IMG/VR virus record: IMGVR_UViG_2563366985_000003
Reading direction: 5' to 3' (one strand)
DNA from: a virus
Taxonomy: Duplodnaviria > Heunggongvirae > Uroviricota > Caudoviricetes
DNA: 48,122 nt
Each line of letters starts with the position of its first letter. Positions within the stretch are counted from its first letter, which is position 1. The notes beneath the pieces are model-generated. The model saw nothing but the letters and a program-made list of their open reading frames with translations. It was not told the origin of the DNA and ran no database searches. Made by a program: the position numbers and the translations under genes. This document shows positions 1 to 48,122 of the stretch, in pieces.

Positions 1-1284
1 TTAAAGACTTCTGGAAGGTTGCGCAGCTCTGACAACACGCGGTTGATCTTCAGCAGCGTCTTCCAGCGCACTTAAATCACGGTCTTTCACTTCTGGCATT
101 TTCAGCGCAGAGATTAAACCAATCACTGAATATGCCATGATCATAATGGCGATCGGATACCAGGATTCCGTCATGGTGCAGAAAATACCCGCCAGGATAG
201 GACCAAAACCGGAAGCGATAAGACCACCAATTTCTTTAGAAATCGCCATCCGGGTAAAGCGGTTTTTACAGCCGAACATTTCTGCCATGGTAATGTTTTC
301 CAGAGCAAATAATCCCAGCACCGCACAGTTATGAATCACAATCAGTGCAACCATAATGGTGCTCGGGGCATAGCTTTTATCTACGATGATAGAAAGCATT
401 GGCCACGCCAGCACAATCGCAGAGGTATTCATAATAATATACGGGATCCGGCGACCAATTTTATCGGATAACCAACCAAGGAACGGAATGGTCATAAAGC
501 CGAGAATCGAACTGATCATCAATGCATCTGTTGGAATTGCTTTGTTAAACAATAACGTCTGCACTAAATAGCCTGCAAGGAAAGTCTGAATTAAACCTGA
601 GTTACCAGCCTGACCAAAACGCAGCCCTGTTGCCAGCCAGAAGGATTTGCTCTGGAACATGCTACCAGCAGGTGCAGATTTTGCTGTCGGTTGGTTGCTG
701 TCGTTAACCTTCTCAAAGACCGGGCTTTCTTTCAGATTCATACGCAACCAGATAGCAAAGACCATCACGACAACGCTCGCCAGGAACGGTATACGCCATC
801 CCCACGCCAACAGTTCCTCTTTACTGAGAATGAAGAACATAAAGGCCCAGATTGCCGTTGCGCTCAAGGTTCCGCAGTTAGTCCCCATAGCAACAAATGA
901 GGAGATAATTCCGCGCTTACCTTTTGGTGCATATTCCGCCAGCATCGTGCCGGCACCGGAAATTTCCGCGCCTGCCCCCAGCCCCTGAATAATACGCAGC
1001 GTCACCAGCAAAATTGGCGCAAACACACCAATTTGTGCATAGGTCGGCAGCACACCAATTAAGGTGGTACAGATCCCCATCATAGTGATGGTAATAAAGA
1101 GCACTTTTTTACGCCCGATTCTGTCGCCCATTTTGCCGAAAATAAATGCTCCGACAATACGCGCCACATAACCTGCACCGTAGGTTCCCATTGCCAGAAT
1201 TAACGCCATTGCCGTTGATGATTCAGGAAAAAATATTTCATGAAACACTAACGCTGCGCCGAGCGAATATAACTGGAAATCCAT
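1..1284 (-). CDS. ydfJ: MFS metabolite:H+ symporter YdfJ, 3' portion (N-terminal codons lie beyond the prophage junction)
   Basis: 427-aa ORF with 12-TM MFS sugar-transporter motifs (GRIGRKK, GLGAGAEISGAG); matches remembered E. coli YdfJ; ends at window edge. Confidence 0.8.
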   Translation of the reverse strand: MDFQLYSLGAALVFHEIFFPESSTAMALILAMGTYGAGYVARIVGAFIFGKMGDRIGRKKVLFITITMMGICTTLIGVLPTYAQIGVFAPILLVTLRIIQGLGAGAEISGAGTMLAEYAPKGKRGIISSFVAMGTNCGTLSATAIWAFMFFILSKEELLAWGWRIPFLASVVVMVFAIWLRMNLKESPVFEKVNDSNQPTAKSAPAGSMFQSKSFWLATGLRFGQAGNSGLIQTFLAGYLVQTLLFNKAIPTDALMISSILGFMTIPFLGWLSDKIGRRIPYIIMNTSAIVLAWPMLSIIVDKSYAPSTIMVALIVIHNCAVLGLFALENITMAEMFGCKNRFTRMAISKEIGGLIASGFGPILAGIFCTMTESWYPIAIMIMAYSVIGLISALKMPEVKDRDLSALEDAAEDQPRVVRAAQPSRSL

Positions 1285-2069
1285 AATTCACAGGTGTTTT
1301 TTCCCATCCTGTGGTTTCCTTGGCGTTTTCTAGGTTTTTTCAGATAGTTGCATTTTTTAAAAAGCATCCTAAGTTCGATCTCAGTGTCTATCTGGGGCCT
1401 ATTTCTGTCCCATATATGCCCCAAAAAAACTCCTCAACAGATAAGTAGTTTTTTCATGGAGTTACGCGTAAAATCAATAACGGCTGGAAATCATTCAATA
1501 CTCGCACTATCGAAAAATTTACCAGCCAACCGCAGCACGTTCTTGCATAAGGCGTGTCTGCGGTTTTTCAACTATTCAGATACATCACTCCCATCACATT
1601 CATTCCTCCGCATCAAAGGCATATAGGCTATATCACCTTGATATTTTTCTTCTTCAGATAAAAACTGTTATCTATGTATACTTTTAAACCCAATCCGTGT
1701 AGAGTCTCTGCATAAGATAGTTTGCAGTTGCCACTTCAGCTTGCGCCATAAACCGCCTGATTTTTGCCGCCATCTGTTAGCATTCCTGTATACCTGAAAC
1801 GACAATGTTTATCTACGAACTTTAAGAACACCCAGGATAAAAATTGTCAACTATATCATATATAACACATTACTAATTCGAGGCTATATGAACAGCATAC
1901 TGATAATCACTTCGCTCCTTATCATATTCAGCATTTTTAGTCATGCTCTAATAAAATTAGGGATTGGCATATCCAATAACCCAGACAAAACCGATGTATA
2001 AGTCAACATATCCTGAATCAGACATACAATATCGCAATGAAAATCAATAATATTTTAAGGAATATATTC

Positions 2070-2303
2070 ATGAAATCAAAAGACACCCTAAAGTGGTTCC
2101 CTGCGCAGCTTCCTGAAGTCAGAATTATCCTAGGGGATGCTGTAGTGGAAGTAGCAAAACAGGGAAGACCTATCAATACCAGAACATTGCTTGATTACAT
2201 TGAAGGAAACATAAAGAAAAAATCATGGCTGGATAACAAAGAATTATTACAAACAGCGATATCAGTTCTTAAAGACAACCAAAATTTAAATGGTAAAATG
2301 TAA
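2070..2303 (+). CDS. ydfK: YdfK/YnaE-family small protein (cold-shock-induced prophage gene)
   Basis: ORF MKSKDTLKWFPAQLPEVRIILGD... recalled as ydfK/ynaE family; lies between ydfJ and pin as in K-12 Qin. Confidence 0.55.
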   Translation: MKSKDTLKWFPAQLPEVRIILGDAVVEVAKQGRPINTRTLLDYIEGNIKKKSWLDNKELLQTAISVLKDNQNLNGKM

Positions 2304-2619
2304 TATAATAAACTTACTTTTTTATCATTTTTCCACTTTAACAACATTTTGCTCCACTTTTCCACGACCAAACAACTTGAAATCTGGTTAAAATAACACG
2401 CAACACTATTCTTCTTCCTTGAGTCCGCCCGGAACTCGAAAAACAAACCGAGTTAAAGCCATTTTTCACAAAATCGATTTTGGGTCTCACCAAAATTACG
2501 GGGTTGCATACGCATTCGTTTATTTTCGAACGTGTACATACAAACATGCACAAAAATAATCAAAATTATTTTCTGAGATGCATTATGATATGAACACCAA
2601 TTTCGTATAGAGTCTCACT

Positions 2620-3210
2620 ATGTCTCGAATTTTTGCTTACTGTCGGATATCAACGCTGGATCAGACCACCGAAAATCAACGCCGGGAAATCGAAAGTGCA
2701 GGTTTTAAAATCAAACCTCAGCAAATAATCGAAGAACACATTAGCGGCTCAGCAGCAACCAGTGAGCGTCCTGGTTTTAACCGGTTGCTTGCTCGCCTGA
2801 AATGTGGTGATCAATTGATTGTGACAAAACTGGATCGCCTTGGTTGTAATGCAATGGATATCAGGAAAACAGTGGAACAACTGACCGAAACAGGTATCAG
2901 AGTGCATTGCTTAGCATTGGGGGGCATTGACCTGACCAGTCCAACAGGAAAAATGATGATGCAAGTAATTTCAGCAGTCGCTGAATTTGAACGAGACCTT
3001 TTACTTGAACGCACTCATTCCGGGATAGTAAGAGCCCGGGGCGCAGGGAAACGTTTTGGTCGACCACCTGTGTTAAATGAAGAACAGAAACAGGTGGTAT
3101 TCGAACGGATTAAGTCAGGTGTAAGTATAAGTGCCATTGCCCGGGAATTCAAAACCTCGCGGCAAACCATTTTAAGAGCCAAAGCAAAACTTCAGACACC
3201 TGACATATAA
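2620..3210 (+). CDS. pin: Serine recombinase, Pin/Gin/Hin-type DNA invertase
   Basis: 196 aa; N-terminal catalytic-serine motif (YCRISTLDQ), C-terminal HTH; adjacent to tail-fibre genes. Confidence 0.85.
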
Positions 3211-3437
3211 AAAATAATCTCGGTGTGAGATGCCTTACGTCTTCCAAGCCCCCTTCCTTGCCGTAAATGGAAAGATACATCTAATTATAGAATTTATATG
3301 TTTTACCCTACGGCAGTGCTGGCCATTCAATATCCTGTGCAGTTGACGTATCAACACGGTTCAGCAACACCCGATACTTCTTCAAGGCTTCCCGCAACGA
3401 GGTTTCTTCCTCCGTTGCATATACAGCTCACCTTTTT

Positions 3438-3731
3438 TCACCCACGATTAACCAACAGCCAGACCAGCAGACACGCCACCACCGGCACAGCAAAATCCAT
3501 CAGGCTTGCTACATCCCATGCACGTGGGTCAAAACCGCCCCACCACGGCATATTCATACGCTTGCCATGCCCGAACATTTCAATCCAGCGATATTCTGCC
3601 TGGGTATGTTCACGCGCAATGAAGAACGTACAACCAGCTATCGCCCCGTAAGCCCAGTTTCCGGTAAAAAGACCAACCAGTACCTGCGCAGCCACAGCAC
3701 AAAGTGCATGAAGGAAAGGTGTTATATCCAT
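3438..3731 (-). CDS. Hypothetical small membrane protein
   Basis: 97-aa ORF with two hydrophobic segments, distal to tail-fibre genes; no family recognised. Confidence 0.35.
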   Translation of the reverse strand: MDITPFLHALCAVAAQVLVGLFTGNWAYGAIAGCTFFIAREHTQAEYRWIEMFGHGKRMNMPWWGGFDPRAWDVASLMDFAVPVVACLLVWLLVNRG

Positions 3732-3741
3732 TACGCCTCCT

Positions 3742-4446
3742 TTATCCGATATCGCTTCGGGAAACGGATAACAACTTTAATTCTGACTCAAGTTCATCAA
3801 CTCTTTCAGTCAGCTTCTGGATATGGTGAACCAGTGGAACAACCAGACGTTCGTACATTACACCTTCGGCAACAAGGCCATTGCTGGAAATGGTTTCCGG
3901 TGCATCATCTTCGTTGGCTGGTCGCCAGTGAACAAACTGAGGGGCAATTTCTCCAACTTCCTCGGCAATCAATCCATAGAATCCCCAGTCACGCCTGTCA
4001 TTTTCGCATTGCGACCTGTACCACACAGGGCGCATCCTGAAAATGAGATCGGCGTGCTCTGAATCTATCGTCTCTACTGAATGTTTATAGCGGATAGACG
4101 ATGTTGACCGCAGCACAGACGAAATTGCAGGGTCAGGATTAAGATAAAGATTTGCCGCCGCTGTAGTTGTGCCCAATCCCCATAAATAAAACGCTTCACG
4201 GCCAGTCAGCGGGTAAAAATCTCCGCCATAACGACCACTTTCCAGATCGTTCACTTCCACTTTGTTTTTCAGCTTATTATCAACTTCAGTTTTTGTGTAT
4301 CTGGTGCTGATATCCTGCTTTGCACTGGCCATATCAGTCTGAAGCGTTGATACTTTTCCGTTAATAGAGGAAATATCTTCCTTTGCTTTACTAACATCTC
4401 CCTTCAGCGTGGTGATGTCTCCCGGAATTACTGTTGATGTAGCCAT
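3742..4446 (-). CDS. Tail-fibre-like protein with C-terminal intramolecular chaperone (peptidase S74-like) domain
   Basis: 234 aa; N-terminal coiled-coil-like segment, then motif resembling S74 autoproteolytic chaperone (SSIRYKH...WGFYGLIAEEVGEIAPQFV...ERLVVPLVHHIQKL). Confidence 0.6.
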   Translation of the reverse strand: MATSTVIPGDITTLKGDVSKAKEDISSINGKVSTLQTDMASAKQDISTRYTKTEVDNKLKNKVEVNDLESGRYGGDFYPLTGREAFYLWGLGTTTAAANLYLNPDPAISSVLRSTSSIRYKHSVETIDSEHADLIFRMRPVWYRSQCENDRRDWGFYGLIAEEVGEIAPQFVHWRPANEDDAPETISSNGLVAEGVMYERLVVPLVHHIQKLTERVDELESELKLLSVSRSDIG

Positions 4447-4455
4447 TTTTCTTCC

Positions 4456-4737
4456 TCACATCCAGCCACGAAGTTGATGCTCAACAGCAACCGCGTATTC
4501 ATCGAATAATGACGATATTTGCGTATCCTTAATGATGCGCACGTTTACAAAATATCCATCTTCCTTAACACATACCGGTTCGCCATCTTCAGTCAGCTCT
4601 CCGGTTTCTTTGTACACGTTACCTATCACATCAATCAGAATATCATCCTGCATCGACTCGTCATTATAATAGCCAATACTTCCCATAAAGGCCGAAAAGT
4701 CGGCCCTGTCGGCAAATTTGAGTGTTAAATCTTTCAT
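4456..4737 (-). CDS. Hypothetical protein immediately downstream of stf (possible fibre accessory/assembly factor)
   Basis: 93-aa ORF whose start abuts the stf stop; no family recognised. Confidence 0.35.
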   Translation of the reverse strand: MKDLTLKFADRADFSAFMGSIGYYNDESMQDDILIDVIGNVYKETGELTEDGEPVCVKEDGYFVNVRIIKDTQISSLFDEYAVAVEHQLRGWM

Positions 4738-7142
4738 TAGATTGACTCCCCCATCTGAGCATCAGTCAATGCCTTGTGCCAAATACGCAGATTTCGAACG
4801 TGTCCAAATAGGTGACGGTTGCCGGATGATGATTGACCACCAATATTAATGAAGCCTCCTGTATATTTGTGTTTTTTATAAGGAGAAACTACCTTAGCAC
4901 CAATATTACCGTTAACCACAACACACAATTCTCGACTTTCTGTGAATCTAAAGCCGATAATGCTTTTTCTCTCTGGTCGTTCTATAACGCTTTTATATTC
5001 TATTTTAGTGCCTTTACCATTTGTAATGATTGCGCGTGCTCCCAAAGATGTATACCCCAAATACATATAACTTTCATCTGCAATTTCAGTTGTATCTCCC
5101 GTAGTGGAAATATTAAGAATACGTGCGCTACCTTCTTTGTTTGGCGATTCATCCCAATTGGTATTAACTTCTGCTAATGAACTAATAGCGGGATTGCACC
5201 AATTTAGAGAAATGGGGACCGTTACAATATCGCTGGCGCGTGTTACAGGGGATGCGCCTGTTATAATAAACGATGAAGCGCACGCCCCACCTTCAACTTG
5301 AGGGGTCGCAATATAAATATAATCATCCGCGCCAGTGCCCACTCCTTTTGCCGGGGCATACTGAACCATTCCACCTATCATATTTTCTGTATCAAGTGCC
5401 TTAATTGTCGCCTCAAAAAAGATCCATTTGCTTGCTTCATCTTTAACAGCCCTTGCAGTAATGCGATTAGCGGCACCACCCGTCTTATCAATAGATAAAT
5501 CTGTCGTATTTAAGTAAGCGTCACCTAAGAATGTGTAGGTAGAACCATCATAGTTTTCAAATCGTAATCGGCATCTTAAATTTGGAGTGCCACTTTGCAC
5601 CCTGCATGATATGGTTACATACTTTTCTCCGCCTGTTACATCAAAACCTTTACTGCCGGAAACGGTTACTATGTTAATCGCTGAAATTTGCCCTACCATT
5701 TCTGGTTTTAATGTAAATTTTGCGTACTGGAATCCGAAATCATCTACACCTGATGCACTTAAGATCATATTTGACGACTTGTTCCATTTAGTCGGATTTG
5801 TTGAATTGATTAGCAGGTTAGTTCTTTGCCCCTCAATAAGCAGGCCATCACGTTCAAATCGTGGCTCGTCAATGGCAGCCTCTGTCAGCACACCAGATTT
5901 ATTAATGTAAGTTGCTTTCGATGCGCGTTTAAACTTTACAATCTTGTCGCCAGGCATTGTTATTTCATCGTCGCCAATAACAATTTTTTTATATGATGGC
6001 GAAAAGCCCGTAATCATATCCAGTGAATCATTAAACGGTATCCACACATCGGGCAACGGCTGCAAAACTTGTTTATACGGCTCCGCTGCCTGGCTTGCAT
6101 ACTCTCTGGCTGCGTCTTCACTTGCTTTAGCTGCTGTCTGGCTTGCTGCCGATGCTTGCGCCGAGTTCGCCGCCGCAGTCTCGCTCGCCTTTGCGTTGGT
6201 TTCACTGGTTTTTGCTGCTTTTTGACTGTTAGCTGATGCAGTGGCAGAAGCAACCGCCGCGCTTGCAGAACTGGCTGCGGCACTCTCGCTTTGAGCCGCT
6301 GCATCCTGACTGCTTTTCGCCGCAGTTTCACTGGCTTTGGCATTCGTTTCGCTGGTCTTCGCTGCCGTCTGGCTGGACTTTGCGTTAGTTTCACTCGTCT
6401 TCGCAGCTTTCTGGCTGTTAGCCGCAGCAGTTGCTGATCCAGCTGCTGAAGTCGCAGAACCGGCTGCCGCGCTCTCGCTTTGGGCTGCTGCAACCTGGCT
6501 GTTTTTTGCCGCAGTTTCACTGGCTTTGGCATTCGTTTCGCTGGTTTTCGCTGCCGTCTGGCTGGACTTTGCGTTGGTTTCGCTCGTCTTTGCGGCTGTC
6601 TCGCTATTTTTCGCGTTGGTTTCTGATTTTTTGGCTGCTGTCGCGGAGTTTGCCGATGCAGTCTTTGAGGTCGCTGCCGCCTGTGCACTATTAGCTGCAT
6701 TCGTTTCTGAGGTTTTCGCCGCGTTCTTTGATGATGCCGCTGCAGTTTCGGATTTCTTTGCCGCCGCTGCGCTCTGAGAGGCGGCTTCGGCGTTGCGTGC
6801 CACTTCTTCCACCATTGCCTCAAAACGACGCAATGCCTCCGGCATGACATCATCTTCCGTCATGGCACCGAGAAAATCATTCAGCGTACCTGGTCTGGAG
6901 CCTTCATAGACGGTAATGGTCCCGGCATGTGAAGGCGGAAAACCTTCAACCAGCAGGGTGACGCTGTACTGGCCATACTCAACATCCATGCTGTAACGTC
7001 CGGCTTCATCCGGATTTTCAGAAGCCACCGTGTTCACCAGTACCGTGGTGCTGTTACGCTTTGCCTTCAGTTGAATAGTGCAGTTCTGTATTGGTTTTCC
7101 CGCACCATCTTTCAGCACACCTGAGATTTTTACTGCTGCCAT
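4737..7142 (-). CDS. stf: Side tail fibre protein: lambda Stf-like N-terminus, Ala/Ser/Thr tandem-repeat stalk, lectin-like (LamG-type) C-terminal domain
   Basis: N-terminus AVKISGVLKDGAGKPIQNCTIQLKA... matches remembered lambda Stf; C-terminus ends NRHLFGHVRNLRIWHKALTDAQM, resembling the concanavalin/LamG motif; true ATG at 7142. Confidence 0.85.
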   Translation of the reverse strand: MAAVKISGVLKDGAGKPIQNCTIQLKAKRNSTTVLVNTVASENPDEAGRYSMDVEYGQYSVTLLVEGFPPSHAGTITVYEGSRPGTLNDFLGAMTEDDVMPEALRRFEAMVEEVARNAEAASQSAAAAKKSETAAASSKNAAKTSETNAANSAQAAATSKTASANSATAAKKSETNAKNSETAAKTSETNAKSSQTAAKTSETNAKASETAAKNSQVAAAQSESAAAGSATSAAGSATAAANSQKAAKTSETNAKSSQTAAKTSETNAKASETAAKSSQDAAAQSESAAASSASAAVASATASANSQKAAKTSETNAKASETAAANSAQASAASQTAAKASEDAAREYASQAAEPYKQVLQPLPDVWIPFNDSLDMITGFSPSYKKIVIGDDEITMPGDKIVKFKRASKATYINKSGVLTEAAIDEPRFERDGLLIEGQRTNLLINSTNPTKWNKSSNMILSASGVDDFGFQYAKFTLKPEMVGQISAINIVTVSGSKGFDVTGGEKYVTISCRVQSGTPNLRCRLRFENYDGSTYTFLGDAYLNTTDLSIDKTGGAANRITARAVKDEASKWIFFEATIKALDTENMIGGMVQYAPAKGVGTGADDYIYIATPQVEGGACASSFIITGASPVTRASDIVTVPISLNWCNPAISSLAEVNTNWDESPNKEGSARILNISTTGDTTEIADESYMYLGYTSLGARAIITNGKGTKIEYKSVIERPERKSIIGFRFTESRELCVVVNGNIGAKVVSPYKKHKYTGGFINIGGQSSSGNRHLFGHVRNLRIWHKALTDAQMGESI
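6150..6790 (-). repeat. In-frame tandem DNA repeats within stf encoding repeated KTSETNAK(S/A)S.TAA units
   Basis: Repeated blocks such as gccgcagtttcactggctttggcattcgtttcgctggt recur with few changes. Confidence 0.7.
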
Positions 7143-7152
7143 ATCCACTCCA

Positions 7153-7180
7153 CAAAAAAGCCCGCCTGAACCGGCGGGCT
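7153..7180 (-). terminator. Rho-independent terminator between lom and stf
   Basis: Perfect GCCCGCC/GGCGGGC stem with 6-nt loop followed by T-run on the minus-strand transcript. Confidence 0.55.
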
Positions 7181-7206
7181 GTCATAACACTGTGTTACCT
7201 GGCTAA

Positions 7207-7806
7207 TCAGAACTTATAACCGACACCCACGATGAAACCGTCAGTGCGCCAGTCGCCACTGCCGGAGCCTTCATAAGCAATATCAATGGCCACGGATTCG
7301 GTCGGGTTAAACTGCACGCCAGCTCCCCACGCCAGAGACGTGTTGCTGTGGCGACCGTCATCACTTCCGGTCAGCACATCGTGCGTTTTCCCCTTATTGT
7401 CAGTTACGCGGAGATAATCCCCGGAAAAAGTCGACACACGGCTGTAAGCCATACCCGCCATCGCATACGCGCTGAACCATTCATTCACGCGCACAGACGG
7501 CCCCGCCATCACGCTGAACCAGCGGTTACGCACGGAATCTTCATGCCAGCGGGTATTGCTGTAACGGGTAAGCTGGCGATTCTTGTCTCCTGCATAGCTG
7601 AATGACGTCACCAGCCCCAGCGTGTCCGTAAATTCATAACGGTATTTCACGTTAATCCCGTTAAGATCATCGCTGCCGGGAACGTTCGTCGAGGCATGAA
7701 GATACCCCGCGCTCAGCGTGGACTGATGTTCAGATGCCCATGCAGGCGCACCGGATACGGACAGACAGATGGCTGCGGACAAAATGGCTGCACAAACTTT
7801 ACGCAT
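7207..7806 (-). CDS. lom: Lom/Ail-family outer-membrane beta-barrel protein
   Basis: 199 aa with signal peptide; C-terminus [24 protein letters not shown] matches remembered lambda Lom. Confidence 0.9.
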
Positions 7807-7873
7807 AATTACCTCTCGCTTTTCTGCAATAAAAAAGGCACCATTTCTGGTGCCCGTATCTGGGTTATAAAAT

Positions 7874-10800
7874 TCAGCTAATCGTGATGCCTGCAGTGGC
7901 TTTCTTCATCACAACAACCAGCAAATCGCTGATACTTGCTGTGGGATACCAGTCATTTACCAGCCATGCTGACACCGAAAACTCCAGTGTCATGTGACCG
8001 TGACCGGCAGGCATATCAATAACGCCACTGTAAATCAGCGTATTATCCAGCGCGGTACGGTTATAAATTTCAGCACCGTTTTTCCGCACTATCAGACGGC
8101 ATGAGGAGTAAATATCAGTATGCTCTCTCTCATGCTTAGCGCCACTGAATGCCACCGCCGGAATAACAATTTGCCGGTCAAACGGCTGATCGTCATAAAC
8201 CCTGACGGTAATGGTCCCTGATGGCCACCGCTCCGGTGCACGGGAGTCCCGGGGGAAAGCTTTGCCCACTGTTTTAACGAGATCGCCTTCAATCTGGTTC
8301 GCGGACAGTTTTCCCAGAACCCGACAGTTCTCGTTAATCGTGACATTATTGAGCGTCCCGGAGTTCGCATTCACGTTACCGCTGATATCGGCATTTTTCG
8401 CCGTCAGCCGCCCGTCCGGTGTCAGGGAAAATACCGGAGGATTGCCGCCACTGGTAATGGTGGGAGCCGTCAGATACTTCAGGAACACTTCGTTCATGAA
8501 TATCTGGTTGCCCTGCGCCACAAACATCGGCGTTTCATTCCCGTTTGCCGGGTCAATAAACGCGATACGGTTAGCGGCAACCAGGAACTGGCTCAGTTTG
8601 CCTTCCTCCGTATCCTCCATGCTGAGGCCAATACCCGCGACATAATGCCTGCCGTCTTCGGTCTGCTCAATTTTGACGCCCCACATGGCATTCCATTTAT
8701 CGTTGGCGTCTTTCCACTCTTTCGAAAACTCCTCCAGTTTGCTGGCGTTATCCTCCGTCAGCTCGACTTTTTCCAGCAGCTCCTTGCCGAGATGGGATTC
8801 AGTTATCTGGCCTTTGAAAAAATCCAGATAGCCGGAAGCATCATCGCTCGCCTGACCGACAGCCTCCACGAATGCCGATTTGCCAACAGTATTCACACTG
8901 CGGATATAAAAATAATAATCATGGCCCGGCTTAATATTGATACTGGCAGCTATCCAGTACAGCGCCGTGCCAAGATAGCGGGCTGTGGTTTCAACCGGCC
9001 TGATATCGGTAATCCGCTTTTCCGAGAACCAGAATTCAAACTGTACCGTCGGGTCATAAACGGCAAGATGCGGCGTGGCGGTTATCTGAAAATAGCCCGG
9101 CGTCAGATCAATCCTCGACGGTGCTGCCGGTGCGGCAATCCGGAACGATACCGACGCCGGATCGCCCTGCTGCCCCCACGCATTTACCGCCCGGACTGTC
9201 AGCGTGTACCGCCCCAGCGCCAGTTGCGTGAAGCGGTATGTGGTTTCCGTCGTCCGGGCCGTGCTGACCAGCCGCTCACTGCCGTCATCCGCTGCCACGG
9301 TCAGGCGAAGCATAAAGCTCACCCCCTTCACCACCTTCGGCGTGTCCCAGCGCGCCAGCACCTGATATTCCCCGCTGTCTGCGGTGACTTCGGCAGTCAG
9401 GTGCTGCACCGCTGGCGGCGTGACACCATTCACCGTGCCGCTCTGGTCGCCGTCAAAGTGCGCCCCGTTATCCACGATGGCCTCTTTTTCCGGTACATGC
9501 TGCACGGCAGTGATGGCATACGTGCCGTCATCGTTCTCACGGATACTCACGCAGCGGAACAGGCGCTGGCGCAACGTCGGCAACTTCAGCCCCCACACGC
9601 TGTATCCGGCAACGCCGTCAGGAACCCGGCTCACTTTTACCTTCACGCCGTCGGTGACGGACTGGACCTCCACGCTGACCGGATTGCCGCTTCCGTCAAC
9701 CAGGCTTATCAGCGTGGTACCGGAGGATGGCAGAGTGATTTCACGGTCGAGCGTCAGCGTCCGGGTCTGGCTGTTCACCGCCAGCACGCGCCCGCCGATG
9801 CTGATACCCGCATAGTCATCATCGCAGATTTCAATAACATCGCCCGGCACATGGCGAAGCCCTTCTGCGCCCACGCTGAAATCCACGGTCTGCGTTTCCA
9901 GCAGTTCCGTTTTAATCAGCCACAGCCCGGCTCGGTGTGCCTGCCCCCGACTGGTACAGCCAAAGGCATCCATCTTCGTGACGTTACGACCGTAACGGGC
10001 AATGGCCTGCGTGTCCTCCACAAGCTCTGTCGCCGTCTCCCAGCCGTTATCCGGGTCAATCCAGTTCACCTCAACGGCATTATGGCGGTCCTTCAGGGCG
10101 CTGAAACTGTAGCGGAACGGCGCGCCATCATCCGGCATCACCACATTACTGCGGTTATAGGTCCACACCTTATCCGACGGCCGGTCCTGCACGAACGTCA
10201 GCGTCTGCCCGTTCCATACCGGCATACAGCGCATCGCCGAGCAGAAATCACTGAGAACATCCCACGCCTTACGCTGTGTGGTCAGCCAGGCATTACAGGT
10301 GATGCGCGGCTCCGTGCCACCAAAACCATCCGGCACCGACTGGTCGCAATTCTGGCCGATGACATACAGCGCCCATTTGTCCACATCCGCCGCACCAAGA
10401 CGTTTCCCCATGCCGTAGCGCGGATGGGTCAGCATATCCCACAGACACCAGGCCATGTTGTTGCTGTATGCCGGTTTTAACGTTCCGTCCCAGATACCGC
10501 TGTATTGTCGCGTCTGCGGGTTATAGTTCGACGGCACCTGCAGAATGCGCCCGCGCAGATGATAATTACGACTCACCTGCTGACTGCCGAACTGCTCCGA
10601 GTCCACCTGCACACCGACCAGTGCCGTGTTCGGGTAGCACTGTTTCATATCGATGATTTCGGTGTATGACGACCAGAGCGTTTTGTTCTGCAGCTGGTCT
10701 GTGGTGCTGTCCGGCGTCATCCTGCGCATCCGGATATTGAACGGGCGCGGCGGCAGGTTACCCACCACCACCGAGGCCAGATACTGTGAGGTGGTTTTGC

Positions 10801-11269
10801 CTTTAATGGTGATGTCTTTTTCCGTCACCCAGCCACCGTTACGTTGTATCTGAACCAGCAGGCGGACTTCCGACGGATTCCTGTCCCCCTTTGAGGTGGT
10901 TTCCACCAGTGCCTGCACGCCGAAGGTAAAACGCAGTCGGTCAATGTTTGCCGACGTGATGGTCCGGGTGATCGGCGTGTCGTATTTCACTTCCGTACCC
11001 AGCACCGTCTCGGAGCCGGAGGATTCAAATCCCTCCGGCGGTGTTTGCTCCTGCTCACCGGCCCGGAACACCACCGTGACGCCGGAGATGTTGGTATTCC
11101 CCTCAATGTCCAGCACTGGCGTACTGTTCAGCAGCACGCTTTTTAATCCATCTACCGGACCTTCAACCGGCCCTTCGCTGATGGCATCGATCACACTCAG
11201 CAACTGCGTGGACTTCAGGTTGTCCTTCGCTTCGCGCGGAGTATGCCCCTTACTGCTGCCTTTACCCAT
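7874..11269 (-). CDS. J: Tail tip / host specificity protein J
   Basis: Begins [34 protein letters not shown] and follows remembered lambda J throughout; ORF-track start (11314) is an upstream extension. Confidence 0.95.
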
Positions 11270-11329
11270 TCCTAACGCTCCATAAACGACAAAACCGCCC
11301 GGAGGCGGTTTCACATAAAACGTTTTTCA

Positions 11330-11977
11330 TCAGCGACCAATCACCACAACCTGACCACCATCCCCTTCGTCTGCCGTGCTGATCTCCTGAGAGACCACCC
11401 GCGACCCCACGCGCATTTCACCGTACAGAACGGGCAGAACATTGCCCTGGGCAACCATGTTATCCAGTGAGGAGAAATAGGTGTTCTGTTTGCCGTTATC
11501 TGTACTTGCTGCCGTGGGCGTCCTGGCTTTCGGTGCCAGCATCTGCGCCACTCCGCCCAGGATCATACTGGCCCCTGCCGCATACATACCCGATACAGCC
11601 GCGGCTCCCAGCCAGCCCACAGGGTTCCACCATGCCACCGCAATCAGCGCCGCCCCCAGCACCACCTGAAACACACCGCCACTTTTAGCTCCCGCCAGAC
11701 GCGGCACGATGTGGATCACGGCACCATTTGCCAGCGGCTCATTAAGACGGGCAGACAATTCGGTTTCACCGGCATCACGCCCGGCAATGCGTACCTGGTA
11801 CCAGCCGTCGCTCAGTTTCTGACGAAACGCCGGGATCTGCATGGCCAGCGCCCGGATGGCTTCGGACCCCGTTTTCACTCGAAGGTCGATGCGGCGGCCA
11901 AATCGTTGTAAATCCCCGTAAAGGCAGATGCGTGCCATGCCCGGTGACGCCAGAGGGAGTGTGTGCGTCGCTGCCAT
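11330..11977 (-). CDS. I: Tail assembly protein I
   Basis: MAATHTLPLASPGMARICLYGDLQRFGRRIDLRVKTG... matches remembered lambda I. Confidence 0.9.
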   Translation of the reverse strand: MAATHTLPLASPGMARICLYGDLQRFGRRIDLRVKTGSEAIRALAMQIPAFRQKLSDGWYQVRIAGRDAGETELSARLNEPLANGAVIHIVPRLAGAKSGGVFQVVLGAALIAVAWWNPVGWLGAAAVSGMYAAGASMILGGVAQMLAPKARTPTAASTDNGKQNTYFSSLDNMVAQGNVLPVLYGEMRVGSRVVSQEISTADEGDGGQVVVIGR

Positions 11978-12618
11978 TTGTCGGTGTACCTCTCTCGTTT
12001 GCTCAGTTGTTCAGGAATATGGTGCAGCAGCTCGCTGTCACCACAGTAAATGGCGGCATGATTCGGCACCGATGAACCAAAACAGCACAGCAGCACATCG
12101 CCCGGCTGCGCCGCTGACAACGGCACCTGATACAGCCCTGTGGCCTCCAGATTATCCAGATAGAGATTCTGACCGTTACGCCACCAGTCATCCCCGCGAT
12201 GAAAATCCGGCATCTCAATCCCCGCCAGATGATAAGCATCCCGGAACAGCGTGTAACAGTCCGTCACCCCGTGCTCAAAGCGACGCCCGGTAAGATGTGG
12301 CACACAGCGGAACTTGTGAATCGCCCCCCGGCAGACCAGCCACCACGGCAAATCACTCTGCACCTGCAGCCGCCGGTCGGTCTCACTCAGCCAGGGCATA
12401 CCACCGGGGTGGCTGTGGACCAGCGCCACAATCTCACCCTGCATCTCTGCCCGCAGCCAGTCCTCCGGCGACATCCGGAAATACTCCTCCGGCTCACCGG
12501 AGATATTCACGCAGGGAAAATATCTTTCCCCCTCCGGTGTTCTCACCACGAAGCCGCACGACTCCGCTGGCGCACATCGCCGGGCGTGCGCCAGAATCGC
12601 TGATTCTGTCTCTGTCAT
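11875..12618 (-). CDS. K: Tail assembly protein K
   Basis: MTETESAILAHARRCAPAESCGFVV... matches remembered lambda K; overlaps I as in lambda. Confidence 0.9.
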   Translation of the reverse strand: MTETESAILAHARRCAPAESCGFVVRTPEGERYFPCVNISGEPEEYFRMSPEDWLRAEMQGEIVALVHSHPGGMPWLSETDRRLQVQSDLPWWLVCRGAIHKFRCVPHLTGRRFEHGVTDCYTLFRDAYHLAGIEMPDFHRGDDWWRNGQNLYLDNLEATGLYQVPLSAAQPGDVLLCCFGSSVPNHAAIYCGDSELLHHIPEQLSKRERYTDKWQRRTHSLWRHRAWHASAFTGIYNDLAAASTFE

Positions 12619-12623
12619 GGGAT

Positions 12624-13322
12624 TCACTGCGAAAGTTTGTTAATGGAAAGGAAGCCGCCAAAGTTGCCGACGTTATTGCGAAACTTACAACCACTCAGGC
12701 ATTTGCTGCATTTATCCTTCGTGATATCGGACGTCGGCTGGTCATATTCATCCGCGACCGCCGGACCGTGATAACCGCACTCATCACCGCGATAGGTCCA
12801 GGTGCAGGTATTAGCCAGCATGATGCGCCCCGGAAAAACAGCACCGTCCGTTTCCGTCGGCGTGGACAGTACAAAAGAGGCACTGACCGCGCTCAGTTCG
12901 CTGCACTGCTCGATGCGCCAGCGGCTGATCACCTCCTGCTCCGGATCGGCGTCACTGTTTCCGTTGACGAAGTTCACCGCATCCAGAAAACGGGCGTAAA
13001 CCTTACGCCTGACCACCGTTCCGCCGACCAGACTCTGCAGGTCTTCCGCCATCCCGGTGACCATTCCGTGCAGGTTAGAAACCGTCAGTGTCGGACGGGC
13101 AGCACTGCCCTTGCCGTTCAGTTCAAATCCCGTCCCCTGAATGGGGTATGCCTGATACTGCCGCCCCTGCCAGGTAACCGGCTCACCTTTTTCGTTCTGC
13201 TCATTACAGAAAAAATAACGTTCACCACCGACCTCTGTCAGATCGATTTCCCAGAGCACCACCTGGGCTGACTGAGTGAGGCGTGTCGTCTCATGATGTG
13301 TTTCCTGTGGAATATCCTGCAT
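12624..13322 (-). CDS. L: Tail tip protein L
   Basis: 232-aa ORF in lambda L position with conserved Cys-rich C-terminus. Confidence 0.9.
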   Translation of the reverse strand: MQDIPQETHHETTRLTQSAQVVLWEIDLTEVGGERYFFCNEQNEKGEPVTWQGRQYQAYPIQGTGFELNGKGSAARPTLTVSNLHGMVTGMAEDLQSLVGGTVVRRKVYARFLDAVNFVNGNSDADPEQEVISRWRIEQCSELSAVSASFVLSTPTETDGAVFPGRIMLANTCTWTYRGDECGYHGPAVADEYDQPTSDITKDKCSKCLSGCKFRNNVGNFGGFLSINKLSQ

Positions 13323-13331
13323 CAGAGCCTC

Positions 13332-13661
13332 CTATGCCACGACCTGTTCAAAATCTGCCGTTATGGTTACCCACAGCGCCCCCACGCTTGCCGACCATTT
13401 ACGACAAACCACCCTGATCGGTTTCCAGTCATAAGGTGGCGTCCACTGAAATGCACGGACGCCACCGTGCCGTTCCAGAAAGGCTTTTAAAGATGGGTGT
13501 TCACATTTACGAACACGTATCGTCACGCTGTAAGTCGACAACTGGTTATTCAGTCCCGCCGCACGACGCTGTTCATAACCATCGCCCAGCTTCACTGTCA
13601 CCACTTTCGGCTCTGATACCACATTCATATCCGGGCGCACTTTCCAGTGAAACGTCTCCAT
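13332..13661 (-). CDS. M: Minor tail protein M
   Basis: 109-aa ORF in lambda M position between H and L. Confidence 0.9.
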   Translation of the reverse strand: METFHWKVRPDMNVVSEPKVVTVKLGDGYEQRRAAGLNNQLSTYSVTIRVRKCEHPSLKAFLERHGGVRAFQWTPPYDWKPIRVVCRKWSASVGALWVTITADFEQVVA

Positions 13662-16600
13662 TACCGATATGCTCCACTTAACCGACCACCATCACGGGCC
13701 TGCTGTTGCATAAAGTCCGCTGCCGCTTTTTTCCCGAGGTCATAAACCGCCTTCAGGGCAGCCGGACCTATCTGCCCGTTCGTGCCATCGTTATTGATCT
13801 CGATGTTGTACTGCGGGGAAAACATCGCCATACCTGAACCCCCAATATCCGCCACAACCCCCAGCTTACCGTCAGCACCACGACGCAATGGCAGAATGGC
13901 TTCAGGTCCCGCTTCCCCCATCACACCCGCGCCTTTTGCAAAAGCAAAAAACGTCGGACGGTTAACCACCGTGCCACTGTAACGACTCAAATCAGCAGAC
14001 TGATAAATCCCCCCATTGGCATTCAGGGAAAGGCTGCTGAGATCAAATCCCAGTACACTGCCAATCCCTTTTATCGATTTCATCATGGTTGCCTGCGCCA
14101 GGATTTTCGCCATATCTGACAGCACAGAAGAGGTGAAGGATTTGAAATTGAGTTTGCCGGTAGTGACAAAAGTTGCCAGGCCATTTCCCATGTTGCTGAA
14201 GGCTGACGAGAACACCTGTTCTGCTGTTTCTGCCGTATTATCTGCATCCACGGTAAAATCCTGAAATGCACGCAGGACTCCGTTTTTCCAGTTACCCTGC
14301 ACAACTTCAAGCTGTTGCCAGTAACGGCGATTCTCATTCAGTTGTCGGTTCAGGCTCTCCGTCAGCGCCTGCTCGGCCTTTCTGTAGTCATCCGTGTTAT
14401 ATGTCCCTTTCTGCTCACTATCCCGCCTCAACTGCTCCAGCTGTTGCTGGTATTTCTGGCGAAGACTCAGTTGTACCTGATATCGCTGTCGCTGCTGATC
14501 ACCCATACCCACCGTGGCGATATCCAGGTCATGTTGCTGACGCTGAGCGCGCTCTTCTTCAGCCAGTTGACTGGTCAGCTGAATTGTTTTTTTCTTCAGC
14601 TCGTTGAGTGCCGTCTGTTTCTGAAGCTCCTGCTGTTTTACATCCAGCAGCGTCAGTGCCTGAATCAGTTCATCTTTACGGGCCAGCACACTCTTTTCAT
14701 CTGCCGTCAGTTTTTTCCCGTCCAGGTCGCTGATGCGCTGCTGCAGAGCCAGGAGCTGTTTATGCGCTTCTGTCATCCTTTCCGTGGCAATGCCTGCTGA
14801 CTGTCTGGCAGCAGCAATCTGTCCTTCCACCTGTGCCTGTTGCTGACTGTACTGCAGCAATAACCGGGTGGCCTCATCATTACGGGTTTCGCGTGTTTTT
14901 TTCTTACCGGATGCCAGGGCTTTCTCGTAACGTTCATTTTCACGTTGTATCGCCGCATCCCTGACAGCCTGATCGGCGTACTGCATGGCATTAATACGCG
15001 CAATTTCACGCTGATGTCGTGCAGCTTCCGTTTCATTCATCCGGTTCAGTGCAGCATTTTCAGCATTACGGCGTTTCTGTTGCTCCTGATAATTCCGCTC
15101 TGCCTGCTCTTTTGCATCCTGCAAATCCTTCTGGCGTTTTTTCTCCTGAAGATCGTTAAGACGCTGCTGATCGTATTCAACCTGAGAAGATGATGCCGTC
15201 CAGGGGAGTCTTTTCGCCCGCGACACTTTCTCCTGCAAAGTGGCAATCTGCGCATCCAGCGAATCTTCACGACCAATATTCATGGCCGCATCCCAGAACT
15301 GCTTCCACCAGTCAGACAAAGTTTGCAGCGTACTGCCCAGCGCATTGAGGTTATTATCAATATCCGCAGTACGCCGACCGGTTTCCTCTGCCAGTGCAGA
15401 CATGGCTATCCGTGCCGCATCACTGGACCGCCCCTGCTCTCCAAGGACGCGTATCTGCTCAAGCTGAGTGGCAGTAAGAAAATGCAGCTCATTGTCCAGA
15501 GACTTCGCGGCATTTACAGGATCATCCTTCAGCCGCTTAAACTGATTTATGGTATCGCTGACCGACTGGCCAACCGATCGCTCCATCTGTGCGGCAGCTC
15601 TCGCCACCATACCGATATCGTTTCCACGAAATGCACCACTCCCCACCACCTGAGCCAGCGCACCGGCTGCAGCATGTTGCGTGATACCATTCCCGGAAAT
15701 AGCACGACTGAGCGTCCACAGCTGCCCGGCAGTGACTCCGGCATAATGCCCCGTCAGCGACAGCTGGCTGTTAAATTCTTCCCCCTCCTTCTGACCGTCA
15801 TACCAGGCTTTACCCAGACCATAGACGGCCGCGGTAATACCGCCAATAACCCCGCCCAGCATCATGCCTTTCGGTGACATCAGTGTGTCTATCCATCCGG
15901 CACGGTTAGCCAGCGTTATCCCGGATCCCCTCAGCGCCCCTAAATTGCCGCGGGCCAGTTCACCTATCAGAACGCCTATCTCCTGGCGGGCCGCTGCACT
16001 TTTCAGACCCAGCGAATGCGTGGCTTTTCCTGCCCGCTCCATTTTGCGGATATACACTTCTGCAGCACTGCTTACCCCCAGCTGGGCAGCCCTGGCACGA
16101 AGCAACTCAGAAGAAGAAAGATTCTGGCGGGTTGCCTGCTCTTTAAGCTGACGGATAAACGCCACTTTCTGTCGGGTAGCCTCTGCCTCAGCCTGCGTAA
16201 GAACACGGGTTTTCGCCGTAACCTCAGAAATCAGCGCCAGATAATCCTGCTGACCAATCCCGCCACTGTTTCTGGCCTGTCGGATCTGCTGCTGAATACG
16301 CTGTAATTCCTGCAGCCCCGCACTGGCCTGTTTCACACTGTCAATCTGACGATAAAACGCAGCAGCCGCTTTATCCTGAGCCTCCGCCAGAGCGATGGCC
16401 TGCGCCTGTTCCTCGCGCATTTTCTGGCTCAGTGCCTCCATGCGCTGGCGGGTTTTCTCCACCTCGCGGGCCATGCGTTCATGAGCCTGTGCGTTCTTCT
16501 CCACCGTCTGCGCATGGACGGATGCGGCTGTTGCAGCCGAAGAAGCTGCCTGCGTTGTCTGCCGGGCGGCCTGAGTCTGACGCTCCATAAAACGCTGCAT

Positions 16601-16726
16601 ACGGGCAGAAGACCGTTCTGCATCGCTGGCTGCACCATTCAGAAGGTTTTTGATACGGGGAATTTCATTTTTAAACTCTGCCGCATCAATCCCCAAATCA
16701 ATGACCAGGTTGGCTATCTGGTCCAT
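13661..16726 (-). CDS. H: Tail tape measure protein H
   Basis: About 1020 aa, coiled-coil rich; C-terminus NNDGTNGQIGPAALKAVYD...DGG matches remembered lambda H; start taken at internal Met 16726. Confidence 0.9.
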   Translation of the reverse strand: MDQIANLVIDLGIDAAEFKNEIPRIKNLLNGAASDAERSSARMQRFMERQTQAARQTTQAASSAATAASVHAQTVEKNAQAHERMAREVEKTRQRMEALSQKMREEQAQAIALAEAQDKAAAAFYRQIDSVKQASAGLQELQRIQQQIRQARNSGGIGQQDYLALISEVTAKTRVLTQAEAEATRQKVAFIRQLKEQATRQNLSSSELLRARAAQLGVSSAAEVYIRKMERAGKATHSLGLKSAAARQEIGVLIGELARGNLGALRGSGITLANRAGWIDTLMSPKGMMLGGVIGGITAAVYGLGKAWYDGQKEGEEFNSQLSLTGHYAGVTAGQLWTLSRAISGNGITQHAAAGALAQVVGSGAFRGNDIGMVARAAAQMERSVGQSVSDTINQFKRLKDDPVNAAKSLDNELHFLTATQLEQIRVLGEQGRSSDAARIAMSALAEETGRRTADIDNNLNALGSTLQTLSDWWKQFWDAAMNIGREDSLDAQIATLQEKVSRAKRLPWTASSSQVEYDQQRLNDLQEKKRQKDLQDAKEQAERNYQEQQKRRNAENAALNRMNETEAARHQREIARINAMQYADQAVRDAAIQRENERYEKALASGKKKTRETRNDEATRLLLQYSQQQAQVEGQIAAARQSAGIATERMTEAHKQLLALQQRISDLDGKKLTADEKSVLARKDELIQALTLLDVKQQELQKQTALNELKKKTIQLTSQLAEEERAQRQQHDLDIATVGMGDQQRQRYQVQLSLRQKYQQQLEQLRRDSEQKGTYNTDDYRKAEQALTESLNRQLNENRRYWQQLEVVQGNWKNGVLRAFQDFTVDADNTAETAEQVFSSAFSNMGNGLATFVTTGKLNFKSFTSSVLSDMAKILAQATMMKSIKGIGSVLGFDLSSLSLNANGGIYQSADLSRYSGTVVNRPTFFAFAKGAGVMGEAGPEAILPLRRGADGKLGVVADIGGSGMAMFSPQYNIEINNDGTNGQIGPAALKAVYDLGKKAAADFMQQQARDGGRLSGAYR

Positions 16727-17027
16727 AACGCACACCTCCGGAAATACCTTCCCCAAGATGCATCAGTTCTTCGTCCGTTCGCTCCGGTATCCCGTTCTCT
16801 TCCGGTAAAAGGCTGAAATCAGCCACCGCAGCATCACTGCTGCCGGACACCATTCTCACGATCAATGCCTTCAGCGAGGCAAACTGCGCATCCATCCACA
16901 CATCACTGAAGCTCTGCATCCGGAAATAATCGCCCCACTCACCAAGCTCAGTGGCCGACATTTCCGACAGCATCCGCCGCCAGTCTGCCCGCCGGAACTC
17001 CCGGGCAAGCCGCATGACAAACTGCAT
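16698..17027 (-). CDS. T: T portion of tail assembly chaperone G-T (expressed by -1 frameshift from G)
   Basis: ORF in the -1 frame relative to G, overlapping G's 3' end. Confidence 0.75.
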   Translation of the reverse strand: MQFVMRLAREFRRADWRRMLSEMSATELGEWGDYFRMQSFSDVWMDAQFASLKALIVRMVSGSSDAAVADFSLLPEENGIPERTDEELMHLGEGISGGVRYGPDSQPGH

Positions 17028-17035
17028 TTCCCGCG

Positions 17036-17422
17036 TCAGGACTTTTCCGGCGTCAGCGCCTCATGCTCATCATCCACGGCATTATCAATGGCCCCCATAC
17101 CGCTCAGCGACAGAACCATCTCCGCCCCCGCACCCAGGGCATCATACGACCATGTTGTAATAACGGATGCGCAAAGCGTCTCTACATCCTTAGACTGATC
17201 CGCATTCCACAGTGAGCGGGAAACCAGCCAGGCATTGATATCCATCCCCATCCGCAGAAAAGCAATCTGTCGTTCAGCCTCCGGCAGTTCTCCCTCCACG
17301 GCATCAAACTTTGCCGTTCGCTGCTGAACAAACGTCAGATATTCAATTCTCTGCAGCCCGGACAGCTCACTGAGCACCACGGACTGTTTTTCATAATTAA
17401 ACGTGTCCTGTTTCAGAAACAT
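17036..17422 (-). CDS. G: Tail assembly chaperone G
   Basis: Starts MFLKQDTFNYEK (lambda G starts MFLKTESFEH...), in lambda position between V and T/H. Confidence 0.85.
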   Translation of the reverse strand: MFLKQDTFNYEKQSVVLSELSGLQRIEYLTFVQQRTAKFDAVEGELPEAERQIAFLRMGMDINAWLVSRSLWNADQSKDVETLCASVITTWSYDALGAGAEMVLSLSGMGAIDNAVDDEHEALTPEKS

Positions 17423-17444
17423 CATGTTCTCCACCTGCAAAAAA

Positions 17445-17472
17445 GCCCCGCATAACCGGGGCAAATGATGAG
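17445..17472 (-). terminator. Putative intrinsic terminator downstream of V
   Basis: GCCCCG/CGGGGC hairpin followed by TTTTTTG on the minus-strand transcript. Confidence 0.45.
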
Positions 17473-17482
17473 TATCGTCCTG

Positions 17483-18226
17483 TTAACCTGCTGCGCTGAC
17501 AGTCACCGCAGTCACAGCCACAAAATTCCCGTCAGCGGTCATGCCCACAATGCTGACACTGCCCTGCTTCACGCCTTTTACCGTGGCCACAAGTCCGTTC
17601 AGGGTAACCGTGGCAGTCTGTGGATCTGACGAATGCACACTGATCGCTTTGTCACTGGCTCCGTCAGGTTTTACTGTAAAGGTCAGCGTGGTGGTTGCTC
17701 CCACTTTTACACTGGCAGACGCCGGTGATACTGTCAGCCCGGTAACGCTCACGGTTTCAGTGCCTTCCTCTGCCAGATACGGACGCCCCACACCGCTGAT
17801 TTTCACAGTGCGGGTCATCACGTCTTTTGAGGCAATGGTTTTACCCAGTGAGCTCAGCCAGCCACGGAAAACATCAACAGTGCCGTTGGGATATTTGATA
17901 CGAAACGCGCAGACTTCACCGGAGTCGAACAACTGAACCAGTTTTTTCTGCCCGCTGTCACCCGGACGCCAGGCCAGCGTCGCCGAAGTATCACCAACGG
18001 ATTTCTGCCCCTGGGTTGTCGTTTTCCAGTCTGCATCTTCATCATCGAGATAAGTGTCATCTTCTGCATCAGCGGTCATTTCGCCAGGTTGCAGATCCTT
18101 CACCATCGCAAGACGCAGCCAGTCAGTGTCCGACAAAGGGTTCGCAAACGCATCGCCGTTGCCGGTATACATCCAGAACGTCGTCCCCGCACCTTTCGTC
18201 TTTGCCAGTGGATTTGGTGTGGTCAT
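17483..18226 (-). CDS. V: Major tail protein V with C-terminal Ig-like domain
   Basis: From MTTPNPLAKTKGAGTTFW..., parallel to remembered lambda V; strong SD (AAGGAGGTGG) before this Met. Confidence 0.9.
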   Translation of the reverse strand: MTTPNPLAKTKGAGTTFWMYTGNGDAFANPLSDTDWLRLAMVKDLQPGEMTADAEDDTYLDDEDADWKTTTQGQKSVGDTSATLAWRPGDSGQKKLVQLFDSGEVCAFRIKYPNGTVDVFRGWLSSLGKTIASKDVMTRTVKISGVGRPYLAEEGTETVSVTGLTVSPASASVKVGATTTLTFTVKPDGASDKAISVHSSDPQTATVTLNGLVATVKGVKQGSVSIVGMTADGNFVAVTAVTVSAAG

Positions 18227-18236
18227 TACCACCTCC

Positions 18237-18638
18237 TTAATTCGTGTACGTGATCTGGTACGTGATTTCCGCCATCGCCCAGGTGGCCATCTCATTATCA
18301 CGTTGATAGTTAAAACCGAGTGGGTTCAGGGTGTCGATGAGTCCGGAAAGTGCCGGTACATCATTCAGGGCCGGGAAAATGGTGCTCTCCATCCACATAT
18401 CCAGCTCTGAATCCGGTGCCTGTGCCCGGATGAAGACGGCAATATGCAGAACAGCCTGCCAGTCATCTTCATCCGTCATTTTTCCGGTGTACTGAGCATC
18501 ACTCAGCCACACCGCCACGGCAGGCAGTTCCTGCGCATCAATAAATGCCGGAAGCCCGTCAAAAAACGTGGCGCTGTCTCCACACTGTTCCCGAAGGCGT
18601 GCCAGTACGACCTGGCGGATTTGTGTATGTCGGTTCAT
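18237..18638 (-). CDS. U: Tail terminator protein U
   Basis: ...GDSATFFDG...PAVAVWL...ELHIAVF..PDSELD.WMES.I.P motifs as in lambda U. Confidence 0.85.
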   Translation of the reverse strand: MNRHTQIRQVVLARLREQCGDSATFFDGLPAFIDAQELPAVAVWLSDAQYTGKMTDEDDWQAVLHIAVFIRAQAPDSELDMWMESTIFPALNDVPALSGLIDTLNPLGFNYQRDNEMATWAMAEITYQITYTN

Positions 18639-19225
18639 CGGGTCAGCCATAACCTCAGTTGTTGTTTCAGTGCATACCCCAGCTGTTTCGGCATTTCCGC
18701 AGCAATGATGTGGTCGCGGGCATCTTCAAATGCCTGTGTCAGCGGTCCGGACAGCGGGATTTTCACTACCTCCACAGGAAGACGATTTTTTCTTGGCCTG
18801 CCCTGATGGTCATGCCCTGTTGCAAAACGCGCTTCAGGAAGACGCCTCAGAACATGCCAGCGGCCATTCGCCAGTTGCTGAACAAATGCCCCCCGGAAAA
18901 AGTATTTTCCCACTCTCAGTCCTTCACCAGCACGCCGCCGTGTTGTGTTCAGTTTGATGGCGGGCAGATTGCCCCGGTTAACGCGGATCCTGGCCGTCAT
19001 TTTTCCTGACGGACTGGCTTTAAACACCCGGACACGCTGACGTACCAGTTTCAGGGGGATCCCTTTCACCTGGTTATCTCCCGCAACGGTATTCCCGGCA
19101 ACCTGCCGGGTGGCAACCGAGACCGCTTTCTGTGCCACACGGTTTATCGCCCATGCGCTGGCCTGTGGCACCATACGGGTATCAAGGCTGTTCAGATTGC
19201 GGATGGCATTCTCAAGCCCCTTCAT
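18635..19225 (-). CDS. Z: Tail completion protein Z
   Basis: 196 aa; ...NGRWHVLRRL...VVKIPLSGPLT...LGYALKQQLR parallels lambda Z. Confidence 0.85.
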   Translation of the reverse strand: MKGLENAIRNLNSLDTRMVPQASAWAINRVAQKAVSVATRQVAGNTVAGDNQVKGIPLKLVRQRVRVFKASPSGKMTARIRVNRGNLPAIKLNTTRRRAGEGLRVGKYFFRGAFVQQLANGRWHVLRRLPEARFATGHDHQGRPRKNRLPVEVVKIPLSGPLTQAFEDARDHIIAAEMPKQLGYALKQQLRLWLTR

Positions 19226-19236
19226 CCCACACCTCT

Positions 19237-19512
19237 TTACTCAATAAAGATCATTGGCTTACCGTTAAAGCGTTCATGCCGTGTGACCGTCCATTGTTGT
19301 CCGTCATAAACAACGCGATCCCCGCGCCGTGGGCGGTATCCCGAAGAAAACACCACCAGAGAGACCGCAGGTCCGGACAGAGCATTCAGCTCTGCCAGTG
19401 TTTCTCCCGGGATCACAGTCATATCGACATCATTAATCGAGGCTGTCTTTCCCATCTTTCTGACCGTGATCGCATCCATACGCGCTGCCAGCCGGGAAAA
19501 GGGATCAGACAT
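19237..19512 (-). CDS. Head-tail connector protein (FII position)
   Basis: 91-aa ORF between head genes and Z; assigned by position only. Confidence 0.45.
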   Translation of the reverse strand: MSDPFSRLAARMDAITVRKMGKTASINDVDMTVIPGETLAELNALSGPAVSLVVFSSGYRPRRGDRVVYDGQQWTVTRHERFNGKPMIFIE

Positions 19513-19828
19513 TGAGTTTTACCGGCACTTCTTCTGCACTGGTTCCGGCATCTGCCCAGACAACCCCGACCAGCGGATCAGAGCCGCTGTTAGTCAGCTG
19601 AACTTTTCCGGACTTCAGATAAACCTTCTTACCCGTTTTCATGTCATCCGTTTTCAGCTTAGGCAGCATAAACACACCTTCGGTCATGCCGTCGCCTGTT
19701 TCACCCTGTGGAATATCGGTCAGCGCCACCGCAAAAACATCACCCACCTGCACCAGCTCTCCGCTGCTGATGGCTGCACTGGCAACAATCGCCACCGTTT
19801 TTCCTTCTTCTACAAAATTCTTTGCCAT
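19505..19828 (-). CDS. Small head-region protein (decoration/stabilisation or connector candidate)
   Basis: About 107-aa ORF immediately after the capsid gene; family not recognised. Confidence 0.4.
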   Translation of the reverse strand: MAKNFVEEGKTVAIVASAAISSGELVQVGDVFAVALTDIPQGETGDGMTEGVFMLPKLKTDDMKTGKKVYLKSGKVQLTNSGSDPLVGVVWADAGTSAEEVPVKLNV

Positions 19829-19867
19829 AACTGTCTCCGCACAGCCCCGTTCAGGGGCTGATTTCAG

Positions 19868-19893
19868 GTACAAAAAAAGCCCTTACGGGCCAT
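19868..19893 (-). terminator. Putative intrinsic terminator after the capsid gene
   Basis: GGCCCGTAAGGGC hairpin plus TTTTTTTG on the minus-strand transcript. Confidence 0.45.
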
Positions 19894-19914
19894 CAGAGTT
19901 GTTGTCTGCGACGT

Positions 19915-21873
19915 TTACGCCGTACATTTCACCAGACCGCGGTGATCAACTGGCGCGACACCGGCGTCAATACGCACTTTCGTTGTCACGCCATCCACAC
20001 TGAAGCCCTCCATCTGATCAATATATGGCGTATCCACACCGTTGAGATAAGCCACTTCAATCGTATCGGAGCCTTTTGACGCAGCCAGGTAGAAGGTGGT
20101 CTGGCTGTTATCATCAAGACGAGGCTCTGCAATAACGGTCGCAAAATCTTTCACCGGGTTAATAATACCGGCGTTAATGTCAGCCCCCTTGACACTTGAG
20201 GAGCGAATGACCTGGTTAGCAACAGACTCCATCGCCGTCGGTACCAGTACGAACGCAGGACGAATATTCAGATGACGCTCCCCCTCTTTCTGAACGCGCA
20301 TCAACTGGCGGGCTTTATCCAGCGATGCCACGTCCATTGCAGCGCTCTCCAGTACGTTTGCATGTTTCGCTTTATCGAACAGACTTACATTATCTGTGGA
20401 GATTTTCGGGTTAGACGTCAGAATGGCATAAACCAGATCGGCAATAGTGGATTTCGCCGCACGGCCCAGTTTCATCGGGACATCGGTCAGCATATTCAGA
20501 TCATCATTGATAATGGCCTGACGGGTGATACTGAACAGCTCGCCATAGGTCGCCAGTGCAATAGTGGCCTGTTTATCTCCGGTGGTGACGTATTTATATT
20601 CCGCCCCTTCACGCACCTGACGCAGAGCACTGAAGCCCCCCATACCCACACGATGGGCAATTTTAAAATCAGACAACTGACCTTTCCGCGTCCATTGTTC
20701 ATAGGTTTCAGGAGCATCTTCCCAGCCCTGCAGAATGGCTTTGTTCGCAACATCCAGCAGAATATTACCGAAGTCAGACGTACTGTGGGTGAACGCCGCA
20801 CCGACCATCTGCATCGGGTTATAACCGGAAACCCCAATACCCCGTTCAGTCAGTGACATACGGGCATATTCACGCAGGGTCATCCCGTTGTAGACATTAT
20901 CACGTTCGGTTTTTTCAAATCCGGCACGCGCCATCAGCGCCTGGCGGATCCCGTCCCCCACAAAATTACCGTTACCAGCATAAATATGAGCCGGTGTATT
21001 TTTATTGGATGGCGTGGACTCGCGCCCCATCTCGTTCAACAGCTTTTCGCGGGCCTGCTCCAGCGAACACTCAGGATCGGCAAGACACTGAGCCTGCAGC
21101 GTCTGATAACGCCCGCCAAACATGGCAAACAGATCATTAATACCGTTTACACGCGCTTTTTGCTCTGCCAGTACCTGCGCACGGATACTGTTTTCATCCA
21201 CCACGGGTGCTGCTGCCTGCACTGGCGTCCGGGAGGCTGCAGGTTCATCATCCTGTACGCGTGGAGCACTGTTGCGTGGCGGAGTAATCATGTTTCGAAT
21301 GGATTCCGGCATCTTTTTAAATTCCTCTGTACGTTTTGACTGAATACATGCCATTGCCTTAACGGCTGGCGTCACCTGATCAGCAAATCCATGTGCCAGA
21401 CATTCGGCACCGGACATCCAGGTCTCATCCGCCAGCATGGCAGCAATTTCATCGGTGGTTTTCCCGGTTTTCTGTGCATAAGCGGGTAACAGAACCGCCT
21501 CAACCTTATCGAGCAGGTCGGCATAGGTGCGCATGTCCTCCGCATCACCGCCCGTAAAGCCAAATGGTTTATGAATCATCATGAAGGTGTTTTCCGGCAT
21601 AATGACCGGGTTTCCCACCATCGCAATGACCGACGCCATTGACGCCGCCACACCGTCGACATAAACGGTAATGGACGCACCATGTGTTTTCAGCGCATTA
21701 AAAATGGCGATGCCTTCAAAGACATCGCCACCCGGTGAATTGATATGGAGATTAATGTGGGTGATATCGCCCAGTGCATTCAGATCACTGATAAACTGCT
21801 TCGCTGTAACACCCCAGAAACCAATCTCGTCATAAATATAAATATCCGCGTCACTCTGGTGACCAGCCTGCAT
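19915..21873 (-). CDS. Prohead protease (ClpP/S14-like) fused to major capsid protein
   Basis: N-terminal ClpP-like motifs (INSPGGDVFEGIAIFNALK, VAASMASVIAMVG), long C-terminal capsid-like domain; start taken at Met just after the portal stop. Confidence 0.8.
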   Translation of the reverse strand: MQAGHQSDADIYIYDEIGFWGVTAKQFISDLNALGDITHINLHINSPGGDVFEGIAIFNALKTHGASITVYVDGVAASMASVIAMVGNPVIMPENTFMMIHKPFGFTGGDAEDMRTYADLLDKVEAVLLPAYAQKTGKTTDEIAAMLADETWMSGAECLAHGFADQVTPAVKAMACIQSKRTEEFKKMPESIRNMITPPRNSAPRVQDDEPAASRTPVQAAAPVVDENSIRAQVLAEQKARVNGINDLFAMFGGRYQTLQAQCLADPECSLEQAREKLLNEMGRESTPSNKNTPAHIYAGNGNFVGDGIRQALMARAGFEKTERDNVYNGMTLREYARMSLTERGIGVSGYNPMQMVGAAFTHSTSDFGNILLDVANKAILQGWEDAPETYEQWTRKGQLSDFKIAHRVGMGGFSALRQVREGAEYKYVTTGDKQATIALATYGELFSITRQAIINDDLNMLTDVPMKLGRAAKSTIADLVYAILTSNPKISTDNVSLFDKAKHANVLESAAMDVASLDKARQLMRVQKEGERHLNIRPAFVLVPTAMESVANQVIRSSSVKGADINAGIINPVKDFATVIAEPRLDDNSQTTFYLAASKGSDTIEVAYLNGVDTPYIDQMEGFSVDGVTTKVRIDAGVAPVDHRGLVKCTA

Positions 21874-23090
21874 CCTGAACCAGGAATTATTCTTCGGACT
21901 GGTCGTCGGTGTGCTGCGGCTCCTGTCGTTTCGTTGCGGCACTGCTGCCTCCTTTATCACTGGCCGGATCGGTATCAAATACCAGATCCAGCTTGCGGTT
22001 TTCATCAATTTCTGCCTTGCGCCGACGTTTGACATCATCCGGATTACGACCACCTGCACGTACCCAGTCTGATTCTGTCGCCGCTCCACCACGAATCTGA
22101 ATTTTCCAGGCCTCAGCCTCCTTAACAGGGTCAATCCACGGCATCACCGGTCCGGAATACACCGCGGTATACAGTGAAGAACGGTCAAGATCGCGGGGTA
22201 GCCTGATAACACCGGATGCCACAGCCTGTTTCAGCCAGGCACGATACATCGGGCGGGTGACGGCACCAATAAACCAGTCCTGCAGGATCAGGTAGCCATC
22301 AGTGGATTCAACCAGCTCCTGACGCTGGGCGCTGTAAGTGCCGTTATAGTTGCGCGCTGTACTGGAAAAACTCAGACGACTGCCCGCCGCCACGGCACGC
22401 AACTGACCATTACGAAAAGTTTCAAGGTTAGGATTGGGGCGATCCGACTTCACCATTCCGATTTCTTCGCCGGGTTTCAGATCGTCGTAAATAATGCCTG
22501 GCTGAATGGTAAGCTCGCGTTCATTCTCCTTGCTGTCATTACCATCCGTTTCATAGCTCTGTCCGTCGCCTTTGCGGATGTACATCCCCAGAGCAGCAGC
22601 GATCCTTGCTGCAGTCAGCTCAGAATCTTCATATTCTTTCAGGGCACTGAGGCGGATCAGCACACCGGACAATAAAGACGTCCCGCGCATCTGGTGCAGA
22701 CGGCGAACAAATTTAAGATGCAGCATTCGCTCTGCATCCACTTCTTTGGTTTCCATCTGCCGTCCGGATACAGGACGACTTTTATACACCAGATATTTTT
22801 CGGGACGCCCCCAGTCATCAACAAACACGCCCTGATTCAGCCTGTTGCTCTCATCACTGGTCATGGGAATAAAGTCTGGCTCGAGTGCCTCCAGCCAGAA
22901 ATGAACACCGGCAGAAGGCGTCAGGCTGTTTATGCGCCCGGAAACCATCTGGGCAAACACCTCACCATCGCGCAGCCAGGTACGCAGCATCAGACGTTCC
23001 AGCATCGGACGGGTAAACTGCCCGGTAACTTCCGGACTGACAGACCATTCACTCCATCGGGTGCGTATCTCCGCTGCCAGATCACGGGCA

Positions 23091-24364
<1,274 letters not shown>

Positions 24365-24537
24365 TAACGACACGGCCCCGTAGAGGCTTAACTGGTCGGC
24401 AGTTCGGTTTTCCCGCCGGGCTTTGTGTGTCCGCGTCGTTTTTACGGCCTCATAAGCCTGGATCACCGCCCGGGAACGCAGCCTTGCCGCTTTCCATCCT
24501 GGTGAAAAAACGCCAATCACATCATCAAGAATTGCCA

Positions 24538-24756
24538 TCAGAACCTCGCCAGCCGGTACCCGGGATGCCCCCGTCGTCGTGTAATCAGAGCCGCAAGGCG
24601 GCGCTCCCACTCCTGCCGTCCCTGCCGGATCTCAGATAAGTTTTCCATGGTCATCTGCTGACCATTAAAGGTGACGGATTTTCCGTCCAGCACCGCCATT
24701 TCAGCTTCCGTATAACGCTGAATCATGGCTTCGATATCATTCTGGTTCATAACCAT
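24538..24756 (-). CDS. W: Head-tail joining protein W-like
   Basis: 72 aa ending ...RRRGHPGY, like the lambda gpW C-terminus; between terminase A and portal. Confidence 0.7.
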   Translation of the reverse strand: MVMNQNDIEAMIQRYTEAEMAVLDGKSVTFNGQQMTMENLSEIRQGRQEWERRLAALITRRRGHPGYRLARF

Positions 24757-26846
24757 CCTCCGGAAGTCAGCCAGGGGTTAACATCGTCAGTTACTGTTTT
24801 CTTCCGTTTTTGTTTTTTAACAGGCGTGGATACCGGTTCCGGTGAGGGTGACGGTTCGGTACTGTCCGGGACACACTCCAGCCAGGTTTCCCGGCTCGCC
24901 CACTCCGGTGCATCCGGCCAGCGGATCTTTTCGTATCCATGCAGAATGACCAGAGCCTCGGCATACACCATCAGGTCAAAAGCTTCGTTGGCACCGCGAC
25001 CCGGCTTACTCCATTTCCCGTCACTGCTCCGCTCTTCATACGTCAGTTCGTCGTAAAACCAGCTCCCCAGCCAGTCAGGGAAATGCACATAGCCGGGACC
25101 TGGCGAGTCACGCCATAACGCGTTATTCACCCGGTCTTTCAGTGCATCCGTCTGAAGAAGCCAGAGCGGCACATCACCTGCGGCCTGCGCCCGTCGGCCC
25201 GTTCGTCCGGTGTTATCAGGGAATGTACGGGTGATCAGTTTTGCGCGCCGGATGCTGTCGCCCTTAAACAGGTAAATACGTTTACCAAGGCCATCACGAC
25301 GGCAACGACGCCAGAATTTATAGGCATTATCAGTGACCCCGTCTTCACCGCCGGAGTCCACCGCCATTGCCATCAGTCGCATTTGTTGAGAAGGATCGGA
25401 GGCCAGCGGCCAGCTTTTATGAAAAACATCCGTCAGCAGGACATCCCAGTCTTCCGGATAGCTGGCCGGATCAATTCGCTGGCTCTCCCCGTCGCAGTCA
25501 CTGCGCAATGACTGCGTGATATTGTAACGATCAATAATCCAGCGTTCGCCACGACTGCCATAGCCAGTTACCTGAACCACAAAACGGCGATGACGTCCCG
25601 CCTGCACATCCACTGTCGCCACAAGGAAATTAACGCCATCCGGCACACTGCAGGAAGGAACTGGCTCTGCCCGCTGCTCAAGCAGTTCACTTTTTCGTTG
25701 CTCCATGCTGGCACGAGGAAGATAAGGCAATCCCCAGTCGGTGTTGATAACCGCCCTGAGTGTTTCTTCGCTTCCTGTCGCTTCATACTCCTGTTCTGCA
25801 GTCAGTAATTTGTAAACCAGTTGCGCCCAGGTCTGATACGCAGCAGCTGGCCCTTCCATCCAGAAACTGGCGATACGGGAGCGGCGCGGTTCACCGGAAA
25901 CGTTGCCGTTACGATCAATGACCTGACCTTCACGCAACCAGACTCCTGCACTATTGAGCTCACGCTTTTTCTCCGCAGTGATAATGCCGCTGCAGTGCGG
26001 GCAAAGTAGATACGCCGCCTCACTGGCTTTAAAGGGATCCGGTTCATTACGGTAGCCGGTCATGGCATCCATAGCTGGCTGAAAATATTCACCGCAGTGC
26101 GGACATGGCCAGTACCAGCGGCGGCGGTCACCACGATTGTAAAGGGAAAGAATACCAGTCGTCGGTGGCGCTTCATGAGGCGACTTACGTCGCCATTTGC
26201 TGTCGCAGATGTCACGTCCCGGCGAGCTCTCCACCAGAGTCATCCCGGCGGACATAAATGTGGTGGTACGTTTTGAGGCCAGGGAGAAACCATCACCCTC
26301 GCTGTCGATATTCTCCGGAAAACGGTCGTAATCGGTTAAGGCGACAAACCGGTAATCCGACGACGACATAATGTTGACCGAGGGCCAACCAATTTTAAGG
26401 AACGAGCCATCCCTGAACGTCTTATCATGGACATTATTGTCGTTACGACGTGGACTCATTCTTTTCTTTACCGCCGCACTGCTTCTGAACGTTCTGTCGA
26501 GGCGCTTTTTAGAATGCTCGCGGGCCTTATCTTCGGTCATCTGCACAACGAGCATGTCCGAAGGATCGCAAACGATGGTATAGACAATCCATCCATCGAT
26601 CAGACCAATGGTCTTCCCTGTTCGCGCAGGACCAACAAAAATCACCGCATCGTATTCACGCGATGCCAGGCAGTTCATGGGCTCAATGATGTAGGGTGTC
26701 AGTTCAGGATCCCATGGCACCGAGTTACCAGCCCCCTTGGGAACACGCATGAATTTTTTAACAGCCTCCGAAATCGGCATGCGACGTGGTGGGGAAAATC
26801 CTGCCGATATGTCCCTTCCCAAATTTCGGGCTGATGAAAAACCCAT
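24747..26846 (-). CDS. A: Terminase large subunit (lambda gpA family)
   Basis: 699 aa; Walker-A-like GPARTGKT, CPHCGEYF zinc motif as in lambda A. Confidence 0.9.
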   Translation of the reverse strand: MGFSSARNLGRDISAGFSPPRRMPISEAVKKFMRVPKGAGNSVPWDPELTPYIIEPMNCLASREYDAVIFVGPARTGKTIGLIDGWIVYTIVCDPSDMLVVQMTEDKAREHSKKRLDRTFRSSAAVKKRMSPRRNDNNVHDKTFRDGSFLKIGWPSVNIMSSSDYRFVALTDYDRFPENIDSEGDGFSLASKRTTTFMSAGMTLVESSPGRDICDSKWRRKSPHEAPPTTGILSLYNRGDRRRWYWPCPHCGEYFQPAMDAMTGYRNEPDPFKASEAAYLLCPHCSGIITAEKKRELNSAGVWLREGQVIDRNGNVSGEPRRSRIASFWMEGPAAAYQTWAQLVYKLLTAEQEYEATGSEETLRAVINTDWGLPYLPRASMEQRKSELLEQRAEPVPSCSVPDGVNFLVATVDVQAGRHRRFVVQVTGYGSRGERWIIDRYNITQSLRSDCDGESQRIDPASYPEDWDVLLTDVFHKSWPLASDPSQQMRLMAMAVDSGGEDGVTDNAYKFWRRCRRDGLGKRIYLFKGDSIRRAKLITRTFPDNTGRTGRRAQAAGDVPLWLLQTDALKDRVNNALWRDSPGPGYVHFPDWLGSWFYDELTYEERSSDGKWSKPGRGANEAFDLMVYAEALVILHGYEKIRWPDAPEWASRETWLECVPDSTEPSPSPEPVSTPVKKQKRKKTVTDDVNPWLTSGGWL

Positions 26847-26854
26847 TATTCCTC

Positions 26855-27394
26855 CTAGAGACTCTCTCCTTCCTCATCAGGAATTAATTCAGCAGCACAA
26901 GCCTCGTAGGATTTTTCCTGAAGAGTGTATCGCAGGTCATCAATGGCCTGCTGTACAACGCCGACGGCCTGAGGAGTCAGAGCGCAATCGCGTTCAAGAA
27001 CATCCGGAATTGTCTCCAGAACCTGGACGACAGCCTTTCTCATGGACGAATAGACGATGACTACTTCATCAACTGGGATGAGTTTTCGCTGCTCCTTTTC
27101 CAGCTTGATCCTTTCATTTTCAGACTGGTACCAGTCCTTTCTCTCTTTCGGCTCCATACGGGATGGATCATGAACAGAGTCTGCTGCCTCATGCTTCACA
27201 CTAAACAGGGCGGGCCCGACATGCTGCAGGGCGTAAACGGGGTTCCCCCTGACAGTCGCAGCCACAGGAGTGTTGGCCGCGAGGAGCCGTTTTTTTACTG
27301 TGTCCCGGTGAAGCCCAAAGGCCTCGGCGATTTTAAAAACACTCCAGTAATAAGCATCACCGATCCCGCTCACATTTGACATAAGCAACTCCAT
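26855..27394 (-). CDS. nu1: Terminase small subunit (Nu1-like)
   Basis: 179 aa with N-terminal winged-HTH-like region, immediately upstream of the large subunit and about 190 nt from the cos-like sequence. Confidence 0.8.
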   Translation of the reverse strand: MELLMSNVSGIGDAYYWSVFKIAEAFGLHRDTVKKRLLAANTPVAATVRGNPVYALQHVGPALFSVKHEAADSVHDPSRMEPKERKDWYQSENERIKLEKEQRKLIPVDEVVIVYSSMRKAVVQVLETIPDVLERDCALTPQAVGVVQQAIDDLRYTLQEKSYEACAAELIPDEEGESL

Positions 27395-27559
27395 CTGGCA
27401 GGTGAAAATCAGGTTTATTTATATATTTCAATTAATTGCAAACTGGTCTAATGACAGGAAGAAAAAAATATTGTACAGGTGAAAAGGGAAATAACTTTTA
27501 ATTATCAATAAATTACCAAACATGCTGCCGCCGCCATGGAAATGCAAAAACTAGCCTTT

Positions 27560-27590
27560 TTCCGCGACGCTCCCGCCCCGTGGCAGGGGC
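27560..27590 (-). other. cos site (cosN-like cohesive-end sequence)
   Basis: Minus-strand ACGGGGCGGGAGCGTCGCGG resembles remembered lambda cosN GGGCGGCGACCTCGCGG; spacing to Nu1 as in lambda. Confidence 0.5.
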
Positions 27591-27945
27591 CCCCACCGGG
27601 AGGACCCGACAGCCTGACAGCCGTGACGAGCATCTGATACAGCGCTTTACATAATGGCATAGGAATAATTCAGAAGGACATCACAGCATGCCCACACAAA
27701 TTAGTGTGAGTGTCCTGTTTCTTCCTACGCACAGGACTGACGAGCATGAGGGGAAAATATGCGAACCATAAATGCCTCATCTTCAGCAATGCAGCCGGCA
27801 TCCGAACAGGACGATATGTAAATTCACCTAATTACGAGGACATTGCAGTAGTTGAATTGCAGCTCTGTATTAGCCTGACAGTGACAGAATGCGACATTGA
27901 CTCTGTCACAGGTTAAATAGTTTGAACGATTAGCAGTTATGGTGC

Positions 27946-28152
27946 TCAGTCAACCACCAGGGAATAATCCTTCGAATTCTTATCGTGCTTCACCAACGCT
28001 GCCTCAATTGCCCTGAATGCTTCCAGAGACACCTGATGTTCTATACATGCGATTACAACATCCGGGTAACTCATAGAAATGGTGCTATTAAGCATATTTT
28101 TTACACGAATCAGATCCAACGAGAGTTCATCAGCAGATTGTTCTTTATTCAT
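27946..28152 (-). CDS. Hypothetical protein (moron region)
   Basis: 68-aa ORF in AT-rich region between cos and ydfO; no family recognised. Confidence 0.3.
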
Positions 28153-28452
28153 TTTGTCGCTCCATGCGTTTGCTCGTCATCTAGCGGTTAAAATATTACT
28201 TCAAATCTTTCTGCATAAAAGAGGAAAAGTATGAAAGTTTGAGTACATCGACCTTACATACATCTGTCGGTTGCATATCCCTCCTGGATGCCAGCAAGGC
28301 TCAACTTTGTTGCGCAATCAACACTATTCATTAAAAACAGGCTTAATATTTGACATAAATCATCAACAAAACACAAAGAGGTCAGACCAGATTGAAACAA
28401 TAAACACGATAATGCAAACTACGCGCCATCGTATCACATGGAAGGTTTGCCA

Positions 28453-28863
28453 ATGGCTCAGGCTGCCATTTTTAAAGAAATATTCGATCAAGTGCGTAAA
28501 GATTTAAACTGTGAATTATTTTATTCTGAGCTAAAACGTCACAATGTCTCACTTTATATTTACTATTTAGCCACAGATAATATTCACATTGTGTTAGAAA
28601 ACGACAACATAGTGTTAGTAAAAGGACTCAAAAAGGTTGTAAATGTTAAATTCTCCAGAAACAAACATCTTATAGAGACCTCCTATAATAAGTTGAAATC
28701 AAAAGAAATCACATTTCAACAATACAGGGAAAATCTTGCTAAAGCAGGAGTTTTCCGATGGGTTACAAATATCCAGGAACACCAAAGATATTACTATGCC
28801 TTTGATAACTCATTACTATTTACTGAAAGCATCCAGAAAACTACACAGATCTTACCACGCTAA
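28453..28863 (+). CDS. ydfO: YdfO/YbcV-family (DUF1398-like) prophage protein
   Basis: [19 protein letters not shown]... recalled as ydfO/ybcV family; same neighbourhood as in K-12 Qin. Confidence 0.6.
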
Positions 28864-29014
28864 ACCATAACGTCCGGCTTCTCTCACTCCTGAGCCGGAC
28901 TGCATTGGTTTAATAAAAACCATCAACAATTGTGATTTAGATATTCGGAACCATTCAAATATAACAAAACCCCGTAAAAACGAGGTTTATGGATAAATTT
29001 TATTATTGAATACA

Positions 29015-29188
29015 TCAGATTAAATTAATCTTGACATCATAGCTTTCAAGACCCGTCATTTTTTCCCGTGCGGTAAACTGAATACTGGTAACTTCTTTCC
29101 CGGTCTTTTTCTTAAGTTCAATAATTTTTTTTGTTATATATTCAGAAATATCTGCTTCTGCTTTTGTTTTTAAGTCTTCAATATTCAT
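29015..29188 (-). CDS. gnsB: GnsA/GnsB-family small protein
   Basis: 57-aa ORF translated by hand (MNIEDLKTKAEADISEYITKKIIELKKKTGKEVTSIQFTAREKMTGLESYDVKINLI); absent from ORF track (<60 aa). Confidence 0.7.
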   Translation of the reverse strand: MNIEDLKTKAEADISEYITKKIIELKKKTGKEVTSIQFTAREKMTGLESYDVKINLI

Positions 29189-29359
29189 CATTTCCTCTTT
29201 TAGTCTGTTATGACTTTCCAGTTACACAGTAAGTCGATTATATGGTGCAAACGTGTAAAAGATAAGATGAAACATCGCAATAATCAACATACGATAGTCT
29301 AAATTTTACACAAACAGACAAAGAGAATTTTCCTGAATTATCAATGCAATAGCATCAAA

Positions 29360-29590
29360 TCAACTCAAGAGCCTTATTGCTGCTTCCAGAATTTCTTCTG
29401 AAGTAACATGTCGATCCGCGGCTACATAAATGACTTTATGATCTCCGGTCAGAGATGGAAACCCTGCGGCCATTACAGTAAGGTGTGTTTTTTCGCCATT
29501 TGGATATTCACGCATGATGGTGTTAACTCCAGTCATCGCTGGCACTACCACTGCTGGTTCAGAGTTAAAAAAAACTATGATTTTTTTCAT
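29360..29590 (-). CDS. Hypothetical protein (possibly ynfN-like moron)
   Basis: 76-aa ORF from MKKIIVFF... between cspI and gnsB. Confidence 0.35.
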   Translation of the reverse strand: MKKIIVFFNSEPAVVVPAMTGVNTIMREYPNGEKTHLTVMAAGFPSLTGDHKVIYVAADRHVTSEEILEAAIRLLS

Positions 29591-29861
29591 GATGTTACCG
29601 TAGTATGTGAGTATCCATCGAATAGACACCAAGCAAAAAAGCTCCCGAAGGAGCCTTCATTTTCACTTTTTTAAATCCAACGACAGACGGCTGGCATTTA
29701 AGTATTGTGAAATATTATCAAATGTAATCATCATTGATTTACAAAAGATACATTTTGCCCCGAAAGGATTCATGTCAGAAACATCAAAAGATGATGTTCT
29801 ATACTGGGAACCATGACAACACGGGCATCTAAAGTGAATATGGTTTGTAATATTGTCTACC

Positions 29862-30074
29862 TCAAAGCGCCACTACATGAACAGCGGCAGGACCTTTAGG
29901 TCCGTTCTCAATACCAAATTCAACTTCCTGATTCTCAGTTAATGTTTTGAAATCGTTGCTCTGAATTGCTGAGAAATGGACAAACACATCTTTGCTGCCA
30001 TCTTTCGGCGTGATGAAACCAAAACCTTTTTCAGGGTTAAACCATTTCACTAAACCAGTCATTTTGTTAGACAT
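29862..30074 (-). CDS. cspI: Cold shock protein (CspA family)
   Basis: 70 aa, [23 protein letters not shown]...VFVHFSAIQ cold-shock domain. Confidence 0.9.
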
Positions 30075-30436
30075 AATTATTACCTTTTGAAGAAATTAGC
30101 CCTTGGGCAGAATGGTCCGAAAAAAAATATCAGAGAGAAAAACCAACAAGGAAATCTCAAGAGGTACAAATAATAAAATTATAACAATGACTGCTTCAGA
30201 TAAATTTGTAACAAACCAGAACACCATTAACGCATGATTAACCACCCATAGCAAGGATTACTTTTGTAAAGAAAAACACAGCAATGAAAGAATAGCTTTA
30301 TTTATTAATAAAACGTGTCATTCTGATTAAGACCTTTTATCTTACCCTTAAGATTTCAGGAATTTTGGCTCATGGAAGAGTCCTTTTTATTTAAATTTTA
30401 CATTCCGCGATGTAAATGTTCCGATTTAATATTACC

Positions 30437-31460
<1,024 letters not shown>

Positions 31461-31464
<4 letters not shown>

Positions 31465-31772
31465 ATATATTTATGATGAGGACGCTCGTGCTTATTGGCA
31501 GGATTTTCAATCTTAAAGGAGTACTGATGCTGCAGATAAGACTCAACTTTTTCTGACAATTTTTCTGCTACTTCCAGGAAGACTTGCCGGACGCTCCTTC
31601 TGGCTGCTGCCTCATAAAACTCCAGCGCAGCTCCTTCAACACGGTCCATGGCGACATCCAGGCCAAAAATTTCACCGTCAAAGCGTTCTTTGTCCTGTAA
31701 GGCTACAGTTACCGTAACTTTATTCTCAAAATTACGGACTCCTTTCACAACCAGTTCATAGTCTTGAGTCAT
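31461..31772 (-). CDS. ydfR: YdfR-family (DUF1327-like) protein
   Basis: 103-aa ORF between holin and endolysin, as ydfR in K-12 Qin. Confidence 0.6.
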
Positions 31773-31776
31773 TGGA

Positions 31777-31992
31777 TTACTCTCCTCTCGCAGCCTTACG
31801 CCTGTCTTCTTTAATCTTGAAATAAAGATTTGTCAGATACGTCAGCAGGCCAAAAACCAGGCTACCCAGCACACCGATTGCAGCCCACTGTGACGGAGTT
31901 ACTTTATCGAGTAACTGCAATGCCCAGAAACCAGCATTACCCGCCGATGTGCCATAGGCAACACCTGTTGTTAACTTATCCATTGATTTCAT
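31777..31992 (-). CDS. essQ: Pinholin (phage 21 S-like holin/antiholin, dual start MKSM)
   Basis: [26 protein letters not shown]...[17 protein letters not shown] matches remembered S21 pinholin. Confidence 0.85.
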
Positions 31993-32211
31993 ATCCTCAC
32001 CCCGATGTACACGGATGGTGCAATATGTTTGAAAAGATCGGAGTCTACGGGGTAGTTTTGACAGCACACGTTGTTCTCAACGGCGCTAAAGAAACATACA
32101 CATTAAAAATGTGAGTAATTATTTTGAAAGAAAGTCATATATAAAATAATAATACGAGAAATGTTTTCATATTTAGTGTACTGTATACGGCCATTTATAC
32201 AGGAAAAGCCT

Positions 32212-32382
32212 ATGTCAGAACGTAAAGACTCAAAATCACGCCGTAATTATCTCGTTAAATGTTCCTGCCCAAACTGCACCCAAGAGTCAGAACACAGTTT
32301 TTCAAGAGTACAAAAAGGTGCCCTTTTGATCTGCCCTCATTGCAACAAAGTATTCCAGACAAATCTTAAAGCTGTAGCCTGA
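32212..32382 (+). CDS. ynfU: Small zinc-ribbon protein (YnfU-like)
   Basis: 56 aa with two CxxC pairs (CSCPNC ... CPHC). Confidence 0.5.
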   Translation: MSERKDSKSRRNYLVKCSCPNCTQESEHSFSRVQKGALLICPHCNKVFQTNLKAVA

Positions 32383-32436
32383 TTGATTTTATTAGTAACA
32401 AGTATTTTTATATTTTAATAATATATTTAAAGCAGA

Positions 32437-32460
32437 TAATAAAAAACCCGCCTGAGCGGG
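32437..32460. terminator. Bidirectional intrinsic terminator between ynfU and cspB
   Basis: ACCCGC-ctgag-GCGGGT hairpin flanked by A-run and T-rich tract. Confidence 0.5.
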
Positions 32461-32744
32461 TTTGAGATTGTGGTGCTTTTTGTGGGAGTCATCCACTTAC
32501 GCACTTTGTTTTGCCATGCCAGCAGTTAGCTTCTGCTGTAAAACTATTCATGCAGCAAACCTGCACTTCACCACAATGGTTAGCATACTTTTCCTGATTA
32601 AGATTTTGCCAAATATGCTGGCCATTGTTTCATGTATTGGACCTCCTTAATTTTTATTAAAGAAATCCAATATTCACTACTCTGTCCGTATCTCTACTCA
32701 GGCATCAGCCTTCTTCGTTATCGTATACAGACGAGCGATGAATT

Positions 32745-32960
32745 TTAATCAGTAATGATGACATTTACTGCTGCAGGACCTTTAGCACCACTCTCTATAG
32801 AGAAGGTAACCTTTTGACCTTCAAATAAGGTTCGATAATTATCATTCTGAATCGCAGAAAAATGCACAAACACATCTTTACTACCATCAACAGGAGAAAT
32901 AAAGCCGAAACCTTTATCAGCGTTAAACCATTTTACTAAACCAGTCATTTTATTTGACAT
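32745..32960 (-). CDS. cspB: Cold shock protein (CspA family)
   Basis: 71 aa, [23 protein letters not shown]... cold-shock domain. Confidence 0.9.
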
Positions 32961-33270
32961 TCTACATTCCTTAACTTGAGCCTTTCGGCATAAATGGTTT
33001 GCATAACAGAAACGACTTCGTACTTAATTGGAGAGACTCAAAGAAGGAATAAGTGAATAACACCTGAAATGAGAACTGCTTTAGTAAACTACTTCGTATA
33101 TCGTCTGTTCTTCAAACCGACGCAGTCATTAACTCATAGTTGAACATATGAAGCAATGTTTATTTTAGACATCCAGCCACCTTCAACCCTATCAACAAAG
33201 TAGTTTTCTCCAGGAACGTGTGTATGGTGCACCAGGTTATCAGTATTAAGGAGTTTTTCTGTCCCCTAAA

Positions 33271-33480
33271 ATGACAGGAATTGTCAAAAACTTTGACTAC
33301 AAAAGCAGCAAAGGTCTTCTATTCCCATCCGATGGCGTATCGATGCCCAGCTTCACGTTTCAGCTCTCAATCTTCGAGATGCAGAAGAAATTACCACAGG
33401 ATTACGCGTGGAATTTTGCCGGATAAATGGTTCGCGTGGACCTTCAACTCCCAATGTTTATCCCGGGATGAGATTCAATA
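33271..33480 (+). pseudogene. cspF: Cold shock protein CspF-like gene with frameshift
   Basis: N-terminal half ([22 protein letters not shown]) in one frame; C-terminal half ([36 protein letters not shown]) in another; break near 33336. Confidence 0.55.
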
Positions 33481-33502
33481 TCTCTATTGCCCCATTTAAA
33501 GC

Positions 33503-33530
33503 ACAAAAACCCGCTTATCAGCGGGTTTTC
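33503..33530. terminator. Bidirectional intrinsic terminator between cspF and Q
   Basis: AACCCGC-ttatca-GCGGGTT hairpin with T-runs on both strands. Confidence 0.5.
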
Positions 33531-33635
33531 TACTTTTTTCTAAACGTCGGATACACAAAGCCCATCGTTGAGAAAATCTTATCCATGTTTTTTGAAAAAT
33601 GCAAACATCATGTCGCCATCTTCAGCAAAAATCAT

Positions 33636-34388
33636 TTATCTCGTCACCTTCCTCAATTGCGCTTCCGCGTATGCTTCTTCCTGCCAGCACTTTGTTACCA
33701 GTTTATCAATGACGTCCGCATACCCCTTATACCACTGATAATCGGTCAGGTCTGGTACCAGCTTCTGGACATGACGTCGTGCCAGCGTGGTCGGTAAACG
33801 ACTAAACCGGTTTCCATTACAACGCCCACAAATCTTATATACCGGTACGCCATGAAACCGGGTTCTTTTTTCATCCAGAACAATCCCTTTACCCTTACAC
33901 CCTCTGCACGCTGTGCTGACTTCGCCCTTACCATGGCAATGCTGACATAGTTCCTTCACCCATTCTTCCTTGATTACAGATTCCCCGCGTCTGTAGTGTT
34001 TCACCACTTCGCGCAATACATTATAAAATCCCGTACCTGAACAATGCTCACAGCGAGCCTTACTTGCCGCAGACCTGGAGTAATCAGCAAAGGCAAAACT
34101 CACGAGGTAAGGAATAATCTGTAACCGGATTTCTTCACTCAATTTGTTCAATGTCGGGTTATCCAGTGCCATCGCGTAATTTAGCAGGCCTTCAATCGCA
34201 AACTGAGGGTCCTGAACACCAACTTTTGCCAGAAATAAGGCCAACCCAAGTGGTGCTTTCGACTGCACCATCCCCTGCGCTGCCATTACATCCGTAATTG
34301 TTAAACAACCGGTGCCTGTCGCTGGAGCGTCATCGCTCAATTTTGGAGATTTTGGGGAGTAATATTTTGGTAAGGCTTCAAGGTTCAT
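33636..34388 (-). CDS. quuQ: Late-gene antiterminator Q
   Basis: About 250 aa with Cys clusters ([30 protein letters not shown]), immediately upstream of the lysis cassette. Confidence 0.8.
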
Positions 34389-34401
34389 GCTCGTTCTCCA
34401 C

Positions 34402-35490
34402 TTACGCCAGTACGCCAATTGCCAGCGCGCGATCGATAAAACGAAATATCAGCTCCAGTTGGGAGCCATACTTCTCTTCAAATGCCACTGTATCCGTATG
34501 CAGCTCGTTGTGATGCTTTCTGCACAAAGGCAACACAAAGAGATCATGTGCTTTTGTTCCCATTCCGCCCTGCCCGTGACCAATCAGATGATGCGGATCG
34601 TCGGCTGGCATACCGCAGCAAGCACACGGCTGTGTCTTAACCCAACGTGTGTATTTCTCCTTAACCCAGCGGCGACGTTTAGGCAGCTTCATGAAAGATT
34701 CCGGAGACTCTGGATCAACGGTGATGCTTACCACCGTCTTTTCCTGTGGTGGTTTTTGTTGCTGGTAGGCGTAAGGCAACGGTGCAAGATTTTTTGTGCG
34801 TTGTTTCAATATGCTGGTGGCGGTCTGCTCTCCCGGTACGATGTCGCTTTCGCGGTACACCGAGCAGATTTTTTCCGCTGGTAATCCCAGCGAACGACGC
34901 GATACAGCCTCAGGTAGTGCATCCACCACCTGATTGCAGACCGCCCACCAGGATAATTCAGCCAAAGATAATTCCCGCTCCTGCGTACCGCTTATTGCGT
35001 GACGGATGACGTCAATCACCCATGCTGTCAGATTTTGTTGAGCAAGCAGATCCAGTGATTCCGATGTCTGGTCACGCAGTTGGTTGTCGCAGTGCCAACA
35101 CAACACCATTGCGCCGGTACCATAACGGTGAATGACTGTTTCAGAGTGATGGTAATCGCCATTAGGCCACTGGCAGGATGTAACATGACGTAATAGCCAG
35201 TCAGACAATGCGCCAACGCCGCCAGCAGCACGAATCACCCGTTCGTTACTAAAAAACGGCAGCAATGTTTTGTCTTCCACCAGCGGCTGGCGAACGGCAG
35301 GAACGACTCCGGATGGCAGATTACGCATGCTTTTTGGTTCCGGTTCCACCAGCACTCGAGGATTATGAAATATCTGTATGGATTCACGGCCCGGCTTAAG
35401 GACCACCAGCCCAAGCTCAGGCACCAGAACAGGTCTAAGTAATACCCGCACGTTACCTCCAGATCCGTTGCTGGAAAGTGCGGGACGCAC
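34402..35490 (-). CDS. ydfU: YdfU-family (DUF968-like) protein with C-terminal HNH-like Cys/His cluster (NinG/Rap-like position)
   Basis: C-terminal motif PCACCGMPADDPHHLIGHG...CRKHHNELH; upstream of Q; exact start uncertain. Confidence 0.6.
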   Translation of the reverse strand: MRPALSSNGSGGNVRVLLRPVLVPELGLVVLKPGRESIQIFHNPRVLVEPEPKSMRNLPSGVVPAVRQPLVEDKTLLPFFSNERVIRAAGGVGALSDWLLRHVTSCQWPNGDYHHSETVIHRYGTGAMVLCWHCDNQLRDQTSESLDLLAQQNLTAWVIDVIRHAISGTQERELSLAELSWWAVCNQVVDALPEAVSRRSLGLPAEKICSVYRESDIVPGEQTATSILKQRTKNLAPLPYAYQQQKPPQEKTVVSITVDPESPESFMKLPKRRRWVKEKYTRWVKTQPCACCGMPADDPHHLIGHGQGGMGTKAHDLFVLPLCRKHHNELHTDTVAFEEKYGSQLELIFRFIDRALAIGVLA

Positions 35491-35731
35491 GTGGTCGGCG
35501 TTCGGAGTAAGGCAATCTGACTGAGATTATCCAGTGACGGTAGTCGAGGCTAAGGGCTTTCTTAACCTCGTATCCGCGCCTGCGGTAACACTGAATTATC
35601 CATTCAGCCTGCTCTTCAGTGCATGGAGGGTGTTGGAACCATTCAGACTTGAATGCGTGAGAATACCGCTCGTGCGTGCAGACAAGAACGGGCGAATTAT
35701 CAGAATTGTAATATTTTACGTTGCGTGCCAT
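35453..35731 (-). CDS. Hypothetical protein
   Basis: 92-aa ORF between rem and ydfU. Confidence 0.35.
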   Translation of the reverse strand: MARNVKYYNSDNSPVLVCTHERYSHAFKSEWFQHPPCTEEQAEWIIQCYRRRGYEVKKALSLDYRHWIISVRLPYSERRPRASRTFQQRIWR

Positions 35732-35797
35732 CGGTTTTCTCCGGTGGCACGGTGTTACTCAGCGGGAGTTCAGCCCCGCGCAAGATTGTAGATGAGT

Positions 35798-36049
35798 TTA
35801 TTCTTCTGCAAAAGCTGAAAAGCCTGCTTTTATTCCGATCTCTTTCAGTGCCTGTAATGAAGTGACAAACTCACCTTCGCGCAAGATAAATCCGTCCGTG
35901 ACTCGAGCATCCACAAAATTAATTAACGCAGCCCCATTCTTTCGCAAACACAGAATGCGGTAATGACTAACAATGTTTCCATTTTCAACGCACACAGCAT
36001 AGAGGCCATCTTCACAAAAAATTTTACGCAGTTCTTCGATGTTCATCAT
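35798..36049 (-). CDS. rem: Rem-like small prophage protein
   Basis: 83-aa ORF MMNIEELRKIFCEDGLY...; size and position match rem of K-12 Qin from memory. Confidence 0.55.
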   Translation of the reverse strand: MMNIEELRKIFCEDGLYAVCVENGNIVSHYRILCLRKNGAALINFVDARVTDGFILREGEFVTSLQALKEIGIKAGFSAFAEE

Positions 36050-36182
36050 CAGAATCCTTCCGGATAATTAACTCTCCCCTTTAAGGGACCATCCCTCTTA
36101 TCCCTGCGCGCTACTTAAGTATTTTTGATTCTATTCCGGCACCGTCCAGAACTTCAAACGCGTTGAAAATAAAAACAAAAAC

Positions 36183-36208
36183 CCGCCGAAGCGGGTTAAG
36201 TGCGGGTG
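36183..36208 (-). terminator. Intrinsic terminator downstream of hokD
   Basis: AACCCGC-ttcg-GCGGGTT hairpin followed by TTTTTGTTTTT on the minus-strand transcript. Confidence 0.5.
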
Positions 36209-36265
36209 CGTTGAGGATGCCTGTCACATCAGAGGTGGCGAGGGATTTCTCCCTCGCCGGGTCTC

Positions 36266-36421
36266 TTACTCCTCAGGTTCGTAAGCTGTGAAGACAGCGA
36301 CCTCCGTCTGGCCGGTTCGGATTCGTACCTCGCAGAGGTCTTTCCTCGTTACCAGTGCCGTCACTATGACGGTTAAACAGATGACGATCAGGGCGATTAA
36401 CATCGCCTTTTGCTGCTTCAT
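36266..36421 (-). CDS. hokD: Hok-family type I toxin
   Basis: 51 aa MKQQKAMLIALIVICLTVIVTALVTRKDLCEVRIRTGQTEVAVFTAYEPEE. Confidence 0.9.
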   Translation of the reverse strand: MKQQKAMLIALIVICLTVIVTALVTRKDLCEVRIRTGQTEVAVFTAYEPEE

Positions 36422-36611
36422 AGCCTGCTTCTCCTTGCCTTTCGGCACGTAAGAGGCTAACCTACATGTGTCTAGCATGAAATTGGCCTCAGATTAATGT
36501 TAAGCGTCTTGCAGGACGCGTAATGTTAACTGGGGCTTTTCTCTATCTGCCTTTGGTGTTCGTGCCCGAGGCAGATAGCCTCAAGCACCCGCCGTGATTC
36601 TACAAAAACAT
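36422..36611 (-). promoter_or_regulatory. hok mRNA leader (5' tac-like stem-loop, mok-start region; putative antisense sok on opposite strand)
   Basis: Transcript 5' end GCGGGUGCUUGAGGCUAUCUGCCUC... resembles remembered plasmid R1 hok mRNA 5' end; TAGAAT -10 just upstream. Confidence 0.55.
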
Positions 36612-36828
36612 TACCCACCTTTCCAGCAATTCACAACAACTCCATGCAAATAGTAAGTAGAATAATAAGTTATTAGTATTAGCAATTTACTTAGTTTCTA
36701 ATTTGTGCCAATGATTTTCATTTTTGCATGAAAAATACCTTAACATTTTATATTTACTTACTATTTGTAAGCCCCATCAGTTCTTTCTGATGGCGGCTGG
36801 TATTTCAGTTCCAGATATAGTATATGCT

Positions 36829-37857
36829 TTACGCCTTAATAGGGTTAATCACATTTCCGCTATCCGTACCATAGTATTTTTTTGTAGTCATGCCTTGTTT
36901 ATAATAATCATTTAACAGTTTGAGAAAGTTTCTTCCTTGCCTCTCATCTTCTATGACTAATTTACCATGCTCATTGGTCTTAAACTCTTCGTTCTGAAAC
37001 ATTTTTAGCACATCATTCATAGCTTGAACATCATTCTTTTCCAGAGCCGTATGGTTACCTTTCTCAGCGATATGAGTGAGAATTTTTCTCAGTGATGGCT
37101 TATGAAGAATAGCTTGTTCAATAACATCTAAACCTTCAATAAGATCAAGTTCTTTAATTGTATTTAATGTTTTTTGTGCAGCTTCTGTAAACTCAACCTC
37201 CAAGCCTACAATAGCCTCAAAACTTTTCTTATGAAATACATAAAATTGATCTTTTATATAAATACAATCGATTTTGTCATCAAAATTGACTGCGCTGCCA
37301 TCAAATGATCTTAACTCTTTATCTGTTTTATCAAACAAAGCGAATACGCGCTGAGTCATATTTTGTGGTTCATTTGTTGTGACTTTCCCCCTGCTGATTT
37401 TTCGGAAAGAATAAGTGACGTCAGCCCCCTTTTGGACTTTAATACAATAGGCCCACAAATCATTCTGAACCTCAGCAAGAGAGGTAAGTACAACTGGTTT
37501 ATCATTCTTTATATCGTTATTAATAACTTTTGAAAACGATATCGCGTTATTCATAGCATAGGCATAAATCTTATTATCAATATCATCATCAATAACAGTA
37601 TACTTTTTCATCACAATATCATCTTTCGAAGCATGAGAAATAATCTGGTTTGATAAAGTATACTTAAAAAATTTAGCAATATCTGGAGCGATTGGAGCTT
37701 TAATGATTTTAAAATCGAATTTATCAACAACTCTTGCGGTTCTACTCATACCCGCTTTAAGATGTCTAGTAATGAAATACAACGATATTTTCGCCGCATC
37801 ATCATCCTTAAGTTGCTCAGCATACTCTAATAATTCTTCAAGCTTTAACATTTTCAT
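36829..37857 (-). CDS. Candidate defence-module partner protein (342 aa, soluble, no recognisable catalytic motif; KwaB-like size)
   Basis: AT-rich ORF overlapping the upstream membrane-protein gene by 4 bp; function inferred from context only. Confidence 0.6.
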   Translation of the reverse strand: MKMLKLEELLEYAEQLKDDDAAKISLYFITRHLKAGMSRTARVVDKFDFKIIKAPIAPDIAKFFKYTLSNQIISHASKDDIVMKKYTVIDDDIDNKIYAYAMNNAISFSKVINNDIKNDKPVVLTSLAEVQNDLWAYCIKVQKGADVTYSFRKISRGKVTTNEPQNMTQRVFALFDKTDKELRSFDGSAVNFDDKIDCIYIKDQFYVFHKKSFEAIVGLEVEFTEAAQKTLNTIKELDLIEGLDVIEQAILHKPSLRKILTHIAEKGNHTALEKNDVQAMNDVLKMFQNEEFKTNEHGKLVIEDERQGRNFLKLLNDYYKQGMTTKKYYGTDSGNVINPIKA

Positions 37858-38468
37858 TCCTTATGGGATTCAGCATAAAAAAGTTTTGGGCCCACGTCCT
37901 CAACATCAAGAAGATCATCTTCCTCCAAATACTTTGATTTAGTCAAAACCATACCAGTGCGTTTTTTGTCGCTTTCTAAATCCAAATATGTAACTTGATA
38001 TAAAGTATAATTAATACTTATCGTAGGATTTATAAGTATCATGCTTGAATTAATATATATTAAAGCCGTTACCGTTAACAATATTGCTATAGGTATAACA
38101 TTAGTTAAAGTGGATAGATCCTGAAATACAAACGGAATTATATATGTAAAAAGATAGCTTATTGATTCATTGTTTTTATTTTCAATATCTATAACTCTTA
38201 CAGTTCTACCACTAGTGGCGCATCGACGTTTTATATTTTTTAAAAAAATTGTTAATCCTACAATACCAAATAATGATAATACACCAATGACACTGACCGC
38301 GCCAAAGTATTTAAAGAAAATAGTTAATGATTCAACACTTATACCTTTCCAATTTAAATAGCTTCTATAAGTATACAATTGCACAAAACACATGATAAAG
38401 AATAGGGGAAGGTATGACACTATAAATAGCGAAACTCTAGCACCTAAATGTAGTTTATTTACTCTCAT
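37854..38468 (-). CDS. Candidate defence-module membrane protein (204 aa, four predicted TM helices, acidic C-terminal tail; KwaA-like architecture)
   Basis: Four hydrophobic segments (approx. 12-31, 55-76, 103-115, 123-146); AT-rich; first gene of two-gene operon. Confidence 0.6.
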   Translation of the reverse strand: MRVNKLHLGARVSLFIVSYLPLFFIMCFVQLYTYRSYLNWKGISVESLTIFFKYFGAVSVIGVLSLFGIVGLTIFLKNIKRRCATSGRTVRVIDIENKNNESISYLFTYIIPFVFQDLSTLTNVIPIAILLTVTALIYINSSMILINPTISINYTLYQVTYLDLESDKKRTGMVLTKSKYLEEDDLLDVEDVGPKLFYAESHKE

Positions 38469-38608
38469 AACTACCCCACAGCCTACACGTCTAGTATTTT
38501 ATGTTATTTCGAATAATTATGCATCAGATTACAATCCTACAATTGTGCATAAAACGAGCATTTTGCTGATTTTTCTGCGGATGCCTGAGACAGACAACCT
38601 CAAGCACC

Positions 38609-38644
38609 CGCAGCAATTTTACTTAACTCCCGCTACCTCGCCAA
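38609..38644 (-). promoter_or_regulatory. Putative sigma70 promoter and hok-like transcript start driving the two-gene module
   Basis: -35 TTGGCG, 17-bp spacer, -10 TAAAAT, then GCGGGTGCTTGAGG (second copy of hok mRNA 5'-end sequence). Confidence 0.4.
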
Positions 38645-38676
38645 TATGAAATCAATAAGAAAGGTGCTCCATAAAA

Positions 38677-39363
38677 TCACTCCTTCTCTTCTTTATCGTA
38701 GTGGAGTTGACCAATTTTGATAAGAGGGCGTCCCTGAGATTTGCGGTGTAGATTGGTATCGCGCAGAGAATACACACAGCCACAATATTCCTGCTGATAG
38801 AATTTTTCGCGCTTGCTGATTTCAATCATGCGGGACGAGCCGCCCTGCTTGCGCCAGTTATAATCCCAGTACACCATGCCCGGATAATGCGCGACGGCTC
38901 GCCGCCCACAGTCGTTAACCTGCTGCATATTTTTCCAGCGTGAAATGCCCAGTGAACTGCTGATCACACTGAAACCATTTTCAGCAGCGTACAGCGCTGT
39001 CCGCTCAAAACGCATGTCAAAACACATGGTACAACGGATCCCCCTCTCGGGCTCCCATTCCATTCCTTTGGCACGTTCAAACCAGTTGTCTGTGTCGTAA
39101 TCAGCATCAATAAATGGCACGCCGTGTTGTTCAGCAAAGCGAATATTCTCATCCTTACGAATTAAATACTCTTTCTGAGGATGAATGTTCGGGTTGTAGA
39201 AAAAGATGGTATAGTCGATTCCCGAGGCCTGAAGCGCCTCCATCACTTCACCGGAACATGGAGCACAGCAAGAGTGCAGTAGTAGTTTGTTTGCCCCGTT
39301 TGGGAGCTCCAATTTAGGCCGTTTGAAATCAGCAATAGTCATAAATATTTTTATTGGGGTCAT
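38677..39363 (-). CDS. queH: Epoxyqueuosine reductase QueH homologue (DUF208)
   Basis: 228 aa with hallmark motifs [21 protein letters not shown]-terminal YCGCVYS. Confidence 0.8.
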
Positions 39364-39544
39364 GAAAATAGCACAGAGTGTAGCATCAGAGCAGGGCTAT
39401 CGGGAATAGATGTCTAAATCTGGTAATATCTGCTTTTGACGCAAAGCAGACAACCACGCTAGCTCAATCCTGTGCCGTGAAAATGTCAATTCACATCTGA
39501 ACTAATGCTCTTTAATCTAGTTACGTCTATAAATAACGAAAATT

Positions 39545-39943
39545 TCACTGATAAAATGCCAGTATGCGCTGCATAACTTCGCTCTTCCGGCACTCACAGC
39601 AAATTATGTTTTGGTGCCTGTCATAACGACGTATTTCTCCGTCAGGTAATGACCAGATAAGGTCCGGATCAACCACAGATGTTTTCTTCGCCTTTGCCCT
39701 CGAGAGTTTTTTGCGGGCGTTTTGCCAGTCCTTACGAGCCTGTTCAGACGGGAATAACCCGTAGCCAGAGTTATATACATCACCACTGGCAACCAGCTCT
39801 CTGGCGAGAACGCTCATCAGATATCTTGTCGCACCTGTCTTGGCTTCCAGTTGCCGTAACGTCTCGCGCCCACTCCGGCGTACTAGCTCAACAACCTGCC
39901 CCTTGATTTTTTCCCGCTCTTCTTGTGTAAAAACTTTTGCCAC
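39545..39943 (-). CDS. Hypothetical protein
   Basis: 132-aa ORF between replication gene and queH; basic C-terminal half with CCEC motif. Confidence 0.4.
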   Translation of the reverse strand: MAKVFTQEEREKIKGQVVELVRRSGRETLRQLEAKTGATRYLMSVLARELVASGDVYNSGYGLFPSEQARKDWQNARKKLSRAKAKKTSVVDPDLIWSLPDGEIRRYDRHQNIICCECRKSEVMQRILAFYQ

Positions 39944-39983
39944 AAGTCCCCCTTAAAATTACCTCATGACCTGAAATCAACAC

Positions 39984-41003
39984 TTATCCCCTGAAACCAG
40001 GCGGAATTTCTGTATCCGGTTCAGAAATATGATTCACACAACGCTGTACAGGTGAACGTCCCAGGCGGATGACCAGTTCGTCCCATTTTTCGCGGAGTTT
40101 TGACGGGCTCATGATGTTTTTTACCCAGAATGGATCCCGCTGTACCCGACCAAACATTTCGCAAATTTGTCTGTGGCTTCTGCCATCCAGCATCCGCATT
40201 GTGCGCACGTCATTGGCCCAGGCTGTCCAGTTAGGCTCTTTTGGTCGCATGATCTCTCCATCGTCGCTGGCAGCCTGTTCGTAAAGGTTCACGATCCGCC
40301 CCCAAATCCACTGCGCACACGCCAAATCCTCCCTGCTACCCCACTGGCGTTTTTTCACACTAAACACAACCGCGTCGGGGTTCCGGGTTAAAAAATCCTG
40401 TTCAGTCGTCTGCGGGTCCGGTTGCGAAGCTTCCGGACGAAAAGTGTTTTTATTCTCTGTAGTAATCTCTGTTGTATTCTCTGTAAGATCATCAGGCCAT
40501 TTTGACCCGATGACATTGGGTCGTTTTGAACCAATGGAGCGTTTCATTTTGACCTCTTCCATCGTGTCATTTTGACCTGATGGAGCGGCGCATTTTGAAC
40601 CGATGGATTCGTTCAATTTGCCACCATCTAAAAGCTCGCTCCCATAGTTGATCGTGTAGAAATTGGTCATATCGCGCTTTGATTTATTGAGCTTTTCACA
40701 ACGCAAAAGCCCCAGCGTTTTCAGACTTGCAAACGCGCGCTTTAACGTTGACTCTGACCAGAATGGGAACTGTTCCAGCCATTGTTCCGTTGTGTTGTAA
40801 ATCCAGCGAACACCATCACATTCCATGCCGGAATTGGTATCTCTCAACCAGTAATGCAATTGCTGCAACACAATGGCTTCATTTAAGCCAATCTTCATCG
40901 CAAGCTGTGTGTTTATAACCAGTGGGCGTTCAGCAAAAAGAAGGCTCATAATTCCATCCAGCTTTTTGTTGGTATTGCTGTCGATACGCAAGTTTGAAAG
41001 CAA
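39984..41003 (-). CDS. Replication initiation protein (O-like; phage replisome-organiser N-terminal domain)
   Basis: N-terminal domain resembles replisome-organiser family; gene contains ori-type iterons; start may be internal Met at 40949. Confidence 0.7.
   Translation of the reverse strand: MLSNLRIDSNTNKKLDGIMSLLFAERPLVINTQLAMKIGLNEAIVLQQLHYWLRDTNSGMECDGVRWIYNTTEQWLEQFPFWSESTLKRAFASLKTLGLLRCEKLNKSKRDMTNFYTINYGSELLDGGKLNESIGSKCAAPSGQNDTMEEVKMKRSIGSKRPNVIGSKWPDDLTENTTEITTENKNTFRPEASQPDPQTTEQDFLTRNPDAVVFSVKKRQWGSREDLACAQWIWGRIVNLYEQAASDDGEIMRPKEPNWTAWANDVRTMRMLDGRSHRQICEMFGRVQRDPFWVKNIMSPSKLREKWDELVIRLGRSPVQRCVNHISEPDTEIPPGFRG
40497..40615. repeat. Replication-origin iterons inside the O-like gene
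   Basis: Five direct repeats of about 19 bp (CATTTTGACCCGATGA / CGTTTTGAACCAATGGAG / CATTTTGACCTGATGGAG / CATTTTGAACCGATGGAT ...) at about 23-bp spacing. Confidence 0.7.
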
Positions 41004-41451
41004 TTGCTTTTTCTATAAGTTCGTCAGTTTCACGATCCACTACGGCAGGATCAGCAAAAAGCAGTCCGGACTCCACCACATCGCCATATTCTTTGTTTAA
41101 CCCGGCGATCATGTACGTGATGCTTTTTCCGTCACTAATTTCACGATACAACCTGAAATCATTAATCCGAATAGCCTCCATAATTGCAGGCACTAGCGCC
41201 GTGAACTTTTCACGCTTATCCCTGGTGTCGATAGCCTTCCAGCGTTCGAATATCTTCACTCGATTAACGCTAAGCGCTCGCTGATCAACCGCGCCACCTT
41301 CATATGTGACACGCTGAACATCGATGTTCGGGCGCTCTTTCAAAGCCCAGAATGCTTCAGTGATTAATATCGTCGCCTGCTCCTGTGTCATTCCTGGTCG
41401 ACATATCCAGGCATCCAGAGCCTCACGAGCCTGTTCAGGAGTGATTTTCAT
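40930..41451 (-). CDS. Hypothetical early-region protein (cII position)
   Basis: 173-aa ORF directly downstream of dicC; family not recognised. Confidence 0.4.
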   Translation of the reverse strand: MKITPEQAREALDAWICRPGMTQEQATILITEAFWALKERPNIDVQRVTYEGGAVDQRALSVNRVKIFERWKAIDTRDKREKFTALVPAIMEAIRINDFRLYREISDGKSITYMIAGLNKEYGDVVESGLLFADPAVVDRETDELIEKAIAFKLAYRQQYQQKAGWNYEPSFC

Positions 41452-41665
41452 TGTTCAACCGCCCCGCCCGCTTCGTCTTACGATATTCGTCATAAACTTT
41501 GGGATCATACTGAAGCTCCCCGCCAGATGCCTCCTGTAGACGCATCGCGCGACCTTCGGGAACTAAATCCCCTTTCCAGCTATAAAGCGAAGCCAAACGA
41601 ATACCTGCTGCTTGTGCAAGTTTTGTTTTTGAACCGAAATACAAAAGAGCGTCAGTTTTAAGCAT
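41435..41665 (-). CDS. dicC: Cro-like repressor DicC
   Basis: 76 aa MLKTDALLYFGSKTKLAQAAGIRLASLYSWKGD..., divergent from dicA. Confidence 0.85.
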   Translation of the reverse strand: MLKTDALLYFGSKTKLAQAAGIRLASLYSWKGDLVPEGRAMRLQEASGGELQYDPKVYDEYRKTKRAGRLNNENHS

Positions 41666-41680
41666 TTAAAACACCTTAGT

Positions 41681-41747
41681 TGTTAGTCATGGCTAACAAA
41701 ATAGATGTTAACAAAAACATAGTCAATACGATTTAGCATTAGCTAAC
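41681..41747. promoter_or_regulatory. dicA/dicC divergent promoter region with operator-like palindromes
   Basis: TGTTAGTCATGGCTAACA (41681-41698) and TTAGCTAAC (41739-41747) between the divergent genes. Confidence 0.5.
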
Positions 41748-41748
41748 T

Positions 41749-42156
41749 ATGGATACAAAAAATTTAACCATCGGCGAACGCATTAGGTATCGTCGGAAAA
41801 ACCTCAAACACACCCAAAGGTCTCTTGCTAAAGCCCTGAAAATCTCCCATGTGTCTGTATCACAATGGGAACGGGATGATAGTGAACCTACAGGGAAGAA
41901 CCTTTTTGCCCTCAGCAAAGTATTGCAATGCTCACCAACATGGATTCTATTTGGCGATGAAGACAAGCAACCAACACCACCTGTTGAGAAGCCGGTTGCC
42001 TTAGCCCCCAAAGAACTAGAGCTCCTTGAGCTGTTTAATGCACTGCCAGAATCAGAACAGGATACCCAGCTCGCCGAAATGCGAGCTCGAGTAAAAAATT
42101 TCAATAAACTCTTTGAAGAATTACTAAAAGCCCGTCAGCGGACAAATAAAAGATAA
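41749..42156 (+). CDS. dicA: HTH (XRE-family) repressor DicA
   Basis: 135 aa MDTKNLTIGERIRYRRKNLKHTQRSLAKALKISHVSVSQWERDD... matches remembered DicA. Confidence 0.9.
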   Translation: MDTKNLTIGERIRYRRKNLKHTQRSLAKALKISHVSVSQWERDDSEPTGKNLFALSKVLQCSPTWILFGDEDKQPTPPVEKPVALAPKELELLELFNALPESEQDTQLAEMRARVKNFNKLFEELLKARQRTNKR

Positions 42157-42191
42157 CATCATCAATGAGTTATCTTTTATTATATCAATTA

Positions 42192-42243
42192 TGTTAGCCA
42201 TAACATACAAAATCACTTGACCAATATGTTAGTCATAGCTAAT
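42192..42243 (+). promoter_or_regulatory. Operator-like repeats at the promoter of the ydfA-dicF-dicB operon
   Basis: ATGTTAGCCATAACAT and TGTTAGTCATAGCTAAT, same motif as the dicA/dicC operators. Confidence 0.45.
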
Positions 42244-42322
42244 CTTGTTTACATCAACACACCGCACGGTGTTCTCAGCAAACAGTTCCGCCACCCCGGC
42301 GTTAAGGGGAAATGAGGTCAGC

Positions 42323-42478
42323 ATGGATACTATCGATCTTGGCAACAGCGAATCTCTGGTATGTGGCGTGTTCCCCAACCAAGACGGCACGTTCACCGCG
42401 ATGACGTATACCAAAAGCAAAACGTTTAAAACCGAAAATGGTGCCCGTCGCTGGCTGGAAAGAAACTCAGGTGAGTGA
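42323..42478 (+). CDS. ydfA: YdfA-like small protein
   Basis: 51 aa MDTIDLGNSESLVCGVFPNQDGTFTAMTYTKSKTFKTENGARRWLERNSGE. Confidence 0.7.
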   Translation: MDTIDLGNSESLVCGVFPNQDGTFTAMTYTKSKTFKTENGARRWLERNSGE

Positions 42479-42479
42479 T

Positions 42480-43055
42480 ATGGATTTCGACACAATCATG
42501 GAAAAGGCTTACGAAGAATACTTCGAAGGCCTTGCCGAAGGCGAAGAAGCTCTCAGCTTCAGTGAGTTTAAACAGGCACTCAGAATAAGAATGTGCTCTC
42601 ACAATGACGCGGAGCACAAATATGAGAAGCAAAATCAGACCGCAGAAAATTTTGTTCTGGAACCCGGAGAAACGCTTTTCAAAATTCCCGTTACGTGCCC
42701 CATTTGCGGTTTTACATCAGAAGAACTTGACGACTCCTGTAACAATCAGGAAACAACCAAGTATGTCGAAGATGATACCGAGTGCGCACGAAGAACGATT
42801 ATATCCACGAGTCCAAACTCCAGGACCAATAAATCTCACTTTGAGAGGGTGATTAATCCACTCCCCCAAACCAATAAAAAAGATGCCGGAGGACAAAAAA
42901 CCCAATGGAACAACGGGATATCTGTCAAAAAAAGACGTTCCATTAAAGACAAACAACGCAGCGCCAACAACTGTAAGCGCTTTATACCAGTAATCAATTT
43001 TCATGTTCTTAAGCGGATTTATTGGTGGTTGCGACATTGCTTAATGAATCCTTAA
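42480..43055 (+). CDS. Hypothetical protein in ydfB/ydfC position (single 191-aa ORF here)
   Basis: ORF from MDFDTIMEKAYEEYFEGL... with CPICGF zinc-ribbon-like motif; continuous frame to 43055. Confidence 0.4.
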   Translation: MDFDTIMEKAYEEYFEGLAEGEEALSFSEFKQALRIRMCSHNDAEHKYEKQNQTAENFVLEPGETLFKIPVTCPICGFTSEELDDSCNNQETTKYVEDDTECARRTIISTSPNSRTNKSHFERVINPLPQTNKKDAGGQKTQWNNGISVKKRRSIKDKQRSANNCKRFIPVINFHVLKRIYWWLRHCLMNP

Positions 43056-43314
43056 AACTGTGGTGATTTTAAGGATACCACCTCGCCTGACGTGGTTAAA
43101 AGCAGGCACACAACACGAAAGCGCACGGCGAAGTTCGTCTCGCTGTACGGTGTCGTTAAATTTAATTCGACCGTGCGCTTCCGGTTGTGGCAACCCGCAA
43201 AATGGCGCGGCGGTAAGTATGGCGGGGTTATTCCTTCCCCGTTGAGGACACCGGGTTGTCAGGTTGACCATACGCTTAAGTGACAACCCCGCTGCAACGC
43301 CCTCTGTTATCAAT

Positions 43315-43377
43315 TTTCTGGTGACGTTTGGCGGTATCAGTTTTACTCCGTGACTGCTCTGCCGCCGTTTTTAAAGT
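43315..43377 (+). ncRNA. dicF: DicF small regulatory RNA (ftsZ-targeting sRNA)
   Basis: TTTCTGGTGACGTTTGGCGGTATCAGTTTTACTCCGTGACTGCTCTGCCGCC followed by TTTTT matches remembered DicF. Confidence 0.8.
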
Positions 43378-43541
43378 GAATTTTGTGATGCGGTGAATGC
43401 GGCTAAGCGCACGCGGAACAGTTAAAACCAAAAACAGTGTTATGGGTGGATTCTCTGTATCCGGCGTTAATTGTTAACTGGTTAACGTCACCTGGAGGCA
43501 CCAGGCACTGCATCACAAAATTCATTGTTGAGGACGCGATA

Positions 43542-43730
43542 ATGAAAACGTTATTACCAAACGTTAATACGTCTGAAGGTTGTTTTGAAATTGGTGTGAC
43601 TATCAGTAACCCTGTATTTACTGAAGATGCCATTAACAAGAGAAAACAAGAACGGGAACTATTAAATAAAATATGCATTGTTTCAATGCTGGCTCGTTTA
43701 CGTCTGATGCCAAAAGGATGTGCACAATGA
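43542..43730 (+). CDS. dicB: Cell-division inhibitor DicB
   Basis: 62 aa MKTLLPNVNTSEGCFEIGVTISNPVFTEDAINKRKQERELLNKICIVSMLARLRLMPKGCAQ. Confidence 0.9.
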   Translation: MKTLLPNVNTSEGCFEIGVTISNPVFTEDAINKRKQERELLNKICIVSMLARLRLMPKGCAQ

Positions 43731-43918
43731 ATTCAGCATTTGCGCTTGTTCTGACAGTTTTTCTTGTTTCCGGAGAGCCAGTTGATATTGCAGTCAGTGT
43801 TCACAGGACAATGCAGGAGTGTATGACTGCAGCAACCGAACAGAAAATTCCCGGTAACTGTTATCCGGTCGATAAAGTTATTCACCAGGATAATATCGAA
43901 ATCCCGGCAGGTCTTTAA
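43727..43918 (+). CDS. ydfD: YdfD small protein
   Basis: 63 aa MNSAFALVLTVFLVSGEPVDIAVSV..., ATGA overlap with dicB. Confidence 0.8.
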   Translation: MNSAFALVLTVFLVSGEPVDIAVSVHRTMQECMTAATEQKIPGNCYPVDKVIHQDNIEIPAGL

Positions 43919-44011
43919 AACAGTTCCGTAATAAATATCCGGTTTCATTCTTATATGCCAGCAATGGCAGGGATTTGTTCATCCTTAAATCTGTCATGAG
44001 GTTAAAACAAA

Positions 44012-46483
44012 ATGAGTAAAGTCTTTATTTGCGCCGCTATTCCTGACGAACTGGCAACAAGGGAAGAAGGCGCTGTGGCTGTAGCCACAGCCATTGAAGC
44101 TGGCGACGAACGCCGTGCTCGAGCAAAATTTCACTGGCAGTTCCTGGAACATTATCCGGCTGCTCAGGACTGCGCTTATAAATTTATTGTCTGCGAGGAT
44201 AAACCTGGCATACCCCGCCCTGCCCTCGATTCATGGGATGCTGAATATATGCAGGAAAACCGCTGGGATGAGGAGTCTGCTTCTTTTGTCCCGGTTGAGA
44301 CTGAATCCGATCCGATGAACGTCACTTTTGACAAGCTGGCCCCTGAAGTACAGAACGCTGTCATGGTTAAGTTCGACACATGTGAAAACATCACCGTTGA
44401 TATGGTTATTAGCGCACAGGAATTGTTGCAGGAAGACATGGCAACATTCGACGGACATATCGTTGAAGCGTTGATGAAAATGCCAGAAGTTAACGCCATG
44501 TATCCGGAGCTTAAGTTGCACGCCATTGGGTGGGTTAAGCATAAATGTATTCCTGGTGCTAAATGGCCCGAAATTCAGGCAGAGATGCGCATCTGGAAAA
44601 AACGTCGCGAAGGTGAACGCAAGGAAACCGGAAAATACACGTCTGTTGTTGATCTCGCCCGCGCCAGAGCCAATCAACAGTACACTGAAAATTCAACAGG
44701 AAAAATCAGCCCGGTCATTGCTGCCATTCATCGCGAATACAAGCAGACATGGAAAACACTGGATGACGAACTGGCCTACGCTCTCTGGCCTGGTGATGTG
44801 GATGCCGGAAACATTGACGGCAGCATCCATCGCTGGGCAAAAAAAGAAGTTATCGACAACGACCGCGAAGACTGGAAGCGTATCTCGGCATCAATGCGCA
44901 AACAGCCTGATGCCCTTCGCTACGACCGCCAGACTATTTTTGGCCTTGTCCGTGAGCGTCCGATCGACATTCACAAAGATCCCATAGCACTGAACAAATA
45001 TATCTGCGAATACCTGACGACAAAGGGCGTGTTTGAGAATGAAGAAACAGACCTGGGCACTGTTGATGTTCTCCAGTCATCAGAAACACAAACTGATGCA
45101 GTGGAAACTGAGGTATCTGATATCCCAAAAAATGAAACCGCGCCGGAAGCTGAACCATCTGTAGAGCGTGAGGGGCCGTTCTATTTCCTCTTCGCAGATA
45201 AGGACGGAGAAAAATACGGTCGCGCAAACAAACTTTCTGGTCTGGATAAGGCACTGGCTGCTGGCGCCACTGAAATCACAAAAGAAGAATATTTTGCCCG
45301 AAAAAATGGCACATACACGGGCTTACCGCAAAATGTAGATACCGCTGAAGATTCAGAACAACCAGAGCTGATAAAAGTTACCGCTGACGAAGTAAACAAA
45401 ATTATGCAGGCAGCCAATATCAGCCAGCCTGACGCCGATAAGTTGCTTGCTGCATCACGTGGTGAATTTGTTGAAGGGATTAGTGACCCGAATGATCCGA
45501 AATGGGTTAAGGGGATCCAGACCCGCGATTCTGTGAACCAGAACCAGCATGAATCGGAACGGAACTACCAAAAAGCGGAACAAAACAGCACAAATGCGTT
45601 ACAAAACGAGCCAGAAACGAAACAGCCTGAACCAGTGGCGCAACAGGAAGTGGAAAAAGTCTGCACCGCCTGCGGTCAGACCGGCGGCGGCAACTGCCCT
45701 GATTGTGGCGCGGTGATGGGCGACGCAACATACCAAGAAACATTCGATGAAGAGTATCAGGTTGAAGTTCAGGAAGATGATCCGGAGGAAATGGAAGGCG
45801 CTGAACATCCACACAAGGAGAACACTGGCGGCAATCAGCATCACAATAGCGATAATGAAACTGGCGAGACGGCAGATCACTCAATTAAGGTGAACGGTCA
45901 TCACGAAATCACATCCACCAGCAGGACGTGTGACCATCTAATGATCGACCTTGAAACCATGGGAAAAAATCCTGATGCCCCGATCATCTCAATAGGTGCA
46001 ATATTTTTCGATCCGCAAACCGGAGATATGGGACCGGAATTTAGTAAGACTATCGATCTGGAAACTGCTGGCGGAGTCATTGATCGGGACACCATTAAAT
46101 GGTGGCTTAAGCAATCACGCGAAGCGCAATCTGCCATTATGACCGATGAAATCCCGTTAGATGATGCACTGTTACAATTGCGGGAATTTATCGACGAAAA
46201 CTCCGGTGAATTTTTTGTTCAGGTTTGGGGAAATGGAGCCAACTTCGACAACACGATTTTGCGCCGTTCATACGAACGGCAGGGGATCCCCTGCCCGTGG
46301 CGTTACTACAACGATCGCGATGTACGCACAATCGTTGAGCTGGGGAAAGCCATAGACTTCGATGCCAGAACGGCTATTCCATTCGAAGGTGAGCGCCATA
46401 ATGCACTTGATGACGCCCGTTACCAGGCAAAATACGTTTCAGTTATCTGGCAAAAACTGATCCCGAGTCAGGCTGATTCTTAA
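44012..46483 (+). CDS. Large early protein with C-terminal DEDDh (DnaQ-like) 3'-5' exonuclease domain (YdfE-like N-terminus)
   Basis: 823 aa; C-terminal Exo I (MIDLETMG), Exo II (GNGANFD), Exo III (HNALDDARYQAKY) motifs. Confidence 0.75.
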   Translation: MSKVFICAAIPDELATREEGAVAVATAIEAGDERRARAKFHWQFLEHYPAAQDCAYKFIVCEDKPGIPRPALDSWDAEYMQENRWDEESASFVPVETESDPMNVTFDKLAPEVQNAVMVKFDTCENITVDMVISAQELLQEDMATFDGHIVEALMKMPEVNAMYPELKLHAIGWVKHKCIPGAKWPEIQAEMRIWKKRREGERKETGKYTSVVDLARARANQQYTENSTGKISPVIAAIHREYKQTWKTLDDELAYALWPGDVDAGNIDGSIHRWAKKEVIDNDREDWKRISASMRKQPDALRYDRQTIFGLVRERPIDIHKDPIALNKYICEYLTTKGVFENEETDLGTVDVLQSSETQTDAVETEVSDIPKNETAPEAEPSVEREGPFYFLFADKDGEKYGRANKLSGLDKALAAGATEITKEEYFARKNGTYTGLPQNVDTAEDSEQPELIKVTADEVNKIMQAANISQPDADKLLAASRGEFVEGISDPNDPKWVKGIQTRDSVNQNQHESERNYQKAEQNSTNALQNEPETKQPEPVAQQEVEKVCTACGQTGGGNCPDCGAVMGDATYQETFDEEYQVEVQEDDPEEMEGAEHPHKENTGGNQHHNSDNETGETADHSIKVNGHHEITSTSRTCDHLMIDLETMGKNPDAPIISIGAIFFDPQTGDMGPEFSKTIDLETAGGVIDRDTIKWWLKQSREAQSAIMTDEIPLDDALLQLREFIDENSGEFFVQVWGNGANFDNTILRRSYERQGIPCPWRYYNDRDVRTIVELGKAIDFDARTAIPFEGERHNALDDARYQAKYVSVIWQKLIPSQADS

Positions 46484-46555
46484 TGTTCAACTGTCGCCGG
46501 TTGTGACTGGTATTCTGCAACCGGCGCTCGTCTGATGTAAGAGATAAAGAAATCG

Positions 46556-46807
46556 ATGAGCGAAGTAATCATGATTGTCTCTCCCGGCAAATGGGTATCC
46601 GAAGAGCAGTTAATTGCGCTGAAAGGAATAAAAAAAGGTACGTTAAAAAAGGCCCGGGAAAAATCGTTTATGGAAGGAAGGGAATATAAGCATGTCGCTC
46701 ATGACGGTATGCCATGGGATAACAGTCCATGCTTTTACAACCTGGAAGAAATTGATCGCTGGATTGAGCGCCAGGCATCAGCGAGACCAAGACGTCATCT
46801 TACTTGA
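46556..46807 (+). CDS. Excisionase-like small DNA-binding protein
   Basis: 83-aa ORF immediately upstream of integrase. Confidence 0.5.
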   Translation: MSEVIMIVSPGKWVSEEQLIALKGIKKGTLKKAREKSFMEGREYKHVAHDGMPWDNSPCFYNLEEIDRWIERQASARPRRHLT

Positions 46808-46841
46808 CTAAAAGCCACACTAACTAATGAGAGAAGTTGAA

Positions 46842-48122
46842 ATGAAATATCCGACAGGCGTGGAAAACCATGGAGGGAAATTACGTATCTGGTTTGTTTA
46901 TAAAGGCGTAAGAGTCAGGGAAAATCTGGGGGTTCCTGACACAGCAAAAAACAGGCGCGTTGCAGGTGAACTACGCTCCTCTGTTTGTTACGCAATAAAA
47001 ACTGGTGTTTTCGACTATGCAAAACAGTTTCCCTCCTCACGCAATCTGGAAAAATTTGGTGAGGCCCGACAAGATTTAACCATAAAAGAACTGGCTGAAA
47101 AATTTCTGGCACTGAAAGAAACTGAAGTCGCCAAAACATCACTCAACACATACCGTGCCGTCATCAAAAATATCCTGAGCATAATCGGTGAAAAAAATCT
47201 TGCCTCATCGATTAATAAAGAAAAATTACTGGAGGTTCGTAAAGAGCTACTGACTGGATACCAGATCCCCAAAAGTAACTATATTGTTACACAACCTGGG
47301 AGATCGGCTGTAACTGTAAATAATTACATGACAAATCTTAACGCCGTGTTCCAGTTTGGTGTTGATAACGGTTACCTGCCAGATAATCCGTTTAAGGGGA
47401 TCTCGCCATTAAAGGAATCAAGAACCATTCCGGATCCTCTTTCGCGGGAGGAATTTATCCGTCTTATCGATGCGTGCAGAAATCAGCAAGCAAAAAATTT
47501 ATGGTGTGTTTCTGTTTATACTGGCGTTCGCCCTGGTGAGCTGTGTGCACTTGGATGGGAGGACATAGATCTGAAAAATGGAACAATGATGATCAGGAGA
47601 AATTTAGCAAAAGACCGTTTCACGGTACCAAAAACACAGGCGGGAACCAATCGGGTCATTCATCTTATTAAGCCAGCAATCGACGCTCTCCGGAGTCAGA
47701 TGACATTAACGAGACTGAGCAAAGAGCATATCATTGATGTTCACCTCAGAGAGTATGGCAGAACAGAAAAACAAAAATGCACCTTTGTTTTTCAACCTGA
47801 AGTGTCAGCGAGAGTAAAAAATTATGGTGACCATTTTACCGTTGACTCAATAAGGCAGATGTGGGACGCAGCGATAAAACGTGCCGGACTCCGCCATCGA
47901 AAATCATATCAGTCGAGACATACTTATGCCTGCTGGTCGCTGACAGCTGGTGCTAACCCGGCATTTATAGCAAACCAGATGGGCCATGCAGATGCGCAAA
48001 TGGTATTTCAGGTATACGGAAAATGGATGTCTGAAAACAATAATGCACAGGTAGCTTTGTTAAATACACAGTTAAGCGAGTTTGCCCCAACCATGCCCCA
48101 TAACGAAGCAATGAAAAATTAA
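46842..48122 (+). CDS. intQ: Tyrosine recombinase (phage integrase)
   Basis: C-terminal catalytic region with R...H..R...Y pattern (RPGELCAL, HTYACWSL, HADAQMVFQVY); stop at window end. Confidence 0.9.
   Translation: MKYPTGVENHGGKLRIWFVYKGVRVRENLGVPDTAKNRRVAGELRSSVCYAIKTGVFDYAKQFPSSRNLEKFGEARQDLTIKELAEKFLALKETEVAKTSLNTYRAVIKNILSIIGEKNLASSINKEKLLEVRKELLTGYQIPKSNYIVTQPGRSAVTVNNYMTNLNAVFQFGVDNGYLPDNPFKGISPLKESRTIPDPLSREEFIRLIDACRNQQAKNLWCVSVYTGVRPGELCALGWEDIDLKNGTMMIRRNLAKDRFTVPKTQAGTNRVIHLIKPAIDALRSQMTLTRLSKEHIIDVHLREYGRTEKQKCTFVFQPEVSARVKNYGDHFTVDSIRQMWDAAIKRAGLRHRKSYQSRHTYACWSLTAGANPAFIANQMGHADAQMVFQVYGKWMSENNNAQVALLNTQLSEFAPTMPHNEAMKN

Follow-up and report, generated by a model that had tools for sequence, protein, structure and literature searches.

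Why does a two-gene module of a prophage lie between two diverged copies of the start of hok mRNA, directly upstream of a hokD gene? The locus belongs to a 48,122-nucleotide DNA of a Caudoviricetes virus (IMG/VR record IMGVR_UViG_2563366985_000003), and this whole stretch, which was analysed here, is called the window. The answer proposed here is that a Qin-like lambdoid prophage of E. coli probably carries, at 36184-38629, a composite hok/sok "moron" that encloses a Kiwa defence operon. The features of the locus are given below in the order in which the minus strand is read.

38677-39363, minus strand: QueH, epoxyqueuosine reductase (Pfam PF02677, E 1.9e-65; RefSeq annotation of identical loci).
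38616-38644, minus strand: captured canonical hok promoter (promoter scan; -35 TTGGCG at 38639-38644, 17-nt spacer, -10 TAAAAT at 38616-38621).
38581-38622, minus strand: upstream repeat copy, from the -10 box to +31, with the tac element and its local complement (repeat search, allele alignments).
38577-38611, minus strand: predicted 14-bp 5′ hairpin, with 10 pairs from the hok metastable hairpin and 4 from the first cassette bases, CCGC.
38469-38580, minus strand: 5′ UTR of kwaA, AT-rich, cassette-specific and not hok-derived (occurs solely with the cassette, in 156 E. coli genomes; low GC).
37854-38468, minus strand: kwaA, Kiwa membrane protein of 204 aa (PADLOC KwaA PDLC00212, E 1.3e-101, full length).
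36829-37857, minus strand: kwaB, Kiwa DUF4868 protein of 342 aa (PADLOC KwaB PDLC00223, E 1.5e-159, full length; Pfam PF16162).
36604-36828, minus strand: AT-rich, cassette-specific spacer 3′ of kwaB, seen solely linked to Kiwa.
36597-36625, minus strand: promoter of the intact hok (promoter scan; TGGAAA, 17-nt spacer, TAGAAT).
36562-36603, minus strand: downstream repeat copy, from the -10 box TAGAAT (36597-36602) to +31 (repeat search, allele alignments).
36416-36592, minus strand: complete hok mRNA leader with tac, ucb, the mok SD and the Sok target region (Rfam RF01794, 115.7 bits, full model 1-157).
36266-36478, minus strand: mok frame of 70 aa, containing hok (36266-36421, 51 aa) (ORF list; Pfam PF01848, E 3e-23).
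36180-36216, minus strand: hok 3′ end, with fbi at 36202-36216 (complementary to the 5′ tac) and an intrinsic terminator at 36180-36197.

QueH belongs to the resident prophage and is the next gene upstream of the hok promoter; it is part of the flank and lies outside the mobile unit.

It was found that a 42-nucleotide segment, running from the hok -10 box to +31 of the hok mRNA, is present twice (36562-36603 and 38581-38622) with 80% identity. The motif noticed in the original prediction is read at both of its positions, as cagatagcctcaagcacccgc at 36572-36592 and cagacaacctcaagcacccgc at 38591-38611, and a repeat search extended the pair to 41 nucleotides (36563-36603 and 38582-38622; 80% identity, 8 of 41 positions mismatched) at a spacing of 2019. 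The Rfam model RF01794 (hok-leader/sok) starts with GGGUGCUUGA and matches the minus strand at 36416-36590 with 115.7 bits, the gathering score being 59. Thus, the motif is the true 5′ end of hok mRNA, as the original prediction had proposed. The -10-like hexamers expected before the copies are also there on the minus strand, TAGAAT (36597-36602) and TAAAAT (38616-38621) at equal distance from the motif, and the promoter scan gave both copies a -35-like hexamer 17 nucleotides upstream of the -10. Upstream of the -10, a test for promoter similarity between the two copies was not significant. The claim that the copies flank the genes exactly has to be relaxed; they do bracket kwaA and kwaB, but 112 nucleotides separate the end of the upstream copy from the kwaA ATG, and 225 lie between the kwaB stop codon and the start of the downstream copy. 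A second block of likeness to the hok leader (38481-38494 against 36461-36477) did not hold up, being a 13/15 match with an indel and at chance level. The best local alignment of the kwaA 5′ UTR with the hok leader beyond +33 scored 10 (shuffle mean, 8.9), a score equalled by 28% of shuffles (36% in the repeat test). With the local alignment at shuffle level, a remnant of the mok region upstream of kwaA was rejected as a candidate.

The intact hokD that had been predicted downstream of the cassette is indeed present, with the PF01848 domain and a match to the full RF01794 model; its hok gene is annotated as HokD (WP_000813254.1) in identical RefSeq loci. The downstream locus (36180-36625) has a Hok ORF, a structured leader with a Sok target, tac-fbi pairing, a mok overlap and an intrinsic terminator, thereby sharing all tested hallmarks of known hok/sok systems (plasmid R1; hokD of Qin; hokW-sokW of prophage Sp5). 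In the minimum free energy fold of the full-length 417-nucleotide mRNA, the first bases pair with 36202-36216 (z -9.3). As to the antisense Sok RNA, the plus strand gave a weak RF01794 match (16.8 bits). The promoter of this intact hok is unrelated to the canonical hok promoter upstream of the -10, and its -35 region, supplied by the spacer, was seen only beside Kiwa and nowhere else, unlike in the known systems. The copy has a private CACG at -5 to -2, and the homology of other hok alleles to the window stops at 36603 (query position 504). The intact hok/sok would remain a second, independent module beside Kiwa.

The upstream copy (38581-38644) is a truncated hok locus, consisting of the promoter and the 5′ metastable hairpin; it is a remnant and not a hok locus. 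It has no Rfam match, its homology ends at +31, and the next ORFs are kwaA and kwaB. Like known hok/sok units, it keeps the promoter and the tac/metastable hairpin of hok mRNA, but it differs from them in being cut at +31 and followed by a defence operon in place of mok and hok. The truncation follows from the comparison with Kiwa-less alleles. The captured promoter is collinear with those of the S9, E. coli B, AIPR, SMEK and DUF551 types, and the copy aligns with the empty-site alleles over about 100 nucleotides, a stretch that begins at the QueH stop codon, includes the hok promoter and ends at +31, where the match breaks off after GGCAT. Beyond the break at 38581 lies AT-rich DNA seen solely with the cassette, and in Kiwa-less QueH-hok genomes the alignment starts at query position 112, which corresponds to 38581 of the window. 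The substitutions +15T and +17G of this copy are private, seen only beside Kiwa.

The genes between the copies adjoin each other with a 4-nucleotide overlap and encode a membrane protein and a DUF4868 protein, the composition of Kiwa (Doron 2018; PMC11785009). In the published system, KwaA and KwaB assemble into a supercomplex at the membrane, which detects an attacking phage and stops its replication (PMC11785009), and the Kiwa found here presumably acts in the same way; its subtype is distant from the solved KwaB structures (E 1.5e-5). The cassette-specific, foreign, AT-rich DNA amounts to 1977 bp and comprises the kwaA 5′ UTR, kwaA, kwaB and the 225-nucleotide spacer, with a GC content of 0.24-0.39 against about 0.50 in the flanks. 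The UTR is counted as cassette by linkage and composition only; in shuffle tests, neither the hok leader nor the UTRs of distant Kiwa loci resembled it significantly. An apparent homology to the UTRs of Kiwa in Yersinia and Symbiopectobacterium, seen in a MAFFT alignment, was withdrawn (shuffle p 0.24-0.50). The spacer holds a 13-nucleotide perfect inverted repeat (36647-36659 and 36755-36767) and is structured as RNA (z -3.4). A terminator scan of the interval between kwaB and hok gave no intrinsic terminator.

Does the captured promoter serve the Kiwa genes? From the sequence it is plausible that it drives kwaAB. In the roughly 200 nucleotides upstream of kwaA, the promoter scan found the hok promoter as the sole consensus-like promoter; the consensus scan of the region gave 14 promoter-like sites where 9.5 were expected. 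In lysogens, the captured hok promoter, which is constitutive, would then account for at least part of the transcription of kwaAB. A very stable hairpin would stand at the start of the transcript and probably shield its 5′ end; the predicted RNA fold has -22.4 kcal/mol (z -5.1). A co-transcriptional metastable 5′ (tac) hairpin of hok mRNA is established (PMC9841398), and intact hok alleles fold the identical stem minus the four basal pairs. The natural variant G7A, present in two loci (L007 and L136), weakens the predicted hairpin and so speaks against its being under strong selection. As there is no terminator after kwaB, some transcripts would probably continue into hok.

Kiwa may also have its own promoter within the 112-nucleotide UTR, for example TAAAAT with a weak -35. 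It is possible, if doubtful, that kwaAB uses such a promoter in this AT-rich UTR and that the hok promoter is an inert scar which contributes little or nothing. The UTR always accompanies the cassette, Kiwa homologues lack a hok flank in Yersinia, Symbiopectobacterium and a contig labelled Martelella, -10-like hexamers are common in AT-rich DNA, and the variant above disrupts a hairpin pair. However, the promoter scan of the minus strand gave nothing consensus-like within 38469-38580, whereas the hok promoter scores 9/12 against the consensus with a 17-nucleotide spacer. In the QueH context its -10, TAAAAT, is nearer to the consensus than the TAGAAT of intact alleles, and the promoter was kept in all carriers examined, in both upstream contexts.

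How did the bracketed structure arise? The empty-site comparison suggested by the original prediction could be made, since alleles with a single copy exist. In the Kiwa-less S9 allele, the hok mRNA starts 67 nucleotides after QueH, and both repeats of the window map onto one 42-nucleotide segment (L002, 3392-3433). A single 42-nucleotide copy is likewise present in an empty site for the DUF551-type context (L018, 2408-2449). At positions +21 and +25, one copy of the window is S9-type and the other is B-type. These patterns indicate that the two copies belong to different allele lineages, each with private variants beside Kiwa. Two copies were limited to Kiwa loci among the 95 loci matching the 31-nucleotide hok leader start, drawn from 133 fetched loci (120 from an IMG/VR scan). 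Thus, the structure looks like a single event, and a recurrent insertion mechanism was rejected.

On the minus strand, the proposed order is the resident hok promoter with the first 31 nucleotides, then the 1977-bp cassette, then a second promoter with the complete hok/mok/sok. Most likely, DNA carrying Kiwa, the spacer and a second hok was joined to a resident hok. One junction would have formed by homology within hok, and the other by illegitimate joining at the base of the 5′ hairpin. Such joining would yield two copies of differing allelic origin from the outset. A donor hok lineage would be recognized by TAGAATCACGG with GGTGGGTAATGTTTTTG upstream sequence and without Kiwa. In the E. coli genomes, IMG/VR and the metagenomes, the spacer, the cassette-linked promoter, the CACG and +15T/+17G always occurred together with Kiwa, and the two-parent origin therefore stays a proposal.

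A one-step insertion of a mobile Kiwa cassette into one hok, duplicating -11 to +31 with later divergence or conversion of the copies, seems quite improbable. It would account for the empty sites, which have exactly one copy of the flanking segment, and for the spacing of 2019 nucleotides, which equals 1977 cassette-specific nucleotides plus one 42-nucleotide copy. The difference of 8 of 41 positions between the copies, however, stands against a variation of at most about 0.4% of the cassette among 156 genomes, and the differences track the allele lineages at +21 and +25. The cassette has no terminal inverted repeats, transposase or recombinase, as judged from the ORF list, the repeat search and PADLOC. 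A duplication of 42 bp also far exceeds the target duplications usual for transposons. Given the 8/41 differences and the downstream copy's own cassette-linked -35 region, a simple target-site duplication does not account for the two copies. That the likeness is a chance match or a convergent promoter-like sequence, with Kiwa merely adjoining hokD, is scarcely credible: the similarity spans just 41 nucleotides and the second block is at chance level, but the 48-kb window contains exactly two occurrences of the 14-mer CCTCAAGCACCCGC, also when two mismatches are allowed, where 0.30 matches are expected (two were reached in 4 of 100 shuffles), and independent support for homology comes from the collinearity of about 100 nucleotides with Kiwa-less alleles and from the empty-site alignments, which map both copies to the same 42 nucleotides and refute chance.

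The structure can be compared with homology-facilitated illegitimate recombination and Campbell-type integration. As in those, direct copies flank foreign DNA and a single copy lies in the empty site, and a long homology on one side (hok) is paired with an abrupt junction on the other. In contrast, the repeats here are just 80% identical and no donor was found. A RecE/RecT system of the prophage was considered as the agent of short-homology exchange and dropped, since the 823-aa "exonuclease" (44012-46483) has a DEDDh Rv2179c-like domain and is not RecE.

Is the composite unit found elsewhere? I found the cassette in 156 of 5426 complete E. coli genomes, always at full length and with at least 99% identity, and 155 of the 156 carriers have the QueH context; E. 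coli 746 (NZ_CP023353) is an example of a carrier lysogen. The identity and the deviant GC content indicate that the cassette is a single recent acquisition of foreign origin. It was absent from the phage and plasmid collections searched. In other backbones, homology to the window begins at 38629 in all cases (L135; L142 and L144; L150/L151), and the downstream edge lies at 36184 (L144), near the hok terminator. The composite unit thus resides in at least two, probably three, unrelated lambdoid backbones. Its upstream boundary is always inside the hok promoter, which supports an exchange between prophages through hok homology, although whole-module mosaicism of hok morons would leave identical boundaries. 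The original prediction of a footprint of cassette exchange at a toxin-antitoxin locus gains support from these backbones. The upstream recombination arm would be the conserved hok promoter-leader (about 50 nucleotides), and the downstream arm the hok locus of roughly 430 nucleotides or genes beyond.

Kiwa is frequent in prophages (PMC11785009). The unit shows presence-absence polymorphism among related prophages, deviant GC, and a predicted promoter and terminator at a hypervariable position, and in these respects it resembles phage morons and the cargo of prophage defence hotspots (P2/P4, PMC9122126). It differs from them in that the cargo sits inside the transcription unit of a neighbouring moron, whose sequences form the flanking repeats, and takes over, as a candidate, the promoter of that moron. 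In the literature searched, I found neither a mention of hok flanks beside Kiwa nor a hok promoter-leader reused before unrelated genes. Kiwa, hok/sok and prophage cargo hotspots have each been described before; only the nesting seems to be undescribed. With all components known and the event apparently unique, the general significance is limited, and the locus is a fairly ordinary instance of prophages trading defence genes.

It is rather unlikely that defence cargo generally docks or is exchanged at the hok promoter-leader of lambdoid prophages, gaining a promoter, a hairpin and homology arms there. If so, the inherited lysogen-active promoter, the stabilising 5′ hairpin and the hok arms on both sides would make a package portable between unrelated prophages. 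It is speculative that read-through from kwaAB into hok, or the extra tac copy, couples Kiwa to Hok, with Hok-mediated cell death backing up Kiwa. If the hok promoter drives Kiwa, this would explain expression in lysogens independent of the phage lytic programme, and "native promoter" constructs of this subtype would contain hok sequences. The contexts upstream of hok are diverse (35 distinct ones among 79 loci, including QueH, AIPR, SMEK, DUF551 and Paa); this segment in Qin- and Rac-like prophages is a rich cargo hotspot that is worth mining for defence genes. Kiwa apparently borrows the promoter and the 5′ end of a resident toxin-antitoxin moron and travels with its recombination arms, and the locus offers a sequence-resolved example of a defence operon becoming an expressed, portable prophage gene.

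It was found that the prophage carries two copies of the start of a hok transcription unit, one on each side of a pair of genes, at the positions named in the original prediction. A repeat search returned a direct repeat of 41 nt with 80% identity (36563-36603 and 38582-38622, spacing 2019 nt), and a search of the 48-kb window for the 14-mer CCTCAAGCACCCGC gave exactly two occurrences, even with two mismatches tolerated (expected 0.30). The minus-strand sequence of both copies is (G)TA[G/A]AAT-N5-GCGGGTGCTTGAGG. The consensus of the Rfam hok-leader/sok model RF01794 begins GGGUGCUUGA, and the whole model is covered by a match at 36416-36590 (minus strand, 115.7 bits versus a gathering score of 59). 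Thus, the repeat is the 5′ end of the hok mRNA, as had been proposed from the sequence alone. Positions in the hok mRNA are counted here from the G at 36592 (downstream copy) or 38611 (upstream copy); the true start site is probably 2 nt inside this origin, where the Rfam model starts. A second block of leader similarity, claimed just upstream of kwaA (38481-38494 versus 36461-36477), did not hold up: in two tests of the kwaA 5′ UTR against the hok leader beyond +33, the best local alignment was matched by 28% and 36% of shuffles, which is chance level. The features are as follows.

38581-38622, minus strand: upstream copy; its canonical hok promoter (TTGGCG, 17 nt, TAAAAT; promoter scan) spans 38616-38644
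37854-38468, minus strand: kwaA, full-length PADLOC match (E 1.3e-101)
36829-37857, minus strand: kwaB, full-length PADLOC match (E 1.5e-159) and Pfam KwaB family match
36562-36603, minus strand: downstream copy, heading hokD

Judged by these matches, the bracketed module is a Kiwa anti-phage operon. The window itself is a Qin-like lambdoid prophage. A RefSeq locus that is 99.9% identical to it has dicB, ydfA, a Cro/CI regulator, YdaT, DUF977, and QueH before Kiwa, followed by hokD, rem, DUF968, Q, and lysis genes. Between dicB/ydfD and xis/int lies a gene for an 823-aa "exonuclease" (44012-46483, plus strand), with a C-terminal DEDDh Rv2179c-like 3′-5′ exoribonuclease domain (E 2e-67) and no Pfam match in the first ~640 residues.

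Kiwa-less empty-site alleles were sought in related prophages and were found, for example in strain S9, where the hok mRNA starts 67 nt past the QueH stop codon. The upstream copy is collinear with S9 from the QueH stop codon, through a conserved stretch and the canonical promoter, to +31, and the collinearity holds for every other hok allele examined. It ends after GGCAT, and CCGCAGAAAAATC follows. In about 890 Kiwa-less E. coli genomes, the alignment to this region starts exactly at 38581. In the S9 empty site, a single 42-nt segment (L002 3392-3433) is the counterpart of both window copies. Thus, by alignment, the upstream copy is a hok locus cut at +31, and the proposed truncated leader beside the cassette, with an intact hokD, is borne out. 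In several alleles (E. coli B, L001 3323-3960; also L004 and L005), ~375 extra nt separate the hok promoter from the cargo and terminate in the apparent last codons of a small hydrophobic ORF (...VIVLMDHLSD*); beside QueH, in S9 and the window, no more than the final ~20 nt of this stretch remain.

The downstream hok/sok locus is complete, having a Hok ORF (PF01848), an overlapping 70-aa mok frame, the full leader, and an intrinsic terminator; the minimum free energy structure of its mRNA is a 5′-3′ fold-back (z -9.3). Its identity to other hok alleles reaches 99% between the terminator and 36603 (-11), past which they are unrelated, and the two window promoters have no significant similarity to each other upstream of the -10 box. 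In some Kiwa carriers (L134 816-4088; L003 1883-2905), an ISNCY-family element at the hok start codon knocks out the intact hok. In L134 the insert is 3273 bp long, with the 16 bp of 36420-36435 duplicated on its flanks, and in strain 405 and L138 the window homology likewise ends at 36420, where an ISNCY transposase pseudogene adjoins it in strain 405. A sub-threshold Rfam isrK match (36176-36257, minus strand; 25.6 bits, gathering score 50) lies over the stem-loops and terminator at the hok 3′ end, and probably reflects a common hairpin-plus-terminator architecture, not an isrK gene.

How did the two copies arise? Their differences partly track allele lineages, positions +21 and +25 being S9-like upstream and B/AIPR-like downstream, while +15T and +17G (upstream copy) and CACG at -5 to -2 (downstream copy) are private variants seen only beside Kiwa. 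Since hok promoters in nature vary widely both upstream of -12 and in the spacer from -5 to -1, the downstream promoter looks like another natural hok lineage and not random cassette DNA. In the preferred model, DNA carrying Kiwa, the spacer, and a second hok would have recombined with a resident hok, with one homologous join within hok and one illegitimate join at the foot of the leader hairpin, yielding two copies of different parentage at once. This two-parent origin is an inference, because a Kiwa-less donor lineage was not found in E. coli genomes, IMG/VR, or metagenomes. A less likely alternative is that the cassette inserted in one step with a duplication and that allelic conversion came later. 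With 8 differences in 41 positions beside a nearly invariant cassette, the two copies are not a fresh target-site duplication.

The cassette DNA (36604-38580) has a GC content of 0.24-0.39, versus ~0.50 in the flanks. Of 5426 complete E. coli genomes, 156 carry it, every copy being full length and at least 99% identical, and no copy was found in the phage or plasmid collections searched. The 225-nt spacer 3′ of kwaB and the 112-nt kwaA UTR were seen only together with the cassette. Within the spacer (36604-36828), 13 nt recur as a perfect inverted repeat (36647-36659 and 36755-36767, separated by 95 nt), and the RNA fold of the spacer beats shuffles (z -3.4). Neither an Rfam match nor a minus-strand ORF of at least 25 aa was found in it. 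It may represent a structured 3′ UTR, an sRNA, or a donor-locus relic. Kiwa proteins are described as forming a membrane supercomplex of KwaA and KwaB that detects infection (PMC11785009), and those of the window presumably act in the same way; this subtype is only a distant relative of the solved KwaB structures.

The retained 31 nt comprise the tac element and the directly downstream sequence that pairs with it. In intact alleles, the same 31 nt form an 11-bp local hairpin in RNA folding (-17 to -21 kcal/mol), and the cassette junction is the 3′ foot of this hairpin. A metastable 5′ structure of hok mRNA has been described (PMC9841398). By coincidence, the cassette opens with four bases (CCGC) that pair with the first four of the leader in the predicted fold, and the predicted stem thereby grows to 14 bp (-22.4 kcal/mol, z -5.1); the natural variant G7A (L007 and L136) weakens it. 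Kiwa needs to be expressed in the lysogen. In a promoter scan, the captured hok promoter is the only consensus-like one on the right strand within ~200 nt upstream of kwaA, no site was found inside the kwaA UTR, and the -10 box in the QueH context (TAAAAT) is one step nearer the consensus than TAGAAT of intact alleles. These results suggest that the captured hok promoter drives kwaAB, whose transcript would begin with a stable hairpin. A weak Kiwa promoter within the AT-rich kwaA UTR is possible. Since a terminator scan found no intrinsic terminator between kwaB and hok, read-through into hok is likely.

The QueH context is found in 155 of the 156 E. coli carriers, and IMG/VR and assembly look-ups revealed other prophages with the cassette and the same truncated hok copy. 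L135 and L142 have an upstream small ORF, a DUF551 gene, and a cI/cro/O/DnaC-type early region; L150 and L151 have DnaT/lambda-P, DUF1627, Ead, and DUF551 upstream and DUF1367, YbcO, and DUF1133 downstream. The early and downstream genes seen differ between the two groups, while the sequence directly upstream of the hok promoter is common to them, so they may be related on that side. In all of these prophages, the window homology starts at 38629 (-18), inside the hok promoter, and ends just beyond the hok terminator (36184, L144) or within the start of rem (35978, L150). L018, an empty site in a DUF551-type context, likewise has a single copy of the 42-nt segment (2408-2449). Thus, the composite unit (36184-38629) behaves as a single movable module whose edges are those of the hok/sok locus. 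The boundaries fit and support the suggested cassette exchange through recombination with resident hok loci but do not prove this mechanism, because mosaic hok morons have these boundaries anyway. A variant with a 5′-truncated Kiwa ahead of the same hok unit was also found (L143/L157, contig Ga0209547_100293, 128-1751), with homology from inside kwaB (37598) through hok to 35978. The E. coli prophage segment, including a KwaB with 100% identity to that of the window, is also present on a contig binned as a Veillonella parvula MAG (L007, JAGZPX010000007.1), probably through a binning error. The label of a "Martelella alba" scaffold (L008, NZ_SZPQ01000004.1) is suspect, since its Kiwa is of the enterobacterial type (86% aa identity) and adjoins an integrase.

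Is bracketing by hok copies a general mechanism? Apparently not; the 31-nt leader start was matched in 95 of 133 loci screened (120 of them from an IMG/VR scan for the 14-mer), with two copies in Kiwa loci only. In Qin- and Rac-like prophages (L001-L006, L011, and IMG/VR L014-L133), the interval from DUF977 to the hok promoter is hypervariable, and the 1.4 kb upstream of the promoter fall into 35 sequence clusters among 79 loci. The cargos include QueH, an AIPR abortive-infection protein, SMEK with a methyltransferase, DUF551, and a Paa adhesin; all cargos other than Kiwa lie upstream of an intact hok promoter, and Kiwa alone lies inside the transcription unit. Prophage-borne Kiwa, hok/sok loci of lambdoid prophages, and defence hotspots in prophages have been documented before, and KwaB and HokD at this locus are annotated in RefSeq; full-text literature searches gave no account of Kiwa bracketed by hok copies, nor of other genes making use of a hok promoter-leader. 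The general interest of the hok-bracketed Kiwa is modest, its components being known, and the segment upstream of hok resembles a hotspot for defence and accessory genes, with hok/sok as its boundary.

Follow-up and report, generated by a model that had tools for sequence, protein, structure and literature searches.

A Kiwa Gene Pair as AT-Rich Cargo of an Intact Qin-Type Lambdoid Prophage of Escherichia coli

Two adjacent genes in the window (the whole stretch of 48,122 nucleotides that was analysed) very probably form a two-gene Kiwa anti-phage system, probably also acting against conjugation, which an intact lambdoid prophage of the Qin type carries as its lysogenic-conversion cargo. The computed results themselves show that both proteins belong to the family, by sequence and by predicted fold, that the genes form an operon under purifying selection, that the context is one of mobile elements, defence islands and prophages, and how the cassette is inserted. 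The value as a discovery is small, since tools of the PADLOC type call the locus Kiwa, RefSeq labels are present and a publication of 2025 gave the mechanism for the family. The locus presents an intact Qin-type prophage with Kiwa exactly at the place of relBE in Qin of K-12, and it flags a gap in annotation.

Gene Pair, Base Composition and Prophage Setting

The two open reading frames are located on the minus strand at 36829-37857 (342 aa) and 37854-38468 (204 aa), exactly where a preliminary description of this DNA had placed them. GC content is 0.326 in 36591-38676, compared with 0.482 in the window and 0.489 in the remainder, and no other stretch of 2,086 bp in the window goes as low (mean 0.484, sd 0.064). 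The AT-rich island that had been described is therefore real, with the GC minimum of the window falling on the gene pair.

The host element is an intact Qin-type lambdoid prophage of E. coli inserted in ydfJ, and its minus-strand gene order is cro-like, YdaT, replication gene, DUF977, QueH, kwaA, kwaB, hok/sok, rem, ydfU and Q (ydfT). This order agrees with the position first proposed for the pair, between the replication genes and hok/rem/Q. The remark that K-12 carries relBE there was also correct, since in the K-12 derivative RR1 relE-relB is found directly upstream of hokD. In the Kiwa-bearing prophage, sok was recognized by its Rfam model with 115.7 bits, while similarity to K-12 stops at about window position 36435, and therefore the sok/leader region is absent from K-12.

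Alignment with empty-site and alternative-cargo prophages delimited a variable AT-rich cargo segment of about 2.08 kb (36595..38670, no strand assigned; GC 0.326), with the left breakpoint at ~36594 and homology returning at ~38671. Only kwaA, kwaB and flanking non-coding DNA are found in the segment, which lies between the conserved hok/sok and the stop codon of QueH. No intrinsic terminator was found in a scan of 36200-39500. A 7-bp hairpin (CCATCAG..CTGATGG) without a T-tract can be seen by eye just 3' of the kwaB stop codon, and no claim is made for it.

Identification of KwaA and KwaB

KwaA (37854..38468, minus strand) is a 204-aa inner-membrane protein according to ORF, PADLOC, NCBIfam, PDB and AlphaFold2 (AF2) evidence. 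It matched the PADLOC model PDLC00212 with an E-value of 1.3e-101 over residues 1-203 (profile 2-204 of 205), and 11 further PADLOC KwaA sub-models also matched. Against the solved KwaA (PDB 9mrg_A), the E-value was 3e-6 by sequence and 1.3e-7 with a profile. Homologues carry the precomputed Pfam annotation PF28043 'KwaA', and the motifs ES[IL].[FY]L.TYI[IV]PF and NPT are conserved. The AF2 model (pLDDT 80.2) found its best PDB fold match in 9mrx_A, with an E-value of 3e-12 and TM-scores of 0.78/0.81, and no significant fold other than KwaA was found for it in the PDB with Foldseek. By homology, the protein is assigned as the putative sensor/scaffold subunit of Kiwa.

The topology described earlier held in part. 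Four hydrophobic helices had been proposed; crude hydropathy picked out three segments strongly and a fourth more weakly, while the AF2 model predicts four transmembrane helices at residues ~8-33, ~45-76, ~99-114 and ~121-140, the second belonging to a helix that spans 45-86. The charge distribution is compatible with an N-in/C-in topology. An acidic tail had also been proposed, and residues 160-204 do contain 12 D/E against 7 K/R, but they are predicted to form strands of a beta-barrel and not a disordered tail. Strands are predicted at 88-97, 155-163, 169-176, 186-193 and 196-201, and the strand in the TM2-TM3 loop together with the C-terminal ones would make up a cytoplasmic beta-barrel. 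A Pfam match of KwaA to the holin-like LrgA, with E 0.1 and only 13 of the 28 bits set as cut-off, was rejected as noise.

KwaB (36829..37851, minus strand) is a soluble protein of 340 aa, or 342 aa if an in-frame alternative ATG at 37857 is used. It matched PADLOC PDLC00223 over its full length (E 1.5e-159, profile 1-338 of 339) and Pfam PF16162 with 60.1 bits, above the gathering cut-off of 26.3. The E-value against the solved KwaB (PDB 9mrx_K) was 1.5e-5 by sequence and 3e-9 with a profile. The AF2 model (pLDDT 82.9, pTM 0.71), built like that of KwaA for a single chain, predicts an N-terminal Rossmann-like alpha/beta domain followed by a C-terminal DUF4868/KwaB domain, and its significant PDB matches are KwaB chains only (best E 2e-14, TM 0.64/0.69), with 343-352 aligned columns and TM-scores of 0.60-0.70. 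The N-terminal domain gave no alignment to the solved KwaB with sequence profiles and is covered by the fold comparison only. By homology, KwaB is taken as the probable DNA-binding effector of Kiwa. A weak NCBIfam match of KwaB to retron-HNH (E 0.026, no stretch passing) was likewise discarded as noise.

The layout of a membrane sensor followed by an effector had led to the guess of a Kiwa-family system, and the PADLOC, Pfam and PDB matches, by sequence and by fold, together with the RefSeq labels, support it. The profile searches proposed at that time matched KwaA and KwaB. Since a confident DUF4868/KwaA match was to mean a known Kiwa rather than a new system, the gene pair is an already described Kiwa system, real but ordinary.

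Operon Structure and the Start of kwaB

The genes are adjacent and co-oriented, kwaA then kwaB, as in a Kiwa operon, and the junction is alike in Klebsiella and Vibrio. The Shine-Dalgarno sequence AAGGA for kwaB (37858..37862, minus strand), located in the 3' end of kwaA, was assigned from the junction sequence and its conservation. Its spacing is 6 nt to the ATG at 37851 and 0 nt to the one at 37857, and it is kept as AAGGA or GAGGA at the junction of the Klebsiella and Vibrio orthologous loci. The first ATG (37857) is missing from both orthologues, and nearly all homologues start with ML. Thus, the start of kwaB is most likely the second ATG (37851), giving 340 aa, and the ATGA overlap that had been reported would therefore be incidental. 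The letters of that overlap are present, but the conserved start is the second ATG; the genes are still tightly coupled, with a gap of 2 nt after the kwaA stop codon (a 4-nt overlap with the alternative ATG).

The hok-Type Promoter and the Anatomy of the Insertion

A hok-type promoter, with a leader remnant corresponding to the first ~30 nt of hok mRNA, was located upstream of kwaA (38582..38644, minus strand), with the -35 box TTGGCG at 38644-38639 and the -10 box TAAAAT at 38621-38616. The comparison with prophages without the cassette, which had been suggested from the start, showed besides the breakpoints given above that the promoter segment aligns colinearly with the DNA natively preceding hok in the Kiwa-free prophages E100341 and EC50. 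It is likely that this duplicated promoter drives kwaAB in the lysogen. Promoter-like matches were not enriched in the region (14, where shuffles gave 10.3 +/- 3.5), and the assignment is based on the consensus match and on homology to the DNA upstream of hok rather than on scan enrichment.

A repeat search found the hok-proximal copy of a 41-nt direct repeat, comprising the -10 box and the 5' end of the hok mRNA, at 36563..36603 (minus strand). Its partner is located at 38582-38622, 2,019 bp away, with 80% identity over 41 nt. The exact 14-mer CCTCAAGCACCCGC is present at 36579-36592 and 38598-38611, with 0.01 occurrences expected by chance. The inserted Kiwa cassette is bracketed by a duplicated segment of the hok promoter and leader.

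Distribution and Selection

Among 5,426 complete genomes of E. coli, 156 have the cassette at ≥99% identity, with one copy in each. Contigs with an exact match number 583 for KwaB and at least 1,000 for KwaA. In RefSeq, KwaB is labelled KwaB-like (WP_000915482.1, 'Kiwa anti-phage protein KwaB-like domain-containing protein'), while KwaA (WP_001265627) appears as 'KwaA family protein' in recent records and 'hypothetical protein' in most. PHROGs assigns the two proteins to families without a known function (phrog_11123 and phrog_7312). The cassette DNA gave no match by blastn in distant mode against 50,697 phage records, and it is therefore absent, down to about 65% DNA identity, from the phage genomes on deposit. 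No mention of the protein accession numbers was found in the literature.

Cassettes of the same clade are found in Klebsiella sp., Vibrio cholerae prophages, Aeromonas, Yersinia, Enterobacter and others. These orthologues show 76-87% amino-acid identity, equal lengths and a like junction with Shine-Dalgarno sequence and ATG, and their GC content is low (29-33%) irrespective of the host. Their flanks are host-specific, with DNA homology ending at the ends of the ORFs, and only the E. coli version has the duplicated hok promoter ahead of the cassette. The Klebsiella and Vibrio orthologues have 76-84% amino-acid identity to the E. coli proteins. In Klebsiella, the orthologue lies in a defence island beside DarTG and MazEF. 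In Vibrio, it is found on the opposite strand of a lambdoid prophage, flanked by late-region genes and lysis genes, and a V. cholerae prophage orthologue adjoins a Shedu-domain gene.

Against the Klebsiella and Vibrio orthologues, pN was 0.09-0.14, compared with a saturated pS of 0.68-0.87. Since dS had reached saturation in the comparisons with Vibrio and in most of those with Klebsiella, dN/dS was computable for one pair only (0.055, kwaA of E. coli against Klebsiella), and the other pairs are given as pN and pS. These values point to strong purifying selection on kwaA and kwaB.

Alternative Explanations

The pair could be a true descendant of Kiwa that is inactive or silent in the lysogen, silenced by H-NS or without a working promoter, and so make no contribution to immunity. 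AT-rich DNA can be silenced by H-NS in E. coli, and the GC content of 0.30-0.33, the number of promoter-like matches, which is not above the shuffled expectation, and the lack of a terminator in the scan are in line with this reading. On the other hand, both ORFs are intact with strong purifying selection, the 156 complete genomes hold copies at ≥99% identity, and good -35 and -10 boxes of the hok-type promoter lie directly upstream, conserved with the backbone prophages. In addition, Kiwa systems on clones that kept the native promoter were active in E. coli (PMC11785009). Silence of the cassette is thus considered quite improbable.

An undescribed defence system, Kiwa-like in layout only, was the other option left by the preliminary description. 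Despite the 15-23% identity to solved Kiwa and NCBIfam equivalog scores under the cut-offs, PADLOC Kiwa sub-models match both proteins end to end (E 1e-101 and 1e-159), Pfam KwaB is above its threshold, PF28043 KwaA is found on the homologues, and both predicted folds can be superimposed on those of solved KwaA and KwaB along the full length. This option is not supported and is regarded as extremely unlikely. All significant matches are to Kiwa, and these, with fold matches exclusively to KwaA and KwaB, speak against a non-defence module in the relBE slot, either an addiction module of toxin-antitoxin type or a membrane pair for prophage lysis or superinfection exclusion. The position, which is that of relBE in K-12 and beside hok/sok, would suit such a module, as would the very weak LrgA match of KwaA (E 0.1), but Pfam, NCBIfam and PADLOC gave no significant toxin, antitoxin or holin family, and Kiwa as published protects the cell without abortive infection (PMC11785009). 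A module of that kind is hardly credible.

Proposed Mechanism

In the lysogen, transcription of kwaAB would begin at the hok-type promoter that is duplicated ahead of kwaA. The steps below are those of characterised Kiwa (PMC11785009), and each functional step is inferred for the present alleles. KwaA tetramers in the inner membrane would recruit KwaB dimers into a membrane-attached supercomplex, which would be activated by perturbation of the membrane where an incoming phage attaches or ejects its DNA. The DUF4868 domain of KwaB would then bind the entering DNA without cutting it, so that phage replication and late transcription would be stalled and the cell would survive. DNA mimics of the lambda Gam type would be expected to act as inhibitors.

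It is conceivable, although unlikely, that the clade differs in trigger specificity or in the engagement of KwaB with nucleic acid, and that the hok promoter and leader couple Kiwa to constitutive transcription or antisense control of the hok/sok type. The observations behind a possible clade difference are the 15-23% identity, the Arg to Asn change at a DNA contact and the altered KwaA-KwaB interface residues.

Comparison with Known Systems

The archetype for comparison is the Kiwa system of E. coli O55:H7 RM12579, for which Doron et al. 2018 is reportedly the source. Its structures are available (PDB 9mrx, 9mrg, 9mrr, 9mtn and 9nyu; Zhang, Todeschini et al. 2025, PMC11785009), and five Kiwa systems, those of ECOR8, ECOR12, ECOR49, D9 and Ralstonia, were assayed in the same study (PMC11785009). 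The published data on protection from phages and conjugation, non-abortive and dependent on the two genes together, concern alleles other than the present ones. Neither the name ECOR nor D9 occurs among 60 listed of the 156 E. coli records with the cassette. As here, the O55:H7 system is a two-gene operon with kwaA followed by kwaB, and its folds are matched by the predicted ones (four transmembrane helices and a beta-barrel in KwaA, alpha/beta and DUF4868 domains in KwaB). The KwaA motifs are common to both, and carriage on mobile elements, as found for the present pair, is typical of Kiwa generally.

The two systems differ in sequence, with 15-23% identity in structural alignments, and the present KwaB, with 340 residues, exceeds the 315 of the archetype by about 25. 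Scores against the NCBIfam equivalogs fell below the cut-offs, with 57.7 bits against 200 for KwaB (NF041623) and 81.1 against 100 for KwaA (NF041622). On these scores, the present clade is placed within the Kiwa family but outside the equivalog group of the archetype. It is because of the KwaA score that the protein is still called 'hypothetical protein' in most RefSeq records, which is the annotation gap mentioned above.

HMMER alignment gave equivalents for three residues of the KwaB DNA channel, D169 = D193 (invariant in the clade), K187 = K211 and R233 = R257. R167 of O55:H7 KwaB corresponds to N191, so that one of the four alignable DNA-contact residues is changed; N134 and R142 lie outside the part that can be aligned by sequence. 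At the ICL1 interface of KwaA, K75 is replaced by R, N77 by S and Q79 by R, and D80 has no equivalent. Non-conservation of ICL1 at about 20% identity argues neither for nor against a KwaA-KwaB complex.

The relBE and hokD/relF genes of the defective Qin prophage of K-12 offer a comparison by position. The K-12 element shares the prophage family and the chromosomal site (ydfJ/rspAB) with the Kiwa-bearing prophage, and relBE, like the Kiwa cassette, lies immediately upstream of hokD. Unlike kwaAB, however, relBE is an unrelated type II toxin-antitoxin pair. Other E. coli lambdoid prophages have the same flanks, hok/sok on one side and DUF977 with the replication genes on the other, around a cargo of one or two genes encoding unrelated proteins, some of which replace QueH too. 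Among the occupants are a DUF4209 protein, which is the PADLOC candidate PDC-S39 (E 8e-103), a SIR2-family protein, the Doc toxin, relBE and uncharacterised DUF5677 and DUF7167 genes. The slot between hok and DUF977 in E. coli lambdoid prophages is thus a cargo hotspot, partly defence-related, and the interval from hok to the replication genes could be mined for more defence candidates.

Identification of the Kiwa genes

Two minus-strand ORFs are found exactly where the preliminary description had placed them, at 36829-37857 (342 aa) and 37854-38468 (204 aa), and both encode components of the Kiwa defence system. The larger protein matched the PADLOC KwaB model PDLC00223 (E 1.5e-159, profile positions 1-338 of 339) and the smaller one the KwaA model PDLC00212 (E 1.3e-101, positions 2-204 of 205). 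No other system was matched by either protein in the PADLOC search, the remaining matches being to other KwaB and KwaA sub-models. KwaB also scored 60.1 bits against Pfam PF16162 (KwaB-like, formerly DUF4868; gathering score 26.3), and the NCBIfam equivalogs gave 57.7 bits for KwaB and 81.1 bits for KwaA, under their cut-offs of 200 and 100. A sequence search of the PDB returned Kiwa chains only (9mrx_K for KwaB, E 1.5e-5; 9mrg_A for KwaA, E 3e-6), with E improving to 3e-9 and 1.3e-7, respectively, when clade profiles were used. The preliminary description had guessed at Kiwa from the gene layout and had regarded confident matches as the mark of a known system. Since the HMM searches it proposed matched the KwaA and KwaB models and the DUF4868 family above its gathering score, the known-Kiwa reading is supported and the finding is not new.

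In RefSeq, the larger protein is WP_000915482.1, 'Kiwa anti-phage protein KwaB-like domain-containing protein', and the smaller is named 'KwaA family protein' in the newest annotations. An annotation gap is observed for KwaA (37854-38468), which is a 'hypothetical protein' in most of the RefSeq records listed and carries the family name in some recent ones.

Predicted structures

Structure predictions were based on alignments of 64 KwaB and 59 KwaA homologues. The KwaB model (pLDDT 82.9, pTM 0.71) comprises an alpha/beta domain at the N-terminus and a helical/beta domain at the C-terminus. Its only significant matches in the PDB were six KwaB chains (E 2e-14 to 4e-13; TM 0.60-0.70 over 343-352 aligned columns, 15-18% identity), the best non-KwaB match reaching only E 0.07. 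The KwaA model (pLDDT 80.2) shows helices at residues 8-33, 45-86, 99-114 and 121-140, a strand at 88-97 and four others within 155-201, and it matched KwaA chains only (9mrx_A, E 3e-12, TM 0.78/0.81, 20-23% identity). Published KwaA consists of four TM helices and a beta-barrel from ICL1 and the C-terminus (PMC11785009), and the predicted model shares this arrangement of TM helices and barrel. The four hydrophobic helices described earlier agree with the model, crude hydropathy giving three strong segments and one weak, while the stretch taken for an acidic tail is predicted to belong to the barrel.

Base composition and gene starts

The AT-rich island was reproduced, with a GC content of 0.326 in 36591-38676 against 0.482 for the whole window, the minimum among all 2,086-bp stretches across its 48 kb, for which the mean is 0.484 and the sd 0.064. 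The sequence contains the reported ATGA overlap, but the first ATG of this overlap is absent from the Klebsiella and Vibrio orthologues of kwaB, in which the second ATG (37851) is kept. A Shine-Dalgarno sequence, AAGGA (37862-37858, minus strand), directly adjoins the first ATG and precedes the second by 6 nt, and it is also conserved in these orthologues. Because of this spacing, the conservation of the second ATG and the ML.. start of nearly all homologues, KwaB is most likely a protein of 340 aa (36829-37851), the length annotated in RefSeq.

Insertion site and hok promoter

Comparison with prophages devoid of the cassette, as proposed earlier, placed both of its boundaries. Relative to E100341 (hok followed by QueH) and EC50 (hok followed by a SIR2 gene), the left breakpoint is at ~36594, and homology is regained at ~38671, at a distance of 6 nt from the stop codon of QueH. 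The cassette is bracketed by an imperfect 41-nt direct repeat (36563-36603 and 38582-38622; 80% identity, 2,019-bp spacing), with a 14-nt exact core, CCTCAAGCACCCGC, for which 0.01 chance occurrences are expected. On the minus strand, each copy is made up of the -10 box followed by ~30 nt from the 5' end of the hok mRNA. In the Kiwa-less prophages, the native hok promoter region (-35 TTGGCG, 17 nt, -10 TAAAAT) runs colinear with the kwaA-upstream copy; the hok-proximal copy has the common part only from the -10 box onward, preceded by cassette-specific DNA. The insertion therefore lies immediately downstream of the hok promoter of the backbone, and kwaAB is situated ~30-40 nt beyond the hok transcription start of that backbone. 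The cassette substitutes a promoter and 5' end of its own for those of hok, and kwaAB would be transcribed in the lysogen from the hok-type promoter upstream of kwaA. Matches in a generic promoter scan of the region were not enriched, and a terminator scan of the region found none.

Prophage context and cargo slot

According to the annotation of the E. coli 746 RefSeq genome, near-identical to the window (99.9% identity), the window is apparently an intact Qin-family lambdoid prophage in ydfJ, adjoining rspAB. It carries terminase, portal, capsid, tail, lysis, Q and replication modules, cI/cro-like immunity genes, a RecE-like exonuclease, xis and int, whereas K-12 has only a defective Qin remnant at the same chromosomal site. 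DicF sRNA (43316-43367, plus strand), IsrC sRNA (24158-24280, minus strand) and two thermoregulator leaders of the cspA type, which precede cspB and cspI (32698-33121 and 29835-30220, minus strand), all at Rfam gathering level, are expected content of a Qin-type element.

The minus-strand order is cro-like, YdaT, replication gene, DUF977, QueH, kwaA, kwaB, hok/sok, rem, an unnamed small gene, ydfU and ydfT (Q). QueH (38677-39363, minus strand), an epoxyqueuosine reductase of the tRNA queuosine pathway, is located between Kiwa and the replication module. The protein matched PHROG phrog_3217 ('unknown function'; E 9e-138) from residue 41 of the 228-aa ORF, is a shorter, 221-aa product in RefSeq and had no PADLOC match. 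The hok locus (36266-36594) is complete with sok/leader (Rfam RF01794, 115.7 bits, 36416-36590). The preliminary description had named the relBE position correctly, relE-relB being directly upstream of hokD in the K-12 derivative RR1. In K-12 (L002, 7800-8150), similarity to the window ends at ~36435, where relBE abuts hokD, which therefore lacks the upstream sok/leader regulatory part.

A composite query of both flanks retrieved numerous E. coli prophages in which the slot is occupied otherwise. The variable slot (~36595-39400) extends from hok/sok to the DUF977/replication genes in E. coli lambdoid prophages (K-12, L002; E100341, L004; EC50, L005; and the further loci L010, L011 and L012). 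The occupants observed are Kiwa (the window), QueH alone, a SIR2-family protein with a weak match to SIR2 defence models, a DUF4209 protein (PADLOC candidate system PDC-S39, E 8e-103), DUF5677, DUF7167 accompanied by small ORFs, a Doc toxin, an alpha/beta-hydrolase together with DUF1627 and ATP-binding proteins (the O157:H7 arrangement), ImmA/IrrE plus an HTH protein, and relBE (K-12). The hok/sok-to-DUF977 interval is thus a cargo hotspot, and several uncharacterised occupants could be defence candidates. This hotspot character and the hok-promoter duplication are the sole, mildly noteworthy by-products of the analysis.

Distribution and selection

Of 5,426 complete E. coli genomes, 156 carry the cassette at ≥99% identity, each as a single chromosomal copy. 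The exact KwaB sequence occurs in 583 contigs and that of KwaA in at least 1,000. Homologues of the same clade with 76-87% amino acid identity were found in Klebsiella, Aeromonas, Vibrio, Yersinia, Enterobacter, Pectobacterium, Citrobacter and others, and those of Shewanella and Edwardsiella are 72-77% identical. Comparison with the orthologues of Klebsiella and V. cholerae gave a non-synonymous divergence of 0.09-0.14 per site and a saturated synonymous divergence (0.68-0.87); the sole computable dN/dS is 0.055. Intergenus DNA homology extends from 8 nt upstream of the kwaA start codon to just short of the kwaB stop, so the conserved unit is the two genes alone, with 29-33% GC in every host.

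In the Klebsiella sp. locus (L006, 7333-11055 and 4108-4698), Kiwa is part of a defence island and adjoins DarT, a DarG-like ADP-ribosylglycohydrolase, MazE/PemK and a helicase resembling UvrD. In V. cholerae lambdoid prophages, Kiwa is near a Shedu-domain (SduA_C) gene (L008, 7964-8590) and a Dam methylase. Such neighbours are typical defence-island company. Prophage carriage of Kiwa is common, with 197-198 of ~1,260 dereplicated systems in a published survey (PMC11785009).

Comparison with characterised Kiwa systems

The most likely mechanism is drawn, for every step, from homology to characterised Kiwa systems (PMC11785009; review PMC13434031). On the inner membrane, KwaA tetramers and KwaB dimers would build a fence-like supercomplex, switched on where a phage attaches or ejects its DNA. 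KwaB would then bind DNA via DUF4868 without degrading it, stalling replication and hence late transcription, and the cell would survive. Lambda Gam would inhibit KwaB; the annotation of the resident prophage contains no Gam. Because Kiwa responds to an external trigger, it would not be expected to act when the resident prophage is induced.

In the solved archetype from O55:H7, the KwaB DNA-channel residues D169, K187 and R233 correspond to D193 (clade-invariant), K211 and R257 here, while R167 is replaced by Asn. Conservation of three of the four alignable residues would lend partial support to this mechanism. In KwaA, the motifs ES..L.TYI.PF and NPT are retained, but the residues published for the ICL1 interface are different. 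The pair is a member of the Kiwa family from a clade distant from the O55:H7 archetype, and this clade is already covered by dedicated PADLOC models and RefSeq names, the system being already known.

Follow-up and report, generated by a model that had tools for sequence, protein, structure and literature searches.

A QueH-family gene carried by Qin-like and Rac-like prophages of Escherichia coli

On the minus strand of the window analysed here, a stretch of 48,122 nucleotides from a virus of the Caudoviricetes (IMG/VR record IMGVR_UViG_2563366985_000003), an open reading frame of 228 codons lies at 38677..39363. An earlier note on this DNA had read it as a homologue of the epoxyqueuosine reductase QueH carried as prophage cargo, and the locus raises the question of what such a gene may do in E. 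coli, in which the full queuosine pathway exists (PMC5372724, PMC9508795). The last step of this pathway in E. coli needs cobalamin, according to Frey (1988) as quoted in PMC4646009. QueH has been described as an iron-dependent, non-orthologous alternative enzyme (PMC5372724, PMC9508795, PMC13443448), and S. aureus, S. pyogenes and S. suis have both QueG and QueH, whose differential expression there is ascribed to cofactor availability (PMC13443448, PMC12632869).

Identity and extent of the gene product

In the profile search that the earlier note had proposed as a check, the product matched PF02677 (QueH, DUF208) with 220.6 bits (E 1.9e-65) against a gathering score of 23.5 bits, the match covering profile positions 1–174 of 175. 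The only PDB entries matched by sequence were those of QueH from Thermotoga maritima (7lc5, E 5e-22, residues 27–203). An AlphaFold model of moderate quality was obtained from an alignment of 28 sequences (mean pLDDT 68, pTM 0.69), with the C-terminal CxC region being poorly modelled (pLDDT <50). When this model was compared against the PDB with Foldseek, the five best matches were all T. maritima QueH (E 2.4e-8; TM 0.70, target-normalised), with an rmsd of 2.9 over 151 columns. The predicted fold is the adenine-nucleotide-alpha-hydrolase-like fold that is also seen in the T. maritima enzyme (7lc5, 7lc7, 9deu).

The 228-residue ORF with QueH hallmarks that had been described earlier is present in the translation with all three of its motifs, namely HSCCAPCSG (residues 30–38 in the numbering of the 228-residue ORF, which is used throughout), FYNPNIHP (55–62) and YCGCVYS (193–199). 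A family alignment was made from the 64 full-length matches among the best 150, which were drawn from 1.84 billion cluster representatives. Cysteines C32, C33, C111, C114, C194 and C196 are invariant in this alignment (64/64) and all are kept in the prophage protein, as are the equally invariant N59, E106, R110, K144, Q191 and G195. The protein thereby conforms to the metal-binding cysteine pattern CCxP[C/D] ... CxxC ... CxC of the family and also has the invariant E, R, K and Q. At position 36 it has Cys, whereas the aligned residue of T. maritima QueH is Asp13, the residue altered in the D13N mutant (PDB 9dco). This was considered as a possible sign of neofunctionalisation and ruled out, since Cys is the majority residue (60/64, with Asp in 4/64 including T. 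maritima) and Cys36 is therefore no deviation.

The profile, the homologue of solved structure, the invariant residues and the predicted fold all agree with the earlier assignment, and on these sequence features the product is a member of the QueH family with all invariant residues intact. This identity is already known, the family being characterised and the exact protein being named QueH in RefSeq, so the identification itself adds nothing new. A search of NCBIfam release 20 gave no QueH match, though RefSeq names the identical protein QueH; this probably reflects a library without such a model and does not count against membership. The protein also had no match in PADLOC. PHROG 3217 ("unknown function") matches it with 457 bits, yet the match begins no earlier than residue 41 (38677–39243; residues 41–228), which indicates that many phage annotations use a truncated start and so lose the CCAPC motif. 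The record of phage HannyBb labels its queH gene hypothetical. Truncated, unnamed versions of this kind, without CCAPC, may explain why QueH in phages has been overlooked.

The extent given in the earlier note (38677–39363) holds for the ORF, which exists as described; the coding sequence itself is likely to be shorter. The first seven codons vary by allele, reading MTPIKIF or MNLINTF, and in the M114 allele a stop codon lies within this stretch. RefSeq has the CDS begin at the second ATG, with bounds of 38677..39342 in identical genomes, and homologues are 214–222 amino acids long. For these reasons the true start is most likely M8 at 39342 and not the ATG at 39363, which would give a product of 221 amino acids. 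No Shine-Dalgarno sequence was found before either ATG. The two segments are as follows.

38677..39342, minus strand: probable queH coding sequence, 221 amino acids from M8, stop codon included; matched by PF02677 and 7lc5, with the RefSeq bounds
39343..39363, minus strand: seven in-frame codons upstream of M8, probably untranslated; unconserved, with a stop codon in M114

Prophage setting and neighbouring cargo

The window represents a Qin-like lambdoid prophage which is 99.9% identical over 3.5 kb around queH to that of strain MS 85-1, where the element sits between ydfJ and rspB. In every E. coli context inspected, comprising Qin-like prophages, Rac-like prophages and phage HannyBb, queH directly follows a DUF977 gene. 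The same upstream neighbour was detected in 70 of the best 80 IMG/VR loci, with the other 10 giving no match at the thresholds used. On the downstream side, hok/sok follows 45–55 bp after queH in most of these best 80 loci. The recurrence of this prophage context in many genomes upholds the earlier description of queH as prophage cargo. In the window itself, a Kiwa cassette is present between queH and hok/sok, and the neighbouring features are as follows.

39545..39943, minus strand: DUF977/Ren-like gene (PF06163, 101 bits; phrog_142), the end of the replication module and the upstream neighbour of queH
38582..38622, no strand assigned: right-hand boundary of the Kiwa insertion, one copy of a 41-nt direct repeat
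36604..38581, minus strand: Kiwa cassette (KwaA and KwaB), an independent insertion outside the queH unit
37854..38468, minus strand: KwaA (PADLOC PDLC00212, 336.6 bits)
36829..37857, minus strand: KwaB (PADLOC PDLC00223, 528.6 bits)
36563..36603, no strand assigned: left-hand boundary of the Kiwa insertion, the other copy of the 41-nt direct repeat
36416..36590, minus strand: sok antisense RNA of hok/sok (Rfam RF01794, 115.7 bits), the usual downstream neighbour of queH where Kiwa is absent
36416–36590, 36266–36478 and 36180–36197, minus strand: hok/sok locus and then a terminator, the sole strong minus-strand terminator of the region

A weak isrK-like Rfam match (25.6 bits, under the gathering score) overlaps the terminator at 36180–36197.

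The earlier note had placed queH immediately upstream of a candidate defence module. The module is genuine, with the start of KwaA lying 208 bp from the queH stop codon on the same strand, but the adjacency is coincidental. The Kiwa block is 2.0 kb long and has a GC content of 0.27–0.35 against approximately 0.48 in the flanks. The direct repeats that bound it are imperfect (80% identity, 2019 bp spacing) and prophages without Kiwa have one copy of the repeat sequence, which fixes the site of insertion precisely, at a point shortly upstream of hok/sok. Kiwa was found beside queH in 155 of approximately 985 carrier genomes and in 6 of the 80 best IMG/VR viral contigs. Judged from its composition, boundaries and distribution, the cassette is a separate insertion and QueH is part of no defence system. 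A link between QueH and Kiwa was ruled out on the lack of a PADLOC match for QueH, the independent distribution of the two and the AT-rich, repeat-bounded nature of the cassette.

Other cargo was seen at the same place. An NgoMIV-type restriction-modification cassette adjoins queH in 10 of the best 80 IMG/VR loci, in which the distance from queH to the DUF968 gene ranges from 796 to 2919 bp. In E. coli strain 9000, an NgoMIV-family restriction enzyme and a cytosine methyltransferase lie downstream of queH (locus positions 3806–5816). The slot for cargo next to queH is thus variable, holding hok/sok, Kiwa or restriction-modification genes, which suggests a cargo hotspot in Qin-like and Rac-like prophages. 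The allele of the B lineage carries a short methyltransferase remnant between the DUF977 gene and the conserved 5′ flank of queH (6768–6953 in the REL606 locus, 5762–5968 in that of HannyBb), which shows that queH also has an insertion point on its upstream side.

Origin of the gene and its 5′ flank

The nearest relatives of the prophage protein are QueH proteins of other Enterobacterales, to which it is 78–92% identical. Chromosomal copies were found in Scandinavium, Kluyvera, Enterobacter, Erwinia, Pantoea, Providencia, Photorhabdus, Serratia and Dickeya, and these are stand-alone genes in ordinary, non-phage surroundings with no defence neighbours. An Erwinia-type contig has queH between purL and glrK, with Pantoea, Photorhabdus, Scandinavium and Enterobacter having it in other non-phage settings. 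A scan of species representatives confirmed 595 relatives and, among the best 80 loci, a DUF977 neighbour was found in one (E. albertii). Since its closest relatives are stand-alone chromosomal genes, the prophage queH looks like a captured Enterobacterales housekeeping gene. Synonymous sites are saturated between prophage and chromosomal copies, which indicates that the capture was not recent.

It had been stated in the earlier note that enterobacteria normally use QueG for this step. This is correct for E. coli, in which queG was present in 5426 of 5426 genomes at a threshold of at least 95% nucleotide identity and at least 80% gene coverage, but it does not extend to the many other Enterobacterales that have a chromosomal queH. 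Going by these genomes, the gene is not exotic for the order.

Some further observations were made on the wider clade. The chromosomal queH of Providencia adjoins tmcA, another gene for modification of a tRNA wobble base, at a distance of one gene (locus positions 3265–5286 and 6001–6645). The prophage protein is 75–80% identical even to clade members in Sphingomonas, Paracoccus, Neisseriaceae, Pseudomonas and Stenotrophomonas, which span the Alpha-, Beta- and Gammaproteobacteria. Identity this high is unusual over such distances and is a sign of either extreme constraint or horizontal spread. Two records labelled "Acinetobacter phage MD-2021a" (CAKLQH020000001.1 and CAKLQF020000001.1; 328–378 kb) encode a QueH that is 78.5% identical; in size and content they look like bacterial or mis-binned DNA and not like a phage.

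Approximately 125 nt upstream of queH are conserved in all prophage alleles. The window is homologous to REL606, HannyBb and LR-31 from 38671 up to 39466, where the homology breaks off, and to M114 only up to 39391. The conserved segment and a candidate promoter within it are as follows.

39343..39466, minus strand: conserved 5′ flank of queH, which travels with the gene between prophage types according to the alignment
39377..39385, minus strand: extended −10-like sequence TGcTACACT, candidate queH promoter, 34 nt before the M8 ATG in the conserved block, M114 included

Chromosomal queH genes have TGCTACACT, TGCTAAAAT or TCTACACT elements 31–36 nt before the ATG, and a TGnTAnAnT element at this distance is common to the prophage and chromosomal copies. 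The idea that a long stretch of upstream chromosomal DNA was captured with the gene was ruled out, as alignment similarity to the chromosomal copies stops at this short −10-like element. A scan for two-hexamer (−35/−10) consensus promoters found none in the 181-bp gap upstream of queH and did not report TGcTACACT. A terminator scan found none between DUF977, queH and KwaA; on the minus strand the first strong one lies at 36197..36180, after hok/sok. Transcription of queH could consequently come solely from the repressed early-right operon. An Rfam scan of 35000–43000 returned only sok and two sub-threshold matches elsewhere, with no preQ1 or cobalamin riboswitch near queH. From the conserved flank it would seem that queH brings its own promoter; the promoter call is a weak one.

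Distribution and possible role in lysogens

Of 5426 complete E. coli genomes, 1047 were found to have queH, O157:H7, ST131 and E. coli B REL606 being among them, and 985 of the 1047 hold at least 80% of the gene. Among IMG/VR records at least 191 viral contigs encode a QueH relative, the best 80 being 99–100% identical, and the gene is also present in the isolated phage HannyBb. In E. coli queG is thus core and queH accessory. Both genes occur in every queH-positive E. coli and REL606 holds both intact. With queG being universal in the species, QueH is a second enzyme there and no replacement. The predicted reaction and substrate are the same for both, namely the conversion of epoxyqueuosine at position 34 of tRNA (oQ34) to queuosine (Q34), whereas fold and cofactor are unrelated and QueH uses no cobalamin. 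For six prophage alleles, pairwise dN/dS was 0.05–0.09 with dS up to 0.40, which indicates that the prophage gene is maintained by selection. In strain MIN10 queH is broken by an IS4-like insertion.

On E. coli plasmids of approximately 75 kb, divergent QueH fragments of 52 amino acids (67–74% nucleotide identity) were found in 62 places. They lie among insertion sequence remnants and genes for the type III secretion effectors espT and nleG, as in pDEC5B-4 (O55:H7; locus positions 7125–7280) and similar O103 plasmids. The plasmid-borne QueH matches in E. coli were set aside, as these 52-residue fragments among IS elements are not intact genes.

It is proposed that Qin-like and Rac-like lambdoid phages of Escherichia captured a chromosomal queH together with a short 5′ flank, and that the gene is now a moron, presumably self-promoted, located where the replication module ends. 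Its product would be an iron-sulfur, cobalamin-independent tRNA epoxyqueuosine(34) reductase, which would turn oQ34 into Q34 in tRNA-Asp, tRNA-Asn, tRNA-His and tRNA-Tyr. E. coli has no de novo synthesis of cobalamin. As QueG needs this cofactor and the host cannot make it, the likeliest effect on the lysogen is that queuosine maturation would be freed from B12 supply. No phenotype is known to tell oQ from Q, and for this reason a benefit from B12-independence is conjecture. The analysis establishes membership of the family, intact catalytic residues, purifying selection, location in prophages, redundancy with queG and independence from Kiwa; that the enzyme is active, that the lysogen expresses it from a promoter of its own and that fitness is raised are inferred. 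No report on the activity, expression or tRNA nucleosides of this protein was found in the literature searched.

The arrangement resembles that of lambdoid morons and auxiliary metabolic genes, in that queH is likewise one gene taken from a host, brings a short conserved 5′ flank with it and is variably present among related prophages, and its placement between the replication module and the nin/antiterminator region is moron-like. It differs from lambdoid morons in that no terminator bounds it, expression in the lysogen is presumed, and the cargo is a tRNA-modification enzyme. Compared with other QueH genes, the prophage copy lies on temperate phage genomes and not on the chromosome, in a host which already has QueG.

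A role in the lytic cycle may be considered in place of one in the lysogen, with QueH made by early-right read-through after induction and giving more Q-tRNA for the translation of late genes. The orientation of queH, which is that of the replication genes directly upstream, the lack of a terminator-like site between them and the lack of a strong sigma-70 site before queH would all suit such a helper. However, turnover of the tRNA pool is slow relative to the lytic cycle; the 5′ flank with its TGnTAnAnT element moves with the gene, and the element also precedes chromosomal copies, which are necessarily self-transcribed; and queH under purifying selection persists in defective, non-inducible Qin/Rac remnants such as that of REL606. 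A lytic function is for these reasons considered unlikely. It could also be argued that the gene is a neutral passenger, captured from a host, without function in E. coli and decaying, given its full redundancy with queG, which is universal, its absence from approximately 80% of E. coli genomes and its occasional disruption or fragmentation, as in MIN10 and in the plasmid remnants. Decay is difficult to reconcile with the low dN/dS at the divergence observed, with the retention of all invariant catalytic residues and with the largely complete gene in 985 of the 1047 carrier genomes, and the absence of any function is held to be very improbable.

Still less credence is given to a coupling with defence, in which QueH would be an accessory of Kiwa or would modulate the state of tRNA in anticodon-nuclease-type immunity or counter-defence. 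What speaks for it is that queH precedes KwaA in the same orientation without an intervening terminator, and that Kiwa or NgoMIV-type restriction-modification genes repeatedly occupy the adjoining slot; the missing PADLOC match, the foreign composition and flanking repeats of the Kiwa insertion, its presence beside only a minority of queH genes and the solitary chromosomal orthologues all speak against it. A role in modification of the phage genome, with QueH acting on a DNA 7-deazaguanine derivative or another epoxide, is suggested by phages that use preQ0-derived DNA bases (PMC6884629) and had been raised by the earlier note as a possible 7-deazaguanine pathway. The phage clusters concerned (DpdA with FolE, QueC, QueD and QueE) share with this locus only the link of queuosine/7-deazaguanine chemistry, and the prophage lacks their signature transglycosylase and preQ0 synthesis genes: the annotation of the MS 85-1 prophage, which is nearly identical (99.9%), contains no DpdA/TGT-like protein, QueA, QueC, QueD, QueE or FolE. 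Moreover, deoxyqueuosine was found in no phage tested (PMC6884629), and the prophage protein remains 78–92% identical to housekeeping QueH with no invariant residue altered. With the transglycosylase and preQ0 genes missing, the DNA 7-deazaguanine role is unsupported and was ruled out, and the reading as a whole, another epoxide substrate included, is regarded as scarcely credible.

Taken as a whole, the account of a functional QueH, encoded by a captured housekeeping moron and converting oQ to Q independently of cobalamin in lysogens, is considered probable. Its stronger form is put forward more tentatively, as possible but somewhat short of probable: that queH is a lysogenic-conversion gene expressed in the lysogen, by which queuosine maturation is cobalamin-independent in approximately one-fifth of E. 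coli strains, among them the B lineage, ST131 and O157:H7.

Going by the literature searched, carriage by phages is the sole under-reported aspect of QueH. A survey of viruses published in 2019 found no QueA, QueG or QueH homologues in those analysed (PMC6884629), and nothing relevant on a prophage or phage QueH was found in the literature searched, RefSeq accessions included. If the lysogenic-conversion reading is true, no enzyme of the queuosine-specific tRNA branch would have been reported from a phage before this one, as far as that literature shows. Carriers and non-carriers such as K-12 would then diverge in their oQ/Q status when B12 or its BtuB-mediated uptake is lacking, with possible effects on the decoding of NAU/NAC codons, on the cost of btuB loss and on sensitivity to nucleases that target Q anticodons. 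Should QueH be active in lysogens, B/REL606, ST131 and O157:H7 would differ from K-12 in the response of tRNA queuosine to B12, which would matter for work on tRNA modification, on codon-biased translation and on recombinant expression.
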